Part shown: piece by piece, positions 1-64,000 of the stretch
How positions within the stretch are numbered: position 1 is the stretch's first letter
How the letters are laid out: each line of letters opens with the position of its first letter
Notes under the pieces: model-generated
Told to the model about the DNA's origin: nothing
Database searches by the model: none
Seen by the model: only the letters and a program-made list of their open reading frames with translations
Program-made: the position numbers and the translations under genes
Assembly (NCBI GenBank): GCA_963777955.1
Contig: CAVZSQ010000019.1
Span: 160,001 to 224,000 of the forward strand
From: Calditrichia bacterium
GTDB lineage: Bacteria > Calditrichota > Calditrichia > JAJRVZ01
Direction of reading: 5' to 3'
Length of the DNA stretch: 64,000 nt

Positions 1-1452
1 TTTAGTGGTGAAGAAAGGTTCAAATATCTGTGTTTTCAGATCTTCCGGTATTCCTTTACCTGTATCTTTAACATACAGGTATACCGCTTGCTCAGACAAT
101 TTCAACTCCGTTTTGACCGTGAGCACCCCTTCATTCTCCATTGCTTCCACCGCATTGACGTACAAAGCCAATAAAGCCTGTTTGATCTGACTGTCATCAA
201 TCTCTATGGCCGGCAGGTCGGTTTGGAATTCACGAATCAGTTTGATATTATGTAATTTCAGATGATGGGCAATCAAGTCGATGGAATTATCAATAACATG
301 GTTAAGGTCATGGGCTTTGATCTCGATCGCTTCCTGACGGGAGAACAGCAACATATTTTTTACGATCGTACCGCTGCGCTCGCTTTCTGTTTCGATCATC
401 CGCAGATACTTGAGCATGGCTTCTTTTTCAGGGATAGGTGTATTTTCTTTGATTAATTTTTTCTGGATTAATTTGCTGTAAGTAAGTATGCCGGCGATGG
501 GATTATTCAGCTCATGGGCTACGGTCGCCGATAATTGTCCCAGTGAAGCCATTTTTTCAATCTGCAGATTACGTTTCTGCGTTCGTTCCAGTTCCTGTGT
601 CTTTTCCTGAACCCGGTTTTCCAATTGATTGGACCAGCTGGTGATCTCCCGTTTTGCTTCGCGCAGATCCGCAGTCATTCGATTAAAGGAACGGGCCAGA
701 CTGCCCATTTCATCGCCGGACGTGGATTTAATCTGATAACCGAGATTGCCGTTGGAAACTTCCCTGGTACCAAGGATCAGTCTTTTTACCGGTACATGTA
801 CAAAAAACCAGATCATTATCCCCACGGTCAGGGCCAGGGCCAGCGTGATGGCAATATTGGTCGAGATCATGCGCGAGCGGTTTTGTTCAACAATAGTATC
901 CATCTTTTCCAGGGAAAGACTTATGCGCAATAATCCCAGATAACTATCCGCCTGTTGATGCGCATGACAGTCCGCTGTATAACAACTTGGTTCGTTGGCA
1001 ATCGGTCTGACATAAACCATCAGGCGTTTTCCCCGGGCATCAAAAAAAATATGATGCCAGGCTTCGACAGGTTTTTTTCTCAGTTCGCCCGAGGATTCAT
1101 GACAGGGTGAACATTCCCGTTCGGCAAAGTCGGCTGTGCGATTTATTTCTTCTTCGGCAGTCGAGAAGGCAATCCTGCCGGTTTTATCAAAAAGGGTAAC
1201 TTTCTGGATTCCTTCCTTTTGGACGATCCCTTTCATAATGGAATTAGTCGATTCCGTGGCATTCAGCAGCATAGAATTTCTCATAGACCCGGCGACCACT
1301 TCGCTGGTCCGGTAAGCGCATTGGCGGGCGATCTCGGCATATTGCTCGGATTCTGTTTTGATATAATAGAGTGAAAAACCAACGGTCAGGATGATCAGAA
1401 CCACAAAGACAAGCACAAAGAGTTTAAAACTGAGCAGGCGATAAAAATACAT
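1..1452 (-). CDS. Membrane sensor histidine kinase with a c-heme-binding periplasmic domain and HAMP-HisKA-HATPase; runs off the left edge
   Basis: Not in the ORF track. Manual translation from ATG 1452: MYFYRLLSFKLFVLVFVVLII (TM1), CSPCH at 1113-1099, CYTADCH at 984-964, TM2, HAMP (DEMGSLARSFNRM), H-box VAHELNNP, and F-box QIFEPFFTTK in frame at the window edge. Confidence 0.92.
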   Translation of the reverse strand, partial: MYFYRLLSFKLFVLVFVVLIILTVGFSLYYIKTESEQYAEIARQCAYRTSEVVAGSMRNSMLLNATESTNSIMKGIVQKEGIQKVTLFDKTGRIAFSTAEEEINRTADFAERECSPCHESSGELRKKPVEAWHHIFFDARGKRLMVYVRPIANEPSCYTADCHAHQQADSYLGLLRISLSLEKMDTIVEQNRSRMISTNIAITLALALTVGIMIWFFVHVPVKRLILGTREVSNGNLGYQIKSTSGDEMGSLARSFNRMTADLREAKREITSWSNQLENRVQEKTQELERTQKRNLQIEKMASLGQLSATVAHELNNPIAGILTYSKLIQKKLIKENTPIPEKEAMLKYLRMIETESERSGTIVKNMLLFSRQEAIEIKAHDLNHVIDNSIDLIAHHLKLHNIKLIREFQTDLPAIEIDDSQIKQALLALYVNAVEAMENEGVLTVKTELKLSEQAVYLYVKDTGKGIPEDLKTQIFEPFFTTK

Positions 1453-1534
1453 CTTCGACCTTATTAAATATTTGAATCAAATTAACAAAATATTTAAAAA
1501 AGACAAATTTGATTTTTACATTTATAGCTAAACG

Positions 1535-1560
1535 AAAAAGGCACGAGGATTTCGTGCCTT
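1535..1560 (-). terminator. Intrinsic terminator after the gcvH-like/nrfD operon
   Basis: Stem AAGGCACGA/TCGTGCCTT with a T-run on the minus strand, about 30 nt after the stop at 1592. Confidence 0.7.
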
Positions 1561-1591
1561 CTTGTATTCATATTTTTCACGCCCTGGTTGA

Positions 1592-2308
1592 TTACTCATT
1601 ATGAGCCAGCTCTTTGCTCAACAAGAATTCCTCTGCCATTCCATGCCAGTTCTGGGGTGCGATTTCCCGTAAAAAACAGTCCTTGATTTGCCCTCCATCG
1701 GCCAGTACCGGTATCGTATCAGCGCTGATCAGTTGGTTCAATTTGTCCACAGTGTGTTGCAGCCAGGTATAGGCGATTTTCCCGGTGAGCAGATTTTTCA
1801 GATGAGTGCTCAAGCTGGGCACCCGCATCAACATGAACCAGCCATTTTCATAAGGATCTGTTTGCCGAAACTCACCGGGTTTATTCACTTTTTCATTTAC
1901 CTGCATTACTTCTCCGCTGACCGGCGCCAGGAATGAAAGCGATTTACCGTCAATCTCCGCGCTCCAGGCTTTTGAACCCTGCTGCAGATATTGTCCTTTT
2001 TCAGGTAAATTCCAGCGCGCTTCGGCACCTACTAACTTGCGGGCAAAATCATCGATTCCAATTTTAACGATATCGCCTTTTTCCGGTTTGACCCAGGTAT
2101 GACCCTGGTGGTAAAAATAACTGCCATCAAGATAAAACCAATCGATCAGTCTGATTCTTTTTTTACTTCCGGCCACAGCCAGTGCTGCTCCGGTAACCGG
2201 TGTATTCATCCAGCGCAGGAAGAAGTACATCAGGATTAAGAAAAAGATAACCAGGACATATTCGAATCCTTTGGTCGAAAAGATATCTATATATTTGAAA
2301 CCTTCCAT
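1592..2308 (-). CDS. Membrane-anchored GcvH-like (lipoyl-domain fold) protein B lacking the canonical lipoyl-Lys
   Basis: N-terminal TM helix; H-protein motifs GHTWV, GIDDFA, LAPVSGEV..VN and DPYENGW; the ESVK lipoylation site is replaced by EIDG(K); C-terminal LADGG extension. Confidence 0.85.
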   Translation of the reverse strand: MEGFKYIDIFSTKGFEYVLVIFFLILMYFFLRWMNTPVTGAALAVAGSKKRIRLIDWFYLDGSYFYHQGHTWVKPEKGDIVKIGIDDFARKLVGAEARWNLPEKGQYLQQGSKAWSAEIDGKSLSFLAPVSGEVMQVNEKVNKPGEFRQTDPYENGWFMLMRVPSLSTHLKNLLTGKIAYTWLQHTVDKLNQLISADTIPVLADGGQIKDCFLREIAPQNWHGMAEEFLLSKELAHNE

Positions 2309-3594
2309 GTTTCCAACTCCTTTTCTTTGAGATCATAAATATTATCAAATTTGCCATTCTTGCCAGCGCTGGCCCACAGCGGGGATTCACTCAACACCGG
2401 CATACGATTTACTATCCAGCGCAATACGACGATCTCGACAAAGATTACAGCCAGAGTAACTTCTATTTCCATCCAGGAGGGTATATATCTTTGTAGCGCC
2501 TGCCAGTTATAGGCGATAACCGAGATATTCAGACGGTTCAGAACAATACCGATCAGCGTAGTGACGGCCGCAAATTTTATCAGCTGCATGTTGCGATGCC
2601 GGAAGGCCTGTACGAATAAGATAAGCGGAACTACCACAAAACCAATCATTTCTACCAGATACCAGTAGCCCCAGCCGGTATCGATATAAGTCCAGTGCTT
2701 CTCATGAATGAACATCAGGACTTTCAGAAAAGCATAAACAAACATGCTGCCGGCGCAGATTTTGGTCAGGCTGAAAACGATATTATCATGTGATTGCTCG
2801 ATCCTGGGACTGAGCAGGTTTCTGAATACTTTATGGCTGATACTTCCTTCGAGAATCACCATGGACAGACCGGCAAAGATGCTGGAGATGAAGAACAGAA
2901 TGGGAATGAATTCTGAATACCACAGCGGGTGTATCTTGCTCTTGGCCATCAGGAACAACGCCCCCAAACCAGCCTGATGCAGGGTGGAGAGGGTGATGCC
3001 AATCACCACCGTGCCCAGGGTCAGGGAATGCAGAATTTTACGGATTCTTTTCCAGCCCAGCCATTCGGCAATGGCTGGTGAAAATTCAATAAATTCAGCC
3101 AGCATATACAGTAAAAAATGCCAGGCCACCAGAAACATTACCGAACTTACCCCGAATGAATTGCCGATGATCGGATTGACCACATTCCAGGGACGGCCCA
3201 GATCGAGTAACAGCGCTCCTGTGTAAAACACATAAGCCAGCAGCCCGTTGAGTACTGTTATCCTGGCGATCGGATGGTATTTTTCCAGATTCAGGACATA
3301 AACCAGGAACACCAGCACATAGGCACCGCCGGCGAAGGCGACGCCGGTGATCACATCAAATCCGATCCAGATCCCCCAGGGAAAATCCTGGGACAGATTG
3401 GTGACTGAACTCAGTCCGAAGATGAAACGAATAATGATCAGCACGGCTCCGACACCAATAATTATTGCCGACAGAACATTGAACGGGGTGATTAGTTTAC
3501 CCTTGGGTTTGAGTTCCTGCCGCAGGAATTTGAAAAATCTATGTCCTTCCGACTTGAGTAATAATTTTGAATCGACTGCTGTTTCCATCTTCAC
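2287..3594 (-). CDS. NrfD/PsrC-family (HybB/HmcC-like) quinone-interacting membrane subunit
   Basis: TNLSQDFPWGIWIGFDVITGVAFAGG, DLGRPW, LSTLHQ and HPLW motifs; about 10 TM helices. Confidence 0.9.
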   Translation of the reverse strand: MKMETAVDSKLLLKSEGHRFFKFLRQELKPKGKLITPFNVLSAIIIGVGAVLIIIRFIFGLSSVTNLSQDFPWGIWIGFDVITGVAFAGGAYVLVFLVYVLNLEKYHPIARITVLNGLLAYVFYTGALLLDLGRPWNVVNPIIGNSFGVSSVMFLVAWHFLLYMLAEFIEFSPAIAEWLGWKRIRKILHSLTLGTVVIGITLSTLHQAGLGALFLMAKSKIHPLWYSEFIPILFFISSIFAGLSMVILEGSISHKVFRNLLSPRIEQSHDNIVFSLTKICAGSMFVYAFLKVLMFIHEKHWTYIDTGWGYWYLVEMIGFVVVPLILFVQAFRHRNMQLIKFAAVTTLIGIVLNRLNISVIAYNWQALQRYIPSWMEIEVTLAVIFVEIVVLRWIVNRMPVLSESPLWASAGKNGKFDNIYDLKEKELETWKVSNI

Positions 3595-4446
3595 TCCTCC
3601 CCCTCAGATTTTTCCTTCCTGTCTTTGGTAGCAGCATGCAAAGCCAGCAGGAAAGCCGGTAACAGAATATCTACCACAGGCACACTATATAGAAACGTTT
3701 TGGTATGTTCCGGATACGGCTTTTCACCCAGATCGGTGCGGAATCCGATCTTTTCAAAAGGAACGGCCGAGAGGTATAACACGGAACTTCCCCCCACCTC
3801 CTGTTCGCCATATATATAATGAAGATAGGAATCGGGTTGCGTATAAATTCGCTTGTACGCTTCCTCTAATAAATCCCTGCGGCGCCCAAAAACGATTGCT
3901 TGTTCCGGGCATTCAGTGGCACAAGCCGGCTGATTACCGGTTTGCAGCCGGTCCCAGCATAAAATGCACTTCTGTATTTTGGGTATCGCTTTATCATATT
4001 CGAATTTTGGAATTTCATAAGGGCAGGATATCATACAAAACCGGCAGCCCAGACATTTACTTTCACGCCAGATTACAGCTCCGTCAGTCCGATTTATATA
4101 AGGCCTTGGAAACACAGGCAGCCACACAGGCTGGTTGATTGCAGTGCATGCATTGTTTCTTGACAAATATTTCCTGTCCCTCAACTTCAAACCGGTTAAC
4201 CAGGGTCCACTGTGTCGCCGAAGTATTACGCGGACCCTGAAACATGGCATCCAGGTCGGGTTCCGGCAGATCATGGGCTTCGGCACAGGCAACGGAACAG
4301 GTCTGGCAGCCCACACAGCGGGTCGTATCGATTAACAACCCTGAAAACTCTTTTTCAGATTCACTCTCCTGTGCACGAATCTGATCCAGCGGGAGAGCCG
4401 ACAGGCCGATCACCCCCAGAGTTTTGACAAAGTTTCTCCTATCCAT
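3591..4446 (-). CDS. Tat-exported 4x[4Fe-4S] ferredoxin (HybA/HmcB-like) with C-terminal TM anchor; frameshift near 4090
   Basis: Tat signal MDRRNFVK; Cys motifs CVGCQTCSVAC, CMHCNQPACVAAC, CLGCRFCMISCP and CILC...PACATECP; joined from ORFs 4084-4446 and 3591-4316; RBS AAGGAG. Confidence 0.9.
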
Positions 4447-4497
4447 AAATTGTATGCTCCTTATTTCAGCTGTCGCTGTAAGTTTCAGTGGTTCAGT

Positions 4498-4578
4498 TTA
4501 ATGAACTGTTTTGGAATGATGGACCAGATCAAAAGACAGTAGCAATATAATGGCCAGGATAAGACAAAGAATTACCAT
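4498..4578 (-). CDS. 26-aa hydrophobic micro-ORF MVILCLILAIILLLSFDLVHHSKTVH
   Basis: Manual translation; RBS AAGGGGG 5 nt upstream; fills the gap between gcvH-like A and the ferredoxin gene; resembles the TM anchor of gcvH-like A. Confidence 0.55.
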   Translation of the reverse strand: MVILCLILAIILLLSFDLVHHSKTVH

Positions 4579-4597
4579 GATTTCCCCCTTTTGAATT

Positions 4598-5275
4598 TTA
4601 CTTTAAGTTTTGGTGATATGGGAAAAATTTTTGTACGATCAGGGCCCAATCCTGATTGGACATCTGCCTGATATACTCCGGATCGATCTTACCGCCGTCA
4701 TTCAAATAATGTCCCTGCTGGGCATACAGATACAAATCGTCGCGTAATTTTGTGTTAAGCAGTGCCGCCTGGGCATGTGGTAATAGATTATTAGCCTCAC
4801 TGTTCAGACTATCTGCTTTAATTTTGAGGATCCATGATTTTTCAACCTGTGACGACGGCAGGGGCAGATTCATTTTACAGGCCGGATTAATGCCGACAAC
4901 CTCCCCGGACAGCGGTGCCAGTTGCGCCAGAGCATGTTCGCCCAGCTGCACATCCCAGATTTTAGTTCCCTGGGTAAGATGGGATCCTACCAGAGGTAAT
5001 TGCTGTATCTTTACCTGGTCAGTAAACAGGCTGGAAATAAAGTCATCATATCCCACATATAGATATCCCTGATCCGAAGGAACCACCCAGGTGTGGCTAA
5101 GATGATACAGCCGGTTTAATTCATTACCTAGCGGTAGCAGGGCTTTATCCGGACTTAAAAATATCGGCGATTTATCCGATTTGTCTTTTTCTTTTAAAAT
5201 TCTTTCTTCACGGCGGGTCAACCAGTCTATCCCCAGGAAGACCAGAATAGTCAAAAGAACCAGCGCGAATACCAT
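4598..5275 (-). CDS. Membrane-anchored GcvH-like protein A, no lipoyl-Lys
   Basis: N-terminal TM MVFALVLLTILVFLGID; SHTWV, VGYDDF, LAPLSGEVVGIN and WILKIK motifs; the lipoyl hairpin reads QLGEH; C-terminal LNDGG. Confidence 0.82.
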   Translation of the reverse strand: MVFALVLLTILVFLGIDWLTRREERILKEKDKSDKSPIFLSPDKALLPLGNELNRLYHLSHTWVVPSDQGYLYVGYDDFISSLFTDQVKIQQLPLVGSHLTQGTKIWDVQLGEHALAQLAPLSGEVVGINPACKMNLPLPSSQVEKSWILKIKADSLNSEANNLLPHAQAALLNTKLRDDLYLYAQQGHYLNDGGKIDPEYIRQMSNQDWALIVQKFFPYHQNLK

Positions 5276-5316
5276 TTTTTACTCCTTTCAAACTACTTTC
5301 TTCACTTTTCAGTATC

Positions 5317-5331
5317 TCAAAATCTATGCCA
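5317..5331 (-). promoter_or_regulatory. Putative sigma54 (-24/-12) promoter
   Basis: TGGCATAGATTTTGA compared with consensus TGGCACG-N4-TTGC (GA instead of GC at -12); about 40 nt upstream of the ATG at 5275. Confidence 0.55.
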
Positions 5332-5418
5332 GTAAATTTCACAATAAAATGATCTATCTAACCAAATGATTATGTTTAAATTAGCAGAATACTAAGAGAT
5401 ATAGTGAAATTAATGATG

Positions 5419-5522
5419 TGTTGAATATAATTACATATATTTGGATATTTTATATAATTATAACAATATTAATAGGTTATAATTGTTGATTATAATTACA
5501 TTATGTTGTATTATACAACATA
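5419..5522. promoter_or_regulatory. Three TGT-N11-ACA boxes (putative enhancer-binding-protein sites)
   Basis: TGTTGAATATAATTACA at 5419-5435, TGTTGATTATAATTACA at 5484-5500, and the palindrome TATGTTGTAT-T-ATACAACATA at 5502-5522. Confidence 0.6.
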
Positions 5523-5613
5523 TATAATTTGAACTAAGGCAATAGGCAGGTCAATCTGCATTTATATAAGTTATTTATATTGTGGCTACGCTAAACTGTA
5601 ATTTTTTTCAACA

Positions 5614-6508
5614 TTAAATCAAAATATCATCTGACCAGCCAATTTTAATCAATTCAATTTTGGTTGGATCTGCTGTACCCAGATGGTGACGTGTGTCGGC
5701 TAGAAATATATGTTTTGGCGGAGGATTGATCGGGCGATCTTCCTTAAAAAATAGTCTGCGTTTGGTCTGAATTATGCGTACACCTGTGGCATCCACGGCT
5801 ACCGGATCAAATCCCACTAATAAACCTTTATACGCCCAGGTGTATTTGGCACTGAAATGATGGGGACCGACACCGTGAAATAAGGGGGTAAGCATTACCA
5901 GAATATTTAGGCGGGTTTTATTCTGGACCAGCGGTAATTTCCAGATTGCAGCCAGATCAGCGCAGGAATCATCATGATAATCCCAGGGTCTCTCTACAAA
6001 CATTATATAATTCTTGATCAGAGTACCGACTCCCGACCAATCATGGGTACGCATCGGCCGGATATTGATCAAAGCCGTGGCTTTCATAAAGACCGGATCA
6101 GTAAGCAAACTTCGATCATTAATACTGATATTTGCGGGAGTCACACCGCAATCTGTAACCCGCATTTTAATATGTGATTCTAATTCGGGAGGAGTGGCCA
6201 GGCGCGACCAGATATTGGTCTTGATTCCCACCACATCGTCCCGATGTAATGATCTGCTTCCAGGCTGCAGCTGCATCCGCTTGATCAGTCAATGCGGAAA
6301 CGGCCTGATCAAGCATGCCCCTGAGCAGGTCAGCGTTCAGCTTATTATTGGCATCAATCACAGCTGCGTCGCGGATCAGTACCACTCTGCTTTTCGTCGC
6401 AGTTTGCGCAAATCCCTTTGCCGGCAGATTCAAATAAAGCGCACCGGCAATTGCAGCAGCGGAGGTATTTTGCATAAATTCACGCCGGGTATAGACTTTC
6501 TTCTTCAT
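5614..6508 (-). CDS. Tat-exported DUF362-family protein (frameshift near 6245)
   Basis: Tat motif TRREF; SRVVLIRD, DVVGIKTN, RTHDWSGV...IKNY and FDPVAVDA motifs; joined from ORFs 6167-6508 and 5614-6276. Confidence 0.75.
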
Positions 6509-6523
6509 AAGTGCTCTCCTGGC

Positions 6524-7441
6524 TTATTCTGATTCTGAAAAACCGATTAAATTATTCTCTACCTGTTTACAGATCTTTTCGACACTGCTTTTACTTTCAC
6601 TCCTGAAGACAATCACCAATACCGACCGGTCGAGTTTATAACCGGTCCAATATTTATCTTCAATCTGCAGCACACTTCGCTCTCCGGCATCAGCCAGAAA
6701 AGTCTTCTTGAAATCCCGGGTGGCGCTTAGCGCCTGCTGCGGATCCGGATATTTGATCACCAGCAGCAGGAGCGGACTGCTTTCCCCCTGCTTATACTGG
6801 GCCAGCATGGCTTCGCAGTTTTGATCGATATGCAGGATGTTCTGATCGGCGATATAATAATACGTGTTCAGCCAGATATGATGATGAAAGTACCGGATGC
6901 TGCTCTGGATCAATCCTTCGGGCGGTAACAGCGAGAGTAGTGCCGGCAGTGTCCCTGACCTGGGTATGGTCTGCTCTATTTTTTTTGCCAACTCCTCTAT
7001 GACCTGCCTGGACCGTTCTGTTTCCGGACTGGCCAGCAGGGAAACCAGGTAATGATCTTTCCAGAACAGCAACAGTCCTTCGATGTACTGACTGCCCTGA
7101 CCGAAGCTACTGTCTATCGATTCGCGGGTATGCGCAAAAACTCCATAGGCATTGGCCGAGGTCTCCATATCGAAAACTTCGACGATCAATTCCGGCTGGC
7201 CCGGGTAATTATAGCTGCGGCTGAACAAACTCCTGAAACCATATGATAAATATAATTCGGCTCCACCATTGATATGCCGATAAAGATTTTCACGATTAAA
7301 TATTTTATCTTCAGTTTTCTGCCAGCCGGAAATGCCTGGGGGTAAAATTCCGCTCCAATTGATTTCCGTGTTATTCTGTCCAATTCCCGATTCAGGTAAA
7401 AATACGAACATATTTAAAATTAATGAAATAATTGCAAACAT
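6524..7441 (-). CDS. Exported protein, DUF6599-like
   Basis: Signal peptide; NLYRHINGGAELYLSYGF and VEVFDM...NAYGVF motifs. Confidence 0.65.
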   Translation of the reverse strand: MFAIISLILNMFVFLPESGIGQNNTEINWSGILPPGISGWQKTEDKIFNRENLYRHINGGAELYLSYGFRSLFSRSYNYPGQPELIVEVFDMETSANAYGVFAHTRESIDSSFGQGSQYIEGLLLFWKDHYLVSLLASPETERSRQVIEELAKKIEQTIPRSGTLPALLSLLPPEGLIQSSIRYFHHHIWLNTYYYIADQNILHIDQNCEAMLAQYKQGESSPLLLLVIKYPDPQQALSATRDFKKTFLADAGERSVLQIEDKYWTGYKLDRSVLVIVFRSESKSSVEKICKQVENNLIGFSESE

Positions 7442-7469
7442 ACATATTCCTTATGATTTATTTGAATTT

Positions 7470-7499
7470 TGTAGGGACAGGTCGCGACCTGTCCCTACA
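7470..7499. repeat. GTAG-type REP-like perfect palindrome (30 bp)
   Basis: TGTAGGGACAGGTCG|CGACCTGTCCCTACA; overlaps the TAG stop of the oxidoreductase gene. Confidence 0.8.
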
Positions 7500-8869
7500 T
7501 ATTTTTATCTACAATCATATTTTCAACCCGTGGCGGTAAATACTTTTTAATCCAGCTTTCATAATCCCCGTCATAACCGACCTTCTGCTGTAAGTTCTTA
7601 ATCCGGTTATGTATAGCCTGTATCTGTTCCGTCGTCAGTAAACTTTTTCTGGCCAATTTGCGTTGAATCTGGTCTATTTTAGCCTGGCTGTTGCGTTCGG
7701 CTCTCTCGAAAATTTCCTGGTAATCCTGTTCCTGCCAGGCCAGGTATTCATCCATCACCTTTTCCGAAACCTGCCGCCCATGCAGTTGAGATTCTTTTAT
7801 ATTCCCCCTGCCGGTAACAGCATTGCCCGAGGACAAAAACATTCTCAAATCCTTCCATTTGTCCGCTTTCAGTATTTTTGACTTAAATACTCCATCTGCA
7901 AAGGGCAGCATCCGCAATTGGCTCCGGCAAACTGCCGATCGCCGAGATAACCAGGGGAGATTTAACCATGTAGCGACTGTCCGGTATTGTAGTTAATTTT
8001 CCTGCTGATGACACCGTGGTCTTTTCAAAAATCAGACCAGTCAACCTGTCCCTGTCTGCTGTAAAATCGACCGGATAGTGACATTCCCTGAAGCGGAAAA
8101 AGTACTTGCTTTGAAAATTATCCATGATCTTATGACGTACGCGGGAAGCTATTTCAAGTTCCTGCGCTGATGGCCAGGCAGGCAGATTGGTCAGGGGCAT
8201 CTCGCTCAAGCGGCGCCGGTAATATAAGGTACATCCCTGTAAATCCAGTTGGGCCGGAGTAAGGTTTAACTGTTTCAACACTGCCCATACACCTGTTTTC
8301 TCCAGGGTAAGCACATCGAAATAGTAGCCCTGACGTTCCAGTTTTTGCCGCGCTGTTTCGATCGATAAAATCTTGATCACATCCAGGGAGGCCAATCCGC
8401 CGCCAATGACAATTGTACCATCGCTGATATCAAACCGGGGACCCTGATAATCAGGATCGTGATTTTGATTGAACCAGGCTACAAACGGATTCTGATAATA
8501 AAGACCTTTATTGATATAGGCATCGATCCCCTTTACGGGTAAGGGCCGATCCTGCCAGGCCCCGGTGGCCAGCAGGATAGCGCTGAAGTTCCAATTCGTG
8601 ATCAGGTCGGTGAAGGACAGGTCTTTACCCAGACGTACAGAGGGGACATAATGGATCAAGGGGTGCTTGAGTTTAGCGTCGATTTTCTCTTCCTGGCTGT
8701 TGCGCAGGTTGACATGCCATTTGGGTAAACCCGTTTCCAGTTTACCATAAGGCAGGGGATTCTGTTCGAAGATTACACAATTTATATTCCGTTCACTTAA
8801 TCTGGAAGCAGCTTCGGAGCCGGCGACGGCTCCGCCTATAATAGCGACAAAGTGTCCGGGAGAGATCAT
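7495..8869 (-). CDS. FAD/NAD(P)-dependent oxidoreductase (ferredoxin-NADP reductase/GltD-like); frameshift near 7900
   Basis: Rossmann motifs VAIIGGAVAGSEAA, LLATGAW, VIGGGLASLD, VISAIGSLP and GNAVTGRGNI. Confidence 0.8.
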
Positions 8870-8880
8870 GGGGGAATGCG

Positions 8881-9135
8881 TTACTTTTCTACGACTTCCC
8901 TGTTCTTCAATTCATACTGGCGGCCGGCTTTAACAAACTCATTGATTTCTTCCAGTGAATACTTGTATTCCAGCAACAACTTAACCATACTTTTAGCCCG
9001 GGCATTCTGTTTCTTCTCCTTGCTGCTGCCTTTCTTCTCTTCGGTCAGTGATTTCTCCAGCACATCCTGAAATTCGGTGATAGATCCTTCTTCGTGAGTT
9101 ACTTTCTTTTCTTTGCTTTTGCTGAACCAACCCAT
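8881..9135 (-). CDS. Small charged hypothetical protein
   Basis: 84-aa ORF with an AGGAAAGG RBS, co-oriented with the downstream oxidoreductase. Confidence 0.6.
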   Translation of the reverse strand: MGWFSKSKEKKVTHEEGSITEFQDVLEKSLTEEKKGSSKEKKQNARAKSMVKLLLEYKYSLEEINEFVKAGRQYELKNREVVEK

Positions 9136-9198
9136 CGTTTTAATCCTTTCCTTACAAGATTATATTTTCTTTCTAAATGCTGTTTCTTCCTGTAGTTC

Positions 9199-9228
9199 TG
9201 CAGGGACAATCCCAGGATTGTCCCTGCA
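9199..9228. repeat. REP-like hairpin related to the 7470 element
   Basis: TGCAGGGACAATCC-CA-GGATTGTCCCTGCA; same 30-bp length and TG(T/C)AGGGACA ends. Confidence 0.7.
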
Positions 9229-9313
9229 ATGTAAAAAATATAATTAATTTATATATTTCAGGCGAATTTAAAATAGGTTTATTTAATCGGCGCCAATGAA
9301 GTGATTGTTATGG

Positions 9314-10036
9314 TTAATATCCAAAACAACGGTTACTGAACTCGTTGAAAACACTTATCATTTTTTGCTCCAGGTGTTTGCCCATATCTTCACTGCTCTC
9401 CGGAAACTCTATTTGCTTTGAGACGGTATATTGATGCTGGTAGTGGCCATATGAAATTAACTGTATAATAAACGTGATTTTTAAACGCTGAATTGTTCTT
9501 CCGGGACTGCCTGGAACAAATACCTGATGCTTAGGAGGACCCATCCAGTGACCCGGCGTTCCGGGTGTACTGTAGGATTTATCTTCAAGATCTGTCGATG
9601 ATATATAAAGTACACATGGATCCCAGCCATGGCTCTCGAGAAGATAGGCATCAGGTCGGTTATCAGCGTCAAATTCTTCAATTGATGAAATTCTTTTTTT
9701 CGAGCAAAAAAACTCTGGGATAAGGCCTTTCGCAGCAAAATAGAATAATCACTATCAAATAGAAACTTCTCCCCGGAGTATAAAAAAGATGTTTGAGGAT
9801 ATTTTAACGGATGCCCTTTGGTATTGATAACGAACATGAATTCTTTCTGCAAGCGCAGTTGCGCTTTATACTCCGTATCAGTCTCCTGTATCCTGTATAG
9901 TGATTTCATCGCTTATACTACTCCAGATAGTGATTTCATCGCTGATATTACTCAAGCCAGTATTCTTCATGTCCATATAACAGGCGCATAAACCGGTCAT
10001 CATCAATGCCAATAATCCATAGTATATTCTTGACAT
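9314..10036 (-). CDS. Hypothetical lipoprotein split over three frames (frameshifted or degenerate)
   Basis: Lipobox-like start MSRIYYGLLALMMTGLCAC; overlapping ORFs 9878-10114, 9481-9909 and 9314-9544. Confidence 0.4.
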
Positions 10037-10172
10037 GCTATTTTCCCTACTAAACATTTTGATCAACAGATTACATTTCCAGTAAAATATGTCTATTTTA
10101 ATTCCGGCTGTCAATAAAAAATATGAGATTTTTTTACAAAATAGTTCTACAGTACCAATTTCTTTTTAAATT

Positions 10173-12023
10173 ATGCCTGCTATGAGAAGTTTACGCACCG
10201 AATTCGGATCTGTTTTTATTGTTTTGTTTATACTGATTATTCTGCTGGCCACCTTTATTGCCTATAATTTTATCCGGTCGGAGCGGGCCCTGGAGCGGTT
10301 GTTAAAACAAAACACTCCGATCGTTAATGCATCGGTACACATGATGGCTGCGCTGGTTGACCTGGAGAGCAGTCAGTTATTGATGAAAACAAGATTTGAT
10401 TCCACGATATATTACAGATTCCACAGTCATCGCGATCAGTTCCTGCGCTGGTATGAAGAAGCTCAGAAGTATTCCGTCCTGCCCATCGAGACATCTTATC
10501 TGGACAGTATTATTACTATTTACCGGACCTACCTGCATGATACAGAATATTACATTAACCTGGCCGGTTACAATAATCCCAGTACAGATCTGTTTTATAT
10601 GTCGCACATTTTACCTGCCGAAGAGCAATTACGCATTTTGACTTTAAAACTACTAGAAGTAAACCAGGATGAAATTATCCAGACCAATCAGGAAATCAGG
10701 GAGATTGTAGGGGCCGAATCAATAATCGCCACCATCAGTTTAGTTGCCTTCGCAATCCTGATCGTCATTGCCTTTAATATCCAATTGACCCACTATTTCA
10801 TTAAACCGACTAAAACATTAATCGAGACTTTCAAGCAGATTGAACGGGGCCGGTTCAAATACAAAATCGATATCACCACGGATGATGAATTCGCTGAATT
10901 GATCAGAGAGTTCAATAAGATGACCGAACGCCTGAGTGAATACGAAAACCTGAATATTCAGCAGTTGCTGACCGAAAAACGCAAGGCCGAAGTGGTGGTT
11001 GACAGCATACTGGAACCGATCATTGTGACCAATATTGAAAATAATATTATACTGATGAACCAGGCCGCCCGGGAACTGCTCAATTTGAATAACAGACAGT
11101 GGCAGGACCAGCTGGTTACTGATTTTATTACAGAACCGAATATAATCAAACTTTTAACTGCCGATACCGTGCAAAGAAAAGAATACGAACAGAATGACTT
11201 TTTACTGACCATAGCCCGGCCCAATAATACCCAGTATTATAAACCGCGCCAGAATGTAATCCAGGATGACCAGGGCAAGATCCAGGGGGTGGTCACAATT
11301 TTCAAAGATGTCACCCAGTTTAAGAATATCGACCGGCTCAAATCTGAATTTATTTCCACTGTTTCGCATGAGTTCCGCACCCCCCTTACTTCCATCAATA
11401 TGGCTGTGGAAATTCTGCTCAGAAAAATAGTAGGTCCGCTCAATGCCGATCAACTTGAACTTTTACAGGCGGTCAAAAACGATACCGAACGCCTGATCAA
11501 AATGGTAAAAAACCTGCTGGATATGTCCAAACTGGAATCCGGGGAATTATTACCGGCCATGGAAGAAATAAATACCGCGGCGATCATCAAATCTACCATA
11601 GATCCCCTGAAATTATTATTTGCCGATAAAAAAATTCAATTTGGTCTGGACTTGCCGGAAAATTTACCGAATACCGTAGGTGAAGCCCAGCAGATATCAT
11701 GGGTCATTTCCAATTTAATCAATAATGCCGTCCGCTACACACCGGCAGGCGGAAAAATAACGGTTAAGGCCGTTCAACAGTTGAATTTTATCAAGATATC
11801 AATCACCGACACTGGTCGCGGCATTCCCCGCGAGGCCTTTGAAAATATTTTCGAAAAATTTGTCCAGGTCAATGAGAAAACCGATTCCACCAGCGGCAGT
11901 GTCGGGTTGGGCCTGGCAATCGCCAAAAAAGTGGTTGAAGCCCACGGCGGAAAGATCTGGGTGGAGAGCGAACTGGGTCAGGGCAGTGTATTTAATTTCA
12001 CCATACCGATCAAAGGGAAATAA
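10173..12023 (+). CDS. Sensor histidine kinase (4-helix periplasmic sensor, HAMP, PAS, HisKA, HATPase), KinB-like
   Basis: Two TM helices; H-box [13 protein letters not shown]-box [15 protein letters not shown] and GLGLAI. Confidence 0.93.
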
Positions 12024-13351
12024 TGGAAACTCAAACTCCTAAGGTCATTGTTGTCGATGATGAGGAGAATATTTTAAAGACAATCGGTATCTGTTTCAAA
12101 TCTCTTGGTTTTGACACCCAGCTTTTTACCAATCCGGTAGAAGCCCTGCAAAAAATTCATACCGTAAAATTCGACCTGGCTTTTATCGACCTGAAGATGA
12201 TACCGCTGGACGGCCTGGAAATGCTGGCCGAGATTAAAAGGATTTCACCGGATACCACCGTGACCATAATTACCGCCCATGGCAGTATCGAAAGTGCGGT
12301 TGAAGCAATCAAGAAAGGCGCTTATCACTATTTACAGAAACCCTTTAATTATACCGAGCTGCAGATCTTTGCCCAAAAAACCTGGGAATATCACCAGCTG
12401 GCTACCGAAGTGAAAGAGCTGCGCCAGATCATAACACCTGATGAACATGGAATTAAATTCATCACCCGTAATGCCAAAACCCGCGAGATCCTGGATTTAG
12501 CCGAACGGATGGCCGACAGCAATCTGACCATCCTGATCGAGGGCGAGAGCGGGACCGGCAAGGAGTTGATTGCACAATTAATTCATGATAAAAGTTCCCG
12601 GGCCGCTAAACCGCTGGTTAAAATCAATTGTGCAGCCTTGCCCGCAGAATTACTGGAAAGCGAATTATTCGGACATGTGAAGGGATCCTTTACCGGAGCG
12701 GTACAGGATCGGATCGGCCGGTTTGAAATGGCTGACGGGGGTACTATTTTTCTTGATGAAATTGCCGAGATCGCCATGAACATACAGGTCAAATTGCTGC
12801 GGATTCTGCAAACCAAGGAGTTTGAACGGGTGGGAGAAAGCGTCACCCGCAAAGTCGATGTACGCATTCTGGCCGCCACCAATCGTAATCTGGATGAAGC
12901 GCTGCGCGAGGGCATTTTCCGGGATGATCTGTTCTACCGGCTGAATGCTGTACGCTTAAAGTTGTTACCGCTGCGGAACAGGCCCGAGGATATACCGTTA
13001 CTGATTCAACATTTTCTATACAAGCATGATCCTACCAATTCCATAGATATCGCACCGGAATCGATGCGGTTATTCCGGCTGTATCCCTGGCCGGGAAATG
13101 TCCGGGAGATTGAGAATGTCATACAACGGGCTATATTACTTGCTCAAAAAGGTACACTTGAACCACAACATCTGCCGGAAGAAATAAGCCGCCTGGCCGA
13201 ATCCCCGAAACGAATCCCCTCTCTGGAAGAAATGGAAAAGCATCATATCCAGCGGGTTCTTACTCAAACCAGGGATTTTAATGAAGCTGCCAGGATTCTG
13301 GGTATTGATATTGCCACGCTCTGGCGGAAAAGGAAAAAATTCGGTATATGA
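12023..13351 (+). CDS. Sigma54-dependent response regulator (NtrC family, AlgB-like)
   Basis: REC domain (VVDDE, DLKM), Walker A GESGTGKE, GSFTGA loop, LDEI, WPGNVRE and a Fis-type HTH ending TLWRKRKKFGI. Confidence 0.95.
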   Translation: METQTPKVIVVDDEENILKTIGICFKSLGFDTQLFTNPVEALQKIHTVKFDLAFIDLKMIPLDGLEMLAEIKRISPDTTVTIITAHGSIESAVEAIKKGAYHYLQKPFNYTELQIFAQKTWEYHQLATEVKELRQIITPDEHGIKFITRNAKTREILDLAERMADSNLTILIEGESGTGKELIAQLIHDKSSRAAKPLVKINCAALPAELLESELFGHVKGSFTGAVQDRIGRFEMADGGTIFLDEIAEIAMNIQVKLLRILQTKEFERVGESVTRKVDVRILAATNRNLDEALREGIFRDDLFYRLNAVRLKLLPLRNRPEDIPLLIQHFLYKHDPTNSIDIAPESMRLFRLYPWPGNVREIENVIQRAILLAQKGTLEPQHLPEEISRLAESPKRIPSLEEMEKHHIQRVLTQTRDFNEAARILGIDIATLWRKRKKFGI

Positions 13352-13363
13352 TCTTCCGGTATA

Positions 13364-13455
13364 TTGCATATTGCAAAGTTATATAACTCCATCATTTATT
13401 TAAATTAAAACTATCCAATTCAATTATCTCCCTTAATGGCATTGCAATTTGCAAT
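13364..13455. promoter_or_regulatory. Two TTGCA-N3-TGCAA palindromes (putative activator-binding sites)
   Basis: TTGCATATTGCAA at 13364-13376 and ATTGCAATTTGCAAT at 13441-13455. Confidence 0.6.
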
Positions 13456-13518
13456 ACCAGGCACAGGCAGTCAGAAAACAGATTTTTACAACCACTTATT
13501 TTTATTTAAGTTATAAAT

Positions 13519-13544
13519 TGGCAGTTATTTGGCATGAGGTTTGA
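13519..13544 (+). promoter_or_regulatory. Putative sigma54 promoter(s) for the STAS-exbBD-tonB operon
   Basis: Overlapping TGGCAGTTATTTGGC (GG-N10-GC, 13519-13533) and TGGCATGAGGTTTGA (13530-13544), about 40 nt before the ATG. Confidence 0.6.
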
Positions 13545-13582
13545 TGAACGATATGTAGCAACAAAAAAGATAAGGAGGTTTA

Positions 13583-13933
13583 ATGCACATCAAGATGCAT
13601 ACCTACAATAACATGGACGTGGCCGTTTTAGAACTGAAAGGTAATTTTATCGGTGGTAAAGAAACCGATGAACTAAAGGAAAAAGCGGATCAACTCTATG
13701 ACCAGGGGAATCGTAAACTGATTCTCGATTTAGGAGATGTAAGTTATTTAAACAGTAGCGGGATTGGAACACTTATGCACATCTACACGCATTATGTGAA
13801 TGGTAATGGGCGGTTGAAATTGTGCAACATCAGTAAAAACATTCAGAATGCGTTTGTGATTACTCAACTGGTAAAGATCTTTGATATTGAAGACACCCAG
13901 GCCAAGGCTCTGGCCAATTTTGGGAAGGCTTAA
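13583..13933 (+). CDS. STAS-domain anti-sigma-factor antagonist
   Basis: LILDLGDVSYLNSSGIGTL motif with the conserved Ser; RBS AAGGAGG. Confidence 0.9.
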   Translation: MHIKMHTYNNMDVAVLELKGNFIGGKETDELKEKADQLYDQGNRKLILDLGDVSYLNSSGIGTLMHIYTHYVNGNGRLKLCNISKNIQNAFVITQLVKIFDIEDTQAKALANFGKA

Positions 13934-13985
13934 AACAGCCGCTTGGTATGATAAATGTACAATAACCATTAACAAGGAGAAAAAG

Positions 13986-14708
13986 ATGAGACAATCAATT
14001 TTCATGACGGTACTGATCATCGTCGCATTCGCAGTTTCTTATGTTATTTTTCAGTTTATGCCGGATTATATTCAAAAAGGCGGACCGCTGGTAATCTTAT
14101 TGATCATGATGTCACTTATTGTTGTGACTTATATTATCGAAAGACTTTTTGCCCTGCGCGCGGCTCGTGGCAAAGCTTCCTTATTATCTTTCCTGCGGGA
14201 TATTAAAAAATTTATCGATAACGAACAGATAGATGAAGCGCTGGCTGCTTGTGACCGTCAACGCGGTTCCTGCGCCAATGTATTACGCTCTGGTCTGGAA
14301 AAATACAGAACCCTGAAAAGTTCCGGAAGGGCCCTGGAACAAAAACAAACCATGGAAGAAATACAGAGATCCATCGATGAGGCCATGATGCTGGAAGTTC
14401 CTCTGCTGGAAAAAAATCTGGTGGTACTGTCCACTGTTGCTTCCATCGCTACTCTGACCGGTTTACTGGGAACCACCATCGGTATGATCCGTGCCTTCAA
14501 AGCCCTGGCTAAATCAGGTGCTCCGGATGCAATCGCCTTGTCACTCGGTATTTCGGAAGCTCTGATCAATACCGCCGGTGGATTGATTTGCGCCGTCATG
14601 GGTATTATTGCCTATAATTATTTCGCTACCAGGATCGATAATTTCACATACATGATTGATGAAGCCAGTTATTCCATGATTCAGACCCTCGGTCTGACCA
14701 AACGCTAA
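13986..14708 (+). CDS. exbB: MotA/TolQ/ExbB proton channel protein
   Basis: ASIATLTGLLGTTIGMIRAF and GISEALINTAGG motifs; start moved to ATG 13986 after AAGGAG. Confidence 0.92.
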   Translation: MRQSIFMTVLIIVAFAVSYVIFQFMPDYIQKGGPLVILLIMMSLIVVTYIIERLFALRAARGKASLLSFLRDIKKFIDNEQIDEALAACDRQRGSCANVLRSGLEKYRTLKSSGRALEQKQTMEEIQRSIDEAMMLEVPLLEKNLVVLSTVASIATLTGLLGTTIGMIRAFKALAKSGAPDAIALSLGISEALINTAGGLICAVMGIIAYNYFATRIDNFTYMIDEASYSMIQTLGLTKR

Positions 14709-14735
14709 CATTTAATAATATAAAGGAATTAAATC

Positions 14736-15197
14736 ATGGTTCACAAAAAAGGTCGCATCAATATCTTCATCGACATGACTCCCATGGTGGACGTCACCTT
14801 CTTATTGCTGACCTTCTTCATGCTGACCACCCAGTTCCGGCCGCCCCAGGAAGCCGAAGTGATTCTGCCCTTTTCACATTCGTCTTTCAAATTACCCGAG
14901 TCGGATGTCATGACCATTTCGGTGACCAAAGATAATAAAATTTTCCTTGGTCTTGACTCCCAGAAACTGCGCGAAGAGATATTCGGAGTAGAAAATAAAC
15001 TGCGTTCAGGAATAGAAGTGGAAAAGGGAGCCCTGGCCAATATGATGGTCCAGGCCCGCATGAGGAATCCGCGCTTACGTACCGTAATCCGCGGCGATAA
15101 GGGTGCCCCCTTCGGACCGATTGAAGATATCATGGATATTCTGCAAAAAGCAAATATCACCAAATTTAATTTGGTGACCGAACTAGAAAAAAGTTAA
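14736..15197 (+). CDS. exbD: ExbD/TolR protein 1
   Basis: IDMTPMVDVTFLLLTFFML motif. Confidence 0.92.
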   Translation: MVHKKGRINIFIDMTPMVDVTFLLLTFFMLTTQFRPPQEAEVILPFSHSSFKLPESDVMTISVTKDNKIFLGLDSQKLREEIFGVENKLRSGIEVEKGALANMMVQARMRNPRLRTVIRGDKGAPFGPIEDIMDILQKANITKFNLVTELEKS

Positions 15198-15208
15198 TGA
15201 GGTGAAAT

Positions 15209-15722
15209 ATGGCTGGTGCAACAGTTGCCGAGCCTAAAAGTTCGGCAAAAAAAGGAAAAAAACAGAAAAAATCTAAAAAAAGAATCCCGGTTCGTATTGA
15301 TATGACACCTATGGTCGATGTGGTTATGTTATTGATTACCTTTTTCATGTTGACAACGGTTTTCAATACACCGCAAACCATGGAGATCAATCTGCCCCCT
15401 AATAATATGGATACCAGTGTTCGAGTCGGTGAATCTAGATCTGTTGACTTTGCGGATTATTACCGATGGAACCATTATGTGGAATTTCGGATATCGAGCC
15501 ACCGGTGATTATTGAATTTAAAGATCTGCGACAGATGTTGGTCGCGAAATCTGAAGGACAAACCTAAAAACTTGTTACCTGGTAAAAGTGGAACGGGAAA
15601 GTACCTATGAAATGATGGTCAATCTCATGGATGAATTGAATCTGGTCGGTATTCCGCGTTTCAGTATTGCTCCTTTTAAACAATACGACCAGGATATCGT
15701 TAAACGTGTACTGGGTACATAA
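15209..15722 (+). CDS. exbD: ExbD/TolR protein 2 (frameshifted)
   Basis: IDMTPMVDVVMLLITFFML; the C-terminus MDELNLVGIPRFSI lies in another frame and ends at TAA 15720-15722. Confidence 0.85.
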
Positions 15723-15740
15723 ATAAAGGAGTTATAAACA

Positions 15741-16478
15741 ATGACTCAGAATATTGCTGTACTAAATCCTCTAACCTATCCGGGTTCCGTTGAATTCAAG
15801 CAAAAATTACGCAAATATACCTCCTGGGCGCTATGGTATTGCAGCTTCGATTCATGTTGTTCTTTTGCGTGCCTATTGGGGTTCGGTATGGTGGGAAAGT
15901 TTGGAGGAACCACCGCAAAGAACCATCCGTATCATGAAATATACGGATCTGGGACCGCCCCCTTCTATTGCCGGTTCTGCTAACGTGGCGCCTTCGGTGT
16001 CGGTGGCCAGTCCAACCGCAAAACCAAGCGTCGGTGTACCTGTACCGGTTCCTGATGCGGAAGTAAGTCCGGAACAGACTCTGGCTACTCAGCAGGAAAT
16101 GAGTACGGCAGGGAGCAGTCGGTGAAGGTAGCGGAGAAGGAGGAGCAGTCGAGATTGAGGATGACCTTAATATCGATGATCAACCTCCACCCGGATTTTG
16201 TACCGTTCCAGAAAGGACCGACTATAGTTAAACGCGTTGATCCGGCCTATCCCGAAATCGCCCGCAAAGCGGAGATCGAGGGAAAAGTCTGGGCCAAGGT
16301 CTGGATTGACAAAGAAGGGAAAATCCGCCAGGTGGTTATTATCAAGAGTGATTCGGAAATTTTTAACCAGGCGGTTATCGACGCGGTCAACAAATGGACT
16401 TTCACACCGGCCTTGATGAGTACCGGTCCGGTCGCGGTTTGGTTGTCTTTACCTTTTGTCTTTAAGTTGAATAAATAG
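15741..16478 (+). CDS. tonB: Energy transducer TonB 1 (frameshifted)
   Basis: N-terminal TM, Pro-rich linker (PVPVPDAEV) and TonB C-domain YPEIARKAEIEGKV...PFVFKL across ORFs 15741, 15790 and 16122. Confidence 0.85.
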
Positions 16479-16503
16479 ATAGTAATATAAAGACCTACTT
16501 TCT

Positions 16504-16528
16504 CTCCCCCCGGCTTTGTCGGGGGGAG
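16504..16528. other. GC-rich intercistronic hairpin between the two tonB genes
   Basis: CTCCCCCCGGC-TTT-GTCGGGGGGAG; no U-tract on the plus strand. Confidence 0.5.
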
Positions 16529-16608
16529 CAGGAGTAGAAAGTGAAGGATGAACCGAGCGCGCTGAGCAGGATTGCGCAGCATAAACATAAACCAGGGAGG
16601 AACAAAAA

Positions 16609-17352
16609 ATGACACATCAAATGATTTTGTCAGCCCCTCTATCCGGTTATGGTGCCTGCGAACTGAAGCAAAAATTGCACAAAAATGTCATGACGGGGCT
16701 CACGCTGGCGACTATTATTTATAGTATGCTTACTTGAGTTCGTACTGGTCATCTGTTTATCTGACCAGTGCAGATTATGACTCGACAATATGCTCACTGT
16801 CGCCAAAAGCCGTCCTGTTGATTGATTGGCCACATCCAGGTATAGGTCCGATAAGATCCGCTGATCGACTGGGCGTGGCCGTGGCTGCTACATCCAGGTA
16901 AACCAAATTTTGGGACACCTGTACCGGTACCGGAAGTAACTTTAAAAAGCGACATACCATTCGCTAAACAGACAGAAGTCAGTGCTGCAGGCCAACCGGG
17001 AGAAGGAACCGATCAAGGCGATATAATTATACCGCCTGCAACACCCGTTGGCGATGAACCCCCTCCTCCATTTGTTCCTGTAGAAAAACTGCCGATTATC
17101 GTCAAACGCGTAAATCCCGTGTACCCTGAACTTGCCCGCAGGATGGAACTGGAAGGCAGAGTCTGGGCTAAGGTTTGGATTGACAAAAAAGGCAAGGTAC
17201 GCCAGGTAGTCATCATTAAAAGTGATTCGGAATTATTCAACGAATCTGTGATTAAGGCAGTTGAACAATGGAGTTTTGCACCGGCCCTGATGAACAATGG
17301 ACCGGTAGATGTATGGATGTCTTTACCTTTTGTCTTTAAACTGAATAAATAA
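16609..17352 (+). CDS. tonB: Energy transducer TonB 2 (several frameshifts)
   Basis: GGGAGG RBS; N-terminus MTHQMILSAPLSGYGACELK; C-domain YPELARRMELEGRV...LPFVFKLNK. Confidence 0.8.
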
Positions 17353-17357
17353 ATACT

Positions 17358-17573
17358 ATGAAAAAGTTTGATATACCAAGGTTGCTTGGATATGCCGTCG
17401 GTTCTGTGTCGTTGCTGTTCGGACTGTCTATTATCCTGAACTTGTGGGATTTACCTGTGCCTGCTCTCACCAGGAACATATTCGGTTTTGTACTAATCCT
17501 TCTGGGTATCTATCGTTTTTCTGTTACCAGTTTGCAAAAACGACAAGAAAGGAGGAGATATGGTGATGACTAA
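17358..17573 (+). CDS. Small two-TM membrane protein
   Basis: 71 aa with two hydrophobic helices (FGFVLILLGIYRF); overlaps the next gene. Confidence 0.7.
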   Translation: MKKFDIPRLLGYAVGSVSLLFGLSIILNLWDLPVPALTRNIFGFVLILLGIYRFSVTSLQKRQERRRYGDD

Positions 17574-18487
17574 AAAATCATTAATCTTCTTAATCGCTTT
17601 GATGTTAAGCAGTTGTTACGTCGAGAAGCAGGAAACGGCCACCAGCGGCCGGCTGACCGTCCAGGCATCCGACGGGTATCAGGATCTGACCCAGCGGGAA
17701 GCCAATCGTTTCCAGGAGTTATATCCCCAGGCAAAATTTACGGTTATCCCGGCCAGTACCCGCGAAACTATTGTTAATATGCTCAATGACAGTATCAACC
17801 TCATTGTGGTCGACCGGGCCATGAATAATGAAGAACGTCAGGTTTATAAACAGGCTCAACTGGCCGTACAGGAGGTCAAAATTGCACTGGACGCGCTGGT
17901 GATCCTGGTCAATGCCGATAATAGCATTAATAATATATCTTTAGAAAATCTTAAAAGAGTACTGCAGGGTCAAATCAGTAATTGGAATATTGTTAGAAGG
18001 ATCCAATCTATCGAGTGAAATCGAGGTGACCTGCACCGGCAGAAACTCAGGCAGTTTTGAGTTAATTCAGAAACATCTGCTGGACAGTACTTTTACTTTT
18101 TTCCCTGATACAATTTTAACTAAACAGATTGATATTGTGCAGCATACGATAAAAAATAAATCCGCCCTGGGCATCATTTCCCATGCCTGTTACAGTTCCA
18201 TCCGATCAACTGCAGATTCTGCAGCCGTGCGCCTGTTGTCAATCGAAGTTGTAGACTCCCTTAACCAAGTACATAATTATTATCCTTATCAAGCCTATAT
18301 ATATGGCGGAGAATATCCGCTTCATTATCCCGTATATGTATATGTCCGGTCCGATAAATCGGAATTAGCCTTAGGTTTCAGTGCGTTTATTGCCAGTGCA
18401 GAGGGTCAGAAAATAATTCTGAATTATGGATTAGTACCGGCGACGCAGCCTGTCCGTTTGGTTCAATTAACTCAGGAGCAATTGTAA
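17560..18487 (+). CDS. PstS-like periplasmic binding lipoprotein (frameshift near 17995)
   Basis: Lipobox LSSC; IALDALVILVN, GRNSGSFE and YPLHYPVYVY...GQKII motifs. Confidence 0.8.
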
Positions 18488-18488
18488 A

Positions 18489-20157
18489 ATGAAAAAACAG
18501 CACACGCTGATTTATGTCATCCTAGGTATTTTCCTCATGGCACTGTGGTGCGGAGCGCAGGTCGATTATAACAAGGCCAAAGCGTTATTGAATGAAAATA
18601 AAAAAGACGAAGCCATTGTCCTGCTCAAACAGACCATCCAGAATTTTCCGTCCAATCTGGATGCTTATTATCTGCTGGGGCAAATCTATCTGGAAAAAAA
18701 TCAGCTCGACTCGGCCGAGTTCTGGGGCAGAAAAATGCTGGAAGTTGAAAAAGATTCACCGAAGAGTTATATCATCAGTCACCCAGGTACTCGCCCAGAA
18801 AAAAAATTTCAAAGAAGCCCTGATCCTGATTGATAAAGGACTGAAAAGAACCAAAAACAGTACGCAATTATTACTGCAAAAAGGCAGTATCTATGTGCTG
18901 GCGGATTCCGCCGAGAACGCCATCGCTGCTTATACCATGGCCAGGGACGCGGAACCGCAAAATGTCAATGCTTATAAGGGACTATATGATGCCTATCTGA
19001 AATTAGGCGCTGAAGCCATGGCGGTAATGCAACTGGAAAAAGGCATTGAACTCGATTCGACCCAGGTGGAGATGTCCTATAAATTAGCCAAACATTACTA
19101 TAAAGCCCGCCGCTATAATGAAGCGGCTAAATGTTATCAACGGGTCTTGAATATGGATCAGGCCAATGACCAGGCCGCCTGGGAATTGGGACAATTATAT
19201 TATGCGGCCAAGAAGCCGGAACTGGCTGTAAAGATCCTCGAACCGTTTGTCAAACGTCAACCTGACAATCATAAAGCCTGGCTGATCTATCTGGAGTCGT
19301 TAATAAAAATCGACCAATACGGCGAGGCGAAAACAACAGCCGAACATATTTTAACCAAGGAGGAAAATTCGGTTGAGGCCATCCGCGCTCTGGCCAAAGC
19401 GGAATATCATCTAAGAGAATATGACCTGGCGATCAAAACCTATCAAAGCCTGGCCAAAGTAGATACCCTCTCCGCTGAAGATTATAGATTATATGGTAAA
19501 TCATATCTGGAATTAAAGACGGATACAACGGCAGTTAAATATTTTGAGTTATCGCTGAGAAAAGACCGCAACCAGAAAGATGTCTGGACTGATCTGGGCG
19601 CTGCTTATATGCGCATGAAAAAGTGGGATCTGGCTGCTGATGCTTTTCAACAGCGTATACTGATCGATTCGACCTCCGCCGCAGGGTATGTAAATTACGC
19701 ATTATCGAACATGGCCATTTCCAAATGGGAAAACGCCCGTAAAGCCCTGTACAAAGCGCTCAGCCTGCAGCCAACCTATCTCAATGGCCATTTAAACCTG
19801 GCTCGCTGTTTATCGCAGATGGATTCCGTGGCTGCGGCCAGGACACAGTATCTGCAAACCGCTGAACTGGCCGAAAAACAACAACCCGTTAATTCTAAAG
19901 CGATCTTAGGCGAAGTCTATAAATCAATCAGTTTCTCATACCTGCTGGAAAAGAATTATCCCAGGGCTCTGGATGCCTTGACCAAAACAGTTGAATATAA
20001 AAACGATGATTCCGAAGTGCATCTGTGGCGAGCCCAAACCCTGCATGCACTGGATAAACGAAAAGAAGCCGAAGCTGAATATCAAAAGGTACTGAAACTC
20101 GATCCGAACAACAAGGATGCCAAAAAGGGACTGGAAATTTTAGCTCAATATAACTGA
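18489..20157 (+). CDS. Exported tetratricopeptide-repeat protein (frameshift near 18780)
   Basis: Signal peptide and more than 10 TPR-like repeats. Confidence 0.85.
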
Positions 20158-20223
20158 TCTGAGTTCCGTTTAGAAAAGTAAATATATAATCAAGATGCTA
20201 TCAATCATTGGGGAGGGATTATC

Positions 20224-21243
20224 ATGCACCGAAAAATTTTGAAAAGTGTATTAATGTCTTTGCTGATCACGCTGATGCTGCTGGCCTGCGAGAAAAAAGC
20301 AGAGGTAGTGACTATCACAGGGTGGGAAAAATTTGATGACTTCATTTCCAAGGTCTGCCTTTACATATCCCCAGGGTTGGACCCTCACCCAGGATCAAAC
20401 AGGTGTAATGGTCTATTCAATTCCGGAAATTGTTTCCCGCTTCACCGATCTGACACCCACCGGTCCCGATGGCGTACGCCTGGTGGTCAGCAGGATCAGG
20501 ATGGATTCCCTTTCGACCTTCGATCAATATGTCGAAAAAATACGGGATGATTTGTCGGTTTCGGGTTATGATGTAAAACCTATAGAAGAAAAAATCCTGG
20601 CTGGCGTACCGGGAAAATCTTTCGAGTGTTCCGGATACCTGGATAACCGTAATAAACTATCTTCGACCAGAATATTTGCTTTGAAGGATACCTTGCTCTA
20701 TACAGCCAGTTATGAAGGTTTCAATAAAGCATATGCACTGAATAAATTTGTCCTGGATACCCTGCTCAGCACACTGAAGTTTACCGAAGCTGCACCAAAG
20801 GTGGTGGGAGACGATCCGGCTATGCCCTCCTCCAATTTCGCGGACTTCAGCAATAGTTATCTGAGTCTTAAAGTATCCCGACAACTTTGATCTGGCTAAC
20901 ACCTGCTGCCAAAGCCCCCGCCGAATTCTCGCTGGATATCCGCGGATATCGCCAGGACAGCAATGTTCACCTGGATATTATCCCGGCCAAAGGTTTATCG
21001 CTGGAAAAAGTCGTCGAACAAAATTCCAAAAACTATAAAGCAGTATCAAAAGGAAGCGTCAATATTGATGGAGTAAATACAACCTATCTTGATTATCGTC
21101 CGGTCAGGGAGATTAACAGCCGGGTTTATTTTCTGGTTAAAAACGATCGCATTTACCGCGTAATTTTTAACTATTATGCCCCGATGAAAGAAAAATATAT
21201 TTCGACTTTCGAAAAAGTGGTTACGTCAATTAAAGTCAAATAA
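20224..21243 (+). CDS. PsbP-like tandem-domain lipoprotein (two frameshifts)
   Basis: Lipobox LLAC; two PsbP/DcrB-like repeats (FTYPQGW...; ...YRVIFNYY...FEKVVTSIKVK). Confidence 0.6.
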
Positions 21244-21267
21244 TCGCTATTAATCAATGCCTTCATG

Positions 21268-21317
21268 GCCTGCTTTTCCACTACCTGACAGGAAGTGGAA
21301 AAGCAGGCATTTTTTTT
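21268..21317 (+). terminator. Intrinsic terminator of the exbBD/tonB operon
   Basis: 15-bp stem GCCTGCTTTTCCACT/AGTGGAAAAGCAGGC followed by a T-run. Confidence 0.85.
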
Positions 21318-21319
21318 GT

Positions 21320-23740
21320 TCATTTTATTATTATTTTAAATTTCCGGACTTCCTGCTCGCCGTTCTCGTCCACCAGGGTCAGAATATGTTCACCGGCATC
21401 CGCTACCAGGGCCAGTTCATGTATATCGCGGGTAGCTCCCATATAAACATTGTCCAGATGCCAGTACAGGGTGGATTGCTGATTGCGGGCTGCCGCCTTA
21501 AAAACGGTTCGCCCTCTTTGCCCGTCTAATTCCAACGGGATGAAGATTGTACTGTTTTTCTCCGGATAAATAATGGAAAAAGAGGATGAAGTCATACTCT
21601 CCACCAGTCCACGGCAATCTTCACGCAGCTGCGGCAACGGCAGGTAATCGGAATGTTTGCGGATATAATACCATTCCATAGTCGGCGGCAAAACAAACCA
21701 GTTTTTGTTTACGATCCCGTGCAATGGTTCGCAATCCGCATGCACCTGCCAGCGCAAACTGCGATCAAGATGTACAATCTGGCAATAGGGACAAACTGTA
21801 GTTTGAACTCCAGCCGGCGGGACCCGGATCATCAGACCTGCGGCGCAATCCGGTCCACGACGGTAACCGCTCCGGCTGCATACTTCGATCAGTTCCAGAT
21901 CCCCTTCCGGACAGTTAAACCATTCTGCCGACGGTAATAAACCGAAAATTTCAAATAAAATGGGGGCTGCCGTTTTAAGTCCAACTAAATCCGGCCGACC
22001 TTCTCCATCAGCATTTCCCACCCACACCCCCACCGCATACAGAGGCGTTACACCGATAGCCCAGGCATCGCGGTAACCGTAACTGGTCCCGGTTTTCCAG
22101 GCAATCTCACGGTTGGAAAGAAAATCCCGCCAGGCACTCTCTTCATCAGGACGGGTGACTTCCAGCATAGCCTGCAGGGTCAGCCAGCAGGAACCTGCCC
22201 GTAAAGGACTATCCGGATTGGATTTGTTCGGAATAAGCTTCCGGTCAGCAGTGTTCTTATTTTGTTCCTCGTCCAGGAACAGTTCGGGAGCAAAAAATGC
22301 CGAGGCTTCAGCCGAGGCTGAATCTGCCTCATCTTCAAAATAACGATTGACCGTACGGGCCATACTGGCATAAATGCCGGTCAGGTCCCATAATTTTCCT
22401 TCTGCCCCGCCCAGGATCAGAGTTAGGCCATACTCATGCGCCGGCCGGTATAGTGTAGTCATCCCCAGTTTTTCCAGCAGGTTTTGAAAACGGTCGACAC
22501 TGAAACGCTGCAGCATACGAACAGCAGGAACATTCAGGGAGCGGGCCAGTGCCATGCAGGCCGGTACAGCTCCCTGATACTCCCGGCTGTAATTCTGCGG
22601 GGCAAATCCACCCATGCGGGTCGGGACATCGGCTACCAACTGTGTGGGCAGTATATCACCGCTCTGCAGCATACCGGCATACAACAACGGTTTTAAAATA
22701 CTACCGGTACTGCGCGGCGCAGAAATAATATCCACAAAACGGTCATGTCCGGAATTATCGGGATCGAAGACATTGCCCACATAGGCAAGTACCTGTCCGC
22801 TGTTCACCTCCATGACCAGGGCCGCGCCATTGAATATTCCGTTGGCTGCCAGACGCTCGTGATGCCGGCGGATAATCTGATCCGTCTGCAGTTGCAGGTC
22901 TTTACGCATCGTGGTATGTACAGGTCCCGGTGCAGCGCGCCCCCATTTTTTTGTGGTAAGGCCGGAATTGCGCACATGGCTGTAAATATGCGGAGCCAGT
23001 ACAGGTAAGGGATATGGTTCCGGCGGCAGTGGTTCCATTTTAGCCAGAGTACCACTCAGCGAGTCCAGAACATTCTGTTCGATCAACTTATCAAGTAGAA
23101 CATTACGTTTCCGCAGCAACAGATCGCGGTTGCGGCCGGGATGGATCAGAGCCGGATTATTAGGCAGAACGGTAAGCATGGCCACTTCAGCCCAGGATAA
23201 TTGTTCGGGCTGCCGCCCAAAATACCGCCAGGAAGCTGCAGACAATCCGACCACATTACCGCCATAGGGGGCATGGGCGGCGTACATGGAAAATATTTCC
23301 TGTTTATTATAAAAAGATTCAAGCCGCAGAGCCTCGAAGATCTCCACGGTTTTTTCCAGGATAGTGCGCGGTTTCCCCGGCCGGGATAGCCGCACTACCT
23401 GCATGGTCAGCGTGCTGCCACCACTGACTACTTTGCCGGCCCGGACATCACTCCAGGCGGCCCGCAGCAGCGCCAGCGGATCAACACCGCGATGCCTGAA
23501 AAAACGTTTGTCTTCAAAAATAACGGCGCTCTGGATATATTTGGCCGGTATAGAATCTGCCGGTGGAAAGCGCCATTGTCCATCCTTTGCCACACCAGCA
23601 TTCAACAATTCTCCCGTACGATCCAGAATAACTAAAGAGTAAGGATTCCTGAATTCCGTTAATGGCAAAAAAAACCAGAAAACTGCCCAAAAGACCAGAA
23701 ATGTAAAAAAACACCGCGGTGAAGTCAGAAACCTTTTCAT
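21320..23740 (-). CDS. pbpC: Penicillin-binding protein 1C
   Basis: Transglycosylase motifs EDKRF and GGSTLTMQ; transpeptidase motifs SILK, SLN and KTGTS; BiPBP C-terminal domain; adjacent to A2M. Confidence 0.95.
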   Translation of the reverse strand: MKRFLTSPRCFFTFLVFWAVFWFFLPLTEFRNPYSLVILDRTGELLNAGVAKDGQWRFPPADSIPAKYIQSAVIFEDKRFFRHRGVDPLALLRAAWSDVRAGKVVSGGSTLTMQVVRLSRPGKPRTILEKTVEIFEALRLESFYNKQEIFSMYAAHAPYGGNVVGLSAASWRYFGRQPEQLSWAEVAMLTVLPNNPALIHPGRNRDLLLRKRNVLLDKLIEQNVLDSLSGTLAKMEPLPPEPYPLPVLAPHIYSHVRNSGLTTKKWGRAAPGPVHTTMRKDLQLQTDQIIRRHHERLAANGIFNGAALVMEVNSGQVLAYVGNVFDPDNSGHDRFVDIISAPRSTGSILKPLLYAGMLQSGDILPTQLVADVPTRMGGFAPQNYSREYQGAVPACMALARSLNVPAVRMLQRFSVDRFQNLLEKLGMTTLYRPAHEYGLTLILGGAEGKLWDLTGIYASMARTVNRYFEDEADSASAEASAFFAPELFLDEEQNKNTADRKLIPNKSNPDSPLRAGSCWLTLQAMLEVTRPDEESAWRDFLSNREIAWKTGTSYGYRDAWAIGVTPLYAVGVWVGNADGEGRPDLVGLKTAAPILFEIFGLLPSAEWFNCPEGDLELIEVCSRSGYRRGPDCAAGLMIRVPPAGVQTTVCPYCQIVHLDRSLRWQVHADCEPLHGIVNKNWFVLPPTMEWYYIRKHSDYLPLPQLREDCRGLVESMTSSSFSIIYPEKNSTIFIPLELDGQRGRTVFKAAARNQQSTLYWHLDNVYMGATRDIHELALVADAGEHILTLVDENGEQEVRKFKIIIK

Positions 23741-26700
23741 TGACCCGGTTCAATTACTTCGATCCACTGCCCGGCCTGTCGTGCATAAATGGTCGCATCG
23801 TACATGGGTTCAACGATGATCATTGGCAGATAGAATCGACCTAAATATGCGGCGTGTAGTTGAAAACGAAAAGACTTTTGGTCGTTCATATTCAGGTCGA
23901 AATAGGTCATGATCCGGTCGTCACGGATATCCATGTAATCATAACCTATATTTCTGTCTTTCATCTGCTTCGCTGGATCAAGACGGGTATTCCGTATTTC
24001 CCACCCCGGTGGAAAGATGGCTGTAAGGGCCAGTTCTTCATATTTTCCTTCTGTGCCGGTATTTCTGGTTTTAATTTCAACTTCAAAATCCGTGCCCTGT
24101 TCGACTCGTACAGGATCAAAGGTTCTCCGCTCAGCGTAAAATAATCCACCTTGATGGTCATCCCATTTTGGCCGCTCTTTTCCTGACCTGCAGCCGGGAG
24201 CCCTTCCATGATCAAACTTGGGTAGATAGTACTCTGCCCTTTGTTTTCCAGGGCGAATGCAATTTGCATCTTTTCGCCAGGTGCCAGGGTTTGTTGGTAG
24301 ACCGGAGAAGTTGTTTCCACAGTAGTACGGGCATTACCATTCCATTCATAGGAAAAATTCCATTTAGTACCACCACCGACCACCCCGCTGTAAGTTGCAA
24401 TTGCTATCAGGGAATAGGCTGTAGTCTGGGTACTGAGCCATTTTTCATTGCTTAATTCCGCAGCTATCTCCTTTACCAGGCTTTCGGCGCGGTCATTTTG
24501 TTTCAGTAAACATAATGCTTCTACTACCATGGCTTTATCCCGTAGATCAGAACCAAAAGTAAAGGAAAATTCCCTGAAGAACGGAAATGTGAAAATTCCT
24601 TTAGCAGCCAGAGCTGCGGCCGCTTCCGGTTGTCCGGCCAGTTGATAAGCGGCGGCCAACCGCCAGCGGGCTTCGTTACTAACACTGCCCTGCTCGCGCA
24701 GACGGTTCATTGCTCCCAGTTCCGCTTTCCCGGCCAGGGCCAGGGTGTACAGGCGGTAAGCCTGGACTAGATCGGATCGTAATGGTCCGGTAACGTAACC
24801 CTGTGCCTTTTTAGTTTGATATTTTTGCCACTGGTCCAGCAGACCCTGCGGTACGGGGTAACCCGCTCTTTTAGCTTCGACCAAAAAATGACCGGCATAG
24901 TTACTGGCCCAATCGTCAGTACCTTGCCAACCGCCCGGCCAATATGTAAATCCGCCATCCGAAGCCTGGAACAGACGCAGACGCTCGAGGCCTGCCTTGA
25001 CATTTTTTTCAATCTCAGTCTGCCGCTCAGGTGAAAGGTCCATCAGGCGGTTAAGATAAAGTTGGGGAAATACCGCCGAGGTAATCTGTTCCACACAACC
25101 ATGCGGATAGCGAATCAGAAATCTGAGTCGTTTGCCCAGGTTCATCGGGGGAATCCGCGATACTTCCAGAGTGACCGTATTAGTGCCAATCATTCCCGGC
25201 AGAGTGATTTGCTGGGACCATTCCTTGCCACTATCCAGGGTTTTCGATACCACATCCGTGATGGCAAAACTTGATGAACGGACCTGCAACTCGATGGTTT
25301 GCCGCGAGGATTCACCGTTGCCGAAGGCTTCCATACTGATCCTGGCAACTCCCTCCTGGGCTTTCGCTTTTATCTTGAATATTACTACCTGGTCACCCGG
25401 ACTGCTAAAATTTATTTTCTTTTCTGGTGAATCGGTAAGCATCACCGGGCCTTCGGTATTAACTTTGACCGCCACATTTTTAATATTTTCCTGCAAGGCA
25501 AAAATCGTAATTGGTAAATCGCAACTCTCATCCAGTCCCAGCACCCGCGGCAGGGTACCCAGCAGCATCAACGGATTACGGACTTTGACCTCTTTCTCCG
25601 CTGAACCAAAAGCACCACCCTGTCCGGCCACAACCATCAACCTCACAGCCCCTACATACTGGGGAATATCTATATCGTGCGATCTGGTTTCACGGCCTTT
25701 TAATTCAAATGGTCCCAAAAATTTTACCATCGGCGGAAATCTATCCGCTTTTTTCTGACCTTCCTCTTTTTGAAATTCTCCACCGCCGATCGCCAGCAAC
25801 TGTTCTAACCTTGCACCGTAGGCGCCGGTAATTTGATCAAACAAATCCCAGGTTTTTACTCCCAGGGCCTCCCGGGCATAAAAATTCGTCCAGGGATCGG
25901 GTGTTTGAAAGCGGGTTATATCCAGCAGACCTTCATCAACCAGAGCCAGGGTATACGTCATCGGACGGCCGTTGGCTTCGCTGATTTTTATAACCTCTTT
26001 ATGTTCCGGTCGGTAGACATCCGTAGTTTGAATTTTTGGTTCCAGGCGTGAATCAGGATTAAAAATTTTGACCGGCACCACACCATACATGCGGATCGGC
26101 AGATCATTGGCCGCCTGTAGATGCGGCTGCATGAAGGTTATATGTACATACACATTAGGAGCCATTTCGGGTGCTGCGGTAAATTCGAACCGCACCGGTT
26201 TATCTGCTCCTGCAATCCAGTGAGTGCTCAGCACTTTACTGCCGGATTCAATACTGACCAATCCTCTCCCGGTACGGGCTACCGGGATGGTGACCATAAC
26301 CTTTTCACCGACCTTGTACTCCGTTTTATCCGTGGAAAAACTGAGTACAGCAGCGCCACCCGGCGCTTCACGGTTTCCCCGTCCGGCCCAACCCGGCCAG
26401 TCAATGTAGACTATAGTGCCCGTAATATGACCTCCGTTCAGATCCCGGGCCCTGATCAGATAGCGACCCCAATCCGGATATTTTATACTGAATTTCCAGG
26501 AACCTTTTCCACCACTCACCTGGATCGTGTCTGCATACAATGATTTATAATGACTGGAACCAATATAATCAGCACGCTTTTCGCTGCCCTGTTCCCACCA
26601 CCAGCGCCAATCGATCCGGTACATTTTGATTTCGACGTTAGTGCGGGGAATGGCAGTTCCGTTCCTGTCCACAGCAACAAGTTGAGCGGTATAGACCGAA

Positions 26701-29328
26701 TCCGTGACCAGCATCCTGTGTCGCGCTTTATCACCGCGCGGAGACTTGATCCCGATATACTGTTGAAATGGGTGCAGGGGAATACTAAAACGGTCGGTAC
26801 TGAAAGCACCACCGGGTTCGAATACCCGGGTGCGGAAAGAAGCCTGTAAAACACCGGGAGCGGTACGGTCAGTTTCCACGGCTGCACTCATGGCCACAGC
26901 GCCGTTCGCATCTAACTGTCCTTCAAAGACCATCCGGTTTTCCGGTTCAAACTTATGGAACGGATCATTGAATTCAAATCCCTCCAGACCGGGAAAGGAA
27001 GTTCCGCTTGATGTCAATCCCAGTTCCACATCCGCTCGCAAATTTTTAGCCGGTGCCCCGTGCAACCATTCTGCTGATAATCGCGCCTGAACCGGTCCGG
27101 CCATTAAACTTGTTACTCCCTTGCCGAAATCAAGATCGATTTTCAACCGGTTCGGCATGATCGTTTCCACTCTCAGTACTTTTTCAAAAGTGACACCCCC
27201 AACTTTCACTTTAGCTACCCAGTTACCGGTAAGTGCATCCGGATCGGTGGACAATTTCAGATCATAAAAACCGTTAAGCGATTTTAACCGTCGGATTGTT
27301 TTGATCAGTTGACCGCGCGGATTATAGAATTCACAAATCAGCGGGTGCGTTTCCGGGATCAGTTTTTCTGGATCATATAATATGAAGGTCAGATAAATGG
27401 GATCACCGGGACGCCAGACTCCGCGTTCTCCATATAGAAATCCTTTCAAACCGGATTGTACATTTTCTCCGCCCACATCAAAGTGACTGATTGGTAAGGC
27501 TAATCCACCATCCAATTTCAGATAACCGTTTTGACCGGCATTACGGGCAATAATCAAAAATGGTTTCCGCTCCAGATCGAATAGGACGCAGCCGTCTTTA
27601 TCCGCTGTTCCCTTACCGATACTCTGCTGTTGAAAATCTAACACTTCTATTTCGGCTCCGGACAGGGGTTGTGCCGACTTGAGATCGGTAGCCATCACAA
27701 ACAATTTCTGATCAAGACCCTGTTTGGCCAGCAGTCCGATATCCGAAATCATTACATTGCGGTACACATTTATATTATGATCGTAATATTCCCGGTAATA
27801 GGCGGGATGGCAGGGATTCAGGCGTTGTTCATAATAATCATAATAACCGCCTCCCTCATACTCGTCGTCTTCCCAATAACCTCTCTCTTCATCCTCTGAC
27901 TCTTCACTGCCGGAAACACTTTCTTCACTGACCAGCGGAGTTGTCGCCGCGGTCAGGCTTTCCCCGCAATCATATAAAATATGCCGGCGTTTGAAAGATA
28001 ATTTGATGCGGTAGATCCCGCCCGGATTTTTTTCAAGCAGGGGTTTTAAATCCAGGCCATAGCGCATCCAGCGGTTCTGTTTATCGGGAGTTATATTCAG
28101 ATCGATTGTTTTTTTCCAGACCGTTTGTGCCACCCGCCGGAGTTCATTATCACCATCCAGTTTATTAACCTGCAAAAATTGCGGAATATTCTGTTCATAA
28201 ATCTTACTTACTTCCACAATCACCGAGCGCAGGTTTACCGCTTCCACTGGCAGGGCTAAGTCCTGAGTTGTGGGCAGTATAACACCTTTACCCACAAATC
28301 GTACAGCTGGTTTTAATTCTTCGAAGGTAATATCGAATGTCTTGGAAATATTCAATCGATACCCCAGGCTGTTACGTATCCCGGGAGATACAGTCACGGA
28401 ATTGGTTCCTTCCCATGGTGTAGCGCTGTAAATACGCAGAATACTCCGGTCGATATCCAGGCGCAGATCATCGCGTTTTTCTACGGTGACCAATCCCTGC
28501 AGGTTTTGATTTTTATCCAGCGGATCCGAAAAACGGATCTCGATATATTCCGTTTCTGTGCGTACCGGTCTGACACTGTCGATAGTAAAATAGGAGCGGG
28601 AGTGAACCGTATAGGAACTTTTACCTTTCTTGTCAACATTCATATATTTGCCATCCCAGGCCAGTGTTACCTGTGATGAATCTTCACCGCGCACGATGCC
28701 ATCGATGCTGAACTGATGTTCACGGCCGTCGGGCTTATGCTGCCAGGTGATCGGTAATTCTTTCCCCTGCTGGGTTGCAGTCAGGATTTTTTCCACTGCC
28801 TGATCGTCATCCACATCAGCTGTAACAAATATTCCACTGATCTGCTGCAGTTCGGGTCTTTGTTCATTAACTGATTGCAGACCAAAGATGTTAATTTCAA
28901 AAGTTTGTTTCATCGAGGAAAAAGTAAAAGAAAAAGAGCTCTTCCCCTCTGACTGTTTCCACCAGATTTTTCAGATTTAAGGTGGCCTGATAATCCTGAC
29001 CATCAGGTAAACGCGTTTCCGGTCGGAATTCGACGGTGCGGTAATCGGACCAGACCGTAATTCCTTTGATGCCTGGTTTGAAACTGAATGGTGATCTGTC
29101 CAGGGGCAGATTGATATTGCTGGAATCGACAATATCTTCCGTAAAAACGACCCTGATCGGCGATTCCCGTGAGATCATTCCGGAGGTATAAGCGGAAATC
29201 AGCCCGCTATCGATTGATGATCGTTTAAAGGTCGGAGGGACTTTTTCTTCGCAACCGGAACTGATTATCAGTAATGTTGATAATAGAAATACCATAATCA
29301 TTCCGCTAAACCGATAGTTTTTAAACAT
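23737..29328 (-). CDS. Bacterial alpha-2-macroglobulin lipoprotein (YfhM-type); frameshifts near 28910 and 24100
   Basis: Lipobox SSGC; MG2 motif ERGVWRPGD, thioester PHGCVEQ, and C-terminal DIRDDR...YLGRFYLP; joined from three ORFs. Confidence 0.93.
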
Positions 29329-29568
29329 TTCACTCTCCTTATGAATTATATTTATTTAAGAAAACAGCAAGTGATTGCAGGGCAGTACAAATTAAATTTC
29401 CCTTCCCGGCAAACTGTTCAGGAAAACCGAATATAAATATATCAATTGAATAAATAAGTACGCCTTATTTTCATTACTTGAAAAATATGATCATCGGATC
29501 CATAAAAATTGGGGTAATAAAATATTTCAGTTCCAATTTAAAGCAGGTATGACTAATTAGCAATCAGA

Positions 29569-29605
29569 ATCCACCTCCGAGGTTCGGATAACCTCGGAGG
29601 TGGAT
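29569..29605. repeat. REP-like palindrome, family A copy 1
   Basis: ATCCACCTCCGAGGTT-CGGAT-AACCTCGGAGGTGGAT. Confidence 0.85.
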
Positions 29606-29708
29606 ATTGCACACAAATTAGTGTAATATAACCCGGCATTAATATATATTTGGGCCGAAACAATAATTTACAGCAATCATGTGTTCTATGTTAAAAAGGG
29701 GAATAGAT

Positions 29709-32189
29709 ATGGCCCGCTATCTTTTCGTATTCTTGAGTATTTTATTAATTCTTTCTGCTTTAGCGTTGCAGGAATACGGCTTGCAGGAACGCATCCCTAA
29801 TACATCTTTCCGCATCTCCAGCGGCGGTGATACCCTGGCTTCGATGCAACTGGTGCAGGTTTTTAATGACATTTCTTTTAATTTGCCTGTACATCTGTTT
29901 CATGCCGGCGATAGCACAAACCGTATTTTTGTGGTGGAAAAAGCAGGAATAATCAAATCGTTACCCAACCGGGATTCCACTACTGCTTTTAAAATATTTA
30001 TGGATATTACCGAACGAGTCAATGCCGAACCCAATGAAGCAGGTTTGCTTAGTCTTGCCTTTCATCCTGATTACAGGAATAACGGGAAATTGTACGTCTA
30101 TTATACTTATGGAAATCTTTTCTCGCGTATTTCCGAATTTACCGTTTCTAACGATGCGGATTCGGTGGATAAATCCAGTGAACGTATTCTGCTGGAAATC
30201 CAGCAGCCGTACTCTAATCATAATGGAGGCCAACTGGCTTTCGGCCCTGACGGATATTTATACATCGGACTTGGCGATGGCGGCAGCGGCGGGGATCCCC
30301 AGAGTAATGGACAAAACCGGGCTACCTTGCTGGGTAAAATCCTGCGCATTAATATTGACAGTACCACTCAGGGATTGGAGTACACCATTCCTGCAGATAA
30401 TCCCCTGGCCGGCAACAGCAATAATTGGCGCACAGAGATCTGGGCCTGGGGATTGCGCAATCCCTGGCGGTTTAGTTTTGACCGTCTTAACGGTGATTTG
30501 TGGACTGCTGATGTGGGACAAAATCTATGGGAAGAGGTCGACCTGATTGAGGGCGGGCGAAATTATGGTTGGAACATAATGGAAGGATTCCATTGTTATA
30601 AACCTTCTATTGATTGTGATACCGCCGGTCTGACGCTGCCCATCATCGAGTACGATCACTCCACCGGAAATTCCATTACCGGCGGGTATGTATACCGGGG
30701 CAACCGCCTGGTCCGATTAAACGGTGTTTATCTATATGGTGATTATGTTACACGTAAAATCTGGGGCTTAAGATACAGCGGGGGCCGGTTAGTCGAAAAT
30801 AAAATTATTGCCGAAAGTCCTGCGGCAATTTCCAGTTTCGGCGAGGATGAATCGGGCGAGGTTTATGTAGTCGGCTTTGACGGCCGTATCTATATATTCG
30901 AAGAGAAACCTGGTAATCCTCCACCGGTCAAGATTCCCCGAACGATCTCATCATCAGGATTGTTTAGCGAGATCGATTCACTCAGGTATTCACCCGGTAT
31001 CATTCCCTATAGCATTAATGCCCCCTTCTGGTCTGACGGTGCTTATAAAACCAGGGCGCTGGCTCTGCCTGATACCAGTAAAATAGTTTTTTCACGGGAC
31101 GGATTCTGGGTTTTTCCGCCCGGCGCCGTATTGGTCAAAAATTTCTTTATGGAGCTTGAGCAGGGCAATCCTGACAGTCGCATAATCATTGAAACCCGGT
31201 TTCTGGTTAAGCATGAGCAGGATGAACAATGGGACGGTTTCAGTTATTTATGGAATGAAGCAGAAACCGACGCCATGTTACTGGAAGGCAGCTACCGCAG
31301 GGCCTTTAATATTAAATCTGGCGACAGTATAAAAAGCCAAAGTTATTATTATCCCAGCCGTATGGAGTGTCTGGATTGTCATACTCCGGCAGCTGGTTTT
31401 GTACTGGGAGTTCGCACTGCCCAGATCAATAAACAACATCTGTATGGTGCAGTATCGGACAACCAGTTGCGGAGTTATAATCATATTCGGCTGTTCACGG
31501 AAGATATCGGTGAGGATTATATTGCTTTTCCCCGGCTACCCTCCTACCAGGATAGCACGGTAGCTATCAATCAGCGGGCCAGGGCTTACCTGGATGCCAA
31601 TTGTGCCAATTGCCACCGGCCTGGCGGTTCCGGTCGTACTAATATGGATTTACGCTATGAGACGCCGCTAGAGCAGATGTACCTGATTAATGAAGATGCC
31701 AGCCTGGGAGATATGAACATTACCGGCGCAAAGCGTATAAAACCGGGGGCTGCCGATAGTTCAATTGTCTATTTACGTATGCGTGATCTGGGCGAATTCC
31801 GTATGCCGCCGCTGGCCAGTTCGGTGGTTGATGAAGAGGGATCGGAGCTGGTCCGTCAATGGATCGACACCTTAACGGTTATACTTTATCAGGACAGATC
31901 TGGTTTTGGGGATCCGCACCAACCTATCAAGTTTTATCTCTATCCTGTATATCCCAATCCCTTTAATCCCACTACCAGTATAAAATTCTCTTTACCTGTC
32001 ACAACACGGATAGTAATAGAAATTTATAGCAACGCGGGACAGAAAATTACCACTTTGCAGGATTCCGTTCTACAGGCAGGATATCATCTGATACGATTTG
32101 ATGGTACAGGGTACGCCAGCGGGGTTTATCTGTGCCGGTTCAAGGCGGATAATTTTGCCATGACCAGAAAACTGGTCCTGCTTCGTTGA
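29709..32189 (+). CDS. Secreted PQQ-type glucose/sorbosone dehydrogenase fused to a diheme c cytochrome domain and a C-terminal sorting-like domain
   Basis: GSDH motifs NHNGGQLAFGPDGYLYIGLGDGG and GLRNPWRFSFD; FWSDGAYKTR; CLDCH and CANCH; RMPP; YPNPFNPTT CTD; the ATG at 29709 follows an AGGGGA RBS. Confidence 0.88.
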   Translation: MARYLFVFLSILLILSALALQEYGLQERIPNTSFRISSGGDTLASMQLVQVFNDISFNLPVHLFHAGDSTNRIFVVEKAGIIKSLPNRDSTTAFKIFMDITERVNAEPNEAGLLSLAFHPDYRNNGKLYVYYTYGNLFSRISEFTVSNDADSVDKSSERILLEIQQPYSNHNGGQLAFGPDGYLYIGLGDGGSGGDPQSNGQNRATLLGKILRINIDSTTQGLEYTIPADNPLAGNSNNWRTEIWAWGLRNPWRFSFDRLNGDLWTADVGQNLWEEVDLIEGGRNYGWNIMEGFHCYKPSIDCDTAGLTLPIIEYDHSTGNSITGGYVYRGNRLVRLNGVYLYGDYVTRKIWGLRYSGGRLVENKIIAESPAAISSFGEDESGEVYVVGFDGRIYIFEEKPGNPPPVKIPRTISSSGLFSEIDSLRYSPGIIPYSINAPFWSDGAYKTRALALPDTSKIVFSRDGFWVFPPGAVLVKNFFMELEQGNPDSRIIIETRFLVKHEQDEQWDGFSYLWNEAETDAMLLEGSYRRAFNIKSGDSIKSQSYYYPSRMECLDCHTPAAGFVLGVRTAQINKQHLYGAVSDNQLRSYNHIRLFTEDIGEDYIAFPRLPSYQDSTVAINQRARAYLDANCANCHRPGGSGRTNMDLRYETPLEQMYLINEDASLGDMNITGAKRIKPGAADSSIVYLRMRDLGEFRMPPLASSVVDEEGSELVRQWIDTLTVILYQDRSGFGDPHQPIKFYLYPVYPNPFNPTTSIKFSLPVTTRIVIEIYSNAGQKITTLQDSVLQAGYHLIRFDGTGYASGVYLCRFKADNFAMTRKLVLLR

Positions 32190-32190
32190 A

Positions 32191-32278
32191 ATCCATCTCC
32201 GAGGTTCGTAGGGTCGAATCATGATCCGACCGCACTGACCCACCCCTTCGTCCCCTCCCTTATACATAAGGGAGGGGA
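32191..32278. repeat. Composite of three REP-like elements between convergent genes
   Basis: Half of family A (ATCCATCTCCGAGGTTCG), a GTAG element (GTAGGGTCGAATCATGATCCGACC) and the hairpin TCCCCTCCCTTAT-AC-ATAAGGGAGGGGA. Confidence 0.75.
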
Positions 32279-32296
32279 AACAAGGGAAGGTTAAAA

Positions 32297-33484
32297 TTAT
32301 TTAGACAAATTCAATCTAGCTAGCACACCACCATGGTCGGACGGCCATAATAACGAGCCGTCTGTACACTGGTAGCGGTTCCAGGGCTCCTGGCCTATGA
32401 CCAGAGCGTAAAAAGGATCTTTCCATTCTTGTTGATTTGAATCCTTTACAAAGATGTAATCGATCCGCTTATTAAAATTAGCCGCTGCATTGCGTAAATC
32501 CAGATCGTGTCCATAAGTAAAACCGTCAGGATCATCCTGTTTCCAATTATTTGTCCAGACATCGATATAACCATTATCGATCATATGATTATAGACAGGG
32601 CTGGCAGGATATTCTGCGTTGAAATCACCAACCACAACCTGCGGCAGAGAATTGTCCTGCAGGACGGAGGTCAATTCCATGACCTGTCCCATCTGCACCT
32701 GCAGCAGTTCCGGGCTGACAGCAGGCTCCAGATGAGTACTTACAAAGCGGTAGTGTTTATTTTTAATTTTGGTGTCGACAATAACATAGCCACGCAAAAT
32801 CGTTGCGCCCATGCTCGGAATATTGTAGCGGGCCTGATAGTTTGCAGATACCGCATTTTCAACTTTCACTCTGTTTTTTACCAGGACCACGTCATAATCG
32901 GTCATGCGTAAATCATTGATTACGGTCGGATTGCCGTTTTCATCCAGCTCCATTATTACCGGAACTTCAACATCGGTATCCTCAATGATACCGGCGATCT
33001 TATAATCTAATCCCCTGCTGGTAAGTACATTCAGTAGAATGTTCAAATAATCCAGATACGGCTGGGTCGCCGGTTCGGTTCCGCCGACAATGAGGTCACC
33101 CGGTGATTGCATACGGAACAGGGTCACTTCCTGCAAGCCGATCAGGTCAGGTTTGGTTTTTTGTATTTCGTTGGCCAGCAGTTCAGCCCGGCCGGCAAAA
33201 TTTGTAGACAGCAGCATCTGAAAAGCCTGGGTGGAGAGCAATAGAACTTCTTCCGGAGTCGTTGCCGCCATGACCATGTCCACATCTGAGCCGACATAAA
33301 TATTACGGGTCAGCACAGTTATATCGCCATGCTGATACCCCGGATAAAACAGATCATTCGGTTTCAGACACCCCTCTGGATTCAAACTGCTTTGTTCCAC
33401 CGGTGCCAAAGGTTCCTGTTGTTCGCAACTGAACAATACCAGTGACACGGCCAGAACAAACGATAAAAAAGATTTGTACAACAT
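32297..33484 (-). CDS. Endonuclease/exonuclease/phosphatase-family lipoprotein
   Basis: Lipobox LFSC; TRNI, PDLIGLQE, THLE, GDFN, RIDYIF and PSDH motifs. Confidence 0.9.
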   Translation of the reverse strand: MLYKSFLSFVLAVSLVLFSCEQQEPLAPVEQSSLNPEGCLKPNDLFYPGYQHGDITVLTRNIYVGSDVDMVMAATTPEEVLLLSTQAFQMLLSTNFAGRAELLANEIQKTKPDLIGLQEVTLFRMQSPGDLIVGGTEPATQPYLDYLNILLNVLTSRGLDYKIAGIIEDTDVEVPVIMELDENGNPTVINDLRMTDYDVVLVKNRVKVENAVSANYQARYNIPSMGATILRGYVIVDTKIKNKHYRFVSTHLEPAVSPELLQVQMGQVMELTSVLQDNSLPQVVVGDFNAEYPASPVYNHMIDNGYIDVWTNNWKQDDPDGFTYGHDLDLRNAAANFNKRIDYIFVKDSNQQEWKDPFYALVIGQEPWNRYQCTDGSLLWPSDHGGVLARLNLSK

Positions 33485-33660
33485 AGGACCTCCCTATAAG
33501 TTTGGTTAATACGTATAATCAATTATAAATAATACGAATGCAGAAAATGCCATGAAGAGGTCAAAATATTGTCAAAAAAATGTCACATGGCGCTGTTTTA
33601 AAGTGCAGGGTCAATCAAGGCAAAAACGTCATAAATATTAGACTATGTCGGTGACTAAGA

Positions 33661-35341
33661 TCATTTGATCATGATCATTTTATGTGCTTTTAGAAATCCT
33701 TCCGATTCAAGTTGATAAAAATAGGTACCACTGGCAACAGGTTTCCCCCGGTCATCTCTGCCATCCCATTCGATTGTGTAATTTCCCACTGCTGTAATTT
33801 TATTTGCAATCAGGGTTCTGACTTCCTGCCCGTTAACATTATAAATCCGCAGTGAGATTGTTGAGCTTCGGGGTATTGAATATTCTATCGTGGTGACTGG
33901 ATTAAACGGATTGGGATAATTTTGATTTAATTTGAATGATTTTGGTAGAAGATCCGTGTTCTTACCAATAGAGGTTGTATCTGATAATGTATCACACACA
34001 ACACTGTCTGCAACTTCTATAACAGTTACACTTAAGGGGAAGTCATTAGAGAAGGGATCTTTTAGTATCATATCTTGAATGGGGGTAACGACGAGTTCAG
34101 GCTCCCCGGCAACTATTTCAATTGTTTTATCTTCGCAGCCGCTATAACCACTGCTATCGGTCTTAACCACATAAATAGTCTTCTGCTGTGAATTAAGATC
34201 CGTTGCCTCTCCGCTAAATATAAACGAATTCTCAGAATCCTGATAACCGAAACCGGTAACCTCGCTATTATCAGTCCCGTATATTTTTGACCAGTCTAAT
34301 GCCCCATTTTCATCAGTTTTAATCAGAAACCCGTCATGATCGGAGGTTTGTTGGGAATAACTGGTGGTATAGCCGTTGATGATAAACCCTGAATCACTCG
34401 TCTCTTGCACCATAAACCCATAATCGTTACTCGTACCGCCATATGTTTTCGCCCAATGCAATTCCCCGGTTTTATCTACTTTAAGTAGTATAGCATCTGC
34501 TGCTCCGGCGCCGCCAGTATAATTATCAATATAACCTGCCAGTATGGCATCTCCGTCATGGCTTATGGAAAGGCAATGTGTGCCCGAGGTTGCTTCTTTA
34601 AATCCGCTACCTATTGCTTCAGCCCATTGGATCTGTCCCGCCATATTCAGTTTGAGTAAAAAAATATCGGCGTCGCCCATACCATAACTCATGGTATAAC
34701 CACAAGCGACAATTTCACTATCACTGCTAACCCGGCAGGAGTAGATATAATCGGTATCATAACCTCCAAAAATACTTATCCAGACTGATTTAAATTCATG
34801 ATCCAATTTCATTAAGTATGCATCTTCCGCCCATTTCCCTCCCAAAATAAATCCTCCATCCGGGCTATTTCTAAGTGTCCGCACATATTGATCCTCAGGG
34901 AACTTATAGGTTTTCGACAGTAATACATTTCCCAGAGAATCGACTTTAATTAAATAAATATCCTGGCCGTCTGAATTCCAATCACTATAATTACCCGCTA
35001 CAGCATAGGTTTGATCATCACCAACCTGGGTAGATGTAATGGATTCTGTAGAAAGATCTCCATAAGTCTTTAGACCAGCCAATTGACCAGTCTGGATTTA
35101 ACTTGAGCAAAAAGGGGCTGTAATATCCGGAATACTCGGAACTGTAGACGCCTCCGACAATAGCACCGTTATCAGGCGTTTGATATATACTTCTGGGGTA
35201 ATAGTTACCGTTGGTATAATATGTTTTTTGAAATACATTTTGCGCCTGAATTTCGCAGGTTATAAAAGAACCGATTAGTACTACCAGAAAAAAAATATTG
35301 ATCTGTTGACGCAAGTATGACTCATGATCATGCCTGAACAT
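33661..35341 (-). CDS. Secreted beta-propeller-like repeat protein with FlgD-Ig/C-terminal sorting-like domain (frameshift near 35080)
   Basis: Repeats of LIKxDxxGxxxWxKxYGG; C-terminus LNQNYPNPFNPVT...WDGRDDRGKPVASGTYFY. Confidence 0.8.
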
Positions 35342-35466
35342 AATGCACCTCCAGGGAATAACTATGATTAAATTTAAATATTAAGCCTAACTATAATTAA
35401 TATAATTAATCGTGCGTCAAATACAATATATTTCGGAACAGATTTTAGAATTTTGCCGGGGCGCAA

Positions 35467-35501
35467 TCCACCTCCGAGGTTGTCTGAACCTCGGAGGTGG
35501 A
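35467..35501. repeat. REP-like palindrome, family A copy 2
   Basis: TCCACCTCCGAGGTT-GTCTG-AACCTCGGAGGTGGA; stem identical to the 29569 copy. Confidence 0.85.
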
Positions 35502-35514
35502 AAATCAATTTAAA

Positions 35515-38500
35515 CTAGATCCTCTTCTCCTTCACCAGTTCATCGCCATATTTTTCTTTTACCTTGGCGGCATGTTTTGATAAAAATTTAGCCGATAGAA
35601 CTTCGAAGTAACTATATAATATCGGAACAACCACCAGGGTCATGGCGGTGGCTACAATCATACCTCCCATCACCGCACGGGCCATGGGCGCCCAACTTTC
35701 GCCCCCTTCTCCCAATCCCAGCGCCAATGGAAACATGGCCAGAGTGGTAGTCAACGCAGTCATCAATACAGGCCGCAGACGAACGTGTCCGCCCTGCATA
35801 ATCGCATCATTCAGCGATAAGCCCCTGGCCCGCAGTTGATTGATATAATCCACCATCACGATGCCATTATTAACAACAATACCCACCAGCATGATAATTC
35901 CGATAAAAGCCATAACGCTCAAATCCGTACCGGTAAGCAACAAGGCCAGAGTTACCCCGATGATCGACAGCGGTACCGTAGACATGATAATAAAAGGATC
36001 TATAAACGATTCGAATTGCGATGCCATAACCATATAGGTCAGGATAACCGCTGCCAGCATGGCCAGGAGTAAATACATGAAAGATTCCATCTGTTCTTCG
36101 GCCAGGCCGCCGATCTCGATGCGAAAATCATTGGGCACCGTTATTTTCTTGATCACATCCTTGACATCAGCGGTGACACTGGTCAGTGCCCGACCCGAAA
36201 TATTGATATCCACCGTGACCAGCCGTTCCTGGTCTTCGCGCAAGATTTCCTGCGGGGCCTTGGAATAATCAACCGTAGCGATGGAACGCAGTGGTATTTG
36301 AGTACCCAGTGGAGTCATGATCAACAGGTTTTCAATATCGGTTTTACTGGCGCGGGAATCTTGATTCAACTGTACCCGGATATCGTATTCATTACCCGCA
36401 TCGCGGTACTGGGTGGCCACCGTACCCAAAACACTTGTGCTCACGACCTGGCTGATTTGCGAGGTACTTAAGCCCAGGTCGGCAATGCGCTGGCGGTCCA
36501 GATTAACCCGCAACTCCGGCACCGCCTCCTTGATGCTGCTTTTTATATCAGCGACCCCTTCTATCGTATTCACTTTCTGTTCGATTTGGTTAGCCAGAGC
36601 TTCGGCTACCTGCAGATCATGACCAAAAATTTCCACAACTATATCTCCGCCGGCACCCATCATGGCCGCTTCGCCGCGGTCTTCGAAGCGGGCATCCACA
36701 TCGGGCAAACTTTTGATCTTTTCACGCAGGGCATCCTGGATTTCAAACATGCTGCGATCACGCTCGGACATCTTCTTCAGCATAATATTTATATCACCCT
36801 GGCTGGAAACACGGGAAGAAAACAGGGCGAAAATTCCTTCACCTTGTCCAAAATTGGTATACACGTTTTTCGCCTCCGGCACGTTCTGGAGGATGATGGA
36901 ATTCAACTGGTGCATGCTCTGTTCCATTGACTCCAGGCTGGTTCCGGGGGACCTGTCCACGGACATAGCTATAAATCCCTGATCGGTTTTAGGAACAAAT
37001 TCACCGCCGGTTAATGCCAAAACGATAATTGAGAGGATAAATGCTACACCTGAATAAATCAGAACTTTAGCCTTGTGTCGAAGTGCCCAGGCTAAAACGC
37101 CGTCATAAAAATCATGCAGTTGATCCAGCCACCTGCCGACCTGCTGATTTAATTTTGTTATCAAAGTCCACTTGTGGTCACCGACAGCAGGTCCCAGGTC
37201 TCCGCTATCCGTCTTCTTCTTGATGCGCAGGAATCTGGAAGTCAGTAACGGCACCAGGGTCAGAGCAACGATCAGCGAAGCTGAAAGCGAGATGACGATC
37301 GTCAGCACCATATCTTTAAATAATTCACCGGCTATACCGGGCACAAAAAGAATGGGTACAAACACGGCCAGAGTGGTCAGAGTAGAGGCGGTGATGGCCA
37401 TGCCGACGCTGGTGGTACCGTTGATGGCCGAATCCCGCAAACCCTCACCCTCTTCGCGGCGACGGAAAATACTCTCCAGAACTACAATGGAGTTGTCTAC
37501 CAGCATACCGACAGCCAGAGCCAGTCCGGCCATGGAAATGACATTCAGAGTCAAACCGGCCTGATCCATAACCGCAAATGTGACAATCATCGAGACCGGA
37601 ATAGACACAGCCACTATCAGGGAACTGCGAATGTTGCGCAGGAAGAACAACAGTACCAGGAAGGTCAGGGCCATGGCCTGGTAAGCTGTATCCACCAGGT
37701 TGGAGATGGACTGGGTGATGAAGCTGGACAAATCGATAACGGTTTCAATATGCACCCCTTTGGGCAAGTCCATTTCAATCTTGTTAATATTGTCCAGCAC
37801 TTCGCGGGCCACCAGCACGGTATTGGCATCCGATTGTTTTTGTACCATCAGCATGACCGCCGGCTGATTATTATTCCAGACCTTCATACGCTGGTCGGCA
37901 AAACCGTCCACCACGGTAGCAACATCCTTGATCTTGATAACCGTACCGTTCATCATGCTTACACTGGTGTTTTCGATCTGCTCCAGATTGGAGTATTCAC
38001 CCACCGTTTGCAGGGTAAATTCCTGCTGGGCGTTATCGATCCAGCCTGACGGCAACTGCAAATTGTTCATCTGCAGTGCAGCCGTCATCTGTTGCAGCGA
38101 GATATTGTGCGCGCGCAAACGGGCCGGATCCGCCAGTATCTTGATCTCGCGGCGCAGTCCGCCCATGGTATAAGAAGAAGCCACACCGGCGATACGCTCG
38201 ATGCGCGGTTCAACGTCATCCTCCGAAATCTGTCTTAATTCGGCCTGACCGTGAAAATCGGAGGCCACAGCCATGTAAAGGATTGGCTGCTGCGAAGGAT
38301 CGAACTTAAAGACCATCGGTTCGCTCATCTCCTGGGGCAGGTAATCTTTAATATATTCCAGGTTGGTGCGTACATCGATTTCGGCCTGATCCATATCGTT
38401 ACCCCAGCCGAATTCCAGCATTACCAGTGAGAATCCCTGCGCTGAAGTCGAACTGACCTTTTTCACGTTTTCCACCGAGGCTACGGTTTCTTCAACCAGC

Positions 38501-38694
38501 CTGGTTACTGAAGTTTCTATATCGTAGGGACCTACCCCTGAATACTGGGCAATGACGGCTAACATCGGAAAATCCATTTTAGGATACAAATCAAGATTTA
38601 GCCGTAATAATGAGAAAAGACCGAATCCCACGGCCATCAGGTATAGCATGGAATAGGTTACGCCATTTTTAATGGCACTTTCGGTCAGTTTCAT
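35515..38694 (-). CDS. RND efflux permease (AcrB/SwrC-like, HAE1)
   Basis: 1059 aa; GMLVDNSIVVLE, GIVVNNGIVMVD and RLRPVLMT motifs. Confidence 0.95.
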   Translation of the reverse strand: MKLTESAIKNGVTYSMLYLMAVGFGLFSLLRLNLDLYPKMDFPMLAVIAQYSGVGPYDIETSVTRLVEETVASVENVKKVSSTSAQGFSLVMLEFGWGNDMDQAEIDVRTNLEYIKDYLPQEMSEPMVFKFDPSQQPILYMAVASDFHGQAELRQISEDDVEPRIERIAGVASSYTMGGLRREIKILADPARLRAHNISLQQMTAALQMNNLQLPSGWIDNAQQEFTLQTVGEYSNLEQIENTSVSMMNGTVIKIKDVATVVDGFADQRMKVWNNNQPAVMLMVQKQSDANTVLVAREVLDNINKIEMDLPKGVHIETVIDLSSFITQSISNLVDTAYQAMALTFLVLLFFLRNIRSSLIVAVSIPVSMIVTFAVMDQAGLTLNVISMAGLALAVGMLVDNSIVVLESIFRRREEGEGLRDSAINGTTSVGMAITASTLTTLAVFVPILFVPGIAGELFKDMVLTIVISLSASLIVALTLVPLLTSRFLRIKKKTDSGDLGPAVGDHKWTLITKLNQQVGRWLDQLHDFYDGVLAWALRHKAKVLIYSGVAFILSIIVLALTGGEFVPKTDQGFIAMSVDRSPGTSLESMEQSMHQLNSIILQNVPEAKNVYTNFGQGEGIFALFSSRVSSQGDINIMLKKMSERDRSMFEIQDALREKIKSLPDVDARFEDRGEAAMMGAGGDIVVEIFGHDLQVAEALANQIEQKVNTIEGVADIKSSIKEAVPELRVNLDRQRIADLGLSTSQISQVVSTSVLGTVATQYRDAGNEYDIRVQLNQDSRASKTDIENLLIMTPLGTQIPLRSIATVDYSKAPQEILREDQERLVTVDINISGRALTSVTADVKDVIKKITVPNDFRIEIGGLAEEQMESFMYLLLAMLAAVILTYMVMASQFESFIDPFIIMSTVPLSIIGVTLALLLTGTDLSVMAFIGIIMLVGIVVNNGIVMVDYINQLRARGLSLNDAIMQGGHVRLRPVLMTALTTTLAMFPLALGLGEGGESWAPMARAVMGGMIVATAMTLVVVPILYSYFEVLSAKFLSKHAAKVKEKYGDELVKEKRI

Positions 38695-39773
38695 AAAATT
38701 TCACTCCTCTCTTTTACGATAGCAACGGCGCTGCTGTCGCGCAGATTATTCTGCCCCGTGACGACCAGCGTATCACCGATCTGAATTCCTGTTTTAACTG
38801 CCAGGCTGAGATGATTGACGTACATAACTTCCAGTTTTTTCTGCAGAGCCATACTGTTATCGACGACATAAACGAAGTAATTTTTAACCACTTGCTGTTT
38901 GCCGTCATTATCTTCCAGGGTTGTGTTCTCGATGGTCGCGGTGCGCGGAACCACCATTACATTTTCCAGAATGCCGGTAATTACTTCAATCTCCGCATAC
39001 ATACCCGGTTTGAGCAGCTTTTCCTTATTATCCAGCAGAACTTCGACACTGGCCATGCGGGTAAGCGGATCAAGCACCGGGCTGATTTTGACGATCTCCC
39101 CTGCGAACTTGTGATCCGGATAACTTCGTACGGTTACGTAAGCTTTTTGTCCCAGGGCCAGTTTCCCCATGTCTTCTTCGGTGGCGTCCAGGGTGGTCTT
39201 GACCCTTTCCATCTGCACAATTGAAACCAGCGGCACGGCCATATTGGCCATATCGCCGTTCTCATAATAGCGTTTACCGATAATGCCGGAAATAGGCGCC
39301 GGTACGGTTGCATCTCTCATGACGCTGCTGGCGCTTGTCAGGTTGGCCTTGGCCGCTTCATACTGAGTTTTGATCAGGTCGAACTGCTGGGCGCTCATCA
39401 CATTTTCCCGGTTCAGCCGCTCAGCCCGTTCAAATTCTACTTTGATATTGGCCTCCTGGGCCCTGGCCGCGTCCAGCGCAGCTTCAATGGTAGTGGCAAA
39501 TATGCGGGCGATCGGGGCGCCTTTGGAGATATATTGCCCTTCATCTACATAATATTTTTCGATACGGTCAGGGACCTTGGAGAATACTTTAACCTCGAAT
39601 TCCGCTTCGATATCACCGGTATATTTGATACTCTGTATTACATTGCCCAATTTAACCGGCATGACTTCCACGGGTATTTTCTCTTTCACGGCGTCTTCAG
39701 CAGAAGTGCCGCAGCCGAATAATATAATTGTTGAAGCCAACATTAATACGCTCAATAAGCAGACCTTTTTCAT
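38691..39773 (-). CDS. RND periplasmic adaptor (membrane fusion) lipoprotein
   Basis: Lipobox LFGC; APISGII and LKPGMYA motifs. Confidence 0.93.
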   Translation of the reverse strand: MKKVCLLSVLMLASTIILFGCGTSAEDAVKEKIPVEVMPVKLGNVIQSIKYTGDIEAEFEVKVFSKVPDRIEKYYVDEGQYISKGAPIARIFATTIEAALDAARAQEANIKVEFERAERLNRENVMSAQQFDLIKTQYEAAKANLTSASSVMRDATVPAPISGIIGKRYYENGDMANMAVPLVSIVQMERVKTTLDATEEDMGKLALGQKAYVTVRSYPDHKFAGEIVKISPVLDPLTRMASVEVLLDNKEKLLKPGMYAEIEVITGILENVMVVPRTATIENTTLEDNDGKQQVVKNYFVYVVDNSMALQKKLEVMYVNHLSLAVKTGIQIGDTLVVTGQNNLRDSSAVAIVKERSEIL

Positions 39774-39807
39774 TTTAAACTCCCTTCTTGCGGATCGGTC
39801 ATTAACA

Positions 39808-41196
39808 TTAATTCAATTGTGTTTTGCCGGTAGCCTTGCGTATAAAGGAACATGCTACCTGGTATCCATATATGGAACTGAAATAATTTACCTGGGCCTG
39901 GGTCAAAGCCAGCCGGGAAATCATCACGTCCAGTTGGGTATTGGCCCCTTCGTTGTACATCAGGTTGGCCATGCGCAGGGCCTCCTCGGCCAGCGCCACG
40001 GTTTCCGTGGCTGACTGATACTTCTGCCTGGCTTCATTGAAATTATTGTAAGCTACTTCCACTTCGGCGCTGATCATATCGTTTAATTGTTTTTCGTTAT
40101 CTTCCATGATGCGGTAATCCAATCTGGCCTGCTGGTAGTTCTGGACCGATTTGAATCCATGGAAAAGAGGAATCTGCAGACTTACTGCCGAAGTAAAACC
40201 CTTGCTGAAATCATTCTGCGCAAATTTCATATCATTTCTCATGGCCATATAAGAGTAATCGGTCTGGAAGAAGATCCTGGGCAGGAAACCGCTGCGGGCT
40301 ATATTTACCCCCTGCCGGGTCATATATTTCTGTTCGTTAATGGCCATTACTTCCGGCCGGTTTTGAAAAGCCATGTCCTGCAATTCGGCCAGGCCCAGTT
40401 GTCCGAAATCATCTTCCTGGTAAGCGAATTCGCCCACCACCTCGATATTAGATTCCTTTTCCAGTCCCAGCAGAGCCCGTATGCGGGTCAGGGCCATCTG
40501 GTAGTTGTTACGGGCCGAAATTACATTGGGTTTTTGATTGGCTACTTCCACTTCGGCGCGCATTTTATCGAAACCCGAGGCCGTTCCGACATCATATTTT
40601 TTCAGCACTACATCACGGTTTGCTTCGACCTGGGCCAGGGCTTCTTCCTGGACTTTGACCAGTTCCTTGGTCAGCAGGCAGCCATAAAAGGCAGTTATGC
40701 TCTGGTACAACAGTTCATCTTTTCTGGCCTGTAAATTTTGTTCGGCCGCCCGGCGGGCCGCATAAGCCAACTTGATACTGGCCAACCCGGCACCGCCTAA
40801 AAACAGGGGTTGGGTTAGTGTCGCGCCATACGTAAACGTATTTTCCAGGCCAAAAGATAATTTTACAAAATCCGGCATATCCTCGGTCCCCGGAAAACCC
40901 TGCCCCAGCATGGCCTTGATAAAATTGGGGATGGTTTGTTCCTGAATAGCCCAGGCATGCTGCAGGGCAGCCGAAGCATCCAGGCTGGGCAGAACAGCGG
41001 AGTATGAGCCCAGAACTCCGGCTTTTGCCTTGTCGTATTCTTTTTCGGCGATTTTGATTTGCGGATTGTTATTCATGGCCAGTTCAATGGTTTTATCCAT
41101 GGTCAGTACTATTTTCTCCTGTTGTGCCGGCAGCGGCTGTATAAGTATTATAACCGTCAATACGGCAAATAAATTTTTTAACATGCTCCTGTTCAT
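39808..41196 (-). CDS. TolC-family outer membrane efflux channel
   Basis: AMNNNP, LQIPLFHG and YNEGANTQLDV motifs. Confidence 0.93.
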   Translation of the reverse strand: MNRSMLKNLFAVLTVIILIQPLPAQQEKIVLTMDKTIELAMNNNPQIKIAEKEYDKAKAGVLGSYSAVLPSLDASAALQHAWAIQEQTIPNFIKAMLGQGFPGTEDMPDFVKLSFGLENTFTYGATLTQPLFLGGAGLASIKLAYAARRAAEQNLQARKDELLYQSITAFYGCLLTKELVKVQEEALAQVEANRDVVLKKYDVGTASGFDKMRAEVEVANQKPNVISARNNYQMALTRIRALLGLEKESNIEVVGEFAYQEDDFGQLGLAELQDMAFQNRPEVMAINEQKYMTRQGVNIARSGFLPRIFFQTDYSYMAMRNDMKFAQNDFSKGFTSAVSLQIPLFHGFKSVQNYQQARLDYRIMEDNEKQLNDMISAEVEVAYNNFNEARQKYQSATETVALAEEALRMANLMYNEGANTQLDVMISRLALTQAQVNYFSSIYGYQVACSFIRKATGKTQLN

Positions 41197-41221
41197 GCTC
41201 AGCTCCTTTTAGTCGAAAAGA

Positions 41222-41818
41222 TTATTCGTTCAATCCTTTAAACAACACTTCAATTATTTCCTCGGCCAGTTGGTCGGTCAAAACTTTCTTTTTACTGTTC
41301 ATTTGATGCCACATAAAATGAGTGATGGTACCGAGAATCATCTCCACGGCTATCTCAGGTTTGACACTTATACCGAATTCTCCGCGCTGAATACCCTCCT
41401 GGATCAGTTTCATCAGGGCATGTTTTCTCTTCAATTCCTCCTGGCGTAAATTTTCAGCTAATGGTGTATCTTCAATTTTTACAAACATATACAGAAAAAA
41501 TTTAACAAATTCAGGATACTTGAGACATTGCTCAAAATGCAGCTTAAATAGTCTGATTAATTTATCTTTTGTAGTTACAGTTGAATTCAAGATCTCCTGA
41601 ATCTGGCTATCATTGTAAGCCAATCCTGTATCCATCAGCGATTGATATAATTTCTCCTTACTTTCAAAGTAATAGTATATCATCGGCTTGGAAACGCCGG
41701 AATGCTCGGAGATTTCCCGCATCGATACGGCATTATACCCTTTTTGGGCCATTAATTTAGCCGCAATATGAAAGATCTTGGATTTGGTATCAACTTCGTT
41801 CGCATGATTACTGTGCAT
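41222..41818 (-). CDS. TetR/AcrR-family regulator of the efflux operon
   Basis: HTH GYNAVSMREISEHSGVSKPMIYYYFESKE; start reassigned to ATG 41818 after AAAGGAAAG. Confidence 0.92.
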   Translation of the reverse strand: MHSNHANEVDTKSKIFHIAAKLMAQKGYNAVSMREISEHSGVSKPMIYYYFESKEKLYQSLMDTGLAYNDSQIQEILNSTVTTKDKLIRLFKLHFEQCLKYPEFVKFFLYMFVKIEDTPLAENLRQEELKRKHALMKLIQEGIQRGEFGISVKPEIAVEMILGTITHFMWHQMNSKKKVLTDQLAEEIIEVLFKGLNE

Positions 41819-41844
41819 ATCTTTCCTTTGATTTAGCGTCCCCC

Positions 41845-41860
41845 TACTGACCGGTAGGTA
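41845..41860. promoter_or_regulatory. Putative TetR operator
   Basis: Imperfect palindrome TACTGACCGGTAGGTA upstream of tetR. Confidence 0.6.
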
Positions 41861-41997
41861 AATTCTGTAAATATACGAAAAGTTTTCAAAAAGTTGCATG
41901 AAATTTCATATTTTTTAGCAGGGTTCTGGCCCGGAAATTATGCCTGTGTCTATGACATCCGGATGAAACTACTTGCCTTTATAACCTTATACCATTA

Positions 41998-43093
41998 TCA
42001 CTTTTGTGGTCGGTAGATCTGCTGATAATCCTTCAGTCTGATACCCGGCGCGCGATAGCGCTTCCAGTAATAAGTGAGTGCAGTATAGGAGAAGATACCA
42101 TTGACAAATTTCAATTTCAGCAATCGTTGAATAATCAGATAGAGACAATACATGATAAATAAAACAATATAACCGTCAAGCAGCGTTCCGGCCAAAGGAA
42201 CCGTTATTAAGTTTGAAAACGGCGTAGCCATTAGAATCCACACAGCAAACGGCAGCATTGAAATCAGGATCATAAAGGCCAGCATTAAATGCGAGGATTG
42301 TATAGCCACCCGCGGACAATTGTTGATGCAGCGCATGCAACTTTCACAATGGAATGACCAGTAAGGCCGGTTGCCTTTAATGGAAATGGCGCCCACCGGG
42401 CAATTCTCGACACAGATCATACAAGCATCGCAACTGCTGGAATAGATGAAGGTTTTGGCCAGTGCAAATCTGCCTATCAGATAATAAAGAACACTGATGG
42501 GAAAAACGGCCAGGTCGAATGGCAGCGAAATCAAGACCCGCCGGAATTTCCGTTTCCCGGCAAGGATATCAGCAATGAACAAGCGTGTTTCTTTTTCGCA
42601 GCGCTCGAGCAGAAAATCGATCCATGATTTGCGGTAAGCCGGATGCAGGGAGATCCAGTTCGAGGGCATATCCAGGGGTAATCCCCCACGTATCCGGTAA
42701 CCTTTCAAAAGCAGAATCAGCATGGGCAGCAATTGGGCCAGACCGGATAATCCGGGAATCTGCCAGCGTCCAAGTTTGCTTCCGGCTCTGGTGTTAAGTA
42801 AAAATACATCCATACCCCTGCCGCGGGGGAAACGCAATATAAAATAAAGCATGGAAGGCGCCAGGCTGAAGCCATGGGTGGGATAAAGAAAACCGACCAG
42901 GCTTTTTTCCCGTAATTCGCTATTTATCTGCTCTGTAGCCGCGATCGATGGCCTGTAAATGGACTGCCAGACCTTGTTTGCCGGCCTCATCCGCCAGCCA
43001 GCGACCTGCAGTCAGAGCATTACCGGTACCCGTGAAATAGTAGAGGACCAGGCTTGACCAGCAGAGATCATGATCTTTTATATTACTGCTCAT
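41998..43093 (-). CDS. EFR1-family flavodoxin/ferredoxin protein (frameshift near 42930)
   Basis: YYFTGTGNA flavodoxin loop, DMPSNW, CDACMICVENCP and CESCMRCINNCP, C-terminal TM helices. Confidence 0.85.
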
Positions 43094-43682
43094 TGGTACC
43101 CCGGGCGATATCATCGATAAAGACCTGTTCCAGATGTACTGCGCACCGTTGTGCAGGCAGACGGGACATGATCATATAAGCGGTTATGCCGTCCAGCGCT
43201 GCCATCATTGCCAGGGCGCGGCCCCGCGAATCATGCGGCCGCAGTTCTCCCCGGGCAACCCCCTGCTCCAGTAAGTTTTGGTAAAAGGCAATCATCTCTT
43301 CAGTATATGACGCGATAGAAGGCCACAGATCCGGGCGGGTAAGCATTTTGGTCAGAGAGAGCAGAGTAAAGGTAATTTCGCGCGGATGATTGGCCCAGTG
43401 CTTGAGATAACGTCTGATAAAGAAACGCAGACCGGCCGCAGGACTCTTTTTTCGTTTAGCCTGCAGCATAAATTCGTAGACAGGCTCCATATAACTGGCG
43501 TTAGCCGCCAGCAGAACATCGTCTTTTCCTGAAAAATAATGATACAGTCCCCCTTTGGTCAGTCCGGCCCTTGCGGAAATAGACTCCATGGAGGCGATTT
43601 CATAACCCTTTTCTACGAATTCCTGTACTGCCGCGTTAATAATATCGGCAATACGTTTATCCCGTGGTGCTTTCTTTGTCAT
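43083..43682 (-). CDS. TetR-family regulator
   Basis: HTH GYEIASMESISARAGLTKGGLYHYFSGKD. Confidence 0.92.
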   Translation of the reverse strand: MTKKAPRDKRIADIINAAVQEFVEKGYEIASMESISARAGLTKGGLYHYFSGKDDVLLAANASYMEPVYEFMLQAKRKKSPAAGLRFFIRRYLKHWANHPREITFTLLSLTKMLTRPDLWPSIASYTEEMIAFYQNLLEQGVARGELRPHDSRGRALAMMAALDGITAYMIMSRLPAQRCAVHLEQVFIDDIARGTNEQ

Positions 43683-43687
43683 AATAA

Positions 43688-43735
43688 ATACCTACCGTCG
43701 GTATAAATCTAATATCCTGAGCTGGTAAAATCAAT
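43688..43735 (-). promoter_or_regulatory. Sigma70-like promoter with a downstream TetR operator
   Basis: Minus strand TTGATT-N17-TAGATT, then the palindrome ATACCGACGGTAGGTAT (43688-43704) 5 nt before the ATG. Confidence 0.55.
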
Positions 43736-43857
43736 AATAATTTTATCACATATTCTTATCTGCATTTTTAATTTTTTCGATCGGATGCAGAATTTAATAG
43801 AATATTTGAGTATCTATCTTTATTTTTTATTTATTATAATTAAAAACAGGCAGAATT

Positions 43858-44674
43858 ATGGATTTTTCATGGTTTTCAGACTTACACCCTGTTATGCAAG
43901 TCTCTGCTGGCCACCACTTTCACCTGGTTTCTCACCGCGCTGGGCGCAGCCGTTGTATTTATTTTTAAATCGATCAACCGCAAAGTCCTGGACGGCATGC
44001 TGGGTTTTGCTGCCGGAGTGATGATCGCCGCCAGTTTCTGGTCGCTGCTGGCCCCGGCTATCGAGATGGCCGAGGCATCGGGATCCGTCGCCTGGGTGCC
44101 GGCAGTCATCGGATTTCTGTTGGGGGGATTATTTCTCAGGGGTTTAGATTCGATATTGCCGCATCTGCATATGGGTTTATCTTTGGATCAGGCCGAAGGT
44201 ATCCATACCAAGTGGCGGCGGGTGGTTTTACTTATTCTGGCTATAACGCTGCATAACATTCCTGAAGGACTGGCAGTCGGTGTGGCTTTCGGGGCCGTGG
44301 CTGCCGATATTCCCAGTGCTACCCTGGCCGGAGCTATCGCCCTGGCTATCGGTATAGGCATACAGAATTTTCCGGAAGGGGCCGCTGTATCGGTTCCGCT
44401 GCGCCGGGAAGGACTTTCACGTCTGAAATGCTTCTTTTACGGCCAGGCTTCCGCTATCGTTGAACCGATTGCCGGAGTGCTGGGCGCAGCGTTGGTACTG
44501 CTGATGAGACCCATTCTGCCTTATGCCCTTTCCTTTGCCGCCGGCGCGATGATCTTTGTAGTAGTCGAGGAATTGATTCCAGAATCACAGCAGGATAAAA
44601 ATACGGATATTTCCACCATGGGCGCCATGGTCGGTTTCGCTGTAATGATGATGCTGGATGTAGGACTTGGATAG
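43858..44674 (+). CDS. ZIP (ZupT/GufA) family metal transporter (frameshift near 43900)
   Basis: [23 protein letters not shown] and IQNFPEG motifs; true start [11 protein letters not shown] at 43858. Confidence 0.92.
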
Positions 44675-44822
44675 TACCACTAGTTAGTAAATTTGATGCT
44701 GGGCAAGGATGAACGATAATGGTTAAAAAATAAAACCTTGTCGAGCGCAAGCCGTAGAGGTACAGGAATAAAATGGAGTTCTTTATCCTTTACCCTTTAT
44801 CTTAAACAACTGGAGGCAAACA

Positions 44823-46694
44823 ATGAAATTATTTACCAACCTTTTCAGGTTTAGTTTAAGTTCGATTTTGATCATCAGGACGGCAATACTCGTATCACGG
44901 ATGCAACCATCCAAGGCGCGAAGAAGACCTGTTTCCTACGATATATCCACCCTGTTCAACCAGGAACCGCGCCCCTGGCAGGGAGACAAACTCCTCAACG
45001 ATCCGGAAAATTTTCAATTTATCATTATCGCCGATCGTACCGGCGGAAACAGGCCGGGTATTTTTGAACAGGCCATCGAAAAAATTAACTGGCTGCAACC
45101 GGAATTCGTTATGTCCAGCGGAGATCTGATCGAAGGGTATTCCGATGATATAAATACCATCGAGACGCAATGGCAGGAATTTTCGAACGTTGTTGCTGAA
45201 TTACAGATGCCGTTTTTCTTCGTACCCGGCAATCATGATATCAGTAATAATCTGCAGTTACTCGAATGGCATAAACGCTACGGCTCACCCTACTATCATT
45301 TTATTTATAAAAATATCCTGTTTCTGATCCTGAATACGACAGATCCTGCCCACGCTGCGATCAGCCCTGAGCAAACAGCGTATTGTTTAAATGTACTGCA
45401 TAAATATAAAAACGTACGCTGGACTATGGTGTTCATGCATGAACCGCTCTGGCATTATGGCGGTATTAAAGGTTATCTGCCCATCGAAGCGGCTTTAAAA
45501 GACCGTCCCCATACCGTTTTTTCCGGACATTACCACCAGTACCTGCATTCCCAAAAGAATGGGCACGACCACTACATTCTGGCCACCAGCGGCGGAGTCA
45601 GCCAACTGCGCGGAAGTCAATTCGGCGAATTCGACCAGTTGGTCTGGGTTACCATGACCGCACAGGGACCGCAAATCGCCAATCTGGCTATTAACGGAAT
45701 ACTGTCTGAGGATATTGTCAATGATTCCACTTATACCATGGTTCAGACTCTGCTCGATGGAAACTGGGTACATATTGAACCTGCGGTCAATTCCACGGCG
45801 GAATTGACGGAAATCAACACGATGATTCATTTTGATAATCCGGCCCGGTACCCACTGAAAGTAAAATCTCAAATACCAAATTCCAAAGAAATCCACTTTT
45901 CCCCGGAGTACATCGAGCTGGTTGTCCCGGCCGGCAGCTCAAAAGAAATTCCACTTCAGGTCAGCCTGGCCCAGGCGACACCAATTCAGAACCTGGAACC
46001 ACTCTGGTTCGATTTCTACGGTTCCTATCTGTATCCGCAGGATACCACCCTGGCTCTGCCAACCAAATGTGAATTCCTGTTAGACTGGCAGCACAATTGT
46101 CCCCGGGCCCTGACGGTCGGCGACATTGACGGAAAAATCGATGACTGGTACAAATCATTATTCATCCAGTGCCGGCGTCCGCAGGCTATTATAGAAGACT
46201 GGGACTGGCACGGCGTTCAGGACGGTTGGTTTCAATTCGCTACCATGTACGACCGGGATAATCTATACCTGGCTCTGGAATTTTTCGACGACCGCACGCT
46301 GGTCTATCCTGAGAATCCCGAATTGAAGCAGGACAGGTTCTACATTGAAATCGATCCTGCTCCGCAGGTAAAAAAACCGGCAGACGCTGCTCCCGGAAAA
46401 ATACTTAAAATACAATTGTCCGCAGGAATGGAGGTTGGAAAACCGGCGATCAACGATTCATCGATTAAGGCTGCCCTGGTAGTGAATGCGGATAAATACA
46501 TGATTGCTGAACTCGCGATCCCCTGGCGTATTATTTATAAGGAAGAAGGTACCTCCCGATCCGTTTTCCGGTTAAATATCGGCGTAATGGATCATGATAA
46601 TCCGGCCAGCAGCAAACCGTCCATTTTATTATGGCGACCGAAGTGGGATTTTAAACAGAACTATCCAGAATCAGGAATATTCACAAAAAAATAG
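44823..46694 (+). CDS. Calcineurin-like metallophosphoesterase with a C-terminal CBM9-like domain
   Basis: IADRTGG, GDLIEG, PGNHD, FMHEP and SGHYH motifs; IDGKIDDW...YLAL...D C-terminal domain. Confidence 0.85.
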   Translation: MKLFTNLFRFSLSSILIIRTAILVSRMQPSKARRRPVSYDISTLFNQEPRPWQGDKLLNDPENFQFIIIADRTGGNRPGIFEQAIEKINWLQPEFVMSSGDLIEGYSDDINTIETQWQEFSNVVAELQMPFFFVPGNHDISNNLQLLEWHKRYGSPYYHFIYKNILFLILNTTDPAHAAISPEQTAYCLNVLHKYKNVRWTMVFMHEPLWHYGGIKGYLPIEAALKDRPHTVFSGHYHQYLHSQKNGHDHYILATSGGVSQLRGSQFGEFDQLVWVTMTAQGPQIANLAINGILSEDIVNDSTYTMVQTLLDGNWVHIEPAVNSTAELTEINTMIHFDNPARYPLKVKSQIPNSKEIHFSPEYIELVVPAGSSKEIPLQVSLAQATPIQNLEPLWFDFYGSYLYPQDTTLALPTKCEFLLDWQHNCPRALTVGDIDGKIDDWYKSLFIQCRRPQAIIEDWDWHGVQDGWFQFATMYDRDNLYLALEFFDDRTLVYPENPELKQDRFYIEIDPAPQVKKPADAAPGKILKIQLSAGMEVGKPAINDSSIKAALVVNADKYMIAELAIPWRIIYKEEGTSRSVFRLNIGVMDHDNPASSKPSILLWRPKWDFKQNYPESGIFTKK

Positions 46695-46731
46695 ACGGCA
46701 TAATAATTTTTGAGGCCTGTGACAGCCTGAC

Positions 46732-47325
46732 TCATTTGTGATGGCGCTTTTTCAAAACATTGACGACCTGAGCTATGGTAACTTTCTTACAAGTCATTAA
46801 AACCAGCAGGTGATAAAGCAGATCGGCAATTTCATTTTCCAGCCGATCCCTTTTTTTATCGAGGGCAGCGATGATCACCTCGGTCGCTTCCTCCCCCACC
46901 TTCTGGACAATCCGGTTCAGTCCTGCGCTGAATAAACGTGATGTATACGAGGTTTTTTGTGGATTGATTTTTCTGTCGGCGATAATTTTTTCCAGTTCAT
47001 CCAAAAAATTGCCGTTTGAATTTTTTTCATTGAAACAGGTATCAGAGCCTTTATGACAAACCGGACCCGCCGGATCGACTTTAATCAACAAGGTATCACT
47101 ATCACAGTCCGTTAAGATTTTCTTACAGGTCAGGTAATTTCCGGAGACTTCACCTTTAGTCCACAGGCGCTTTTTGCTGCGTGAATAAAAGGTGACCTGT
47201 CCTTTCTCCCTGGTTTTTTTTAATGCCGCCTCATCCATATAAGCCAGCATTAAAACCCTGCCTGTCTGTTCATCCTGGATTATGGCCGGAATCAAACCAT
47301 TGCCTTTCTTAAAATCTAATTTCAT
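46732..47325 (-). CDS. hisIE: Bifunctional phosphoribosyl-AMP cyclohydrolase/phosphoribosyl-ATP pyrophosphatase
   Basis: [24 protein letters not shown] and KVGEEATE motifs. Confidence 0.96.
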
Positions 47326-48079
47326 AAACGCACCGCCACCTGATTATTTATTAAATATTTTTTGAGTTCGGGAATCGATATCTCGCCGAAATGGAACACA
47401 CTGGCCGCCAGGGCTGCATCGGCCTTGCCGGTGGTCAACACTTCCAGGAAATGCCGATTCATACCGGCGCCGCCGGAGGCTATAACCGGTACCGGCTTAC
47501 CCGTTCCGAGATCATCCGGGTTAAATCCAGAGCATAACCGTCCTTGGTGCCGTCATGATTCATGGAAGTCAGCAATATCTCTCCGGCACCACGCTGAACC
47601 ACCTCATCAGCCCAATCCAGTGTAAGCCGTTCGGTAGGGGTCCTGCCGCCATTGACATAGACCGACCATCGGCCATCCACATTTTTGGTATCAATGGCCA
47701 CCACGATACACTGACTGCCAAATCTGCCGGCCAGCCGGTCGATTAAATCCGGTTTTTTAACCGCGGCCGTATTGATGGTAATTTTATCGGCTCCCGCCTG
47801 CAGCAGCCGGGTGACATCATCTTCGGTATGAATTCCTCCGCCGACGGTAAATGGTATATTAAGATTCCGGGCAATACGCTTCACCAGATCCTGAAAGATA
47901 CGGCGCTGTTCGACCGTGGCGGTTATATCCAGAAAAACCAGTTCATCGGCCCCCTGCTCCGCATATACCTGGCCCAGTTCTACCGGATCACCGGCCTGGC
48001 GCAGGTTGACAAAGTTAATCCCTTTGACGGTTTGACCGTCTTTCACATCCAGACAGGGGATGATCCTCTTAGTCAGCAT
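47322..48079 (-). CDS. hisF: Imidazole glycerol phosphate synthase cyclase subunit (frameshift near 47490)
   Basis: [12 protein letters not shown] and [11 protein letters not shown]-terminus [13 protein letters not shown] in the shifted frame. Confidence 0.95.
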
Positions 48080-48794
48080 ACAATTCTTTCAACTCCCGAA
48101 AATTTATATATCCTTCATAAAAGGCCTTACCAATTATTACTCCATCCACATCCAGGCTATTTAAAGTCTGAACATCTTTGATCGTGGTTACTCCGCCGCT
48201 GGCAATCAAAAAAAGGTCCGGAAATGTTCCCTTTACCAGGCGATACATATCAACTGCAGGCCCCTGTAATAAACCGTCTTTTTCAATATCTGTACAGATA
48301 ACGGTTTTAATTCCTGCCTGCCGGAATTCTGTTAAAAAGTCCAGCAGATCGATCCTGGTGTTCTCCGACCAGGCGCCGATCTTCACGAAACTTTTATAGA
48401 AATCGGCGGCCAGGATGATTTTATCGCTGCCATATTTTACAAGCCATTCGCAAAATAATGCTCGGCAGGTGACCGCGATACTACCGATTGCAACCTGGGC
48501 AGCACCACAGCGGAATACCAGATCCAGATCGGCCTGTGAACGAATGCCGCCGCTGAAATCGATTAGCAGTCCGGTATGTGCCGCAATTTTTTCCAGCACC
48601 AGATGATTAACCACTTTTCCTTGCCTGGCACCGTCAAGGTCGACCAGATGCAGGCGTTTACAGCCGTGCTGTTCAAATTCTATGGCCACAGCGAGCGGAT
48701 CAACATCATACTGTTTTACTGCATCAAAACGACCCTGGCGCAGGCGGACGCACCTGCCGCCAATCAAATCGATAGCCGGGATGATCGTGATCAT
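48069..48794 (-). CDS. hisA: ProFAR isomerase
   Basis: [16 protein letters not shown] and TDIEKDG motifs. Confidence 0.95.
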
Positions 48795-49381
48795 AGCTCC
48801 AAAAAATTTTTAAGAATTAACTCTCCGACTTTTCCGCTTTTTTCCGGATGAAATTGCAGCGCATAAAAATTATCCTGTTGTAAGGCCGCACTGAACGGGA
48901 CGATGTAATCGGTGATCGCCGCGGCAGCCGCGGTAGCCGCGTCCGCCTGGGCATAATAACTATGGACAAAATAAACATAACTGTTTTCCCCTACCCCAGC
49001 AAAGAGAGGACCTTTTAAAGTACAGATAGTATTCCAGCCCATATGGGGTACTTTATGCCCAGCTGGAAATTTCATGACATTTGCCGGAAAAATTCCCAGA
49101 CCGCTGGTTGCATTTTCCTCGCTGTAGCGGCACAGCAACTGCAGGCCCAGACAGATGCCCAGCACCGGCTGCTGTAAATGAATGATGACCCGGTCAAGTT
49201 TACGGGCCATGAGGTAACTCATGGCCGAACTCGCTTCACCCACCCCCGGAAAAATTACTTTATCAGCCTGCTGTATCAGTAGCGGATCGTCGCTGATCAG
49301 CGGTATCACACCCAGTCGTTCCAGGGCCAGTTGCACGGAATAAATATTCCCGGCATTATACTTTATAATAACGACTTTCAC
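48791..49381 (-). CDS. hisH: IGP synthase glutamine amidotransferase subunit
   Basis: PGVG, GICLGLQ and QFHPEKS motifs. Confidence 0.96.
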   Translation of the reverse strand: MKVVIIKYNAGNIYSVQLALERLGVIPLISDDPLLIQQADKVIFPGVGEASSAMSYLMARKLDRVIIHLQQPVLGICLGLQLLCRYSEENATSGLGIFPANVMKFPAGHKVPHMGWNTICTLKGPLFAGVGENSYVYFVHSYYAQADAATAAAAAITDYIVPFSAALQQDNFYALQFHPEKSGKVGELILKNFLEL

Positions 49382-50469
49382 AGTAATCCTTTGGTACTGG
49401 GCAATAATTTACCCTGTGCATCCCGCTGCACGGCCATGCGCAAAGCCCGCGCCGTTGCTTTGAAGATCGCCTCGATTTTATGGTGTTCGTTCTCCCCCTC
49501 AGCCCGGATATGCAAATTGCAGCCGGCCTGATCGCTGAATGATTTAAAAAAGTGATAAAACATTTCAGTGGGTACATCGCCGATCTTTTCCCGCTTGAAT
49601 TTCACTTTCCAGACCAATACGGATCTGCCACCCAAATCCACAGCAACCCGGGCCAGCGCTTCATCCATCGGCAAGACAAAACCGTAGCGCTGCATGCCCT
49701 GTTTATCTTTTAAAGCCTGCTGCAGAGCCATTCCCAGTACAATAGCGGTATCTTCGACCGTATGATGTTCATCTGTGTCCAGATCCCCTTTGATGTTCAT
49801 CTCCAGATCAAAGCCGGAATGACGGCTGAACAACTCCAGCATATGTTTTAAAAATCCTAACCGGCAGCGTATGCGGTACTTTCCATTGCCATCCAGATTT
49901 AACCGGACGGTTATGTCGGTTTCAGTGCTTTTTCTGTTCACCACGGCCTGGCGTGGTCTTCCGGTCAGAAACTCATATATTTTAGACCAATCGCTAGTCG
50001 TCAGAGCCGCATCTTTATTTTTTTTGTTATTAATAAATATGGCCTGGCAACCCAGATTCTTAGCCAGTTGGATATCGGTCAACCGATCGCCGATTACGTA
50101 GGAATGGGCTAAATCATGCTTCCCTTTCATATATTTTTTCAGCATCCCCGTCCCCGGTTTGCGGGTTGGAGCCTGGTCGGCCGGAAAGGTACGGTCGAGC
50201 AGTACCTGCGAAAAATGAATATTCTCATCGGCCAGCACCTGCAGCATAAAATTATGCACCGGCCAGAATTTTTTTTCCGGCAGGAAATGCGTGCCCAATC
50301 CATCCTGGTTGCTTACCAGCACCAGTTCATAATCTGTTTCGGCAGCAATTTTACGCAATGCGGAAATAACTCCCGGCAAAAACCGCATCTTGGCAAAGGA
50401 ATCCACCTGTTCATCCGGCGTCTCAAATAAAATAGTGCCATCACGGTCAATAAATAAAACTTTTTTCAT
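49378..50469 (-). CDS. hisB: Bifunctional histidinol-phosphatase/IGP dehydratase
   Basis: HAD motif FIDRDGT fused to DEHHTVED and NEHHKIE. Confidence 0.96.
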   Translation of the reverse strand: MKKVLFIDRDGTILFETPDEQVDSFAKMRFLPGVISALRKIAAETDYELVLVSNQDGLGTHFLPEKKFWPVHNFMLQVLADENIHFSQVLLDRTFPADQAPTRKPGTGMLKKYMKGKHDLAHSYVIGDRLTDIQLAKNLGCQAIFINNKKNKDAALTTSDWSKIYEFLTGRPRQAVVNRKSTETDITVRLNLDGNGKYRIRCRLGFLKHMLELFSRHSGFDLEMNIKGDLDTDEHHTVEDTAIVLGMALQQALKDKQGMQRYGFVLPMDEALARVAVDLGGRSVLVWKVKFKREKIGDVPTEMFYHFFKSFSDQAGCNLHIRAEGENEHHKIEAIFKATARALRMAVQRDAQGKLLPSTKGLL

Positions 50470-51517
50470 CGGAGATCTCCTTGAGAGCTGCTATTAATAT
50501 TTTGTTTTCAGTCTGCCGTGCCCACCGTAATACGCAGACAGTTTTGACAGCCCGGTATGTTAGAACGATCCCGGATGATAATATTCCTTTTGAGCAGGTT
50601 CTGATAGACCAGTCCGGCATCCCTGACTTTAATTAACAGAAAATTGGCGTCGGAAGGATAAACTTTTTCTACTACAGGCAGCCCGGCCAACTTCTGCTCC
50701 AGGTAGCGACGCTGGGCCAGGATGCGGGTAACCAGTTTATCCTTGCGGTGCATCCTGCCGAAGGCCTTTAAAACCGTTTGCTGGGTTAAACCGCTTACAT
50801 TGTAAGGATACTTGACATTATTCATGACTTCGATTATCCGGGGATCAGCATAAGCCATGCCCAGGCGGATATTGGCCAAACCCCAGGCCTTGGAAAACGT
50901 CTGCAGTATCACCAGATTCGGATATTTTTTCAGCCAGGACAAAAATGTTTTTTGCGGACAGAAATCTATATAAGCTTCATCTATAACCACCATGGCTTTA
51001 ACTGTTTTCAGTATCCGTTCCACGTCGCCGGGCTGCATCACATTGGCCGTCGGATTGTTGGGTGAGCAGATAAAAAGTAATTTATGCCGGGAATCCACTT
51101 GCTGTATAATTTGTGCGGTATCCAGCCGGAAAACGGGCGTCAGGGGTACTTCGCTGACAGCGATATCATTAACCCCGGCAAAAAAAGTATAGACGCCGTA
51201 GGTCGGTGGAAAGATCATCAGCGCATCCTGGCCCGGTTCGCAAAAAAGGCGGATCAGTACATCGACAGCCTCGTCACTGCCGTTGCCGATAAAAATTTGG
51301 TCTTCGTGCAAACCCTTGATCCTGCCCAGTTTTGCCTTGATTTCCTTTTGCAGCGGATCGGGATAGCGGTTTAGTTTTTTGCCGGTCACCGATCCCAGTG
51401 AATTTTCATTGGCATCCAGAAAAATACCGCGGCGGCGTTTCCGCTGTATTCCAGCCGGGCCGAAGAATATGGCTGTACTTTTTTTATATTCGGCCTGATC
51501 AGATCGGTTATCTTCAT
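50447..51517 (-). CDS. hisC: Histidinol-phosphate aminotransferase (frameshifts near both ends)
   Basis: MKITDLIRPNI..YSSAR, LDANEN, GNGSDE, SPNNPT and TFSKAWGLA motifs. Confidence 0.93.
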
Positions 51518-52822
51518 CGGCGCTTTCTACCTTGTTTATCCAGACGCACCCGGACCGAATTGCCATGTCCGGACAGATTTTCAGCTTCAGCCAGGGTTTG
51601 GATGGAGGGTCCTAACCACCGCAAACCCCTACGGCTGAGTTGTTGAAAAGTAATCATTTTCAGGAAACTTTCCACATTAATTCCGCTTTGATGGCGGGCA
51701 TAACCGCCGGTGGGCAGCGTATGATTTGTGCCCGAAGCATAATCTCCCGCTGCTTCAGGCGAGTCAGGTCCGATAAAAACACTGCCCGCATTTTTAATAG
51801 CCGGTAGTATCCGGGCCGGATCTCTTAAATTCAGGATCAGATGCTCGGGGGCATATAAATTAATATACTGCACGGCGCGGTTGAGATCGGCGATGAAGAT
51901 CAGTTTACCATGCTGCAAGGATTGCCGGGCAATATCTTTTCTGGGCAAGATCTGTAATTGGCCACGAAGTGCCTTTTGCACTTTGCTCAGCAAGGCTACC
52001 TGCGTTGTGACCAGAATAACCTGGCTGTCGGTGCCATGTTCAGCCTGGGCTAGCAGATCTGCGGCAACGAATTCCGGATCAGCAGTTCCGTCGGCTAAAA
52101 CCAGCACCTCCGATGGCCCGGCCGGCATATCGATTCCCACTCCATCCAATTGCACCAGTTGTTTGGCCAGAGTGACATATTGATTGCCGGGTCCGAATAT
52201 TTTATAAACAGCCGGAACGCTTTCGCTGCCATATGCCATGGCTGCCACTGCCTGGGCACCGCCAAGTTTGTAAATATGTTTCAAACCCAGATAATGACAG
52301 GCATAAAGAATAAGCGGATTCACTGCACCCTGCCGGTCAGGGGGGGAGCAGACGATTATTTCCCTGCATCCGGCCAGCAGTGCCGGGATGCCCAGCATCA
52401 GTACCGTAGAAAATAAAGGCGCCCGGCCGCCGGGAATATATAAACCCACCTTCTCAATTGGCAATAGTTTACGCCAGCACACCACACCAGGGACCGTCTC
52501 AATCTTGCGCAGCCGGCTGCCGCCGCCGAAGGTCTGCCCGGCATGAAATTTCCTGATGTTCGCCGCAGCAATCGTCATAGCTTTTTTCAACTCAGGCTGT
52601 ACCTCTGCGACCGCCGCAGTTATTTCCTGCCTGCTCACTTTCAAACCGGCGAGTCTGGCCTGATCAAAACGAAGTGTTAATTTTCGCAAAGCCGGGTCGC
52701 CCTGCTCTCTGACCATTTTAAGTATTGAGTCTCACCTGACCAAGCATTTTACCGCGGTTGAGTACCGGACGCTTAATCAGCAATGGCCATTCTGTTTTTG
52801 AAGGATTTCGGATAATTTTCAT
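51514..52822 (-). CDS. hisD: Histidinol dehydrogenase (frameshift near 52730)
   Basis: GLYIPGG, IDMPAGPSEV, QAEH, APEHL and SGTNHTLPT motifs; start MKIIRNP at 52822. Confidence 0.94.
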
Positions 52823-52839
52823 TTTAATATTTTCCCGGT

Positions 52840-53694
52840 TTATACAATCATCTTTTCAATAGGTATGACCAGAATGCCCTCGGCACCGGCCTTCTTCAGA
52901 TTTTCAATATTTTCCCAGAAGTCATCTTCATGTATAACCGAATGCATCGAACTCCAGCCGCTCAGGGCCAGCGGCATCACCGTCGGGCTCTTCATTCCCG
53001 GCAGCATTTGCGAGATTGTTTTCAGTTTTTCATTAGGAGCATTCAATAAAATATATTTATATTTTTTCGCTTTATTAACTGCCCGGATACGAAAAAGTAA
53101 TTTATCCAGAATACTTTTCTTATCAGGATTTAACCCGGGATGTTGTACCAGAACTGCTTCCGAGTGCAGCACAACCTCCACTTCCTTCAATCCGTTACTC
53201 AGTAAGGTACTGCCTGTATTGACAATATCCATAATTGCATCGGCCAGCCCGATTCCGGGAGCAATCTCCACCGAACCGTTAATTTCATGAATGGTCACAT
53301 CAACTTTGCTGGCTGTCATAAAATTGCCCAGGATATTAGGATAGGAAGTGGCAATTTTCAAACCCTGCAAATCCTTGATGGAACTGTATTCCATTGATTT
53401 GGGAACAGCGATGGCCAGGCGGCAGCGGGCAAAACCGAGTTTTTCAGAGATAACCAATCCCCGTCCCTTTTCATGAAAGATATTTTCACCTACAATTCCC
53501 GCATCAGCGATCCGGTCAGCGACACATTCCGGAATATCATCATCGCGCAGGTATAAGATCTGGACCGGAAAGTTTTTAGCCTCGGCTTTTAATTTCGACT
53601 TGCCGCCGTTATCGAATTCAATACCGGTCTCTTCCAGCAACCTGACTGTTTTCTCGCTTAATCTGCCTGTCTTTTGGATCGCCAGTGTCAACAT
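52840..53694 (-). CDS. hisG: ATP phosphoribosyltransferase, long form
   Basis: AIQKTGRL, RDDDIP, GSVEIAP and TGSTL motifs; C-terminal regulatory domain. Confidence 0.96.
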   Translation of the reverse strand: MLTLAIQKTGRLSEKTVRLLEETGIEFDNGGKSKLKAEAKNFPVQILYLRDDDIPECVADRIADAGIVGENIFHEKGRGLVISEKLGFARCRLAIAVPKSMEYSSIKDLQGLKIATSYPNILGNFMTASKVDVTIHEINGSVEIAPGIGLADAIMDIVNTGSTLLSNGLKEVEVVLHSEAVLVQHPGLNPDKKSILDKLLFRIRAVNKAKKYKYILLNAPNEKLKTISQMLPGMKSPTVMPLALSGWSSMHSVIHEDDFWENIENLKKAGAEGILVIPIEKMIV

Positions 53695-53715
53695 ACTTTA
53701 TACCCTTTCTGATTG

Positions 53716-53745
53716 AAATAAAAAACCCGGTTCCTGAGAACCGGG
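53716..53745 (-). terminator. his attenuator terminator
   Basis: Stem CCCGGTTC/GAACCGGG followed by TTTTTTATTT on the minus strand, about 20 nt before hisG. Confidence 0.85.
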
Positions 53746-53784
53746 CTTATTTATCTATGATTCAAGTTTTTACGGTAAATAAAA

Positions 53785-53853
53785 CTAGAACATACCCGGC
53801 TCCTGTTGAGTATGAGCATGGTGATGAACATGATGTGAAATATAAGTTTTCAT
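53785..53853 (-). CDS. hisL: his operon leader peptide MKTYISHHVHHHAHTQQEPGMF
   Basis: 22-codon ORF with 6 His in 8 consecutive codons, directly upstream of the terminator and hisG. Confidence 0.88.
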   Translation of the reverse strand: MKTYISHHVHHHAHTQQEPGMF

Positions 53854-53876
53854 ATAATAAATATGCAATTTTTCTA

Positions 53877-53905
53877 ATATTAATAAATGTCTCCGACAGT
53901 ATCAA
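53877..53905 (-). promoter_or_regulatory. Putative sigma70 promoter of the his operon
   Basis: TTGATA-N17-TAATAT on the minus strand, just upstream of the leader ORF. Confidence 0.5.
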
Positions 53906-53921
53906 GTATAATTTATCGGAT

Positions 53922-54278
53922 TTAACCTGCTTTCTTCGTACCCACCGGTTTGGCTTTAAATACTATGGAAGTAATCAATTCGGTTAAAAAGCCATAGATT
54001 AAACCCATGACCAGGGTACCGACCATAATTCCGATATTATCTATCACCGGTAAAGCCATCGGAATACTGGCGATGAAACCGAGCACCAATCCATGTTGCC
54101 ACCAGACCAGGCGCAGGGCGCTGATCCCGATGGTAAATCCCAGCATGGTACGACCGATAATGATCATCCAGCGCTGCAGGAGTGTGATTTCACTATTGGA
54201 ACTGGCCAGTAGCATACATATAATACCAAAAATAAACCCACACAGTGTGGCGATAAGAACACGTTTCAAAGTCAACAT
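53922..54278 (-). CDS. Small four-TM membrane protein
   Basis: Hydrophobic ORF; the start MLTLKR follows a GAGGAGGG RBS. Confidence 0.7.
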   Translation of the reverse strand: MLTLKRVLIATLCGFIFGIICMLLASSNSEITLLQRWMIIIGRTMLGFTIGISALRLVWWQHGLVLGFIASIPMALPVIDNIGIMVGTLVMGLIYGFLTELITSIVFKAKPVGTKKAG

Positions 54279-54325
54279 GTTATACCCTCCTCTATTAATG
54301 GCCAAAAGTTACTTAACAGGCAAAT

Positions 54326-54517
54326 TCATTTTTTTACCAGCAGGCGCTGAACAGGCAGCACGATGCCGAACAGGATGCCGAGTCGCAGCGAAAGGCTCCA
54401 GTCGATAATTCCAATCCCATGTACCAGGATTGAATACAAATAACTTATCAGCAGGCTTAACAAATAAACCAGAATGAAAATAATGATGAACTCCCGTAGA
54501 AATTCTTTAACACTCAC
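54326..54517 (-). CDS. Small two-TM membrane protein
   Basis: 63 aa, GTG start after GGAGG, two hydrophobic helices. Confidence 0.6.
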   Translation of the reverse strand: MSVKEFLREFIIIFILVYLLSLLISYLYSILVHGIGIIDWSLSLRLGILFGIVLPVQRLLVKK

Positions 54518-54648
54518 AGCGATTCCTCCACCTCTGCAATGTTACGGCGGCTGTGGAAATTATTGACGGTATGAAAACGGTCGAGAGTAGAATATAAGGA
54601 ACTATAAAATTATCACACAATAATTATTTATAAATCTTACAGTATCCC

Positions 54649-54909
54649 TTATTTCCTTTTTCTCTTTTTACTTGCGGTCAAAAGTGCTGCTTTTTTGAGC
54701 GATACCCGGCGTGCCTGAAACCGTGCACGATGGATCAACCGGCTGAATCTGCTCAAATCTGGAGGAGCCAGTACCTTTAACACCAGCATGTCTTTATCCC
54801 CCACGACGACAAATTCCATACCTGCTTTAAGTCCCATTTGATTCCGAACAGTTTCCGGAATGACAATTTGTCCCTTGGAGGACAATTTGGTAGTGGACAA
54901 ATTAGTCAT
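54649..54909 (-). CDS. AbrB/MazE/SpoVT-family DNA-binding protein
   Basis: TTKLSSKGQIVIPETVRNQMGLKAG motif. Confidence 0.88.
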   Translation of the reverse strand: MTNLSTTKLSSKGQIVIPETVRNQMGLKAGMEFVVVGDKDMLVLKVLAPPDLSRFSRLIHRARFQARRVSLKKAALLTASKKRKRK

Positions 54910-55783
54910 TTTTATCCTTTTTAATAGGTACTATTCCGGCCATTTCTCCGATCACGTTCACCAGTTCCTGATCTGCCGGTACGATAATCTTGGTATTATT
55001 TTCCAGCGCGCTTTGCATGGTTTCCAGCCGTTTCAGTAACTGGGCGTTTCCGACAAAATATTTATTCGCCGCCTCGTTCACCAGCCGGATCGCTTCCGAC
55101 TGACCTTCAGATTCCAGGATCCGGGCCTGTTTTACACCTTCTGCTTTCTTAATGGCGGCTCTTTTTTCCCCGTCAGCAACAGTTTCAACCGCGGTGGCAT
55201 AATCGACCGCTGCAATCTTCTCATTCTCTGCCTTGACAATTTTATTCATGGTATCCTGCACATCCTTGGGCGGATCGATCTGTTTTAATTCTGCCCGCAC
55301 AATGTCAATTCCCCAGGAGGTGGTTTCCTTGATCAATACTTTGTGCAATTCATCATTAATTTTTCCTCTTTCACTGTTGGCAGATTTTAAGGTGAGAGTA
55401 CCGATAATATTCCTCAGGGTGGTGCGGGCCAGGGCAACGATCTGAGCAGTCACATTATTGACATTGTATTGACAATTTTTAACGTTTTCTTCATCCGGCC
55501 GGACCCGGAAATAAATCTGGGCATCAACCATGGCATTCAGATTGTCATTAGTGATGATTTCCTGGGGTGAGGCATCGACCATTTGTTCGGTGATATTGAC
55601 CCGGTACAGGTGGTCGATCACCGGAATGATCCAGTGAAAACCGGGATTGGCAAAATGATGATACTTACCAAGCCGTTCCACCAGACCGCGATTGGTCGGG
55701 CGTACGATGCGGATGCCAATCAGGAAAAAGAACAATACGATAAAACCGATGGTGCCCATCCAGTTATACAGGAATACTTCCAT
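54902..55783 (-). CDS. SPFH/Band 7 (stomatin/QmcA-like) protein
   Basis: N-terminal TM; VERLGKY, QEIITNDN, TTLRNIIG and WGI motifs. Confidence 0.93.
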   Translation of the reverse strand: MEVFLYNWMGTIGFIVLFFFLIGIRIVRPTNRGLVERLGKYHHFANPGFHWIIPVIDHLYRVNITEQMVDASPQEIITNDNLNAMVDAQIYFRVRPDEENVKNCQYNVNNVTAQIVALARTTLRNIIGTLTLKSANSERGKINDELHKVLIKETTSWGIDIVRAELKQIDPPKDVQDTMNKIVKAENEKIAAVDYATAVETVADGEKRAAIKKAEGVKQARILESEGQSEAIRLVNEAANKYFVGNAQLLKRLETMQSALENNTKIIVPADQELVNVIGEMAGIVPIKKDKND

Positions 55784-56075
55784 TCCAACCTCCTCTGTAT
55801 TAATTTATTAATCACGGAAACGTCAAAATATGATATCATATTTTCTTGAAAACCCATGTTAAATATACAATATGAATAAATGACTATAAATCGATTTATT
55901 CAGAAAAAACTTGTATTTTTTAAGCAATCTCCCAGCCAGCTTATTATATTAATCGCCGGGCGTATACCAGACTATCTTTCAGGACAGATTTTTGACTGCC
56001 TTTTGACAACTCGATGACATTACTATAAAACTATTAAAATATATTGTCAGGTAGTTTATCGACCAGGAGAAAATT

Positions 56076-57170
56076 ATGAAAATTATAATATCTATCCTCT
56101 TAATAATACTGGGTATAACCTTTCCCTTAAAAAGCGACATTTTGCATCTGAACAATGGTGAAATGATCGCCGGACAATTGCTTGAAGTAACATCGGCCGG
56201 ATTAATTTTTGAAATACGAGCCGGATTAATCATTCAGGAATACAGAACCTTTCCCTGCGGCGATGTACTGCAGGTCATAGATGATTATGGAACAATGCTA
56301 TTTGAAAACAATCAACTTAAAGTCGAATATCTATCCGATTATTATAATCGTCTGCCACAAGCACCTTCACTTCCCTTCAGACTGGATACCCTCTATCTTA
56401 AGGACAATTCGATACTGCCGGTGTATATTAGCGAAATATCCGATGAATTTATTTTTTACCGGTCGGGTGATAAACGACAAAAAACAACGGGCCGACAATC
56501 CGTCCACCAGGTCGACCACATCAATGGAAATTCTGTCGAACAATACCGTCAGATTCATTGTTTCTATCCGGAAAAAAGGATCACGACCTTTCCAAGATTG
56601 GGGATCGAAATGGGCTATGGACTGATTTCAACTCATCTGGGCACACTTTCTAATTTAAAAGTAGACTCGTCAATAACAGGTATGAGTACAACAGAAACCC
56701 AGCAGTTTCGTGCAGTGAGCGATAACTACAACGGTATGCAAGTGGAATTATTCCTGGAGATAAATCCCTACCTTAGTATTCATGCCCTGGGTTATTACAT
56801 CGGCGGATTCAGTGGTTCGACTGTCGACGATTATGAACCGGAGCGAGACGAATCCTATTCTCTCGCCGCAACCGAAGTACATCTGACTTATCCTGAATAC
56901 TTTATCAAGCCCTGGGCGGGTCTGGGCTTTGCGTATCAATCAATTACCGTGATCAGCAATCTTGAAGGATTTGACGCCACCTGGCGATATCAATCAAATG
57001 CTTTCGATCTATCGGCAGGACTTGATCTAGCCATTTCACAAACTGTGCTTTTCTCCTTGTCCTGGCGCTCCATGTTGTTCCCTGAAAAACAGATAGATAA
57101 AAACCATCGCTATGGATCGATCAACCCGGCCAACCAGGTTTTGGGCGGTGGTCTAAAAATAATTTTTTAA
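56076..57170 (+). CDS. Putative outer-membrane beta-barrel protein with N-terminal periplasmic modules
   Basis: Signal peptide; two DxLxLxxG-type modules; amphipathic strands (PWAGLGFAY) and a terminal Phe (GGLKIIF). Confidence 0.55.
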   Translation: MKIIISILLIILGITFPLKSDILHLNNGEMIAGQLLEVTSAGLIFEIRAGLIIQEYRTFPCGDVLQVIDDYGTMLFENNQLKVEYLSDYYNRLPQAPSLPFRLDTLYLKDNSILPVYISEISDEFIFYRSGDKRQKTTGRQSVHQVDHINGNSVEQYRQIHCFYPEKRITTFPRLGIEMGYGLISTHLGTLSNLKVDSSITGMSTTETQQFRAVSDNYNGMQVELFLEINPYLSIHALGYYIGGFSGSTVDDYEPERDESYSLAATEVHLTYPEYFIKPWAGLGFAYQSITVISNLEGFDATWRYQSNAFDLSAGLDLAISQTVLFSLSWRSMLFPEKQIDKNHRYGSINPANQVLGGGLKIIF

Positions 57171-57185
57171 AATGAGGTGATTAAA

Positions 57186-58755
57186 ATGAAAATATTAATC
57201 ATCGGCCTGATCCCCCTGTTACTCTTCGGTTGTCTCAAATATTCTTATCAACAAAAGATGAACTATACTGCGTTCGGTCGACAGATCGCCGAGACCGACA
57301 CGCTATCTTTCATTACTAAAAATGGGGACCAGTACTCATTACAGGTAGTGTCGGTATCTGCGCATGAAATACAGGGTCAGGGCAGGATGAAAAACCAATC
57401 TCATTCCTGGCAGGATTTTTCCGGAACCGTAGATCTGGACAGCATTGACATTCTGCTATATCAGAAAACAGCGGCCGCGCCACTTTTTGTTATTGCTGCC
57501 GGTGCAATAATAGTAGGAGAGATTTATCATTCCAGTTTATCCGGACCGGACGAACCAGCCTTGGAGATATCCTATCCCATGGGATCATCGTGTCCTTATA
57601 TTTATAGCAAAACCGATACAGGTTATTGCCTGGAAGCCGAAGCTTTCGGTACGGCGCTGGGCAGGGCCCTGGAAATAGAAACCAGCAGTTGTCTACCGGC
57701 GCTGAGTTTCAATGAGCCTGACCTGCAGATACGCATCAGCAATGAACGCTTAGAAACCCAGTATATCAATTCGGTATCACTGGCAGTGGTAACTCATCCA
57801 GCTGACGCTGTCGTGGTATTAGACAATGCCCAGATCTCCCTGGCTGGTATCACACTCCCAAAAACCGTTGCTGGCCATCGACCATTCCGGAAAGAATGTA
57901 ACCGCCCTGATTGATTCTGAAGACAGCAGATATTGGGAATCGGATCTGGCCAATATCACCTTTAATTCCTCACTTCAGGACGGCCTGGAATTGCGTTTCG
58001 CCCGGCCGGAAAACAGTGGCAACGCAGCTCTGCTAATTGATGCGATCAATACCGAACTGATCACCAGCGTCTATCAAAGTGTATTTAGTTTTCTGGGTGA
58101 CGACGCTTTATTATTTTTACATAAATTGGAAACCGACAGCAATATAATTGCTCTGATGCATAAATGGTTGCAGGATTGTGCACTGCACGTCTCTGTCTGG
58201 AATAACGGCCAATGGGAACCAGCTGGTTCCATTTTCCCCGAGGCCAATGCGGTACCCTTTCAACGCCTGGTTTACCTGCAGATTCCCGAATCAAGTTCTG
58301 CCGATAAAATTGTTCGTATCAGGTTGCATTCGTTGCCGGATGTGTGGAAAATAAACTCAATTACTCTGGATTGGATGCCGGAGCGGGCACGGGATATTCA
58401 AACCGTGCCCCTGCACCAGGCGGATGGACCAGGCGGCTTAAGCGGAAAAGAAATTTTATCACGGCAAGACCAGGATTATGCGGTACTTTTACCCGGGGAT
58501 AAAATTGATTTGTGGTTCGAAAATAAGGGGCTTATAAAAAGTCCGGCGGTCACAGCGGTGCTCGCAGTAAGCGGTTATCTGCATGAATGGTTGCGGCAGG
58601 ATGATACTATTAATACTTTTTCCCTGGGCGCCGCAGGTATTTGGGGGAACGATCGTTTAGCTGCTTTGACCTATTTAATGAACGAAAAGCGACTATTATT
58701 ACCGCCCATCTATTCCGATTGGAAAAATCACAAACTGCAAAAAAGTGTACGATAG
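57186..58755 (+). CDS. Uncharacterised lipoprotein with a GSSCPYIY motif (frameshift near 57835)
   Basis: Lipobox LFGC; joined from ORFs 57177-57914 and 57826-58755. Confidence 0.6.
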
Positions 58756-59098
58756 CATCAGGAACAATCCTGATCAATAAGTATTTGTGTTAACTAGTTT
58801 AATCTGGATAGTATACTATACGATTTAACCGTTGTGCTGTTCTTCAGCGATCCCACCAAAAGACTCATAATAATATTTAATAATAATTATATTTTTTTTG
58901 TTTAAAAATAAATTCTTCATTATATTTTTAGCAAGCAATTAAACATTCGCGGTTGAGGAATTTTAATGCAGTTTGTTTTTCCAGACCAATACATGATTTT
59001 CAACCTTACACATTTACAATTAAAAATATCGAAGCAATAGGTTATGCCAGGGGGATAGACCCGCCTTGCCATAATTCATAATATACATGGAATCTACT

Positions 59099-59116
59099 TC
59101 GTGAATAAATTAACAT
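59099..59116. promoter_or_regulatory. Possible Rex operator upstream of hdrA
   Basis: TCGTGAA-TAAA-TTAACAT compared with TTGTGAA-N4-TTCACAA, next to the RBS. Confidence 0.35.
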
Positions 59117-59130
59117 AGAAGGAAAGAGGC

Positions 59131-60948
59131 ATGGATATCAAAAAAGTAACGGGAATTATTTTTACCGATAGTACTAACGGCTACGCTCCTGCTTATGACC
59201 TTTCCACACTTGTCAGTTATGCCCGGCAACTTGACGGAGTCAAGCTGGTCTGGAACACCACTGACTTGCCGATGTCCAATGTTCAGCAGATGGCCGAAAA
59301 AATCAAGGAACATGGATTAAATTACCTGATTCTGGCCGGTGATCTTCCGGGTCTGCAAAAAACCTTCTTTGCCAGCGCGATGATAACCGCAGGCCAGGAT
59401 CCGCTGCAGATCTTCCTGGCCAGTTTTCTTGAATACGGTGTCGTTTCCCCTGCTGAGACTGAACGGGCCAAAGCAATCCTCTATTGTGCAGTCAGAGGTC
59501 TGCGTTTTGAACAGGCAGCTCTACCCAAAGAAACACCTGTTCATCCCGACACTCTGGTTATCGGTGCAGGCATTGCCGGAATTCAGGCTGCTCTGGAGAT
59601 AGCCAATGGCGGGCAAAAAGTATATCTGCTGGAAAAAACCGGAACAATCGGCGGACATATGGCCATGTTCGATAAAACCTTCCCTACCCTGGATTGTGCA
59701 GCCTGTATCCTGACACCCAAGATGGTGGAGGTAGGTCAGCATCCCCTGATCGATCTTTTGACCTATTCCGAGGTGCAAAAAGTGAGCGGCCGGCCCGGCG
59801 AATATAAGGTGAAAATATTAAAAAAAGCCCGGCGGGTAAATATAGCCACCTGCATTGGTTGCGGTACCTGCACGGAAAAATGTCCGGCTACCGCCCCGAG
59901 CGAATTCGATGCCGCTACCAGTCTGCGCAAAGCTATCTATATCCCCTTTCCGCAGGCCGTACCCAATAAATACCTGATCGACGAAAAAAGTTGTATTTAC
60001 CTGGACCGCGGTAAATGCGGAGTCTGCGTAAAAGTATGCCCGGTACCCGATTGTATCAATCTGGACGAAAAGGACGAAGAGGTCGAGTTAACCGTCGGCA
60101 ACATTATCGTGGCCACCGGATTTCAAATATTCGATGCCCACCGTGCAGAACAATTCGGTTACGGCAAATTCCCTAATGTCATCACCTCGCTGGAGCTGGA
60201 ACGTCTGGTCAATGCCGCCGGTCCGACCGGAGGCGTTATTCACTTTCGTTCCAAAGACAAACGGGATAACTGGATTTTCTCCCCGGAAAACGATCAACCG
60301 CAAAGCATCGCCCTGATCCATTGCATCGGCAGCCGTGATGAAAACTTTCATAAATATTGCTCCAAGGTTTGCTGCATGTACTCGCTCAAGCTGGCCCACC
60401 TGATCCGTGAAAAACTTCCGACGGCAGAGATCAGCGAATTTTTTATTGACATGCGTGCCTTTGGCAAAGGTTATGAAGAATTTTATGAACGCATCAAGGA
60501 AGAGGGTATAAATATTATCCGCGGTCGCACAGCCAAAGTTGAACAATCCAATGGCCAACTGTTATTGCGCACTGAAGATATCCTGCACAATCGCCTGCTG
60601 GAAACAAAGGTGGATATGGTTGTGCTGGCGGTGGGCTTGGAACCTCGTGAAGATGCACAGAAGATAAGCGACCTGTTAGGTATTCCCTGCAGCGCAGAAG
60701 GCTGGTTCCGGGAAGCAAACATAATCAGCGATCCGGTAAACACTTTTAGCGGGGGCATCTCCATAGCCGGAGTATGCCAGGGTCCCAAAGATATTCCCGA
60801 TACAGTGGCCCAGGCTTCCGCTGCCGCATCACGGGTGCTGCAAAGTATCATCAATGGAAACGTCAAAGAAAGTATCAAGGATTTAACTTTACAGAATGTC
60901 GAAACTCAGGCTAATCAAATTTCAACCAGAGTGGAGAACCAATCATGA
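59131..60948 (+). CDS. hdrA: HdrA/QmoA-like flavo-iron-sulfur protein
   Basis: VIGAGIAG, DKTFPTLDCAAC, an inserted ferredoxin (CIGCGTCTEKCP, CGVCVKVCP), HCIGSRD...CSKVCC and GPKDIPD. Confidence 0.9.
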   Translation: MDIKKVTGIIFTDSTNGYAPAYDLSTLVSYARQLDGVKLVWNTTDLPMSNVQQMAEKIKEHGLNYLILAGDLPGLQKTFFASAMITAGQDPLQIFLASFLEYGVVSPAETERAKAILYCAVRGLRFEQAALPKETPVHPDTLVIGAGIAGIQAALEIANGGQKVYLLEKTGTIGGHMAMFDKTFPTLDCAACILTPKMVEVGQHPLIDLLTYSEVQKVSGRPGEYKVKILKKARRVNIATCIGCGTCTEKCPATAPSEFDAATSLRKAIYIPFPQAVPNKYLIDEKSCIYLDRGKCGVCVKVCPVPDCINLDEKDEEVELTVGNIIVATGFQIFDAHRAEQFGYGKFPNVITSLELERLVNAAGPTGGVIHFRSKDKRDNWIFSPENDQPQSIALIHCIGSRDENFHKYCSKVCCMYSLKLAHLIREKLPTAEISEFFIDMRAFGKGYEEFYERIKEEGINIIRGRTAKVEQSNGQLLLRTEDILHNRLLETKVDMVVLAVGLEPREDAQKISDLLGIPCSAEGWFREANIISDPVNTFSGGISIAGVCQGPKDIPDTVAQASAAASRVLQSIINGNVKESIKDLTLQNVETQANQISTRVENQS

Positions 60949-62075
60949 ATATCCGCGTTAATCCCGATTTTCCTGCAGAATTAAAAAAGTACGGCAAGGG
61001 CGAATGGAATGACTGTTTCCATTGCGGTAATTGTACCGCTATTTGTCCCCTGACCGAAAATAATAATCTTTTTCCCAGACGAAGCATCCGCCTGCTGCAG
61101 ATGGGTTTAAGCGACCAACTGGCCTTAAATGTTGACCCCTGGTTGTGTTATTATTGCGGGGACTGCTCAAAAACATGCCCCCGTAATGCCAATCCGGGCG
61201 AGTTGATGATGAGTTTAAGGCGGTATTTGACTTCCATCTATGACTGGACCGGCCTTTCCAAAAGGTTTTATACCACCAAATTCTGGGAATTTGGTATGAT
61301 TATCTTTCTGTCTCTGTTGGTAATCAGCCTTTTTGCCTTCGCGCTGCCGCCTCTGGATCCGACACTGACCCCGCAGGGGGGTGTAAAAATAAATCAATTC
61401 GCTCCGGTGGAATGGATTGAGATCGGCGATTGGACAATGGCCGTCATTGTCGCTGCCCTGCTGATCTCAAATATTCTGCATATGTACTATAAAGTGATAC
61501 TATCGGATAAATCTATCAAGATACCGTTCCTGTACTACTTTAAAGAATTCTGGCTGCTGATCGTTCATTTCCTGACTCAGTTGCGTTTTTCCAAATGCGA
61601 TGCCGAAGGTAAAAGATACTGGTTTGGTCACTGGCTGCTCATGTCCGGTTACACGATCATGTTCACTGTAATCGTTGTCTTCTTACCATGGTTTCAGACT
61701 GAAGAGATACATCCGCTGTATCATCCCCAGCGCTTCCTGGGTTATTATGCAACATTCGGATTGTTATTTGGATTGGTATTCGCCTTGATTGGCCGCATAA
61801 AGAAAACCAGCGAAAAATTCAAATTTTCTCACTTCAGTGACTGGTTTTTCATCATCATGCTGATCATGACCACGGTTACCGGTATTATGGTGCATATCTT
61901 CAGGGTCAACGGCATGCCGGCGGCCACTTATTATACCTATATTGCTCATCTGGCGATTCTGGTGCCGATGATCATGATCGAAGTACCATTTTCTAAATGG
62001 TCGCACCTGGCTTACCGTCCTTTTGCGGTTTATTTTTCCAATTTAAAAAATACAGCCCTGGCACAACAAAAATAA
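60945..62075 (+). CDS. QmoC-like protein: HdrC-type 2x[4Fe-4S] domain plus a membrane b-type cytochrome domain
   Basis: CFHCGNCTAICP and CYYCGDCSKTCP; about 6 TM helices with candidate His ligands (FGHW, MVH, IAHL, KWSHLAYRP). Confidence 0.85.
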   Translation: MNIRVNPDFPAELKKYGKGEWNDCFHCGNCTAICPLTENNNLFPRRSIRLLQMGLSDQLALNVDPWLCYYCGDCSKTCPRNANPGELMMSLRRYLTSIYDWTGLSKRFYTTKFWEFGMIIFLSLLVISLFAFALPPLDPTLTPQGGVKINQFAPVEWIEIGDWTMAVIVAALLISNILHMYYKVILSDKSIKIPFLYYFKEFWLLIVHFLTQLRFSKCDAEGKRYWFGHWLLMSGYTIMFTVIVVFLPWFQTEEIHPLYHPQRFLGYYATFGLLFGLVFALIGRIKKTSEKFKFSHFSDWFFIIMLIMTTVTGIMVHIFRVNGMPAATYYTYIAHLAILVPMIMIEVPFSKWSHLAYRPFAVYFSNLKNTALAQQK

Positions 62076-63831
62076 ATGAATGAGGATAAAATGGAAGAAC
62101 CTAGAATAGGGGTTTATGTCTGCTGGTGCGGTTCGAATATTGCTAAAATGGTCGATGTGCAGGACGTGGCAAAATTCATCGCTAAACTGCCCGGTGTCAT
62201 AATCGCCCGTGATTATAAATACATGTGTTCGGATCCCGGTCAGGATATGGTTATTAAAGATATTAAAGAATTTAAACTGAACCGGGTGGTGGTTTCCGCC
62301 TGTTCTCCGCGAATTCATGAAATCACTTTCCGTAAAGCCCTGGAGAACGCCGGTTTAAATCCCTATATGTTCGAGATGGCCAATATCCGCGAACAGGACT
62401 CCTGGGTGCATGAAAACCGGGTGGAAGCGACACATAAAGCCAAGTCGCTGGTAGCTCGCCGCCGTTTACCGGGTCAAACATCACGAAGCGCTGGACAAGC
62501 GGACGGTGGATATCAATCCGGCCACATTGATCATCGGTGGCGGTATCGCCGGTATCTCGGCAGCTCTGGAGATTGCCAATGCCGGCAAAAAGGTTTTTCT
62601 GATCGAAAAGACAGGTGAACTGGGTGGAAATTTAACCCGCGTCGATCTTACCTTCCCCTATCTGTACAGTGCTCAGCAAATACTGAATCCGATCATCGCA
62701 CAGGTAAAAAAACATCCCAATATTTCTATTTTTCTGAACAGCACTATTGATGAAGTGTACGGATATGTGGGAAATTTCGAGACAACTTTGAAAAATCAAA
62801 ATGGCCAGGATCTGCTATTAAAATTCGGAAATGTCATCGTGGCGACCGGCCTGAAACCATTTGATCCGGCCGTGATCCCCGAATATAATTACGGCAAACT
62901 GCCGGATATCATTACCTCTTACGAATTCGAGCGTATGCTGCTAAGCGGGCAGATCCTTAGCAAAGCAGGAAAGATCCCTAAAAATATTGCCATCATCCAT
63001 TGCGTGGGCAGCCGGAATCCCAAATATCATCCGTACTGTTCCCGCACCTGTTGTTTGACTGCGCTCAAGTATTCCAACCAGATCCGCTCAGCCCTGCCGG
63101 ATGCGAATATCTATCAATTGTATGCTGACATGCGGTCTATGGGCAAAGGCTGCGAGGAATTATATACCCGTACTTCCAGGCAGGGGGTTATGTTCCTGAT
63201 GTTTGATCAGAAACGCAATTTGCCGCGAGTGCGCAAAGCGGATACGCACGATAACTGCAGTATGGTAATCGAAATGAATGAATTATTGTCTGGTGAAACT
63301 GTGGAGGTCCCTGCGGATCTGGTCATCCTGATGGTCAACATGGAAGCGCATGATGATTCAGCGGACGTGGCCCATGCGGTCGGTGTGAGTAAATGCGGCA
63401 ATGATTTCTATATTGAGAAACATCCCAAACTGGATCCGGTGGCCACTACCACCGATGGTGTATATATCGCCGGCAACTGTCAGAGCCCCAAGCACATTCC
63501 TGATTCCATTGCGCAGGCTAAAGCGGCTGCAGCCCGCATCCTGGCCACTATCAAGGTTGCCTCGGTTAATGTAGAAGTGACCACCGCCCAGGTGAATGAA
63601 GATATTTGCTGCGGCTGCCAGACCTGCATAAAAGTCTGCCCGTATACAGCGATCAGTTACCTGGCGGACAAGAAAGTTTCTTTTGTTAATGATATCCTGT
63701 GTAAAGGGTGCGGAACATGCGGATCGGCCTGTCCGACCGGTGCCATTCGCAGCAGGCATTTCACCGATCAACAGATCATGTCCGAAATCGAAGGTATCCT
63801 GCAATTTGAAATGGAGGAGGCTGTACCATGA
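62076..63831 (+). CDS. hdrA: Second HdrA/QmoB-like protein (frameshift near 62460)
   Basis: [48 protein letters not shown]-terminal ferredoxin ([24 protein letters not shown]). Confidence 0.9.
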
Positions 63832-64000
63832 GTTTTCGACCCACGATCATATCCTTTCTGTGCAACTGGTGTTCCTATACGGGTGCGGATCTGGCCGGAA
63901 CTTCGCGTATGAAATATTCTTCAAATATCCGGGTGATCCGGGTAATGTGTTCAGGCCGTATTGACCCTACTTTTGTTTTGAAAGCCCTGCGCGAAGGAGC
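63828..64000 (+). CDS. mvhD: MvhD-family [2Fe-2S] subunit, truncated by the window edge
   Basis: Manual translation [51 protein letters not shown] overlap with the hdrA stop; not in the ORF track. Confidence 0.92.

Follow-up and report, generated by a model that had tools for sequence, protein, structure and literature searches.

A widespread ferredoxin-NrfD cassette of Hmc ancestry with lipoyl-less H-fold proteins, a possible redox-sensing input module for a heme-c histidine kinase

The window analysed here, i.e. the whole stretch of 64,000 nucleotides from a contig of a Calditrichia bacterium, contains close to its start five ORFs on the same strand, in the order H-fold protein A (H-A), micro-ORF, ferredoxin, NrfD protein and H-fold protein B (H-B), followed by a terminator and by a histidine kinase gene. 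In the direction of transcription the features are:

5317..5331, minus strand: sigma-54-type (-24/-12) promoter motif, a TGGCA-N6-TTGA variant also seen in related loci
4598..5275, minus strand: H-A (PF01597, E 1e-9), with an N-terminal anchor helix, a lipoyl-less GcvH fold and a helical tail with a DGG motif
4498..4578, minus strand: hydrophobic micro-ORF of 26 aa, which resembles the anchor helix of H-A
3591..4446, minus strand: HmcB/HybA-like ferredoxin with 16 Cys for four predicted clusters, an RR signal motif and a C-terminal anchor
2287..3594, minus strand: HmcC-like NrfD protein with ten helices, from a clade of its own (PF03916, above cut-off), with Leu155 in place of HybB Glu133, and His159
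1592..2308, minus strand: H-B (PF01597, E 7e-19), in which an HmcD-like helix at the N-terminus (residues 1-38) precedes a lipoyl-less GcvH fold and a DGG tail
1528..1560, minus strand: intrinsic-terminator-like hairpin (1538-1560) and T-run, between the genes for H-B and the kinase
1..1452, minus strand: histidine kinase of 532 aa with periplasmic CxxCH and Cx4CH motifs, extending past the window end

ORF calls and Pfam matches bear out the gene order, strand and coordinates given in the earlier note. Each of the five operon genes is preceded by a Shine-Dalgarno-like stretch, and the ferredoxin gene overlaps that of NrfD, as does the latter that of H-B. The terminator hairpin precedes its T-run on the minus strand, while a terminator scan returned it for the plus strand only. 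There is one N-terminal hydrophobic helix each in H-A, H-B and the micro-ORF, one C-terminal helix in the ferredoxin and ten helices in NrfD; a counterpart of the micro-ORF stands at the same position in all five same-family loci screened (L087-L090, L093). The sigma-54 motif was found upstream of 30 of 62 related loci (0.5 expected) and, in an independent set, of 39 of 76 (0.3 expected); it also precedes the H genes of NrfD-free loci, and rpoN is encoded in the genome of the window. A sigma-70 promoter scan of the window gave 9 matches against 9.6 expected, which is chance level. Beyond the window, the kinase gene is followed by genes for a sigma-54 response regulator and an archaemetzincin.

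The module is syntenic in many phyla, at well above one hundred loci. At least 584 related stretches were found, and hundreds of genomes from lineages of anoxic habitats carry them; in one Bacteroidota family the cassette is present in 39 of 121 genomes, and Maribellus mangrovi (L050) is a cultured carrier. H-B was scored as absent in 6 of 63 metagenome loci by a filter, one of these being a miss of the filter itself. In 80 loci no conserved ORF corresponds to HmcE (NarI-like) or HmcF (cytoplasmic FeS), and the clustered ORFs of these loci include neither gcvT/gcvP, shdr or lipoate-assembly genes as conserved neighbours nor a conserved enzyme gene within the cassette. The claim that this is a distinct module has thus withstood the comparison, the gene order being retained and a catalytic subunit not being a constant companion. 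A literature search, in which subscription journals had little coverage, found no description of the cassette, and the papers listed by some of its queries do not mention archaemetzincin.

In the assembly, the ferredoxin frame is split by one extra base at 4087/4088 into a 120-aa ORF and a second frame, a feature that went unnoticed at first. The frameshift would favour the view that the genome of the window harbours a decaying pseudo-operon, or a chance cluster of a regulon. However, the extra base is absent from near-identical contigs of three of the four sequencing runs (each represented by a single contig, at depth 2.6-3.9; the fourth has no coverage there), a genome of the same genus has an intact gene of 284 aa, and the gene order recurs across many phyla. 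The frameshift is likely an assembly error and we regard this view as highly improbable; pseudogene status of the family as a whole is ruled out by the synteny.

The best NCBIfam matches of the ferredoxin and NrfD are HmcB and HmcC, with scores below the respective cut-offs (305.7 vs 420, for the relative at L019, and 413.2 vs 550 bits). The phylogenetic analysis of NrfD, which had been suggested as a check, sets the clade apart, with HmcC from a complete hmc operon as its sister. The HmcD profile NF045712 matches 35 of 70 H-B sequences at E<=0.1 (best 5.9e-6; none shown above the cut-off, and the H-B of the window not among the 35), and the comparison of the H-B profile with true HmcD gave probability 90 and E 1.5e-6. 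As judged from these profiles, the N-terminus of H-B, whose gene stands right after the hmcC counterpart, is an HmcD homolog, and the cassette has a core of HmcB-HmcC-HmcD ancestry, with H-folds in place of cytochrome partners. The redox pair of the HybAB/HmcBC/NrfCD type recognised earlier is thereby retained, but as a specifically Hmc-derived core rather than a generic HybAB-like one. A relocated subunit of Hyd-2 or ACIII was considered and rejected; another gene of the NrfD family is present in the genome, close to a 5-heme gene on contig C13.

NrfD shares 29% identity with HybB over 373 residues and its predicted model matches ActC with TM 0.63-0.66, while a PDB sequence search with NrfD or its alignment returned no matches. 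Direct alignment to HybB places Leu155 at the position of the quinone-site Glu (HybB E133; QrcD E142, the latter equivalence following solely from the spacing of published residue numbers). Leu is found there in 80 of 80 loci, a count that is partly circular in that the locus-scan patterns contained that motif; among 19 loci found via H-B instead, the residue is Leu in 12, Met in 2, Glu in 3 and unread in 2. His159 was gained in this clade and is invariant in it, and the equivalents of W54, D58, R89, Y99, D109, H184 and E228 (HybB numbering) are kept in 77-80 of the 80 loci. All 16 Cys of the ferredoxin are conserved across related loci. True HmcC and cytochrome-linked NrfD paralogs retain the Glu, second NrfD copies adjoining multiheme genes keep it in three of four cases, and at L143 and L144 the H-folds are paired with a Glu-keeping NrfD, without the kinase. 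Since the other proton-path residues and the 16 Cys are conserved, and the new His could stand in for the lost Glu, catalysis may be intact.

The H-folds are annotated as "glycine cleavage system H protein", a label that misleads metabolic reconstruction. Lipoylation normally requires a Lys at the turn position, which is Glu in H-A and Gly in H-B, and Lys in the genome's own canonical GcvH. Lys occupies the turn in none of 70 H-B and one of 67 H-A sequences, and in a second sample, counted by regular expression, in 9 of 85 H ORFs; one place further on it is present in 57 of 70 H-B sequences. The H-folds score far under the gcvH cut-offs and carry a membrane anchor and a 50-residue helical tail with the DGG motif, although the predicted model of H-B superimposes on H-proteins at about 2 A rmsd over 120-130 residues and an ESM Atlas search returned GCV_H clusters alone. 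No invariant Cys or other conserved cofactor ligands were found in the H-A/H-B alignments. The description of these proteins as lipoyl-less and membrane-tethered therefore holds, the Lys being replaced and an N-terminal helix present in both; a role in sHdr (as LbpA) or in glycine cleavage was rejected for want of the lipoyl Lys and of linked genes. The H-domain tree is poorly resolved and its canonical GcvH rows form long branches, hence it lends no support to monophyly of the long H-fold family.

The H-folds are predicted to be cytoplasmic, and their fusions are diverse. H-A is fused to a receiver domain in 5 of 67 sequences and in 49 of 67 stands behind a periplasmic binding-protein-like domain and a helix (long forms, with weak PBP matches), which suggests a receptor-like architecture; in related H-folds the fusion partners are FlpD/Fer4/molybdopterin-binding and acetyl-CoA synthetase domains, and HdrA-like flavoproteins adjoin them. 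The latter associations, the fusion of H-B to HmcD exactly at the place of hmcE, and the Lys residues at and next to the lipoyl position would agree with H-folds that replace HmcE/HmcF, either docking cytoplasmic redox enzymes or bearing lipoate on the Lys next to the turn position, and that thereby link cytoplasmic metabolism with the membrane module. We consider this unlikely, given the turn position that lipoylation requires, H domains devoid of conserved ligands and a cassette devoid of a conserved enzyme gene; moreover, NrfD-type proteins have no transmembrane cofactors (PMC6303296) and hence no electron wire to the cytoplasm.

Among genome loci with enough flank, the kinase accompanies the module in 56 of 61, the regulator in 48 of 52 and the archaemetzincin in 41 of 45 (30 of 36, 22 of 26 and 16 of 20, respectively, among metagenome loci). 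The kinase has CxxCH plus Cx4CH in 123 of 128 loci, with a weak PF21563 match for its sensor; its gene is absent at L013, L015 and 5 of 33 Prolixibacteraceae-type loci. The proposed linkage to a heme sensor and sigma-54 control is therefore found in most loci, where the regulator adjoins the CxxCH kinase. Among 40 hand-picked H-fold regions of another phylum, 23 lack NrfD, and of these 12 have kinase, regulator and archaemetzincin together and 19 at least one of them. In a quick tree with a background from one genome, the kinase cores of loci with and without NrfD fall into one 53-row branch (SH-aLRT 97), where the window's genome, with its 37 kinases, is represented by that of the cassette alone. 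Because the H-folds track kinase, regulator and archaemetzincin as faithfully as they track NrfD, a signalling function seems to suit them better than that of a structural subunit in a respiratory enzyme; of their earlier description as repurposed membrane-tethered subunits, the tether stands and the structural role is less favoured. On the other hand, there is a terminator between the operon and the kinase gene, so the kinase may merely regulate the operon. Paired covariation (MI-APC, 15 pairings, 100-190 paired loci) was underpowered and uninformative, as the positive controls kinase-receiver and NrfD-ferredoxin did no better than the negative ones.

The module had been called an orphan, which is true of the operon, without a catalytic or cytochrome partner, and not of its neighbourhood: further downstream on this contig, past the window and at a distance of 4-16 kb, lies a multiheme cytochrome cluster. 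Multiheme genes accompany one of the 34 loci with complete flanks, 11 of the 80 in total and none of 36 Prolixibacteraceae-type loci; five of the 40 hand-picked H-fold regions have a tetraheme cytochrome of 100-150 aa within the cassette, and at L007, L012 and L056 ferredoxin-NrfD-cytochrome modules stand beside the cassette as separate paralogs. Multiheme cytochromes are encoded elsewhere in all 30 cassette genomes tested (a set without controls), and a NapC-type multiheme membrane cytochrome in 35 of 39 cassette genomes vs 20 of 82 genomes. These cytochromes, together with the retained channel residues and Cys and the terminator before the kinase gene, speak for the main rival to a sensing role, an Hmc-type quinol:cytochrome c (or cytochrome c:quinone) module with a soluble multiheme partner encoded in trans, in which kinase and regulator would control transcription only and the H-folds would be accessory. 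We regard it as a serious possibility, albeit one that we would not expect to prove correct: it leaves unexplained that H-folds persist next to this kinase subfamily where NrfD is missing, that they are fused to receiver or binding-protein domains, and that the whole clade has lost the quinone-site Glu. The scarcity of multiheme genes at the loci favours sensing, with which the tetraheme genes and the NapC-type co-occurrence would agree as well.

We therefore favour, with about even confidence, a reading in which the operon provides the neighbouring heme-c kinase with a redox-sensing input and the H-folds act as signalling adaptors, the carriers being organisms with many multiheme electron-transfer genes. 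The HmcB-like ferredoxin, the HmcC-like NrfD and H-B with its HmcD helix likely form one membrane unit, with, by homology and charge, the ferredoxin outside, the H-folds inside and H-B held on NrfD via the HmcD helix. Rather than serving a catalytic enzyme, this unit would signal the redox state of the quinones to the kinase and the sigma-54 regulator. Electrons would equilibrate between quinone, NrfD, the FeS wire and the heme domain of the kinase, the small tetraheme cytochrome bridging the last two where it is encoded; the H-folds could serve as cytoplasmic docking or feedback domains on kinase or regulator, and the latter would then drive the operon itself and multiheme electron-transfer genes. 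It is tempting, if more speculative, to regard the cassette as an HmcBCD respiratory module turned dedicated redox-potential sensor, and the lipoate-less, DGG-tailed H-fold as a widespread signalling domain that has so far escaped recognition and connects a single kinase subfamily, with a sigma-54 activator and an archaemetzincin protease, to inputs as different as the quinone module, a periplasmic binding protein, a receiver domain, a Cys-rich metal site and flavoenzymes; we judge this possible rather than probable. On this view, non-model anaerobes would use it to sense acceptor potential and to switch their multiheme electron-transfer pathways accordingly, and bacterial archaemetzincins would gain a first pathway. 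If the sensing model holds, it would offer an answer to how cells with several cytochrome exits from the inner membrane choose among them by redox potential. It would also give a role to HmcD and a first context to bacterial archaemetzincins, and provide work on mechanism with an NrfD quinone site in which Glu is naturally replaced by Leu/His.

Among known systems, the 10-helix NrfD/PsrC group shares with the cassette the fold and the pairing with a four-cluster ferredoxin. As regards HybAB of E. coli hydrogenase 2 and QrcCD, HybB is similar in sequence and in the seven residues named above, but the cassette lacks E133 and genes for a hydrogenase (group 1 subunits included) or molybdoenzyme, the two NiFe large-subunit frames of the genome (414 and 442 aa) being located away from it. 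The ferredoxin-NrfD-multiheme cytochrome modules (bioRxiv 10.1101/2023.11.02.564894; PMC9386147) likewise have an FeS/NrfD pair without a molybdoenzyme; however, they have one or two cytochromes and no conserved flanks, whereas most copies of the cassette are without a cytochrome, and H-folds, kinase, regulator and archaemetzincin are conserved there. H-B has the fold of GcvH, LbpA and GcvH-L, from which the H-folds differ in the missing lipoyl Lys, the anchor and the DGG tail, and the genome encodes its canonical GcvH elsewhere. The c-type heme sensors DcrA and Geobacter GSU0582/GSU0935, as well as heme-motif two-component proteins, resemble the cassette kinase in having a periplasmic sensor with CX2-4CH between two helices, HAMP and an output domain (PMC8396549), and for none of them does that source describe an association with H-folds or an FeS/NrfD module. 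The Hmc complex (HmcABCDEF) of Desulfovibrio vulgaris has, like the cassette, a tail-anchored Tat ferredoxin, a 10-helix NrfD and the small HmcD helix in the same order. The cassette differs in lacking the 16-heme HmcA (its gene is absent upstream at the locus of the window), HmcE and HmcF, in the fusion of HmcD to an H-fold, in the replaced quinone-site Glu, and in scores under the HmcB, HmcC and HmcD cut-offs; regulators are encoded alongside the Hmc complex too (bioRxiv 10.1101/2023.11.02.564894).

The five genes that the earlier note had placed on the minus strand of the window (1592-5275), namely those for H-fold protein A (H-A), a micro-ORF, a ferredoxin, an NrfD protein and H-fold protein B (H-B), are located where it put them, and the operon exhibits ribosome-binding-like stretches, two gene overlaps and, 3' of H-B, a hairpin with a T-run. 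The frame of the ferredoxin gene is broken by one extra base (4087/4088). Since this base is missing from the contigs of three out of four sequencing runs (a single low-depth contig each, one of them with just two other differing letters in 190), and since a genome of the same genus (operon-wide DNA identity 83%) contains an intact gene for a 284-aa ferredoxin, we read it as a probable assembly error or private mutation. Upstream of the operon, the DUF362 gene (window 5614-6508) and the pyridine-nucleotide oxidoreductase gene (7495-8869) also appear to be each in two frames, and the assembly may contain several indel errors. The micro-ORF, which resembles the anchor helix of H-A, has counterparts in 5/5 same-family loci screened. 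The genome encodes rpoN, tatC and, elsewhere, a canonical GcvH.

Just downstream of the operon, on the same strand, lie genes for a kinase, which carries CxxCH and Cx4CH motifs, for a sigma-54 response regulator and for an archaemetzincin; this bears out the linked sigma-54 and heme-sensor genes postulated previously. Outside the window, 2-14 kb past its start, the same contig carries an electron-transfer island (locus L169, G000:C19:145731-157865) with genes for the following products:
NapC-type membrane cytochrome with 6 CxxCH motifs, convergent, after the archaemetzincin
second heme-motif kinase/sigma-54 regulator pair
9-heme lipoprotein
probable beta-barrel protein without a family match, preceded by a sigma-54 motif
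12-heme protein
11-heme protein fused to a cytochrome b domain
Geobacter-type CxxxxCH protein, in two pieces
By architecture, the NapC-type cytochrome and the 11-heme fusion would be ImcH-like and CbcL-like, respectively. PMC8235581 assigns ImcH to high and CbcL to low acceptor potential. A cluster recurs in cassette-bearing Bacteroidota (L174-L188), with 6-7-heme proteins, a DUF5777 barrel, a 19-heme cytochrome b fusion and a NapC-type cytochrome.

A genome scan for NrfD revealed at least 584 related stretches, the best 80 of which were analyzed. Where the flank was sufficient, the ferredoxin lies 5' of NrfD in 79/80 loci, an H-fold 5' in 68/70 (64/70 under a first, stricter rule) and 3' in 72/73, and the heme kinase, regulator and archaemetzincin are present in 56/61, 48/52 and 41/45. 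In a second set, of 80 metagenome and 36 Prolixibacteraceae-type loci, the respective counts are 42/44 and 34/34 for H-A, 57/63 and 36/36 for H-B, and 30/36 and 28/33 for the kinase. Exceptions across both sets include five metagenome loci without H-B 3' of NrfD, and loci without the kinase. The earlier note had named two findings that would count against its proposal, a lack of conserved synteny and a catalytic or cytochrome subunit of a described complex in every homologous operon. The counts above reveal the opposite of the former; as to the latter, multiheme genes occur in just 11 of the best 80 loci (1/34 of those with full flanks), 9/80 metagenome and 0/36 Prolixibacteraceae-type loci. 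According to record titles, cassettes occur in Bacteroidota, Chlorobiota, Ignavibacteria, Gemmatimonadota, Calditrichia, Planctomycetota, Krumholzibacteriia, Verrucomicrobiota and deltaproteobacteria. In three loci with a Leu/His NrfD (L219, L220, L227) a protein of ~130 aa, whose start by eye resembles a degenerate receiver, replaces H-A; L219 additionally contains ORFs that by eye are acetyl-CoA-synthetase-like and Rex-like. The cassette is a real, widespread, Hmc-derived module, and apparently an undescribed one: no description was found in the literature searched, and Table S3 of bioRxiv 10.1101/2023.11.02.564894 may list members.

The NrfD proteins of the cassettes retain W54, D58, R89, Y99, D109, H184 and E228 (numbering of E. 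coli HybB) in 77-80/80 loci, and C137 is replaced by an invariant His. Lubek et al. reportedly found in 2019 that E133 of HybB is needed for activity. This position is Leu in 80/80 cassette loci, a count with some circularity, as the motif was itself part of the scan patterns; among 19 NrfD ORFs located via H-B it is Leu in 12, Met in 2, Glu in 3 and unread in 2, and Glu is kept in true HmcC and in 3/4 second NrfD copies. PMC6303296 places E142 of QrcD within the menaquinone site. As Y150, E157 and E164 of QrcD correspond to the invariant Y163, E170 and E177 of the window NrfD with a single constant offset, E142 would, judging from residue numbers, fall on L155. The loss of Glu implies a remodelled quinone site, which is not by itself proof of lost catalysis.

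The lipoyl-less character proposed for the GcvH paralogs holds: the lipoyl-position Lys is found in 0/70 H-B and 1/67 H-A proteins (9/85 H ORFs of a second sample, by regex), and a Lys follows one residue later in 57/70 and 51/67. In the predicted model of H-B (pLDDT 85.6), the anchor helix is followed by an H-protein fold (rmsd about 2 A) and then by a helical tail. Basic residues C-terminal to the anchor, fusions of H-A with receiver domains (5/67) and the signal peptide-PBP-helix-H layout of 49/67 long forms (including one mis-extended ORF; the matches to PBP are under the cut-off) would put the H domain in the cytoplasm, with the ferredoxin on the opposite side. Tandem two-H-fold fusions (L024:1323; protein P0002) hint that H-fold domains may pair. 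Long H-folds also form the C-terminus of Fer4/FlpD/molybdopterin-binding proteins (L161:9607-12519, L162, L168) and of an acetyl-CoA synthetase (L133:6176-8812).

Where NrfD is absent, the H-folds still keep to the signalling genes. Among 40 regions around top H matches from 151 genomes of one phylum (that of G031), hand-picked from 150 listed of 278 matches, NrfD lies within 5 kb in 17, and 15 of those also carry kinase, activator and archaemetzincin; of the 23 without NrfD, 12 contain all three, 19 at least one and 4 none. Five cassettes of this sample include a small tetraheme cytochrome. The H proteins of the NrfD-free loci often are soluble and bear Cys-rich N-termini, and their kinases lack the heme domain. 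Soluble Cys-rich H-folds accompany kinase, sigma-54 regulator and archaemetzincin in L156-L160 and L163-L167, several of which adjoin a gene for an HdrA-like flavoprotein of ~1490 aa and one that is MTHFR-like. Of 70 archaemetzincin matches, 33 are located no more than 6 kb from one of the long H-folds listed; the Glu of the catalytic motif is retained in 107/110 archaemetzincins. In a quick tree with a one-genome background, a single 53-row branch of kinase cores (support 97) unites 35/36 heme kinases of NrfD loci with 15/18 from NrfD-free H loci and just 1/37 kinases of the window's genome.

A sigma-54 promoter motif, TGGCA-N6-TTG, precedes H-A by 56 bases. The pattern was tuned once this site was known and occurs in 30/62 loci (0.5 expected); applied to new loci, it occurs in 39/76 (0.3 expected) and in 0/76 within NrfD. 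The same motif is found ahead of H genes in NrfD-free loci and ahead of the barrel gene of L169, and was not found 5' of multiheme clusters in most of 20 Bacteroidota regions (any site in 2). Similar sites ending in TTGA instead of TTGC, which may reflect a lineage-specific form of the -12 element, precede several genes of the window's genome, e.g. dnaK-like and pyruvate:ferredoxin oxidoreductase-like ORFs (labels by eye).

Multiheme genes are present in 30/30 cassette genomes tested (cassette genomes alone), and within one Bacteroidota family the NapC-type cytochrome is present in 35/39 cassette genomes vs 20/82 others (kin not independent). This co-occurrence is compatible both with a sensor for multiheme electron transfer and with a component of it, and a respiratory module with partners encoded in trans is possible, if doubtful. 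A role in enzyme docking appears improbable. We favour, at an even chance, the prediction that the cassette is a sensing unit that reports from the quinone pool to the kinase: an FeS wire would link the pool to the heme domain of the kinase, the H-folds would dock onto signalling parts in the cytoplasm, and the operon would in turn receive feedback from the sigma-54 activator. Sensing combined with H-fold signalling, a reading we hold tentatively and at somewhat under even chance, would, if true, represent a categorically new system.

The NCBIfam models HmcB and HmcC rank top for the core, both under the cut-off. The NrfD phylogeny proposed in the earlier note, calculated as a quick tree with long branches flagged, did separate the cassette clade (41 rows, support 96) from HybB and cytochrome-linked paralogs, and revealed HmcC of a complete hmc operon as its sister (support 99). 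HmcD is matched by the first 38 residues of H-B; 35/70 H-B members match the HmcD model (E<=0.1), and the H-B profile matches HmcD of the complete operon with probability 90. A complete hmcABCDEF operon (L170, G175:C4) is flanked by two divergent H-fold genes, a cassette-type kinase and a sigma-54 regulator, plausibly the ancestral setting of the cassette. Judged by these similarities and by the composition of the Hmc complex given in bioRxiv 10.1101/2023.11.02.564894, the cassette core is HmcBCD; unlike the Hmc complex, it lacks HmcA, HmcE and HmcF, and its HmcD carries an H-fold.
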